A program made the translations under genes and the position numbers. Under the pieces are notes generated by a model, which did not search any database, was not told where the DNA came from, and saw only the letters and a program-made list of their open reading frames with translations. Source: an uncultured virus (IMG/VR IMGVR_UViG_3300003086_000045) (Duplodnaviria; Heunggongvirae; Uroviricota; Caudoviricetes; Demerecviridae). From it: a stretch of DNA of 20,000 nucleotides. This document shows positions 1-20,000 of this stretch, piece after piece (positions within the stretch are counted from its first letter, which is position 1; each line of letters starts with the position of its first letter). The DNA is taken from positions 57,902 to 77,901 of the IMG/VR virus record IMGVR_UViG_3300003086_000045. One strand, written 5' to 3'.

Positions 1-181
1 AAAATCAAAAATACAGCCCTCTAAGGCTGCGTTTACTCCATGCCAGTACTCAGTAGTCATTTTTTATAGTATTCCTTTACATAGTATCTATACATACAAA
101 TACTTAGTATAACAAGAGAAGCAGCTATCCAAGCTATAGCAAAGCTTAATAATACTTCATCCATCATATCTGTTACCCCTG

Positions 182-388
182 TTAACATACCTGTACTCCC
201 TGTAATACCCATGTCGAGGTATTACCTTGGTATACTACTGTATCATCATTAACGTGTAGTACCCAGTCATTGTTATTGATATAAGAACCGTCTACTATCT
301 TAAAGTCTTTACCAGTATCCCAATCCTTCTTAGCACTAACAATACTATCGTATGTTCTGCCATACGCTCCTACTACATTAATTGTCAC
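182..388 (-). CDS. hypothetical phage protein (68 aa)
   Basis: ORF in a tightly packed minus-strand run; overlaps neighbour by 4 nt; GAGG RBS upstream. Confidence 0.6.
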   Translation of the reverse strand: MTINVVGAYGRTYDSIVSAKKDWDTGKDFKIVDGSYINNNDWVLHVNDDTVVYQGNTSTWVLQGVQVC

Positions 389-558
389 AGCCCTACCTCG
401 CTAAGTGCGTTACTCATATCAACTAAGGTTGAACGCTCATCAGAACCCATTTCAAATCTTTCGATAGAATCTTCGATAATATCCATTAACAACTCTAGCT
501 CAGTAATTCTATCAATCTTGATAATTACTGGAGCAAAAAACTCTCTAGTTACTTCCAT
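385..558 (-). CDS. hypothetical phage protein; likely start MEVTREFF
   Basis: ORF track 385..633; GGAGG RBS precedes the ATG at 558. Confidence 0.55.
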   Translation of the reverse strand: MEVTREFFAPVIIKIDRITELELLMDIIEDSIERFEMGSDERSTLVDMSNALSEVGL

Positions 559-826
559 TTTTCCTCCTATTCTCATGTTTCTCCTTTTCGTACAATCCAT
601 TAGTTTGTGTAAAGGTTTCAAATAACGCATCAAACTTTCTATTATAAATTTGTTGCATACCTAATAAGATATTAACTATCTCATCATTGTCCATTTCAGG
701 CCCATCCATAATTTGAACCCAAAGAAAGTTAATATCATCAACTACCTTCCAGCAATCCATAATGGCATCATACTCATCATCTGTTGTTCTGTTTACCTTT
801 TCATACCATTTACTGTTTAAAAACAC
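545..826 (-). CDS. hypothetical phage protein, paralog of 3298..3495
   Basis: AIMDCWKVVDDINFLWVQIMDG aligns with AIEDCWHVVDDLKFLWVHMLDG; GGAG RBS. Confidence 0.7.
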   Translation of the reverse strand: MFLNSKWYEKVNRTTDDEYDAIMDCWKVVDDINFLWVQIMDGPEMDNDEIVNILLGMQQIYNRKFDALFETFTQTNGLYEKEKHENRRKNGSN

Positions 827-1053
827 TTATTAACTCCCTTTAAGTCACTATTGAGGCTTTTTATTGTATCTAAAATCTGTTCTTCGGAATACTCTTTCCA
901 TCTCTCTAATAGACCAGTTGCCTCTTCCTTGGTTAGATACTGAGTATCCCTACTATTGGGAAACCATCCTTCCATTTCTTTATCGTAATATAGAGTGCCT
1001 AAGTAATATCCTGCCGCGCTCTTTAATACTTGTAAGTTGCCGTGTTCGTTCAT
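817..1053 (-). CDS. hypothetical phage protein (LQVLKSAAGYYLGT motif)
   Basis: ORF with phage-like composition in a packed operon. Confidence 0.65.
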   Translation of the reverse strand: MNEHGNLQVLKSAAGYYLGTLYYDKEMEGWFPNSRDTQYLTKEEATGLLERWKEYSEEQILDTIKSLNSDLKGVNKCF

Positions 1054-1763
1054 AATACCATCGGAAGGGTAAAATTTACAAAAACGATAACACCAATAAT
1101 TAATTCTTCCATTCTACATCACTCCCATGTCTTATCTTTCTGTTGAATACTCTTTTGATAAACTTACCTGTCCCTGCCTTCCAGTTATGAACTGTATGCC
1201 ATTTCTTTGAGGTCCAGTCTTTAACTATGTCCTTCGATTTAGTAGTCATTTATTTCCCCTAAAGTCTTTCAGTATCTGTTTGATTATTTCTAGTTTCTCT
1301 TCTAGCAATTTAACATCTATGCGTAGTCTTTCTACTTCACTATGTGACCAGTATCCCTTACTATGCTTCATATTAAATAGCTCCTCCACCTTCATAAAAA
1401 TCCCACAGCCAATCTTCATAGTCTGTTTCTCTATCAGCTCCCTCTAAATAGTATATCTCATACAATTCATCTGCGAATAGTTCGCACCAAGCCCCAAACT
1501 CTGTATCTTTTATTTTATGTATTATGACGTCAATCACTTACTCCACCGTTCTCTCATAATACTGTTTATAATAGAATGGTTGCGAGCCGCTTTACTGAAC
1601 TCTCCATTCTTGATTAGAGTTTTTAAACTATCCTTTACCTTCTTTTTCATCTTTACTATAACCATTTGCTTTATTCCTAAAATCTGTTAATATTTTTATA
1701 GCTGCCTCTAGCATCTCCAATGTGTCTACACACCCCTGTTGATACGCTTCCTCTATCTTTTTA

Positions 1764-2003
1764 TTATTCCCCATCATAACTCTTTCCAATCATTTCTGGA
1801 TATATTTCAGGGCGAGCCGTTTCTAGCGTAGCTATACGTTGCTCCAACCGGAGTAACTTCTCATTCATTTTTCTCTCACTTAATATAACTTTAGTTTCTA
1901 TTGTTCTGACGTGTTTAATCATTCTGTCAAAATCCTCTAAAACCATATTAGCGAATCGTCTTAGTTTTTCTTTATTACTTACCCAGAGCATACTAATATA
2001 CAC
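1764..2003 (-). CDS. small coiled-coil protein (true start may be at 1946)
   Basis: LEQRIATLE heptad resembles LERRIASIE in 3665..3889. Confidence 0.5.
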   Translation of the reverse strand: MYISMLWVSNKEKLRRFANMVLEDFDRMIKHVRTIETKVILSERKMNEKLLRLEQRIATLETARPEIYPEMIGKSYDGE

Positions 2004-2242
2004 TCCGATGTAGGTACGAAGCCATCTGCACCAATGTAACTAACCATTTCCTCACTGCCTCTGACTAAGGATACAGGAACCTCTGTTATAAAATCCCATA
2101 CGGTACTAGCACTTATAGTACAAATGTTTTCACTGCCTAACTCATCAACTACATAGTTTCCTATACAGTTACTAATGTCTTGGTCGGCTAATGCCCATTT
2201 CAAGAACTCCTTTCTTTCTACTAATAATGGTGATAATAACAT
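1979..2242 (-). CDS. hypothetical phage protein
   Basis: ORF with strong GGAGGAG RBS. Confidence 0.65.
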   Translation of the reverse strand: MLLSPLLVERKEFLKWALADQDISNCIGNYVVDELGSENICTISASTVWDFITEVPVSLVRGSEEMVSYIGADGFVPTSECILVCSG

Positions 2243-2255
2243 CTTCTCCTCCTAG

Positions 2256-2489
2256 TTAAATAACAAATCCCATACCACGGATTCTAGCCTTCCAAGGACC
2301 ACCCTTTACTTGCTCATCAAGTTGAAGTTTAATCCATTTCTGAGTGATTACTTTATCACCCTCTTTCACAGTAGGATTGATTTTTATTGAATTATAAATC
2401 AGTTCCAACTGTTCCTTCGTTAAGTTAGTCAGTACCATTACATGAATACCGTGTAAGCCATATAGCCATACAATGCTACTATTACCCAA
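2256..2489 (-). CDS. hypothetical phage protein (start uncertain, possibly MVLTNLTK)
   Basis: ORF track; C-terminal part looks coding. Confidence 0.45.
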   Translation of the reverse strand: MGNSSIVWLYGLHGIHVMVLTNLTKEQLELIYNSIKINPTVKEGDKVITQKWIKLQLDEQVKGGPWKARIRGMGFVI

Positions 2490-2636
2490 CTAAGCCCTAT
2501 TAATGTGTTCACTAATATATTCATTACCATTCTCCCATCGCTATTCTCCAAAAACTTTATTATCTTCCTCTTCCCATTGCCATTCCTAACATAAAGAATA
2601 GTCCTAGAAATAGACCAAAAACAAAAAACTCATTCA

Positions 2637-2837
2637 TTATACGCTCCTATATCCTAATTCTTTCATAAAAGATAAAACTCTCGTTGGAATATCATACTGA
2701 CCTTCATAGTCGTAGATTTCTTTATTAGCGTTAAACCATAGTTTAATTCCAGCATCCTCTCCATACTCATCGTGCTCGAAGTAAACGCTATCATCTTGCC
2801 AATAGACTTCATAACCTTTCAACTTTTCCTTTGTCAT
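2637..2837 (-). CDS. hypothetical acidic phage protein
   Basis: AAGGA RBS; directly downstream of promoter 2869-2897. Confidence 0.7.
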   Translation of the reverse strand: MTKEKLKGYEVYWQDDSVYFEHDEYGEDAGIKLWFNANKEIYDYEGQYDIPTRVLSFMKELGYRSV

Positions 2838-2868
2838 ATTTTCCTTAAATTCTCTATTTTAAAAAGAT

Positions 2869-2897
2869 ATTATACTATTAATTAAGCAAATTGTCAA
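2869..2897 (-). promoter_or_regulatory. consensus sigma70 promoter TTGACA-N17-TATAAT
   Basis: + strand attata(2869-74)...tgtcaa(2892-97). Confidence 0.85.
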
Positions 2898-2923
2898 GAG
2901 TTATTGTTAAGATTGGTTTAACA

Positions 2924-3298
2924 TTATCTAATCATTGCGCCTAGTCCAGAGTCAGTGATAGCAAATCTCAATTTGCCACAGCTTGGATAACTTTCAGCTG
3001 TCTTGTACCCTATCTTAAAGTCTTTGTCATCTTCCACAGTTCTAAAATTAACACTGTGTAGTTTAATGGCTTTATTCAGATAATCCTGTCCTCGTCCTGT
3101 TAGTCCAGCACAATACTGTGAATAGTATACTGCTGCACCTAATGCCATCAATACTATCTCTTTATTTTGCATAGCATCTTCGATATTAAACTGATGCTGA
3201 CTTACTGGATGTTGTATGTTATGCGTAGCATTTACTGATGTAAACGCCATAGCTCCCGTTACTGCTAATGCAGCTATTGTTCCTACTGTTGTCTTCAT
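2924..3298 (-). CDS. hypothetical protein with N-terminal signal peptide
   Basis: MKTTVGTIAALAVTGAMA signal-like; two Cys; AGGAGG RBS. Confidence 0.7.
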   Translation of the reverse strand: MKTTVGTIAALAVTGAMAFTSVNATHNIQHPVSQHQFNIEDAMQNKEIVLMALGAAVYYSQYCAGLTGRGQDYLNKAIKLHSVNFRTVEDDKDFKIGYKTAESYPSCGKLRFAITDSGLGAMIR

Positions 3299-3495
3299 TA
3301 CTCTCCTCCTTTCCTTTTATTTAATCTATGTAGTTCTTCAAACTTTTTAGTGTACATGGTTTCCATACCTGACAGAATAGTTACTACGTCATCTGTGGAC
3401 ATACTATCTCCATCTAACATATGTACCCATAGAAACTTTAAGTCATCTACCACGTGCCAACAATCTTCGATGGCTACTTCTACTTCAAGCGACAT
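3298..3495 (-). CDS. hypothetical phage protein, paralog of 545..826
   Basis: shared DCWxVVDDxxFLWVxxxDG...ILxGMxxxYxxKF motif; GAGGAG RBS. Confidence 0.7.
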   Translation of the reverse strand: MSLEVEVAIEDCWHVVDDLKFLWVHMLDGDSMSTDDVVTILSGMETMYTKKFEELHRLNKRKGGE

Positions 3496-3664
3496 TAAAA
3501 TCTCTCCTCAAATTCGTTTACATCTTTCATTACTACGTCCATATTAGTTTGTGCATCTATATACCTAATGTGTGCTGATGCTACATCGATCCTAGACAGT
3601 AATACTTCTATTGTTGCTTTGTTAGCAGCAATTTGGTTCTCTAACTTCTTTTTCTCTAAATTCA

Positions 3665-3889
3665 TTAAATATGCTCCTGTAGTTCTTCTAAAGTATCCTC
3701 TATACTAGCTATTCTTCTTTCTAGTACCTTATCGTTCTTGTACAAGTTATCAGTGTTTTTAATCACGTATTTTCTTATTTGTTGTACCAGTTCTTCTAAT
3801 ACTATAACCCTACTCTGTAATTCAATTAACACTCTGTTAGCTTCAGATGCAGACATTTGTTCTAATTCTTTGGCTTCTACGTATTTCAT
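3665..3889 (-). CDS. small coiled-coil protein
   Basis: heptad pattern; AAGGAG RBS. Confidence 0.65.
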   Translation of the reverse strand: MKYVEAKELEQMSASEANRVLIELQSRVIVLEELVQQIRKYVIKNTDNLYKNDKVLERRIASIEDTLEELQEHI

Positions 3890-3898
3890 ATTATCTCC

Positions 3899-4135
3899 TT
3901 ACCAAGGTAAATCATCGGCATCTCTTTTCTTAGCCTGCCTTGGTACATTGGTTCCAGGAACAGTAAACTGTTCTAACTTCTTCTTTTTCTCTTCACGTTT
4001 CATTAGAGCATCTTCTAAAGTCATCTCCTTAGCCTTAGCTAGGGATATTCTATATTTTGCGTCCGCTTTAAACCAAGCTGTTTGTGCTATTAGGTTCTCT
4101 TTCTGTGCTATCATTAGCTCTTCTTCTAAAGTCAT
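3899..4135 (-). CDS. hypothetical phage protein ending DDLPW
   Basis: ORF with acidic-aromatic C-terminal tip. Confidence 0.6.
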   Translation of the reverse strand: MTLEEELMIAQKENLIAQTAWFKADAKYRISLAKAKEMTLEDALMKREEKKKKLEQFTVPGTNVPRQAKKRDADDLPW

Positions 4136-4136
4136 A

Positions 4137-4292
4137 CTAATGACACCCAGCTACATTTTGCTCTGTCACAACATATTCTATCTGTTCTGCTAAGTTTAGT
4201 TCAGCCTCATCTGCTATCAATTTTATGTGTCTACCTCTTTGTTTCTCTGTTTCAATCTTTGCTAACAGTAATTCTCTTCTTAAATCTTCCAC
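4137..4292 (-). CDS. small hypothetical protein (51 aa, GTG start, MEDLRRELLLAKIETEKQRG...)
   Basis: hand-translated; GGAG RBS; first ORF after promoter 4317-4345. Confidence 0.55.
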   Translation of the reverse strand: MEDLRRELLLAKIETEKQRGRHIKLIADEAELNLAEQIEYVVTEQNVAGCH

Positions 4293-4316
4293 TGATTTCT
4301 CCATTTCAAAAAGATT

Positions 4317-4345
4317 ATTATCCCATAATTTAACCAGAATGTCAA
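4317..4345 (-). promoter_or_regulatory. sigma70 promoter TTGACA-N17-GATAAT
   Basis: + strand attatc(4317-22)...tgtcaa(4340-45). Confidence 0.65.
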
Positions 4346-4436
4346 GAAATAAATTAAGCTTAACTAAATGAATTTTTTTCTCGTTACACTAACTTGACCA
4401 GCTAACAAATTTCATCTCACCTAGGGAAAATAGTTC

Positions 4437-4465
4437 TTGCATTTTTGTTAAAAGTAGTGTATAAT
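4437..4465 (+). promoter_or_regulatory. sigma70 promoter TTGCAT-N17-TATAAT firing into non-coding DNA
   Basis: ttgcat 4437-42, tataat 4460-65. Confidence 0.75.
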
Positions 4466-4470
4466 ATATA

Positions 4471-4805
4471 GTGTAATTTGAAACAACTAATTGATTCCAA
4501 TGAACTAGAAGTGTCTTGTATGAAAAACATAAGGCATTTCGGAACCATAGCGTTGTTGGAACAAAAGGAAACAGTACGCCCAACAGGTTCCGGATATGAC
4601 TTATGACTAATTTTTCAATAGACACGTCAGTTTTCCTTAACTTAAAGCCTAAATTCACGTCTAAAATAAGGCTCATACATATTTCCTGATTTTAAGACTA
4701 AAAAGCTGGACAATAACACTGTCGGAACAGCTAAAATATTCTTTCAAAGTGGTTATCGCTAAAGTAAGATGACAAGTCTTACTTAATTTGTTTCCCACTG
4801 TACAC
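4471..4805 (+). ncRNA. candidate large structured non-coding RNA (~335 nt)
   Basis: own promoter; 5'/3' closing helices; long interrupted hairpin 4511-4625; further hairpins 4646-4673, 4704-4732, 4762-4784; no credible + strand ORF. Confidence 0.55.
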
Positions 4806-4853
4806 CAATTTCCATAATTTGTACCCATTCTGTTACTTCCCTCGTTTTAACTT

Positions 4854-4893
4854 GTTATTCGTGTGTTAAGCTCGTTATGCGTGTGTTAAGCTC
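4854..4893. repeat. 20-bp tandem direct repeat gttat(t/g)cgtgtgttaagctc x2
   Basis: 4854-4873 and 4874-4893, one mismatch. Confidence 0.8.
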
Positions 4894-4951
4894 GCGCAAT
4901 TGGATATTTCATATCCCTATTCGCGCAACTAAACAAACTGTTATCTACCTG

Positions 4952-5284
4952 TTATAACTGTTTTATAGTATCTAATAACTCTTTCAAAGCACCTTTACTT
5001 GATTTCTCTAGCCCTGAGAAAGCCGGTGTATCACCTAACATATCAATTACTGCTTCCTTAATTTTATTAATTATCTCAGTCTTGGTCTCAGGCTTATCTC
5101 CTGTTTTAGATATGTACTCTTCCTTCCTGTATACACCTTCCCTAGCTAGCTTACCTACTATCGATTTCGCAGATTTACCTAATGTTTTAGCTAGGTAGTT
5201 GACCGTAGTCATATTAGGGTCGCTAATATACTCATCTACTATTAACTTGGTCTGTTCTGGTGTATAGTTTATTTCTCGTGGCAT
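4952..5284 (-). CDS. T5 A2-like DNA-binding protein, paralog 1
   Basis: NYT..Y...LGKSAKSIVGKLAREGVY..SKTG..TK..LEKSSKGAL pattern shared with 4 other ORFs and, from recall, T5 A2. Confidence 0.7.
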   Translation of the reverse strand: MPREINYTPEQTKLIVDEYISDPNMTTVNYLAKTLGKSAKSIVGKLAREGVYRKEEYISKTGDKPETKTEIINKIKEAVIDMLGDTPAFSGLEKSSKGALKELLDTIKQL

Positions 5285-5306
5285 AATTTCTCCTATGTAA
5301 AACTAT

Positions 5307-5335
5307 ATTATACACCACTTAACCAATTTTGTCAA
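5307..5335 (-). promoter_or_regulatory. consensus sigma70 promoter (17-bp spacer)
   Basis: attata 5307-12, tgtcaa 5330-35. Confidence 0.85.
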
Positions 5336-5356
5336 GTTGTATTTACGACCGTGCAC

Positions 5357-5384
5357 AAAAAAGCCTCAAACTAATGAGGCTTTT
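5357..5384 (-). terminator. intrinsic terminator (probably bidirectional)
   Basis: aaaaaagcctca-aactaa-tgaggctttt. Confidence 0.75.
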
Positions 5385-5504
5385 GAACCAATTGGGGTGT
5401 TACCCCTCGTTGTTCAGGCTGGCTAAAAGGTCAAGTACACTAAAGTTAACCAAAAGGCAATATTTAGTATAAAAACCATACCTTTCTCAACTACTTTTAG
5501 CACA

Positions 5505-5648
5505 TTATTTCATTGACCCGTTAAGGCAACGCTTAGAATTAGGTTTACGTTTACAACGCTTAGCTCCGTGACTAAGTCTTTTCTTACTAATCTTATTGCC
5601 GTTGTTATCCTTTTTAAATGTCACAAATGGTATAGTGTCTTTGCTCAT
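5505..5648 (-). CDS. 47-aa highly basic peptide MSKDTIPFVTFKKDNNGNKISKKRLSHGAKRCKRKPNSKRCLNGSMK
   Basis: hand-translated; ATGA overlap with upstream A2-like gene; AGGAG RBS. Confidence 0.6.
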   Translation of the reverse strand: MSKDTIPFVTFKKDNNGNKISKKRLSHGAKRCKRKPNSKRCLNGSMK

Positions 5649-5986
5649 TTTCTCTCCTTTAATTCGTATTGGTTGTTCAAATCTCTTAGTAAGTCTACCA
5701 TTGCTTCTAGGTCTGCCTTAGAAGCGTTCTCAAAACTCTTAAATTGGTTATCTCTAGCATTCATCATAATTCTAATAACATTTACTAAGGCTGCTTTTTT
5801 AACAGCTATTGGTTTTGATGATGCTTTCTTCACTTTTTGATAAACTCCTTCTGTAGCCAACTTAGAAATGATTGACCTAACTGATTTTCCCATACCTGAT
5901 GCTAACTTCTCTACTGTTGCCTTAGTTGGTGTTTCACCATATGTTACTACCAACTCTTTTACTTGTTCTTTTGTATAATTTACCAT
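5645..5986 (-). CDS. T5 A2-like DNA-binding protein, paralog 2
   Basis: NYTKEQV..Y..PT...MGKSVRSIISKLATEGVYQK...SFENASKADL; GGAGG RBS. Confidence 0.7.
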   Translation of the reverse strand: MVNYTKEQVKELVVTYGETPTKATVEKLASGMGKSVRSIISKLATEGVYQKVKKASSKPIAVKKAALVNVIRIMMNARDNQFKSFENASKADLEAMVDLLRDLNNQYELKERK

Positions 5987-6036
5987 ATTTTACTTACCTC
6001 CTTAATATTCCATAAATTTTCTCTTTTTCAGAATAT

Positions 6037-6065
6037 ATTATACTGAATTTTCAACTAAATGTCAA
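6037..6065 (-). promoter_or_regulatory. consensus sigma70 promoter (17-bp spacer)
   Basis: attata 6037-42, tgtcaa 6060-65. Confidence 0.85.
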
Positions 6066-6322
6066 GTCTTATTTTAGTAAATGTACCAAATAACCAAAGC
6101 CCAAAGGGTTGCTAATATAAAACCACATATAAATGCTTGTACTGTTGGTTCATGCTTAACCACGGTTTGACTCGTCTAGAATTGCTGTTAGTTGTCTGTT
6201 TAACTTGTTGAATTTAAACTCCCACTTTCTGCTTTCTAGACGTTTTTCCTCATACTTTTCTTCCCAGTCAACTCTTGGGTTAACTCTAAATAGTTTTTGT
6301 ACGTTAGCTTTCCATTCTTTCA

Positions 6323-6700
6323 TTAGTTATCTCCTGTATAGTATAATTCGTTTAAATCTATGTTACGAGCAAAGAATGATTCCATCTTAGCACCTAGTAC
6401 AAAGTCTACTAAATCCTCATCAACTGCTTTAGCAACATTAGGGCTATTCCATATTGCCATTGCTACATCTTCACCTTGGTAATTTCTAAACTGCCCCCAG
6501 TTATCACCAGTGGCTAACTCTAGTTTTAATTGTAGCTCATTTAACTTATCTGAACCTTCTTCTTCGAAGTCTCCTCTGTTAACTTCATAGTCAACACTTC
6601 CTGACTCTTGCTCAATAGCTCCAAATTGTAGCCCAGCATCTGTTGGCTGACAAGCAAATCCAAACTTACCCTCAATATCTCCATAGTAATATCTTCCCAT
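6323..6700 (-). CDS. hypothetical acidic phage protein (MGRYYYGDIEGKFGF)
   Basis: 125-aa ORF; GAGGAG RBS. Confidence 0.75.
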   Translation of the reverse strand: MGRYYYGDIEGKFGFACQPTDAGLQFGAIEQESGSVDYEVNRGDFEEEGSDKLNELQLKLELATGDNWGQFRNYQGEDVAMAIWNSPNVAKAVDEDLVDFVLGAKMESFFARNIDLNELYYTGDN

Positions 6701-6820
6701 CTTAAACTCCTCTTCTTTGTTTGTTATATTCCGTTTCCTTAGGTTCGAACTTATGTTGTATTACGATTGCTCCTACTACAAATATTAACCACCCTACTAC
6801 TATTGTTGCTACTATTCCCA

Positions 6821-7000
6821 TTATACTCCTTCAAATTCAACATTAGACACTAATAAAACCTCTCTGTTTGCGTATAGTCTTTTTGCTAATTCAAAGGCAT
6901 CTTCCTCTGTTTTAGCAATAACATACTCAGTACTAGAGAAGGTATGCTCCGGTTTTAGAACTACTTTATATACTTTTTTATTTTCTTTTTCAATTTTCAT
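6821..7000 (-). CDS. small hypothetical protein; likely start MKIEKENKK (possibly leaderless)
   Basis: ORF track 6821..7036 begins inside the promoter; ATG at 7000 lies ~7 nt past the -10 box. Confidence 0.55.
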   Translation of the reverse strand: MKIEKENKKVYKVVLKPEHTFSSTEYVIAKTEEDAFELAKRLYANREVLLVSNVEFEGV

Positions 7001-7007
7001 AATGTAT

Positions 7008-7036
7008 ATTATACTGAAAAATAACCGGATTGTCAA
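7008..7036 (-). promoter_or_regulatory. consensus sigma70 promoter; near-duplicate of 7848-7876
   Basis: atgtatattatactgaaaa-N10-tgtcaagacattttttaa present at both loci. Confidence 0.85.
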
Positions 7037-7295
7037 GACATTTTTTAAGAAAGAGGTAAAATAAAGCAGAAAACATACTTTAACTCCGGGGGTTGCACCC
7101 GTAACTGGCCGGTGTTATTCCCATTTGGTCCCAATTTCGGCAAATTGTCGTCGTTAGAGCACTATATCGTCGCTTTACTACTGTTTTCCCCTGTTTTCGC
7201 CAAATTGCTCATTATTGAGCTTGACTGGGCGAAATTGGGGCAAGTTGGGCCAATTTGGTGAATATTCTAAAAACTTTTTAACTTTCATATAATTG

Positions 7296-7324
7296 TTGAC
7301 AATTTGCTCAACTTCATGTATAAT
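7296..7324 (+). promoter_or_regulatory. consensus sigma70 promoter into non-coding DNA
   Basis: ttgaca 7296-7301, N17, tataat 7319-24. Confidence 0.8.
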
Positions 7325-7432
7325 ATATATTATAATCGGGAATCTGTCTGGCCGGACGGCGCCCACAACAAAAATAGTCGTCGGTCTACTACTTGTCGGT
7401 CGGCGCTTAAGCGCTGCTTTTCTGTGGGCGAT

Positions 7433-7452
7433 AAAAAACCCCTTGCGGGGTT
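7433..7452 (-). terminator. intrinsic terminator of A2-like paralog 3
   Basis: minus strand AACCCC-GCAA-GGGGTTTTTT. Confidence 0.85.
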
Positions 7453-7457
7453 AATTA

Positions 7458-7778
7458 TTAGCCTAGAGCCTTAACTAACGTTTGGAGGTCTTGCTTCGTA
7501 GCCTTGGCTAATGACTCTACCGAGTCAACGCCCACCTTTTCAGCAATTTGAGCAACTAATTGCGCTTTAGTAATTACAGCCTCACCTGTCTTAGTCACAC
7601 GCTTCTCAGCTTCGTACACACCTTCACGAGATAGCTTAGCAATAATAGAGCGTGTTGTCTTGCCGAACTTCTCAGCAATGGTTGCCACCACCATTTTGTT
7701 ATCTCCTTCCTTAGCCTCGTAGATAGCGATCATTTCAGCAGTTTGGTCATCAGTGTAGTTTTTTGTCTTGTCAGTCAT
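7458..7778 (-). CDS. T5 A2-like DNA-binding protein, paralog 3
   Basis: NYTDDQT..Y...FGKTTRSIIAKLSREGVY..TKTG..TKAQLV..SLAKATKQDL; AGGAG RBS. Confidence 0.72.
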   Translation of the reverse strand: MTDKTKNYTDDQTAEMIAIYEAKEGDNKMVVATIAEKFGKTTRSIIAKLSREGVYEAEKRVTKTGEAVITKAQLVAQIAEKVGVDSVESLAKATKQDLQTLVKALG

Positions 7779-7847
7779 TTATTTCTCCTATGGGTTATTT
7801 TTATGGTTATTTCTTCTTTTCTTTTCTTTCTCAATCTTTATATGTAT

Positions 7848-7876
7848 ATTATACTGAAAATTGGGCAAATTGTCAA
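7848..7876 (-). promoter_or_regulatory. consensus sigma70 promoter (17-bp spacer)
   Basis: attata 7848-53, tgtcaa 7871-76. Confidence 0.85.
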
Positions 7877-7934
7877 GACATTTTTTAAAGAAATGCTTAA
7901 TTAAACTAAATTCAACCTAATCCACAAATAACAC

Positions 7935-7963
7935 TTGACAAAATCGTCCGCACACTGTATAAT
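7935..7963 (+). promoter_or_regulatory. consensus sigma70 promoter with GC-rich discriminator (cggcgcc)
   Basis: ttgaca 7935-40, N17, tataat 7958-63. Confidence 0.8.
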
Positions 7964-8120
7964 CGGCGCCTTCGCACCACTAAAAAAGTCGTTGCTCCAC
8001 TACTCCCTCCGGCGCCTATAGAGCACTTAAAAAAGTCGTTACTCTACTACTTGCCTGCCGGCGCAGGGGCGCTGAACATATGGTTCAATATTGCCCCTAT
8101 TATTTGTGTGGGAAAAAGCC

Positions 8121-8148
8121 TTGACAAAGTGGTGTAATAGTGTATAAT
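8121..8148 (+). promoter_or_regulatory. sigma70 promoter (16-bp spacer) into non-coding DNA
   Basis: ttgaca 8121-26, tataat 8143-48. Confidence 0.75.
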
Positions 8149-8191
8149 ATGTGGTATGGTGGGAGATCCGACCAAGTGGCCGCCGGCGCAG

Positions 8192-8216
8192 CCAAATGAG
8201 AATCATTCTCATTTGG
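8192..8216. promoter_or_regulatory. Fur-box-like perfect palindrome CCAAATGAGAATCATTCTCATTTGG
   Basis: 12-1-12 inverted repeat; core AATGAGAATCATTCTCATT fits the gammaproteobacterial Fur consensus AATGA(T/G)AATNATT(A/C)TCATT. Confidence 0.75.
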
Positions 8217-8222
8217 AGGTTT

Positions 8223-8241
8223 GGGGCATATTGCCCCTTTT
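8223..8241 (+). terminator. intrinsic terminator ggggca-tat-tgcccc-tttt
   Basis: GC stem with U tract on the + strand; abuts stop of paralog 4. Confidence 0.65.
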
Positions 8242-8243
8242 AT

Positions 8244-8561
8244 TTAAAGGTTATTAAACAGAAATTCCAAATCGCTCTTGGTGGCTTTCACCAAGGAGGA
8301 TATTGAGCTGAAATTCATAGATTGTTTTTCGGCAATCTTTTTAACCAAATCTTCTTTGGTGATAACAGGCAACCCCGATTTCGTTGTACGTTCCTTTTTC
8401 TGGTAAACGCCCTCTCTGGACAATTTAGCAATTAAAGACCTAGAAGATTTACCCGTACTATCAGCAAGGTCATTAACCGTTACCATTGTAGGATTTGCTG
8501 AATATTCCGCGATGATTTTAGCAGTTAATTCTTTAGAGTAGTTTTTATTTTTATCAGTCAT
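8244..8561 (-). CDS. T5 A2-like DNA-binding protein, paralog 4
   Basis: NYSKEL..YSANPTM..TGKSSRSLIAKLSREGVYQKK..TKSG..TKEDLV..SLVKATKSDL; GGAGG RBS. Confidence 0.72.
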   Translation of the reverse strand: MTDKNKNYSKELTAKIIAEYSANPTMVTVNDLADSTGKSSRSLIAKLSREGVYQKKERTTKSGLPVITKEDLVKKIAEKQSMNFSSISSLVKATKSDLEFLFNNL

Positions 8562-8609
8562 ATTGACCTCCCTTATTAGGTTAAGATTATTCTCAACCTT
8601 TATGTATAC

Positions 8610-8637
8610 ATTATATCATATTATATGAGTATGTCAA
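8610..8637 (-). promoter_or_regulatory. sigma70 promoter (16-bp spacer)
   Basis: attata 8610-15, tgtcaa 8632-37. Confidence 0.75.
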
Positions 8638-8673
8638 GCCTTTTTACCCCCTTTCTTTATGTGGGTATATGTA

Positions 8674-8702
8674 TTGACATTGTGTGCGTGGTAGTGTATA
8701 AT
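8674..8702 (+). promoter_or_regulatory. consensus sigma70 promoter with GC-rich discriminator, antisense to the exonuclease gene
   Basis: ttgaca 8674-79, N17, tataat 8697-8702, then tggcgcc. Confidence 0.8.
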
Positions 8703-8712
8703 TGGCGCCGCA

Positions 8713-8731
8713 AATGAGAATCATTCTCATT
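8713..8731. promoter_or_regulatory. Fur-box-like perfect palindrome AATGAGAATCATTCTCATT (second copy)
   Basis: identical 19-mer to 8195-8213; 10 bp downstream of the -10 box. Confidence 0.75.
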
Positions 8732-8743
8732 CGCATCGGGCGT

Positions 8744-9418
8744 CTAGGCTTTCGCCTGAGCCAATCTCCAAGGGCTACCGAATGGTTGGTTCAAAGGTTT
8801 CTTTACCCTTCTTTTTAGTAAGGTCTTTGCGATGTCTGCTTCGATATAACAATCATCAAGGGCAGTGTGGCTTTCTACAAAGTTAGGCAAATTGTGTAGA
8901 TAAGAAAAAGAAACTTCGGCTGATGTTTTTACATTACCTGCTTTAGTTATCATGCCATTAGCAGTAGCATATTTATGATATTTCTTTTTACTCAATAATG
9001 ATTGGCATGACCATAACCACAAATCCAGTGTGTCTTTAGTTTCTTCTAAAAAAGTATCATGCTTAGAGTATTTCTTTTGTGTTGCTTTAATCGCTCTCGT
9101 ATCAAAGCCAAGATTATATGCTGATACAATTTCGACATTATGCTCTTTAAATAAAGCATTGACATCACCTCGAATAGTATCCCAAGGTCGTATTCTCATG
9201 CTATCCATTAGCATAGAGTAATAACATTCAATCTTTTTAGAATAGTAAGCAGTTGCCATATGTTTAGGAATAAATACCTCTTTTACAAGACTTTCATATT
9301 CTGCTACAATCTCGCCTTTTTGTGTCATAATGACAACACCAAAATCATATATTTTCAAATCGCCAAATCCACCTGCTGTTTCTGTATCAATAATTGCTAT
9401 GTTTTTTATCTTTCCCAT
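8744..9418 (-). CDS. DEDDh 3'-5' exonuclease (DnaQ/RNase T-like)
   Basis: ExoI IIDTETAG, ExoII AYNLGFD, ExoIII HTALDD. Confidence 0.88.
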   Translation of the reverse strand: MGKIKNIAIIDTETAGGFGDLKIYDFGVVIMTQKGEIVAEYESLVKEVFIPKHMATAYYSKKIECYYSMLMDSMRIRPWDTIRGDVNALFKEHNVEIVSAYNLGFDTRAIKATQKKYSKHDTFLEETKDTLDLWLWSCQSLLSKKKYHKYATANGMITKAGNVKTSAEVSFSYLHNLPNFVESHTALDDCYIEADIAKTLLKRRVKKPLNQPFGSPWRLAQAKA

Positions 9419-9452
9419 TTTTTATCCTCTTTTTGTTGTTGTGTAAGTATAT

Positions 9453-9480
9453 ATTATAACAGGCTTTCGCCCTTTGTCAA
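9453..9480 (-). promoter_or_regulatory. sigma70 promoter (16-bp spacer) for the exonuclease
   Basis: attata 9453-58, tgtcaa 9475-80. Confidence 0.75.
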
Positions 9481-9484
9481 GTCT

Positions 9485-9736
9485 TTATAGCATAATAGTT
9501 GCTAATAAAATTCCGTTTCCAACCAAGCCGACAACATTACCAACTGTATATAATGTGTCATTAGTTGCTATTGACCTTACTAAGTATAGGGTTAATCCTA
9601 TCATAGTTAAAAGTATAGTTCCCATTGGAGTAGTTTCGCCATTCTCAAGAGATGACATAATCGCTGGAACGGAATTAAATTGTAAGCAACCTAATCCAAC
9701 CCAACCCATAATTTCTGCTGTTTTCTTGTTTAACAT
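9485..9736 (-). CDS. 3-TM membrane protein, SemiSWEET/PQ-loop-like
   Basis: 83 aa; GWVG...VPAI after TM1, IGLTLYLV TM2, ND loop, GN in TM3 resemble the SemiSWEET layout. Confidence 0.6.
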   Translation of the reverse strand: MLNKKTAEIMGWVGLGCLQFNSVPAIMSSLENGETTPMGTILLTMIGLTLYLVRSIATNDTLYTVGNVVGLVGNGILLATIML

Positions 9737-9787
9737 TAGTATTTCCTTATATAGTAGAAAGAAGTATTTCTTTCTTTGTATGTGTCT

Positions 9788-9815
9788 ATTATATCAGATT
9801 AATTCATCGTGTCAA
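9788..9815 (-). promoter_or_regulatory. sigma70 promoter (16-bp spacer)
   Basis: attata 9788-93, tgtcaa 9810-15. Confidence 0.75.
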
Positions 9816-9881
9816 GTATATATCGTGTTTATTTCGTAAATAAATGCTATTAATCCCCCTTAATAATTGTGGGTATTTTCC

Positions 9882-9910
9882 TTGACATTGTGTGCCTTGT
9901 ATGGTAAAAT
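9882..9910 (+). promoter_or_regulatory. sigma70 promoter TTGACA-N17-TAAAAT with cggcgc discriminator
   Basis: ttgaca 9882-87, taaaat 9905-10; shares ttgacattgtgtgc with the 8674 promoter. Confidence 0.75.
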
Positions 9911-9978
9911 CGGCGCAGACCTATATAAGTATATTATAATGTTCTAATATGCCCGCGGTGCGGTTTTGTGTGGGCGAT

Positions 9979-9999
9979 AAAAAACCCCTTTCGGGGTTT
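9979..9999 (-). terminator. intrinsic terminator of A2-like paralog 5
   Basis: minus strand AAACCCC-GAAA-GGGGTTTTTT; near-identical context to 7423-7452. Confidence 0.85.
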
Positions 10000-10011
10000 G
10001 GGTTTATCTCC

Positions 10012-10335
10012 CTATGTAATTGCAGTTAAAAGTGTTTGTAAGGCATATTTAGAAGCCTTAGTAAGCGAGGAGATTGAAGCCTCATCTACATCAGCCTTTG
10101 CTGATATTAGTTTAACAATATCAGCCTTAGTCTGAACAACAGCACCAGATTTTGTAGTGCGTGCCTTCTTTTTATATACGCCTTCCTTAGATAGTTTAGC
10201 GATTAAAGAGCGAACAGTCTTACCCGTAGTTTCAGCAAGGTCATTAACCGTTGCCATAGTTGGGTTAGCAGTATAGTCCGCAATGATTAGTTTAACCATT
10301 TCATCAGAGTAGTTCTTAGTAGTAGTAGTAGCCAT
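10012..10335 (-). CDS. T5 A2-like DNA-binding protein, paralog 5
   Basis: NYSDEMV..YTANPTM..TGKTVRSLIAKLSKEGVYKKK..TKSG..TKADIV..SLTKASKYAL. Confidence 0.72.
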   Translation of the reverse strand: MATTTTKNYSDEMVKLIIADYTANPTMATVNDLAETTGKTVRSLIAKLSKEGVYKKKARTTKSGAVVQTKADIVKLISAKADVDEASISSLTKASKYALQTLLTAIT

Positions 10336-10392
10336 ATTATGGTATCCTTATATAGTTATGGGTTTTGCGATATTGCTCAACCTCTAAAGACC

Positions 10393-10420
10393 ATTATACA
10401 GAAGCCTCAGAATAAGTCAA
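10393..10420 (-). promoter_or_regulatory. sigma70 promoter TTGACT-N16-TATAAT
   Basis: attata 10393-98, agtcaa 10415-20. Confidence 0.7.
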
Positions 10421-10598
10421 GCCTTTTATCACATTTAATTTAACTATTAGTATATCATAATATTATAATATAGGATAGGGGGCTAAGTAGACTTGCTGAA
10501 GTGCCTATCGCCCAGCGCCCCCCTCCATGTACTACTTACAAGAAAACCAAAAACGACTAACGGCGTATAGCAAAAAATAGCGATGCATAAAATAACTC

Positions 10599-10627
10599 TT
10601 GACAATTTCCCCAAAACTGGGTATAAT
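10599..10627 (+). promoter_or_regulatory. consensus sigma70 promoter
   Basis: ttgaca 10599-604, N17, tataat 10622-27. Confidence 0.85.
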
Positions 10628-10639
10628 ATAGAATATACA

Positions 10640-10709
10640 AAATTGAAAAACCAATATTGAAAATCCAATATTGTAAATTGAAAAACCAATATTGAAAATC
10701 CAATATTGT
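10640..10709. repeat. perfect 35-bp tandem duplication containing four CAATATTG palindromes
   Basis: aaattgaaaaaccaatattgaaaatccaatattgt at 10640-74 and 10675-709. Confidence 0.95.
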
Positions 10710-10722
10710 AAAAAGGAGATAT

Positions 10723-10986
10723 ATGGCACTAAACTTTGATGAAGCTACGGAAACTGTGGTAAGGAAGAAAAATACCTGGAGTTCCGCAGAGCAGGCATAT
10801 TTGAAGGACCGGGCATCTCATGGCATCGGTATTGGCACACTGGCCAAGATACTAGGACGTACCGAAGGTTCCGTGAGAGGAAAATGGTATCAAATTGCAG
10901 AAAAGTCGGTAGGGATGGAAGAAATTCAAAGAGAGTATGACAGACTTGTCGCTGCAGAAAGACTACCTCTAGAAGTTGATTACTAA
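10723..10986 (+). CDS. small HTH (Myb/GcrA-like) DNA-binding protein
   Basis: WSSAEQAYL...LAKILGRTEGSVRGK pattern; AAGGAG RBS. Confidence 0.75.
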   Translation: MALNFDEATETVVRKKNTWSSAEQAYLKDRASHGIGIGTLAKILGRTEGSVRGKWYQIAEKSVGMEEIQREYDRLVAAERLPLEVDY

Positions 10987-11005
10987 CCCCTATCAAAAAA
11001 ATTTC

Positions 11006-11034
11006 TTGACTTTTTGGTCAAAAGTGCGTATAAT
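11006..11034 (+). promoter_or_regulatory. sigma70 promoter TTGACT-N17-TATAAT
   Basis: ttgact 11006-11, tataat 11029-34. Confidence 0.8.
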
Positions 11035-11059
11035 GGATTAATAACATGGAGAAAGAAAT

Positions 11060-11518
11060 ATGCAAGAAACAAAGTTAGTTGCGATCTCTCCTGAAGCACT
11101 TGAGGTTGCAAACTGTTACTTACAAACTACTTCAGTAGATGATACTGCCAGCCGTTTAGGTATAGAAAAACAAGCCGTGACACAGTATTTACAAAAACGT
11201 GAGGTGAAAACCTATATTGACAACGTCTACATGGATATTGGGTATAGAAACAGGTTCACTTTAGCCTCAGCTCTTGACAAGGTCATAGAAGCGAAGCTAG
11301 AGGAAATGGATGAAACTGAAATGGGTTCCAATAAAGATATTGCGGACCTACTTGCTTTAGCGCACAAAATGCGTATGGACGAAGTAAAATGCGACATAGA
11401 CTCTAGGAAAGCTGAAGCAACACAAATACGAAACCAAACTAATGTACAGATAAATGATTCTGGGTTTGGTAAAGGCAATTACGGTAGCTTAATGAAAAAG
11501 CTACTTACATCAGAATGA
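11060..11518 (+). CDS. terS: T5-like terminase small subunit
   Basis: SPE..V...YLQ, EVKxY, GYRNR, LD.VI..KLEE..ET.MGS..DI.D.L..AHKM.M, NQTN.Q.N match T5 TerS as recalled. Confidence 0.8.
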   Translation: MQETKLVAISPEALEVANCYLQTTSVDDTASRLGIEKQAVTQYLQKREVKTYIDNVYMDIGYRNRFTLASALDKVIEAKLEEMDETEMGSNKDIADLLALAHKMRMDEVKCDIDSRKAEATQIRNQTNVQINDSGFGKGNYGSLMKKLLTSE

Positions 11519-11715
11519 GCGACGCGAATCATATGTTGGAAGATGAGTGGCTTCCAGGAATGTACAACAAGTGTTTAGAAGCACTTGATGATTTCGCTGA
11601 AATTGATGATTTAACAGAAGAAGAAATAGGGATTCAAAATTTATGTTCGACAGTAGTTTATTTATACAATAAGTGCTCGGACTTAGGTGTTCCTGCTGGT
11701 GAAACGGTTCACTAG
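11515..11715 (+). CDS. small acidic hypothetical protein
   Basis: ATGA overlap with terS stop. Confidence 0.6.
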   Translation: MSDANHMLEDEWLPGMYNKCLEALDDFAEIDDLTEEEIGIQNLCSTVVYLYNKCSDLGVPAGETVH

Positions 11716-11716
11716 A

Positions 11717-12148
11717 ATGTTTGGAATACCAACAGAAATAATTAGTATGGGAGCATCCACTCTTTTAGGAGCGTGGATAAAGATAAAAAGTCAGAAGTCT
11801 GCTGATAGAGCGGCTCAACACTTGCAACTAATCAATCGTCACTCCACTATAGAACAAGGAGTGCAGAACGCTAGACAAGATCAATCTTGGGGTACAGTTG
11901 CCACAAGAAGATTTATTGTGCTTTGTCTAATGACAATGGCGTTTGTAATATTAGCTGCACCATTCTTTGATATACCCACTAATGTTTTAGTCGAAAATCA
12001 ATACGGCGTAGACGTGTTTATATTCGACCTTACTTTTAAAGTAAAAGAATATGTAACTTTAAATGGTATGGTAGCCCCAGATTGGTTATCCTATGCAATA
12101 CTAAATGTAATAGGATTCTATTTTGGAGCTTCCGTAGCTAAACGATAA
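11717..12148 (+). CDS. membrane protein, possible holin-like; start MFGIPTEII
   Basis: hydrophobic segments FIVLCLMTMAFVILAAPFF and LSYAILNVIGFYFG; C-terminal IGFYFG seen in 3TM-holin-like phage proteins. Confidence 0.6.
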   Translation: MFGIPTEIISMGASTLLGAWIKIKSQKSADRAAQHLQLINRHSTIEQGVQNARQDQSWGTVATRRFIVLCLMTMAFVILAAPFFDIPTNVLVENQYGVDVFIFDLTFKVKEYVTLNGMVAPDWLSYAILNVIGFYFGASVAKR

Positions 12149-12158
12149 GGATTTTATC

Positions 12159-12398
12159 ATGCCAATGGATTCAGCAGATAAAGAGAGATTAATTCGGCTA
12201 GAGGAGAGAGTAAAAAGTATCCTCAACGATTTAAAGAGAATAGCGAGAAAGTTAGATAGAGTAGCAGAAGATATACAAGAAGCAGAGATGCTAGCCAGAA
12301 AAAACTCACTCACAGTATCAATGGGAGAAAAAGTTATATGGTTAGTCGCTTCAGGTGGTATCGGTGTACTACTTTGGTTTTTGGAGAGAAGCGTGTGA
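12159..12398 (+). CDS. coiled-coil protein with C-terminal TM anchor
   Basis: ERLIRLEERV heptads plus VIWLVASGGIGVLLWFL; AAGGA RBS. Confidence 0.7.
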   Translation: MPMDSADKERLIRLEERVKSILNDLKRIARKLDRVAEDIQEAEMLARKNSLTVSMGEKVIWLVASGGIGVLLWFLERSV

Positions 12399-12712
12399 GT
12401 TTAATAGAAGTGATAATGTTAGTATCCTTGATAGCTACAACAGCGCCATACGTTGCCCTACTTTGGGTGATAAGGCATTATAATAGGTATAGTTACGGGA
12501 TAATGGCAATTGCAATAACCATAGCAGCGATAGCAACTTGGAACAGTTTATGGACCGGGTGGGCTGGAGATAATCTGGCAATATTGGCAGGACGACCACA
12601 TTTAGCAACGCATAAAGTATGGTACGATGTACTAGTAATCTTTATGTCAGTAATGATAATAAAGTGCGGCATATCAGTTAGATATATTAAATCTAAGGTA
12701 TGTGACACATAA
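12395..12712 (+). CDS. multi-TM membrane protein (GTG start)
   Basis: GTGA overlap with the previous stop; three hydrophobic segments; GGAG RBS. Confidence 0.6.
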   Translation: MSLIEVIMLVSLIATTAPYVALLWVIRHYNRYSYGIMAIAITIAAIATWNSLWTGWAGDNLAILAGRPHLATHKVWYDVLVIFMSVMIIKCGISVRYIKSKVCDT

Positions 12713-12787
12713 TTTGGCGGTAGAAGTATTGGAGCGGTAGATTAAGTTCAAAGCACTCTATTTCTAAGTCTCTATAACGGAGATAGA

Positions 12788-14092
12788 ATGGCAGAAATAT
12801 ATAATACGCCTAATTTAGACGAATTAGAAAATGGGCCCTGGCCCTCATTTGTAACAGGAATGAAACGTTTAGCATCTAGTGACCACGATGGTGCTCCGAT
12901 GGTAAGAGACGTTTTAGCAACATTAGAGACATCGTACGTAACCAAGAAGGGTTACTGGAAAGGTGGCACAGTAGGTGTTATCGGATATGGTGGTGGAGTT
13001 ATCCCTCGCTTTAATGAACTGAAAGATGAAAACGGTGACTACAAATTTAAAGATGCGGGTGAGTTCCATACCTTAAGAATTCAACCGCCAGCAGGTATGC
13101 ACTATACTTCGGACCTGTTAAGAAGCTTATGTGATACATTCACAGATAACGGTGGTTCTGGCTTAATTGCCTTCCATGGTCAGTCTGGTGACATTATGTT
13201 TCAAGGTGCTACTGAAGATACAACACAAACAATTTTTAACGAATTGAATGACATTGGTTTTGATATGGGTGGAGCAGGTCCGGCAGTACGTACAGGGATG
13301 TCCTGTGTTGGTGCAGCTCGTTGTGAGATGTCAAACACAAATGAGCAAGCTGCTCTACGTACATTAGTCAATGCATTTCTAGACGATATGCACAGACCGG
13401 CATTACCTTACAAAATGAAGTTTAAGGTATCAGGATGTGCAAATGATTGTATGAACTCTATTGAACGTTCAGACTTTGCAACAATAGGTACTTGGAGAGA
13501 CGATATTAAAATCAACCAAGACTTGTGGAAAGCAATGGTTGCAGATAAAGGCTTGGACTATGTTCATGACAATATCACTAGTCGTTGCCCTACACAAGCT
13601 ATGACACTAAATGAGGATACGTCATTAACGATTGATAATAGGAACTGTGTTAAATGTATGCATTGTTTAAATGTAACGTCTCCTTTAACACATAAATACA
13701 TTACAAAAGATATGCCTACAGAAGCTATCTTAGCAACTGGTGACGATAAAGGCGTAACTATCTGTATGGGTGGTAAAAGAACCCTTAAGATTGGTGATCT
13801 ATTCGGTACAGTAGTTGTTCCATTTATGAAACTAGAAACACCGGAAGATTACGAGGCAATTGAAGAGTTAGCTAGTGAAGTAATTGACTTCTTCGCTGAG
13901 AATGCACTAGAACACGAAAGAACTGGTGAAATGATCGAACGTATAGGTATTGTGAACTTTATGGAAGGTATTGGCTTAAACGTTGATCCTAACATGATTG
14001 GTAGTCCTAGATATATGTCTTATGTAAGAATGGACAAGTGGGATGAAGAAGCAGTTGCTTGGTTCGAGAACAAAGCGGAGAAAGTAGCATGA
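12788..14092 (+). CDS. dsrA: reverse-type dissimilatory sulfite reductase alpha subunit (phage AMG)
   Basis: TPNLDELENGPWPSFV N-terminus; siroheme-[4Fe-4S] motifs CVGAARC and GCANDC; ferredoxin motif CP...CVKCMHC; GGKRTLKIGDL typical of sulfur oxidisers. Confidence 0.97.
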   Translation: MAEIYNTPNLDELENGPWPSFVTGMKRLASSDHDGAPMVRDVLATLETSYVTKKGYWKGGTVGVIGYGGGVIPRFNELKDENGDYKFKDAGEFHTLRIQPPAGMHYTSDLLRSLCDTFTDNGGSGLIAFHGQSGDIMFQGATEDTTQTIFNELNDIGFDMGGAGPAVRTGMSCVGAARCEMSNTNEQAALRTLVNAFLDDMHRPALPYKMKFKVSGCANDCMNSIERSDFATIGTWRDDIKINQDLWKAMVADKGLDYVHDNITSRCPTQAMTLNEDTSLTIDNRNCVKCMHCLNVTSPLTHKYITKDMPTEAILATGDDKGVTICMGGKRTLKIGDLFGTVVVPFMKLETPEDYEAIEELASEVIDFFAENALEHERTGEMIERIGIVNFMEGIGLNVDPNMIGSPRYMSYVRMDKWDEEAVAWFENKAEKVA

Positions 14093-14226
14093 TATCACCA
14101 ATATATAAAGTATTAATGGTGCTAACTTTCATAACACTACTAGCGGTTACACATAACGTAACTTTAGGATTGTTTGGAGTTGCACCTATGGGTCCTTACC
14201 ATAATAATCAAGCCGAGGTTGAGTAA
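14089..14226 (+). CDS. 45-aa hydrophobic peptide MISPIYKVLMVLTFITLLAVTHNVTLGLFGVAPMGPYHNNQAEVE
   Basis: ATGA overlap with dsrA stop, TAATG overlap with dsrC start; GGAG RBS. Confidence 0.65.
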   Translation: MISPIYKVLMVLTFITLLAVTHNVTLGLFGVAPMGPYHNNQAEVE

Positions 14227-14549
14227 TGGCTGAAATACATGGAGCACCAGTAGATGAAGAAGGTTTCTTAGTAAATCTTGGTGACTGGACAGAAGAAATA
14301 GCGTACAGTATGGCATCTGATGATGACATAGTTTTAACAGAGGAGCATTGGGATGTATTAAACTTCCTACGCAATTACTATGATGAATATCAAGTAGCAC
14401 CTGCTGTTAGGGTACTAACTAAACAAATCAAGAAAACTATGGGTAAAGATAAAGGTAACTCTAAATATCTTTATTCATTATTTCCTTATGGTCCTGGCAA
14501 ACAAGGTTGTAGGTTTGCGGGACTTCCTAAACCAACGGGGTGCATATAA
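14226..14549 (+). CDS. dsrC: DsrC sulfur carrier protein
   Basis: DEEGFL..W, LTEEHW, LFPYGP, C-terminal CRFAGLPKPTGCI with both conserved Cys. Confidence 0.95.
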   Translation: MAEIHGAPVDEEGFLVNLGDWTEEIAYSMASDDDIVLTEEHWDVLNFLRNYYDEYQVAPAVRVLTKQIKKTMGKDKGNSKYLYSLFPYGPGKQGCRFAGLPKPTGCI

Positions 14550-14606
14550 TGGAAGAGAATTATATGCCGAACTTTGAATGGCACAAGAATACTAACTGGA
14601 GATAGA

Positions 14607-14828
14607 ATGGCAAAGACCTTAGACGCTAGTGGATTAAATTGTCCGCTTCCGATTTTGAAAACCAAGAAAGCACTAAATAAAATGGACTCAGGAGAGATAC
14701 TAGAAGTTATTTCAACTGACGCAGGCTCAGTAAAAGATATTGAAGCCTTTTGTAGACAAACCGGGAATATACTAATGGGTACAGAAGAACTCAGCGGTAA
14801 GTATATTTTCACAATAGAAAGAGTATAA
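14607..14828 (+). CDS. tusA: TusA/SirA sulfurtransferase
   Basis: LDASGLNCPLPIL motif; GGAG RBS before ATG 14607. Confidence 0.92.
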   Translation: MAKTLDASGLNCPLPILKTKKALNKMDSGEILEVISTDAGSVKDIEAFCRQTGNILMGTEELSGKYIFTIERV

Positions 14829-14829
14829 G

Positions 14830-15768
<939 letters not shown>

Positions 15769-15769
<1 letters not shown>

Positions 15770-16113
15770 TGGATATGAAAGATATGTATGTACTAGAAAG
15801 AATTCAAGAACAAGTCGATAGCGCAGCAATTGTACTCTATATGAAGGGTACCCCACAGTTTCCACAATGTGGTTTCTCGGCTACCGCAGCAAAAACATTA
15901 GGAGCAACAGGAATAGGATTTTCATTTGTTAATATTTTTGAAGATCAGGAGGTTTTCCAGAATTTACCCAAATTTGCAGATTGGCCTACTTTCCCACAGA
16001 TTTACTTTAATTCAGAGTTAATGGGTGGTGGAGACATTATTGTAGATATGGCTGAGATGGGAACATTGCAAGCCGCTATGGAAGAGGCAGTAGATAAGTT
16101 CGAAAACAAGTAA
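15769..16113 (+). CDS. grxD: monothiol glutaredoxin Grx4
   Basis: MKGTPQFPQCGFS, WPTFPQ, GGGDII. Confidence 0.93.
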
Positions 16114-16114
16114 C

Positions 16115-16435
16115 ATGATAACAATAACCGAATTAGCTGCAGTTAAAGCTAAAGAATTCCTGGACAATAGAGGCTCAGGATGCGGCTTAAGAATAAAGAT
16201 AACTACAACAGGATGTTCGGGTTATGCATATAATCTAGAGTTTGTGGATACTTTAAACGAAGATGATAATGAGTATTTCTCAAATGATGTTCGTTTAGTA
16301 GTTGATGCTAAATCATTAACCTTCGTTGATGGTACTGAAGTAGATTATGTCTTTGAGGGGTTAAATGAAGGATTTGAGTTCAATAACCCACTAACTAAAG
16401 CAAAGTGTGGATGTGGTGAAAGTTTTACAGTGTAG
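16115..16435 (+). CDS. iscA: A-type Fe-S carrier IscA
   Basis: TTGCSGYAY, EGLNEGFEFNNP, CGCGESF. Confidence 0.93.
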   Translation: MITITELAAVKAKEFLDNRGSGCGLRIKITTTGCSGYAYNLEFVDTLNEDDNEYFSNDVRLVVDAKSLTFVDGTEVDYVFEGLNEGFEFNNPLTKAKCGCGESFTV

Positions 16436-16441
16436 GATAGA

Positions 16442-16567
16442 ATGGATTTAAGATTTATAACAGCAGAGTTATTAAATGATATTAGTTGGTTTGATGGTAT
16501 CATGTATATAATACTAGGCATTGGTATATATGCTATAATAAAGTATATCAATACTAAAATTAATTAA
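16442..16567 (+). CDS. 41-aa single-TM peptide MDLRFITAELLNDISWFDGIMYIILGIGIYAIIKYINTKIN
   Basis: hand-translated; AGGA RBS directly after iscA. Confidence 0.55.
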   Translation: MDLRFITAELLNDISWFDGIMYIILGIGIYAIIKYINTKIN

Positions 16568-16634
16568 GACCCAACGGCGGGTCGAAAGGTAAGACAACGA
16601 TGTCCTTTTAAAATAAAAAAAGGAGAACAACAAT

Positions 16635-16862
16635 ATGTACTACGAATCAGGATTATGCGGATATCTAAAAGGAAATGAAGCAGTAATTAATAAACGCGCA
16701 TCATTAGCACAGGAATTAAAATTTTTATATTGGCAAGATGAGCGCAAGCCAAAAGAATTAATGACAGGTAAGATCAAGTTGACCTTAGCAAGGCTATATA
16801 ACTGGGAAGTAACGTTTTTCCCAGATATCGAGTCAATAAAGACTACCTATAGGAACTCATGA
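16635..16862 (+). CDS. hypothetical protein
   Basis: AAGGAG RBS. Confidence 0.6.
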   Translation: MYYESGLCGYLKGNEAVINKRASLAQELKFLYWQDERKPKELMTGKIKLTLARLYNWEVTFFPDIESIKTTYRNS

Positions 16863-16945
16863 ATAAAACAGAGAACGAACACTTTCCAGATTGGGAAGGA
16901 GATTATTGGAAATAAAATAACATGAAGTATTAGAGGGAATATCTA

Positions 16946-17185
16946 ATGGGGGATGTCATCCAATTTAGACTAGCAGAAGTCGATTATTGGCCATGGGAGT
17001 GGGTGACACCCTACAACCCCACTTTGTATGAATTAAGAGTAACACTAGAGACAATAAGGAGATACTACACAAATAACGTGGCAGCATTAGATAACTGCGG
17101 AGTCTCGGCAGAGATAGAAATTTTAGAAAATATAGATAGATTAAGCTGTATGTACTGGAGAGTAATGCAGTACTATAAATTATAA
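16946..17185 (+). CDS. hypothetical phage protein (MGDVIQF N-terminus)
   Basis: GAGG RBS; N-terminal motif common in phage ORFs. Confidence 0.6.
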   Translation: MGDVIQFRLAEVDYWPWEWVTPYNPTLYELRVTLETIRRYYTNNVAALDNCGVSAEIEILENIDRLSCMYWRVMQYYKL

Positions 17186-17215
17186 CTAGTTTTTAATTGA
17201 AAAAGGAAATTAACC

Positions 17216-17974
17216 TTGAGTAAAAAACAAAGAAGGTCCTTTCTACGTGATCTCAAAAGAGGGAAAGTAGACCAAAGTAATCACGACCACCTTGAGCAAG
17301 CAGGAGAGATGCTTGAATTTTTAAGGGATTACACTATCAGGAGGAGTGAGGAGTCATTAAGACCCTTAAACGATAAGCAAGACCGATACATAAAAGCTAT
17401 AAAAAATAATATTATTACTTTTAGTTCTGGGCCGGCAGGAACAGGGAAAACTTATGTATGTGCAGCACTAGCTGCCGAAGCTATAGCAGCTGGAAAGACT
17501 GAGAAGATAATTGTTACTAGACCGGCACAGGAGGCTGGAGAAAGTTTAGGGTTTTTACCCGGAGAGTTAGAAGATAAATTTGCACCATACTTTCAACCTT
17601 TTAAAGATGTTTTAGAAGAGAGACTTGGTAAAGGGCATGTTCAGGGGTTAGTAAGAGCAGGGCGTATCGAAGCCGCTCCATTAGCTTATATGAGAGGCCG
17701 TTCATTTAAAAATTGTTGGTTAATTTTAGATGAAGCACAAAACTGTACACCAACTCAGATGAAGTTATTTTTAACCCGTATTGGGGAAAACTGCACTGTA
17801 ATTGTAAATGGAGATAGAAGTCAACAAGACATTAAAGGTACTTGCGGCTTAGTAGATGCTATGAGAAGATTACAATACTGCAATGGAGTAACTAATATTA
17901 TGTTTGACAAGGAAGATATCGTACGCTCAGGGATTGTTCAAAAGATTGTAGAAGCATACGAAGATGACGCCTAA
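17216..17974 (+). CDS. phoH: PhoH-family ATPase
   Basis: GPAGTGKT, LGFLPG, YMRGRSF, ILDEAQN, GD..Q.D, DIVRSGIV. Confidence 0.96.
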   Translation: MSKKQRRSFLRDLKRGKVDQSNHDHLEQAGEMLEFLRDYTIRRSEESLRPLNDKQDRYIKAIKNNIITFSSGPAGTGKTYVCAALAAEAIAAGKTEKIIVTRPAQEAGESLGFLPGELEDKFAPYFQPFKDVLEERLGKGHVQGLVRAGRIEAAPLAYMRGRSFKNCWLILDEAQNCTPTQMKLFLTRIGENCTVIVNGDRSQQDIKGTCGLVDAMRRLQYCNGVTNIMFDKEDIVRSGIVQKIVEAYEDDA

Positions 17975-18136
17975 ATACTGGGAAGACCTTTCTACTTTAG
18001 ATAGACTTGAATACCTTTATTGGATAGAAGTACTAGTAGATTGCGGAAGGTTAGAAGGTAACATGAGTGACGAAGAGATTTTAGAGAAGTGCAAGAGAAT
18101 GTATTATTGCGATATTTCTATGGAGTCTAATTAATT

Positions 18137-18610
18137 ATGAAGTTTGAATACGAACAAATGCCTGAAATGGCACCTTTACCTATAAAGACTAAAGGTAAGA
18201 GTACAATAGGGGCTATCTGGCTATGGATAGTAACAACACGAAAATGGAAGCTCGTTAGCGATTGGAAGTTTAGTATGGATGGGGTACAATATATGATACC
18301 CGCAGGATTTAAGTTCGACGGCGCGTCAGTGCCAAAGTTCTTTAGATCATGGTTAAGTCCAATGGGTGTATTACTTATACCTGGGTTAGTACATGATTAT
18401 GGATATAAGTATTCGTATCTACTTACTAAGTATACTACTGAAAGTTATCAAATAGGTTTTCAACACGACCAAAAGTTTTTTGATGCTGTATTTAGAGATG
18501 TAGCAATTGAAGTAAATGGCTTCAAATATTTAAATTATATGGCGTACTATGCCCTCCGTTTAGGCGGGTTTGTAGCTTGGAAGGGGCACAGGAAACATGA
18601 CAAGTCATGA
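18137..18610 (+). CDS. DUF1353-like phage protein
   Basis: IPAGFKFDGASVP and VHDYGY motifs. Confidence 0.75.
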   Translation: MKFEYEQMPEMAPLPIKTKGKSTIGAIWLWIVTTRKWKLVSDWKFSMDGVQYMIPAGFKFDGASVPKFFRSWLSPMGVLLIPGLVHDYGYKYSYLLTKYTTESYQIGFQHDQKFFDAVFRDVAIEVNGFKYLNYMAYYALRLGGFVAWKGHRKHDKS

Positions 18611-18898
18611 AAAAGGTGCTTTATTCTGGGCACTGGTTATCTTTATGCTAGTTATACTAGCGTGAATAGATTTAAGTGTGTATCGTGTGTAGCTACTATA
18701 GCTATATATATAGTTACATTCGTATGTATACTAGTGATAAAATATGCTGGGTAAACTAACACACTGTATAGCAACAAAGAAGTGTTTTACATCTTGGTCT
18801 TGGAACAAGTGTAAATGCTTAGCATACCTCCTGTCTATGGCAGTCGGGGTTCCTTTACTTATGATAGGGACTTCGTTCCTAATGATGGAGATTAATAA

Positions 18899-19429
18899 AT
18901 GAGTTTAAGAAATATTACTATAATAGTATTAACGTGGGTTGTTTTTTCATGTTGGTTGTTTGTATCCCCTTACGCTTTTGCGTTAGATGATTTTGATTTA
19001 GCTAAGTACGGCCCCGATGATAAAATTGAAGTAAAGAGAACAGAGTTTATTGTTAAACTTGTACTATATACATCTGATGAAGAATTAAACAAATCTTATG
19101 AAAAAGTTACAGAAACCACTTTAGGCGAAGGAGAGGGAGTTAGAGGCTTTGCCTCTGTACACCCATCAGAGGATGTTTGTTACGTTCATATAATGGCAGC
19201 AAAGATTTGGGATGACAGGGAAGCAATGGCTATTATGGGACACGAAGTCTATCACTGCGCTTTATCCCAACATGAAACTATTGTTGGTGTAAGTACGGAA
19301 AAACCTATTGAAGAAGGTACTGAGGAACAAGAAATAGAGTCACTATACGACGAAGATAGAAAGCTAGAGCTAGAGTGGCTATCAGAGGACTATGAAAAGA
19401 TGGGAATTGTTATAACAGAGGATAAATAG
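18899..19429 (+). CDS. secreted protein with HExxH zinc-metallopeptidase motif
   Basis: signal peptide ending AFA; IMGHEVYHC. Confidence 0.6.
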   Translation: MSLRNITIIVLTWVVFSCWLFVSPYAFALDDFDLAKYGPDDKIEVKRTEFIVKLVLYTSDEELNKSYEKVTETTLGEGEGVRGFASVHPSEDVCYVHIMAAKIWDDREAMAIMGHEVYHCALSQHETIVGVSTEKPIEEGTEEQEIESLYDEDRKLELEWLSEDYEKMGIVITEDK

Positions 19430-19430
19430 A

Positions 19431-19772
19431 ATGAATGATAAAATGGCAGGAATAGTAGTTAGATTTACAGGATTACTTTTAATAATTGGATTATTTTATG
19501 GCACTTCTGCAAAGGCAGTACCTTGTCCAGTAAAGGATGTAGTAGTTGAAAGAGATGTAATTGATACAGCAGTAAATGTTGGGTTAATATCATTAGAAGA
19601 AGCACTTCAACTTAGAAAAGATATTGCAGATGGTAAGAAAGATGTCATTGACGTTGATAGTGACGAAGGTATCATATCTTTCGGAACAATAACGTATGAT
19701 ATAGAAGACTTAGACGCTGATCCCGAAGAAGGAGAGTACATAGACGGCGAGTGGTACGATGCGTATCATTAA
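19431..19772 (+). CDS. secreted/anchored acidic hypothetical protein
   Basis: N-terminal hydrophobic segment ending AKA; acidic tail. Confidence 0.6.
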   Translation: MNDKMAGIVVRFTGLLLIIGLFYGTSAKAVPCPVKDVVVERDVIDTAVNVGLISLEEALQLRKDIADGKKDVIDVDSDEGIISFGTITYDIEDLDADPEEGEYIDGEWYDAYH

Positions 19773-19807
19773 CCCTTTTAGAGAAGAGACGAGACAGAGG
19801 ATGAAAA

Positions 19808-20000
19808 ATGAAGGAAGAAGCTTGGTTTAGTAAATCAGTATTTTATGCTATGGCATTATTGACTATGGCGTCCACTATTACAGCGTGTTCTACTTTAGTA
19901 AATAAACCTAGTATACCTGAAATTGGTACAGATGAATTTGATAGAGTATTACTAAATTGTATAGTATATGGAGAGGGGTTGTACTCCTGTGAGGAAGTAG
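19808..20000 (+). CDS. putative lipoprotein (truncated by window end)
   Basis: MKEEAWFSKSVFYAMALLTMASTITACST with ITAC lipobox. Confidence 0.5.
   Translation, partial: MKEEAWFSKSVFYAMALLTMASTITACSTLVNKPSIPEIGTDEFDRVLLNCIVYGEGLYSCEEV

What the first reader, a model, noticed from the sequence alone, without database searches (positions are those of the whole stretch)
4437..4805. Candidate novel ~335-nt structured phage ncRNA with its own promoter
Seen: a + strand promoter (4437-4465) fires into ORF-free DNA within a minus-strand gene block. The 5' end pairs with the 3' end (gtgta 4471-75/tacac 4801-05; gaaacaa 4480-86/ttgtttc 4788-94). This encloses a long nested hairpin (gtgtct 4511/agacac 4620; tgaaaaa 4521/tttttca 4611; cataag 4528/cttatg 4600; ttcggaacc 4538/ggttccgga 4586; tgttgg 4554/ccaaca 4580) and three more hairpins (4646-73, 4704-32, 4762-84). 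The apical loop aaggaaa (4565-71) could pair with tttcctt (4632-38) as a pseudoknot. It lacks tRNA/tmRNA ends. Inference: a multi-domain RNA, possibly an RNAP or protein decoy, an anti-defence RNA or a scaffold.
Basis: partly seen in the sequence, partly recalled or inferred. Interest (0 to 1): 0.85.

Follow-up and report, generated by a model that had tools for sequence, protein, structure and literature searches.

The report
Phage rod-hairpin non-coding RNA gene
A marine T5-like phage most likely carries a small gene for a folded, non-coding RNA built around one long hairpin; similar units sit beside the same small gene in many related uncultured phages, and their job is unknown.

Summary
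The promoter (4437-4465) and the 115-nt hairpin (4511-4625) are real. The promoter fits this phage's own strong promoter class. The hairpin folds far better than shuffles (z -4.95). The 5'-3' closing helix and the loop pseudoknot are no better than chance, and the 335-nt stretch as a whole folds no better than typical DNA of this genome.

The antisense 95-aa ORF has no relatives among 1.84 billion proteins, and a natural variant shifts its frame.

The best support comes from relatives. In 51 of 100 fetched loci that encode the orthologue of the neighbouring 110-aa protein, a promoter of the same class fires towards that gene into a short leader and a 95-130-nt rod hairpin. These rods have z -5.2 to -8.8. 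They are backed by compensatory changes (20 of 42 pairs in one group, 13 of 36 in another) and by a sense-strand bias.

None of these units matches Rfam or any GenBank phage. My two covariance models do not detect the window's copy, so its homology rests on position, promoter and architecture.

In vent metagenomes the inner 81 nt of the window's hairpin is replaced by 101 other letters between invariant flanks.

Verdict: probably a real, uncatalogued phage RNA gene of unknown function. No transcript evidence was available.

The parts
4424..4436 (+). A-rich upstream promoter element, with the CCTAGG just before it
   Evidence: Nearly identical in L014 (34-nt match at 88%; alignment). A similar A-tract precedes the genome's other strong promoters.
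4437..4465 (+). Sigma-70-type promoter: TTGCAT, 17-nt spacer ending in TG, TATAAT
   Evidence: Read directly. It belongs to the genome's promoter class. It aligns with the promoters of the RNA units in relatives.
4471..4795 (+). Predicted non-coding RNA, about 325 nt. The 5' end is inferred from the promoter and the 3' end is uncertain.
   Evidence: No conserved ORF. Fold. Relatives have units of about 350 nt ending at a bidirectional terminator.
4490..4501 (+). Small leader hairpin (AUUG-AUUC-CAAU)
   Evidence: Present in the MFE fold. Relatives also have a small hairpin in the leader.
4511..4625 (+). Long rod hairpin, about 39 base pairs with small internal loops
   Evidence: z -4.95 on the + strand and -5.25 on the - strand. 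Analogous rods in relatives have z -5.2 to -8.8.
4528..4608 (+). Inner part of the rod, swapped in natural populations (81 nt replaced by 101 other letters)
   Evidence: Joint 4527->4609 in one contig each of three runs (X9, X17, X11), while 4317-4527 shows 0 differences.
4704..4732 (+). Tail hairpin
   Evidence: Present in the MFE fold; no comparative support.
4762..4795 (+). 8-bp hairpin followed by a U-rich run: weak candidate terminator
   Evidence: Read. The terminator scan did not call it. A natural T>C change at 4784 alters the closing pair.
4846..4885 (.). 20-nt tandem repeat in spacer DNA; one copy is missing in some strains
   Evidence: Repeat families D2 and D5. 20 letters are left out at 4854 in X9 and X17, with further indels of 8 and 11 nt nearby.
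4893..4925 (.). GC-clamped hairpin just past the stop of the 110-aa gene; no U-run on either strand
   Evidence: Inverted repeat I15; sequence.
4952..5284 (-). 110-aa helical protein gene, the conserved convergent neighbour of the RNA unit
   Evidence: Orthologues at 44-56% identity in relatives. Weak PHROG 'DNA binding protein' and D5-like hits. The model has a three-helix N-terminal bundle with only weak HTH-like fold matches.
4389..4676 (-). Antisense 95-aa ORF, judged not to be a gene
   Evidence: Only itself among 1.84 billion representatives, plus one spurious hit. No PHROG match and no tblastn match in relatives. The +20-nt cassette swap shifts its frame.
4673..4828 (-). Antisense 51-aa ORF, probably not a gene
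   Evidence: No homologue, no PHROG match, no tblastn match in relatives. Of 5 natural changes, 2 are synonymous and 3 are not.
4317..4345 (-). Strong minus-strand promoter of the next operon; bounds the gap
   Evidence: TTGACA-17-GATAAT, 11 of 12 with TG. This stretch recurs at three other places in the genome.

Best explanation
Positions 4437 to about 4795 form an independent gene for a non-coding RNA of about 325 nt in a T5-like marine phage. Host RNA polymerase starts at a promoter of the phage's strong early-type class. The RNA consists of a short leader with a small hairpin, one 115-nt rod-like hairpin, and an A/U-rich tail with small hairpins that probably ends at a weak terminator.

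It is the positional counterpart of a widespread, uncatalogued group of 'rod' RNAs. In related uncultured phages these always lie downstream of, and convergent with, the orthologue of the 110-aa helical protein gene.

I infer, without evidence shown here, that the RNA acts in trans through the rod as a protein-binding or decoy RNA. On this view the inner rod is the specificity-bearing part, which would explain why it is exchanged between strains while its base and flanks stay fixed.
For: Shown:
- The promoter belongs to the genome's own strong class and is near-identical to that of L014.
- The rod has z -4.95.
- There is no conserved coding frame on either strand, and the natural 81->101-nt swap shifts the frame of the 95-aa ORF.
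- 51 of 100 fetched loci with the neighbour gene's homologue carry a promoter-leader-rod unit convergent to it: 24 of L019 type, 3 of L014 type, 21 of L007/L010/L068 types and 3 copies of the window's own type. The loci are not all independent contigs.
- The neighbour proteins are orthologues of the 110-aa gene, at 44-56% identity against 34-39% for the window's paralogues.
- The relatives' rods have z -5.2 to -8.8.
- Covariation in relatives: in A3, 20 of 42 pairs changed on both sides, 87% of cells paired against 27-45% when slid, and 0 of 500 shuffles as good. In A4, 13 of 36 pairs are compensatory.
- The sense strand folds better than the antisense strand in 19 of 19 rods, and G-U cells outnumber A-C cells 62 to 16.
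- The relatives' tails hold no ORF and end at a bidirectional terminator that itself covaries.

Inferred: the 5' and 3' ends, and the function.
Against: - No transcript evidence: no RNA run holds the stretch.
- The only copies of the window's own type are identical, so there is no covariation test for this sequence itself.
- Covariance models R1 and R2 and an nhmmer profile do not find the window's unit. The core CUCUCGA...GAGAG motif near the apex of most relatives is absent from this allele.
- The sense-over-antisense advantage in the window is only 1.5 kcal/mol.
- The energy of the whole 335 nt is unremarkable for this genome (48th of 462).
- No clean terminator.
- The antisense ORFs have an ATGA overlap, and the 95-aa ORF has an AGGA 7 nt before its start.
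Confidence: 0.68

Rival explanations
1. The unit matters in cis, not as a stable RNA. Convergent transcription from 4437, or the hairpin itself, stops or trims read-through from the 110-aa gene's promoter (5335-5307) before the next operon's promoter (4345-4317). Alternatively the + transcript pairs with the 3' end of the neighbour's mRNA, as lambda OOP does (OOP recalled, not tested).
For: - The unit is always convergent with the same gene.
- In the L019 type the two share one bidirectional terminator.
- No clear minus-strand terminator lies between 4951 and 4346.
- Two paralogue genes in the window (7458-7778, 8244-8561) also have a convergent short + strand unit at their 3' end.
- The hairpin folds on both strands.
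Against: - A 100-130-nt rod conserved by compensatory changes, with conserved sequence near its apex, is far more than a terminator or an antisense overlap needs.
- The relatives' rods clearly favour the sense strand.
- In the L019 type the RNA ends before the neighbour's coding region.
Confidence: 0.13
2. The gap encodes two small minus-strand proteins (51 aa at 4673-4828, 95 aa at 4389-4676), co-transcribed with the rest of the block. On this view the + promoter and the hairpin are incidental.
For: The ORFs abut with an ATGA overlap. AGGA lies 7 nt before the 95-aa start and GAGG about 11 nt before the 51-aa start. Small orphan genes are the norm in this block. Two of 5 natural changes in the 51-aa frame are silent.
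Against: - The 95-aa product matches only itself among 1.84 billion representatives.
- The 51-aa product has no homologue.
- There is no PHROG match and no tblastn match in any relative.
- The natural swap adds 20 nt inside the 95-aa frame.
- Three of 5 changes in the 51-aa frame alter residues 2, 3 and 5.
Confidence: 0.06
3. The hairpin is a DNA-level element of a highly plastic early region, such as a recombination hot spot, a small inserted palindromic cassette or an origin-like site. No RNA product matters.
For: - The inner hairpin is swapped as a block while its flanks are invariant.
- The same region shows whole-gene indels and replaced segments in natural populations (joints 3885->4132 and 5513->5641).
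- Promoter modules are repeated in the genome.
- The hairpin is nearly strand-symmetric in the window.
Against: - A promoter sits at a fixed short distance upstream of the rod, on the same strand, in every group found.
- G-U pairs and energy favour the transcribed strand.
- The base of the rod and the leader are conserved as well as the inner part.
Confidence: 0.09
4. Chance: an AT-rich spacer that happens to contain a promoter-like site and a palindrome.
For: The energy of the whole region is ordinary for this genome. The closing helix and the pseudoknot are at chance level.
Against: The rod has z -4.95. The promoter fits a specific class. The same architecture occurs at the same position in 48 further loci of other types.
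Confidence: 0.04

Closest known systems
Stable RNAs of unknown function of coliphage T5 (RNAI, RNAIII, RNAIV, RNA2H of 172 nt, RNAX of 719 nt), as annotated in record AY543070
   Same: They are non-coding RNAs in the early, small-gene region of a T5-type genome. Some lie directly behind strong early promoters (P13b before RNA2H, P16-17 before RNAX). None has a known function. The window's genome is T5-like: split NAD ligase, D5-like regulator, SbcCD, polymerase, primase and helicase.
   Different: There is no sequence match: blastn of 4300-4960 against all GenBank phages found nothing. R1 finds nothing in the T5 region. RNA2H and RNAX fold as multi-branch structures, not as a single rod. The T5 RNAs lie among tRNA genes on the same strand as their neighbours, whereas the window has no tRNA and its unit is on the opposite strand.
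6S RNA (RNA polymerase decoy)
   Different: No 6S model matches at E up to 10. The predicted rod has only small internal loops and no large central bubble. The rod is 115 nt, against about 180 nt for 6S RNA (a recalled figure).
Lambda OOP and similar convergent antisense RNAs of phages (recalled from general knowledge)
   Same: It is a short, separately promoted RNA that converges on the 3' end of a small regulator-like gene.
   Different: OOP is 77 nt and overlaps the coding end of its target. Here the RNA is four times longer and is dominated by a conserved rod. In the L019 type it stops at a shared terminator before the neighbour's coding region.
PeSL (promoter-early stem-loop) cassettes of T4-type phages (named in earlier scan notes; paper not read here)
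   Same: They are repeated early-promoter modules in a plastic region of small genes where whole cassettes are gained and lost. The window shows repeated promoter modules and gene-sized indels between strains.
   Different: PeSLs are short intergenic promoter-plus-hairpin signals that flank protein genes. Here the promoter drives about 325 nt with no gene.
Earlier scan finding e1-6453851 (another genome): a marine phage RNA of about 280 nt whose long hairpin arm is exchanged between related phages
   Same: The description matches: a separately transcribed RNA, a long rod, and cassette-like exchange of the hairpin. It also names the T5 stable RNAs as its closest known relatives.
   Different: No sequence was available, so I could not tell whether it belongs to the same family. 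A word-based look-up with my sequences found no look-alike.

Membership tests
Rod-hairpin RNA units of marine T5-like phages (defined here; alignments A3/A4, models R1/R2) | Promoter of the phage's strong class directly upstream on the same strand | tested here: met
   4437-4465 aligns with the promoters of the L014, L019 and L068 types and fits the genome's class.
Rod-hairpin RNA units of marine T5-like phages (defined here; alignments A3/A4, models R1/R2) | Lies downstream of, and convergent with, the orthologue of the 110-aa protein gene | tested here: met
   The window gene 4952-5284 is 44-56% identical to the neighbours of the relatives' units, against 34-39% for its own paralogues. The layout is the same.
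Rod-hairpin RNA units of marine T5-like phages (defined here; alignments A3/A4, models R1/R2) | Short leader with a small hairpin, then one 95-130-nt rod far more stable than shuffles | tested here: met
   Window: the rod starts 40 nt after the inferred start, is 115 nt long and has z -4.95. Relatives.
Rod-hairpin RNA units of marine T5-like phages (defined here; alignments A3/A4, models R1/R2) | Match to covariance model R1 or R2, or to the nhmmer profile | tested here: not met
   No hit on the rod with filters off and no nhmmer hit. Caveat: R1 also misses the L068 type and R2 misses the L019 type, so the models do not cross groups.
Rod-hairpin RNA units of marine T5-like phages (defined here; alignments A3/A4, models R1/R2) | CUCUCGA ... 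GAGAG core flanking the apical stem-loop | tested here: not met
   Present in the L019, L007, L010 and L068 types and absent from 4528-4608 of this allele. The alternative 101-nt allele could not be read.
Any Rfam 15 family | Covariance-model match | tested here: not met
   0 matches at gathering score in the window. Only chance-level rows at E up to 10 in 4300-4960. No family matches the relatives' units.
6S RNA | Model match and a large central bubble in a rod of about 180 nt | tested here: not met
   No 6S row. The fold has only small loops.
tRNA / tmRNA / tRNA-like | Cloverleaf detected by ARAGORN or the Rfam tRNA model | tested here: not met
   0 genes found by ARAGORN. No tRNA row.
T5 stable RNAs (RNA2H, RNAX and others) | Sequence or fold similarity to the annotated T5 RNAs | tested here: not met
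   No blastn match to any GenBank phage. R1 gives no relevant hit in the T5 region. The folds differ.
Convergent antisense RNA (OOP-like) | The transcript overlaps the 3' end of the convergent gene's mRNA | not testable with these tools
   The 3' end of the + transcript and the end of the minus mRNA are both unknown, and no RNA data were available.

The most novel reading that the evidence does not exclude
Marine T5-like phages carry a widespread, uncatalogued two-part module: a small helical (HTH-like) protein gene and a convergent, early-expressed 'rod' RNA. The inner hairpin of the RNA is a swappable specificity cassette. The RNA would serve as a decoy or guide in phage-host or phage-phage conflict, for example by titrating a host factor that senses or cuts hairpins, possibly together with the neighbouring protein. 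Strains would exchange the cassette to keep pace with that conflict.
Probability: 0.2. Interest if true: 0.8.

Novelty: new variant of a known kind. Interest (0 to 1): 0.58.

Why it matters
Phage-encoded stable RNAs of unknown function have been annotated in T5 (record AY543070) and remain unexplained.

This work gives a comparative handle on them. The unit is promoter-driven and covariation-supported. It is found in about half of the fetched loci of a marine T5-like lineage, is always paired with the same small gene, and is absent from Rfam and from cultured phages.

The window's copy adds a natural experiment. The inner hairpin is replaced in co-occurring vent populations while everything around it is frozen. 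This points to the rod's interior as the functional, fast-evolving part.

If the RNA is real, it is a tractable candidate for a new phage counter-defence or takeover RNA in phages of an ecologically important sulfur-oxidising host group. The host link is inferred only from the rdsrA gene in the window.

Tried and rejected
- RNA evidence: no RNA holder is listed for 4300-4960. Run X20, labelled 'RNA? (probably DNA)', gave two low-depth contigs (4121-4307 and 4609-4752). They say nothing about expression.
- Homology of the window's unit: blastn against the 23 viral loci found only the promoter. nhmmer with the L019-family profile gave no hit. R1 and R2 with filters off gave no hit on the rod.
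- A leader similarity to the L019 type (about 18 of 25 aligned letters, read) is suggestive but not significant.
- The alternative 101-nt cassette could not be retrieved.
- GenBank phages: no match for the window unit, the L019 unit, the L007 unit or the 110-aa protein.
- The pseudoknot and the closing helix are at chance level.
- A repeated CTAAAA(A/T)A motif in the tail is not enriched: 5 found against 5.8 expected in the window.
- Energy of the whole region against the genome background is not exceptional. An earlier, denser version of this scan timed out.
- Fold search for the neighbour protein gave only weak HTH-like or homeodomain-like matches (best E 0.32). Pfam found nothing above its cut-offs.
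- Literature: two full-text searches and one passage look-up found nothing on such an RNA in T5-like phages. I saw only listings and three passages, so this is not proof of absence in print.
- A type I toxin reading was rejected. The only + strand ORF (42 aa) is hydrophilic and lies inside the rod.

Full report
**Setting**

The window is the last 20 kb of a 77.9-kb viral record estimated to be 62% complete. The record is T5-like. It has a split NAD-dependent ligase, a D5-like regulator, SbcCD-like nuclease, polymerase, primase, DnaB-like helicase, ribonucleotide reductase, thymidylate synthase and PhoH. It also carries an rdsrA gene 83% identical to that of podophage Lau218.

Positions 1 to about 10,700 form a block of small minus-strand genes, each group driven by very strong promoters of one class: an A-rich upstream tract, TTGACA, a 17-nt spacer, often TG, then TATAATata. 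The finding lies in the largest gap of that block, 4305-4951. The gap is bounded by the promoter of the next operon (4345-4317, minus strand) and the stop of a 110-aa gene (4952-5284, minus strand).

**The observation**

The + strand promoter is real: TTGCAT, a 17-nt spacer ending in TG, then TATAAT, at 4437-4465. The consensus scan missed it only because its -35 scores 3 of 6. Its upstream tract, spacer and the letters after the -10 fit the genome's own promoter class.

The nested hairpin 4511-4625 is the minimum-energy fold, with z -4.95 and 0 of 200 shuffles as good. It folds almost as well on the other strand, with z -5.25. Against 7765 overlapping 120-nt windows of the + strand of the whole record it ranks about 28th, and it is one of only four single-hairpin folds among the top 40.

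- The whole 335 nt has z -3.6 against shuffles. Against GC-matched windows of the same genome it ranks only 48th of 462.
- Two of the three small hairpins are in the best fold.
- A 7-nt loop-tail complement arises in 271 of 2000 shuffles. The 5'-3' complement arises in 74 of 2000 shuffles (restricted region) or 635 of 2000 (anywhere in the tail).
- There is no tRNA or tmRNA and no Rfam family, even at E up to 10.

**Is it coding?**

The minus strand has a 51-aa and a 95-aa ORF joined by an ATGA overlap, and the 95-aa ORF has a good AGGA before its start. This rival had to be tested.
- The 95-aa product matches only itself among 1.84 billion representatives, plus one spurious repeat-protein hit.
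- The 51-aa product has no homologue.
- Neither matches a PHROG, and neither is found by tblastn in 23 related loci.
- Natural variants settle the larger ORF (see below): a swap adds 20 nt inside it.
- In the 51-aa frame, 2 of 5 natural changes are silent and 3 alter residues 2, 3 and 5. This is uninformative.

**Natural variation**

Twenty public runs from 12 studies hold the stretch, all as DNA or probable DNA. I laid contigs of four runs on 3500-6000.
- In three runs, one contig each joins 4527 to 4609 with 101 other letters in place of the 81 reference letters. In one run this form has depth 253, against about 60 for the reference form in that bin.
- The flanks are frozen: 4317-4527 shows 0 differences in all three runs, and 4609-4753 shows 0 or 1.
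- The swapped segment is exactly the interior of the rod above the helix tgaaaaa/tttttca.
- Further right (4842-4950) there are 8-, 20- and 11-nt indels. One removes a copy of a 20-nt tandem repeat. This part is therefore loose spacer.
- The surrounding region also shows gene-sized differences between strains, with joints 3885->4132 and 5513->5641. Plasticity is thus general here, but the precision of the swap inside the hairpin is notable.
- I could not read the 101 letters.

**Relatives**

Searching IMG/VR and metagenome contigs with the 110-aa protein gave 23 and 77 loci. Three are identical copies of the window's unit, so the window's own sequence offers no covariation.

Elsewhere the same layout recurs: a promoter of the same class on the opposite strand, downstream of the protein gene and firing towards it, then a 35-55-nt leader with a small hairpin, then one long rod.
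- The L019 type is found in 24 loci, plus one truncated copy, by an nhmmer profile.
- The L014 type (3 loci) has a promoter almost identical to the window's. Model R1 finds it full-length at exactly the expected place (E 0.039).
- The L007, L010 and L068 types account for 21 loci.
- Together with the window's type this makes 51 of 100 loci. Some are the same contig in two collections. Many of the rest are short contigs or more distant relatives that I did not examine further.
- The neighbouring proteins are orthologues of the 110-aa gene (44-56% identity), not of its three paralogues in the window (34-39%).

**Evidence that the relatives' rods are RNA structures**

- Representative rods have z -5.2 to -8.8.
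- In alignment A3 (15 rows, 14 distinct), 20 of 42 pairs changed on both sides and 87% of cells are paired, against 27-45% when the partner is slid. No shuffle out of 500 reaches the observed values for four of the five measures; the fifth, further pair types, was reached by 430 of 500 shuffles.
- The structure was taken from one member's fold, which favours it somewhat.
- RNAalifold on A2 and A4 independently gives 11 of 23 and 13 of 36 pairs with compensatory changes.
- The most divergent members (L013, L022) keep the rod with almost entirely different letters.
- The promoter-sense strand folds better than its complement in 19 of 19 rods, by 1.5 to 15.4 kcal/mol. This covers about eight independent lineages, and the window has the smallest margin.
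- G-U cells outnumber A-C cells 62 to 16.
- The tails contain no ORF. In the L019 type they end at a bidirectional terminator whose stem also covaries.
- None of these units matches Rfam or any GenBank phage. The protein has no homologue in GenBank phages either.

**How firmly does the window's unit belong?**

Position, orientation, promoter and architecture agree. Sequence-and-structure models do not.
- R1, R2 and the nhmmer profile miss it.
- The CUCUCGA...GAGAG core near the apex of most relatives is absent from this allele.
- The models also fail to cross between the other groups, so the miss is weak evidence against membership. Homology remains unproven.
- No R1 or R2 match lies elsewhere in the held 77.9 kb, so there is no competing orthologue in the part of the genome that is held.

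**Mechanism**

What is shown is a promoter, a rod and a conserved genetic partnership. The rest is inference.

I commit to a trans-acting, early-expressed stable RNA whose rod binds a protein (decoy or scaffold). The sequence of the inner rod would carry specificity. This would explain why that sequence is nearly invariant within the L019 type yet exchanged as a block between strains of the window's phage.

I put about 0.68 on 'a real RNA gene', and well under half of that on this particular mode of action.

A cis role (insulating convergent operons, or an OOP-like antisense effect on the neighbour) is the main rival. It gains some colour from the window's paralogues. The genes at 7458-7778 and 8244-8561 also have a short, separately promoted + strand unit ending at a clean terminator right at their stop codons.

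The neighbour protein is helical, with a three-helix N-terminal bundle. Its PHROG and fold matches are only weakly HTH-like, so 'DNA-binding' is a label and not a result.

**Comparison with known systems**

The nearest known things are the stable RNAs of unknown function annotated in T5's early region. They share the genomic setting and the lack of a known function, but not sequence or fold.

6S RNA is not supported.

It may be the same kind of element, but I could not compare sequences.

**Verdict**

This is probably a genuine, uncatalogued phage RNA gene, a local and divergent representative of a broad rod-RNA group. Its function is unknown and no expression data were available.

Noticed in passing
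window 7296-7460: A second + strand strong promoter (7296-7324) inside the minus block fires into about 125 nt without an ORF. The unit ends at a clean GC-rich terminator (7434-7456) that abuts the stop of the 106-aa paralogue gene (7458-7778, minus). Fold z is only -1.7.
   Followed up: partly
window 7935-8112: A + strand promoter (7935-7963) is followed by two copies of a 22-nt motif of the form AAAAAAGTCGTT.CTC.ACTACT, bracketed by GGCGCC. A diverged third copy lies at about 7373-7398. No tRNA or Rfam match; fold z -1.4.
   Followed up: partly
window 8121-8245 and 8674-8731: Two further + strand promoters each drive a short unit containing the same perfect hairpin (aaatgagaatcattctcatt). 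The first ends at a clean terminator next to the 105-aa paralogue gene (8244-8561, minus). Fold z is -3.3 and -3.1.
   Followed up: partly
window 4952-5284, 5645-5986, 7458-7778, 8244-8561 (all minus): Four paralogues of one small helical protein family lie within 3.6 kb (shared motif K-S-x-x-S-I-x-x-K-L-x-R-E-G-V-Y). Three of the four have a convergent + strand non-coding unit at their 3' end.
   Followed up: partly
window 3885-4132, 3666-3790, 5513-5641: In vent metagenome contigs the 78-aa gene (3899-4135) is missing (joint 3885->4132 in two runs) and other segments are skipped or replaced. The 31-nt stretch 4316-4346 is an assembly branch point. This looks like cassette-style gene turnover at repeated promoter modules.
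   Followed up: no
window 4300-4347; G000:C1:57276-57321, 47781-47840, 45167-45205: The minus-strand promoter and leader of the operon to the left of the gap recur at three other places in the genome (79-94% identity).
   Followed up: no
window 12788-14092 (+): A 434-aa reverse dissimilatory sulfite reductase alpha subunit gene (rdsrA) is 83% identical at the DNA level to that of podophage Lau218. It is an auxiliary sulfur-oxidation gene shared between unrelated phage types.
   Followed up: no
window about 9940-10060 and about 18640-18760 (+): Two other single long hairpins (43 and 37 pairs) rank among the best-folding 120-nt windows of the genome.
   Followed up: no
L107:5567-10264 and L108:2219-5042 (same genome, outside the window): A cluster of four radical-SAM proteins and a tryptophan-halogenase-like protein (PHROG E 1e-92). 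This is an unusual set for a T5-like phage.
   Followed up: no

Follow-up and report, generated by a model that had tools for sequence, protein, structure and literature searches.

The window analysed here is a stretch of 20,000 nucleotides that forms the last 20 kb (positions 57,902 to 77,901) of the uncultured-virus record IMGVR_UViG_3300003086_000045, a single contig of 77,901 bp with 36% G+C that is probably partial. PHROG matches (D5-like regulator, split NAD ligase, SbcCD, primase, DnaB and polymerase), together with a polymerase 47.5% identical to those of the T5 group, mark the phage as a distant T5 relative. Its DNA is present in hydrothermal-vent and marine metagenomes from 13 studies, and megablast of positions 7000-10500 against GenBank phages gave no match. 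The terminase small-subunit gene lies at 11060-11518 and, downstream of it, the phage encodes a DsrA-like sulfite reductase, DsrC, TusA, IscU, ferredoxin, two IscA proteins, glutaredoxin and PhoH. Vent siphoviruses with the same gene set have been assigned to SUP05 hosts (Kieft et al., 2021; PMC8190135); in the portions of that paper available to us, Fur and promoters are never mentioned and phages are held to be unable themselves to sense sulfur compounds. The iron enzymes of the phage comprise NrdAB, several radical SAM proteins, a 2OG-Fe(II) oxygenase and IscU/IscA. Four radical SAM genes cluster with a tryptophan-halogenase-like gene beside the tail-fibre genes (L245 5567-10261; L246 3219-6039), and the 2OG-Fe(II) oxygenase gene sits among genes of nucleotide metabolism (L246 8102-8680).

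Upstream of the terminase gene, the region 5300-10630 holds twelve sigma-70 promoters that match the consensus at 12/12 positions within about 5 kb, on alternating strands. Those on the - strand serve small genes, and those on the + strand (7296, 7935, 8121, 8674 and 9882) head short units with no credible ORF. Five paralogous genes of ~105-113 aa (4952-5284, 5645-5986, 7458-7778, 8244-8561 and 10012-10335), all on the - strand and each with its own consensus promoter, encode proteins 33-40% identical to the first of them. The paralog at 8244-8561, a small DNA-binding-like protein of 105 aa transcribed from a 12/12 promoter at 8610-8637 (- strand), is the gene flanked by the two palindromes described below. 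Its PHROG matches are weak and confined to D5-like and DNA-binding families, and BLASTP of this gene and its paralogs against T5 A2 found nothing, so that an earlier description of the flanked gene as an A2-like paralog holds as to its position and to its being a paralog, but not as to A2; the T5 D5-like regulator contains a domain to which the paralogs are related. A structure model (pLDDT 81.6) has an N-terminal three-helix bundle; it matched nothing in the PDB at E <= 0.001, and the weak rows at E 0.2-1, to helix-turn-helix/homeodomain proteins and metal-dependent repressors, are not interpreted.

The palindrome is the 19-mer AATGAGAATCATTCTCATT, which occurs as two exact copies, at 8195-8213 (copy 1) and 8713-8731 (copy 2), spaced by 518 bp, as the sequence-only reading had reported for this early region. 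By chance 0.01 matches would be expected, and the observed count was reached in none of 200 shuffles; no third copy exists in the whole 77,901-bp record with up to 4 substitutions allowed. Both copies are also carried by L249 and L250, public assemblies that represent this phage independently (99.7-99.97% identical). A - strand gene has its 3' end just short of each copy. The Fur box is a 19-bp inverted repeat that can be written in 7-1-7 or 9-1-9 form, and AATGAGAATCATTCTCATT agrees with its textbook consensus at 17/19 positions of the 9-1-9 form and 13/15 of the 7-1-7 core, the mismatch being one symmetric T-to-G change. The 'perfect Fur box' of the sequence-only reading is thus perfect as a 9-1-9 palindrome but not as a match to the consensus. 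In copy 1 the palindrome extends to 12-nt arms (8192-8216), in copy 2 11 of the 12 positions pair, and the flanking bases that lengthen the pairing beyond the 19-mer differ between the two. A tiny ORF of 51 aa that spans copy 1 (8151-8306) is without support.

Each copy lies downstream of a 12/12 promoter on the + strand, in line with what had been read from the sequence, and the two are placed differently within their units. Promoter P8674 (8674-8702; TTGACA-17-TATAAT) has its -10 element at 8697-8702, followed by TGGCGCCGCA and then copy 2, which begins 11 nt past the -10; from this order copy 2 covers about +2/+4 to +22, a position expected of a repressor site. The GC-rich spacer TGGCGCC (8703-8709, + strand) between the -10 and copy 2 contains the GGCGC element of the cassette. 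The predicted transcript would run antisense into a convergent DnaQ-like exonuclease-family gene of 224 aa (8744-9418, - strand; phrog_20187, phrog_192), whose 3' end is 13 nt from copy 2, so that the placing of the second box at the predicted start site and antisense to the exonuclease is borne out. Promoter P8121 (8121-8148, + strand; -10 at 8143-8148) drives a unit of ~85 nt that holds copy 1: the box begins 47 nt after the -10, with a CGGCGC element (8184-8189, + strand) ending 5 nt ahead of it, and the unit ends at an intrinsic terminator hairpin GGGGCATATTGCCCC followed by a T run (8223-8237), a hairpin placed immediately beyond the stop codon of gene 8244-8561, which converges on the unit. 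Copy 1 is not in an operator position.

The small units were also compared with known RNAs. Rfam gave no match at gathering score and, at E <= 1, only a spurious lncRNA match (E 0.2); the search for tRNA genes was negative. A 14-nt identity shared by the copy 1 unit and the phage iscU was rejected, as the two are on one strand and a match of this length falls within chance in 78 kb of sequence. The RNA run X20, available as contigs only, covers just the exonuclease and 83-aa genes of diverged relatives, with no coverage at the boxes and no readable RNA start or end, and says nothing on expression.

Several repeated elements accompany these units. All four occurrences of GGCGCC and 7 of the 11 of CGGCGC in the 78-kb record fall in 7357-9911, and in 7357-9916 these motifs mostly stand right after a -10 or just ahead of a Fur box. 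A paralogous cassette at 9882-9916 (+ strand), 76% identical to 8647-8708, has the promoter and CGGCGC and no box. A direct repeat of ~35-45 nt (AAAAAAGTCGT...ACTACT...) occurs in three copies (7370-7406, 7981-8015 and 8028-8064), each ending in CGGCGC and lying inside the + strand non-coding units. In several cassettes a long AT-rich palindrome (...tatattagtatattataatattctaatata...) stands between two copies of CGGCGC (window 9917-9950; L257 around 215-250; L259 around 1440-1480; L251 around 270-310), and resembles either an insertion that duplicated its target or an additional regulatory site. A 14/21-nt spaced repeat, AAAATTGAAAAACCAATATTG, occurs in five overlapping copies at 10625-10722, in the interval that separates promoter P10599 from the first + strand gene (10723); these copies resemble iterons or operators. 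Population variants (run X7) join the DNA just after copy 1 (8216) to the terminator at 9966, skipping 1749 bp, and recombine the paralogous promoters at 8647 and 9855 (9854/8647 junction); the early cassettes are therefore shuffled in nature.

We compared the palindrome with bacterial sequences. The exact 19-mer was found at no fewer than 120 bacterial loci, against about 4 expected from our own arithmetic, which takes equal base use over 596 billion bases. For 80 bacterial loci with flanking DNA, the first ORF of 70 aa or more was taken on either side, and the resulting 127 ORFs were scanned against Pfam. A family of iron homeostasis adjoined the exact 19-mer at 31 of these loci (TonB-receptor plug at 12, FeoA at 8, FTR1 at 5, Fur at 3, and ferritin, hemP and an Fe2+ transporter at 1 each), or at 38 when FbpA-like or ZnuA-type binding proteins were added, the remainder having other neighbours or none. 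In E. coli K-12, 16 sites matched within 3 mismatches compared to 2 for the reversed control. The site 26 bp before gpmA differs from AATGAGAATCATTCTCATT at 1 position, that abutting the 5' end of the RyhB RNA and that before the prophage TonB-receptor gene yoeA at 2 each, and those of fecI and of nohD, a prophage packaging gene, at 3 each. The accessible part of Chen et al. (2007; PMC2189734) gives gel shifts for gpmA, ryhB, yoeA, nohA and oppA, lists fecI as footprinted, and has nohB (now annotated nohD) only as a predicted site of 25.3 bits. Two of the E. coli positions, NC_000913.3 580592 and 2068578, are strong Fur-type sites within cryptic prophages, one before the DLP12 packaging gene nohD and the other before the CP4-44 gene yoeA. 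The iron-gene neighbours in bacteria and the near-identity to the E. coli sites together make the assignment of AATGAGAATCATTCTCATT as a high-affinity Fur-type operator, which the sequence-only reading had taken as established, well supported by comparison, and Fur of this phage's host would presumably bind it.

The variation among related boxes bears on whether the palindrome acts as DNA or as RNA. Among 47 distinct instances, the variable dinucleotide of the half-sites is the same on both sides in 29 and different in 18, a symmetric fraction of 0.62 compared to 0.60 expected for independent half-sites, and a double, stem-preserving change was seen in one instance only. The half-sites vary independently, and these statistics, drawn from sequence comparison, hence argue that the palindrome is a site for a dimeric protein rather than an RNA stem. 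It had been suggested that homologues might keep the hairpin but not the sequence, as expected of an RNA stem or terminator; the relatives do the reverse, keeping the sequence and often breaking the hairpin.

The host is probably to be sought among vent sulfur-oxidising gammaproteobacteria, the phage DsrA-like protein being 90% and 81% identical to those of two gammaproteobacterial genomes, although the donor of a DsrA gene need not be the host. Each of these two genomes encodes one Fur. In one, an operon for an ABC ATPase and an FbpA-like protein (ferric-type ABC) is preceded at 15 bp by a perfect canonical box; the other has no more than two weak boxes forming a composite ahead of a porin-imelysin operon. 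The box pattern was not enriched over the reversed control in either genome, and in the closest one (G155) no site was found within 2 mismatches; since both genomes are AT-rich and small, we keep the non-enrichment as a caveat and not as a refutation.

Boxes of this kind recur in related phages. The exact 19-mer is present in at least 124 viral contigs and, among the matches listed, 17 contigs have genes for proteins related to the early proteins of the window (25-61% identity) and several boxes each, up to 7. An unbiased set was chosen through the terminase, as 80 of 487 loci encoding a relative of its small subunit (52-84% identity), and boxes were counted within 2 mismatches of three palindromic variants. 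These loci have 44 boxes in 271 kb upstream of the terminase gene and 0 in 506 kb downstream. Where at least 2.5 kb of upstream DNA was available, 18 of 39 loci have one or more boxes and 21 have none, including L252, whose terminase small subunit is 81% identical. In whole-record scans of five phages, the boxes are confined to one early stretch in each, with 0 matches in the reversed control. The paralogs of the flanked gene co-occur with boxes in the relatives.

The copy 2 module is present in L251, with a variant box, and in L262, and only the promoter plus box aligns between these and the window; with L259, which has a module homologous to that of copy 1, the whole copy 1 unit aligns. The RNA 3' of copy 2 is not conserved and so no conserved RNA product is evident. 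The layout of copy 2, with promoter, GGCGC and box in that order and a spacer of 8-15 nt, is repeated at about 13 other viral loci (15 cassettes), following the pattern TTGACA, 17-18 nt, TAtAAT, (C/T)GGCGC, 3-6 nt, box, with CGGTGC in L099. Of the 37 boxes in the unbiased set, 8 are located 3-20 nt past a strong -10, compared to 2.3% of control positions, and the other 29 do not adjoin a strong promoter by the criterion used. In 24 of the 47 instances a GGCGC stands ahead of the box with its end 2-9 nt away (mostly 4-5), versus 3.6% of controls; this motif may be a nick site, a GC-rich discriminator or something else. A terminator follows within 10-40 nt of many boxes in the relatives.

The proximity of the Fe-S and sulfur genes had suggested that the boxes and this cassette form one iron-sensing module. 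Across 34 related loci with enough flank on both sides, which are not phylogenetically independent and include some duplicates, 9 have both boxes and Fe-S/sulfur genes, 7 only boxes, 9 only the genes and 9 neither; this is random co-occurrence, T5 itself has boxes without such genes, and the data do not support a coupling between the boxes and the Fe-S cassette. In 18 of 34 related loci (L249-L328) the terminase small-subunit gene is followed by IscU and IscA genes, and Fe-S assembly genes are therefore a common trait of the lineage.

The most likely mechanism, in our view, is Fur-gated early transcription from P8674, with three live rivals taken up below. We give somewhat better than an even chance to the reading in which both palindromes are operators of the host's iron-loaded Fur, set in conserved early cassettes and gating transcription from P8674. 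When iron is plentiful, Fur-Fe2+ on copy 2 would block RNA polymerase at this promoter, and iron limitation would release the + strand non-coding transcript, antisense into the convergent exonuclease-like gene; at copy 1, 47 nt into a promoter-to-terminator unit, Fur might act as a roadblock or simply be docked. To the observed identity of the operator sequence, promoter geometry, conserved confinement to the early region and independently varying half-sites, this mechanism adds that host Fur would bind, that binding would gate these promoters, and what the transcripts might do. The promoter geometry of copy 2 fits the Fur-gated small or antisense RNAs of the sequence-only reading. Counting against this mechanism are the placing of copy 1, the 29 of 37 boxes in relatives that stand away from a strong promoter, the lack of a conserved RNA 3' of copy 2, the 21 of 39 loci devoid of boxes and the non-enrichment in the two putative host-lineage genomes. 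Overall, the sequence comparisons suggest that the phage reads the iron state of its host.

Among the rivals the best placed, though we judge it unlikely, is that the boxes have no transcriptional role and recruit host Fur to the first-entering or earliest-acting DNA, where Fur could pause, anchor or organise the incoming genome. This would match T5, whose annotated injection stop signal (9140-10149) contains five or more boxes. They occupy 9552-9720, immediately following DnaA boxes and shortly ahead of the major GCGC nick (9748), and two differ from the window's box at no more than 1 position. Each terminal repeat of a complete T5-type record holds four boxes. The GGCGC motif that precedes about half of the 47 instances fits the nick consensus of T5, Pu-GCGC (annotated in NC_005859); that most boxes in the relatives are not promoter-proximal points the same way. 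Against such docking, the window has two isolated copies flanking a gene and no array, its whole record contains 0 exact DnaA boxes, a terminal repeat and two-step injection are not established for this phage, and copy 2 and the boxes of the ~13 other loci sit precisely at promoter starts.

A second rival, which we hold to be improbable, is that replicating phage DNA titrates Fur and derepresses host iron uptake, which would supply the ribonucleotide reductase, radical SAM enzymes and Fe-S assembly of the phage. The site is of the high-affinity type, the phage encodes the iron enzymes listed above, 2OG-Fe(II) oxygenase included, and short promoter-to-terminator units with no protein product could serve as sinks. 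Two sites per genome are few for a decoy, however, the boxes of the relatives are unassociated with Fe-S/sulfur genes, and a decoy has no need of a fixed promoter spacing. Equally improbable to us is that a phage protein, either a helix-turn-helix-like paralog or the D5-like regulator, binds the palindrome, its likeness to a Fur box being mimicry or competition. The boxes flank a paralog gene and keep company with paralogs in the relatives, and the modelled three-helix bundle has DNA-binding domains as its weak structural neighbours, all at E > 0.1; the paralogs are candidates for a competing binder, although nothing ties them to the box. The identical 19-mer nevertheless serves iron genes in bacteria without this phage, and the variant half-sites are those found beside bacterial iron genes. 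In T5, which has the boxes, the paralog profile finds just weak matches, and these fall within a 268-aa early ORF far from the boxes. Least probable by some way is that the palindrome works as a stem-loop, as a 3'-end or stability element or part of a terminator, in the + strand short RNAs or the - strand mRNAs, since, even if an 11-bp stem folds in both predicted transcripts, flanks of different bases extend the pairing in the two copies and both boxes lie just past the end of a - strand gene, the exact sequence is conserved in unrelated phages and bacteria, the stem is broken in over a third of instances with no excess of compensatory pairs, it is AT-rich with no U run of its own, and it matches no Rfam family.

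A wider proposal can be put forward tentatively, as one that we think less likely to be right than wrong in its full extent: Fur operators would be found lineage-wide in T5-like phages, from T5 to the vent phages and always in the earliest-acting DNA, and the marine cassettes of promoter, GGCGC, Fur box and terminator would be iron-gated small-RNA genes with RyhB-like logic, or else combined sinks for RNA polymerase and Fur that re-program the host's iron economy. Since the neighbouring GGCGC agrees with the T5 nick consensus, boxes with Fur on them may also mark nicks or points where DNA entry pauses. Phages are usually thought to sense the nutrient state of the host only indirectly. If the proposed gating is correct, abundant vent phages would read host iron directly through a conserved Fur operator at the start of a strong early promoter, this capacity may be common to the whole T5 group, and the unexplained injection-stop repeats of T5 would gain a specific host protein to consider. 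At the same time, an attractive idea is corrected, as the boxes are not tied to the Fe-S/sulfur cassette.

Among known systems, Repeat Region 3 of T5, the repeat block of its injection stop signal with the DRE repeats (10.1101/866236), belongs to the same box family in the same phage group, and in both cases the boxes are restricted to non-coding DNA that acts early or enters first, with a GCGC-type motif nearby; T5, however, has a tandem array with DnaA boxes at the end of a terminal repeat, whereas the window has two single copies, one of them at a promoter start. The available text of Davison's study of 25 T5-like phages (10.1101/866236) describes the repeats and DnaA boxes and has 0 occurrences of Fur or iron, and our literature search on Fur in connection with T5-like phages, or with early promoters of phages, brought up nothing of relevance. 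What is new here is the distant marine branch, the single-copy, promoter-embedded form of the box and its lack of a tie to Fe-S genes.

With the E. coli operators of gpmA, ryhB, yoeA and fecI the window shares the 19-bp inverted repeat, but copy 2 is centred at about +13, behind a GC-rich GGCGC, whereas the bacterial sites usually overlap the -10 and, unlike bacterial Fur operators, the window's boxes are in a virulent-type phage with no iron gene downstream. The copy 1 unit, short, non-coding, under a strong promoter and closed by an intrinsic terminator, resembles the Fur-repressed small RNA genes of RyhB and PrrF, in which a Fur box controls a strong promoter of a short non-coding unit, and differs from them in that the window's units have no Rfam match and that the transcript is not conserved beyond the box. 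As in cyanophages, which carry PhoB and NtcA boxes, a phage region here appears to be wired to a nutrient regulator of the host. Other phage and prophage examples, in the parts of the reports available, are the Fur box before sitABCD in lambdoid coliphages (PMC6969025) and the Fur sites that precede nohA/nohB, packaging genes of cryptic prophages (PMC2189734). Such boxes have cargo genes under their control or belong to temperate phages; the boxes of the window, by contrast, stand in the early regulatory region of a T5-like phage of lytic type, before no protein gene.
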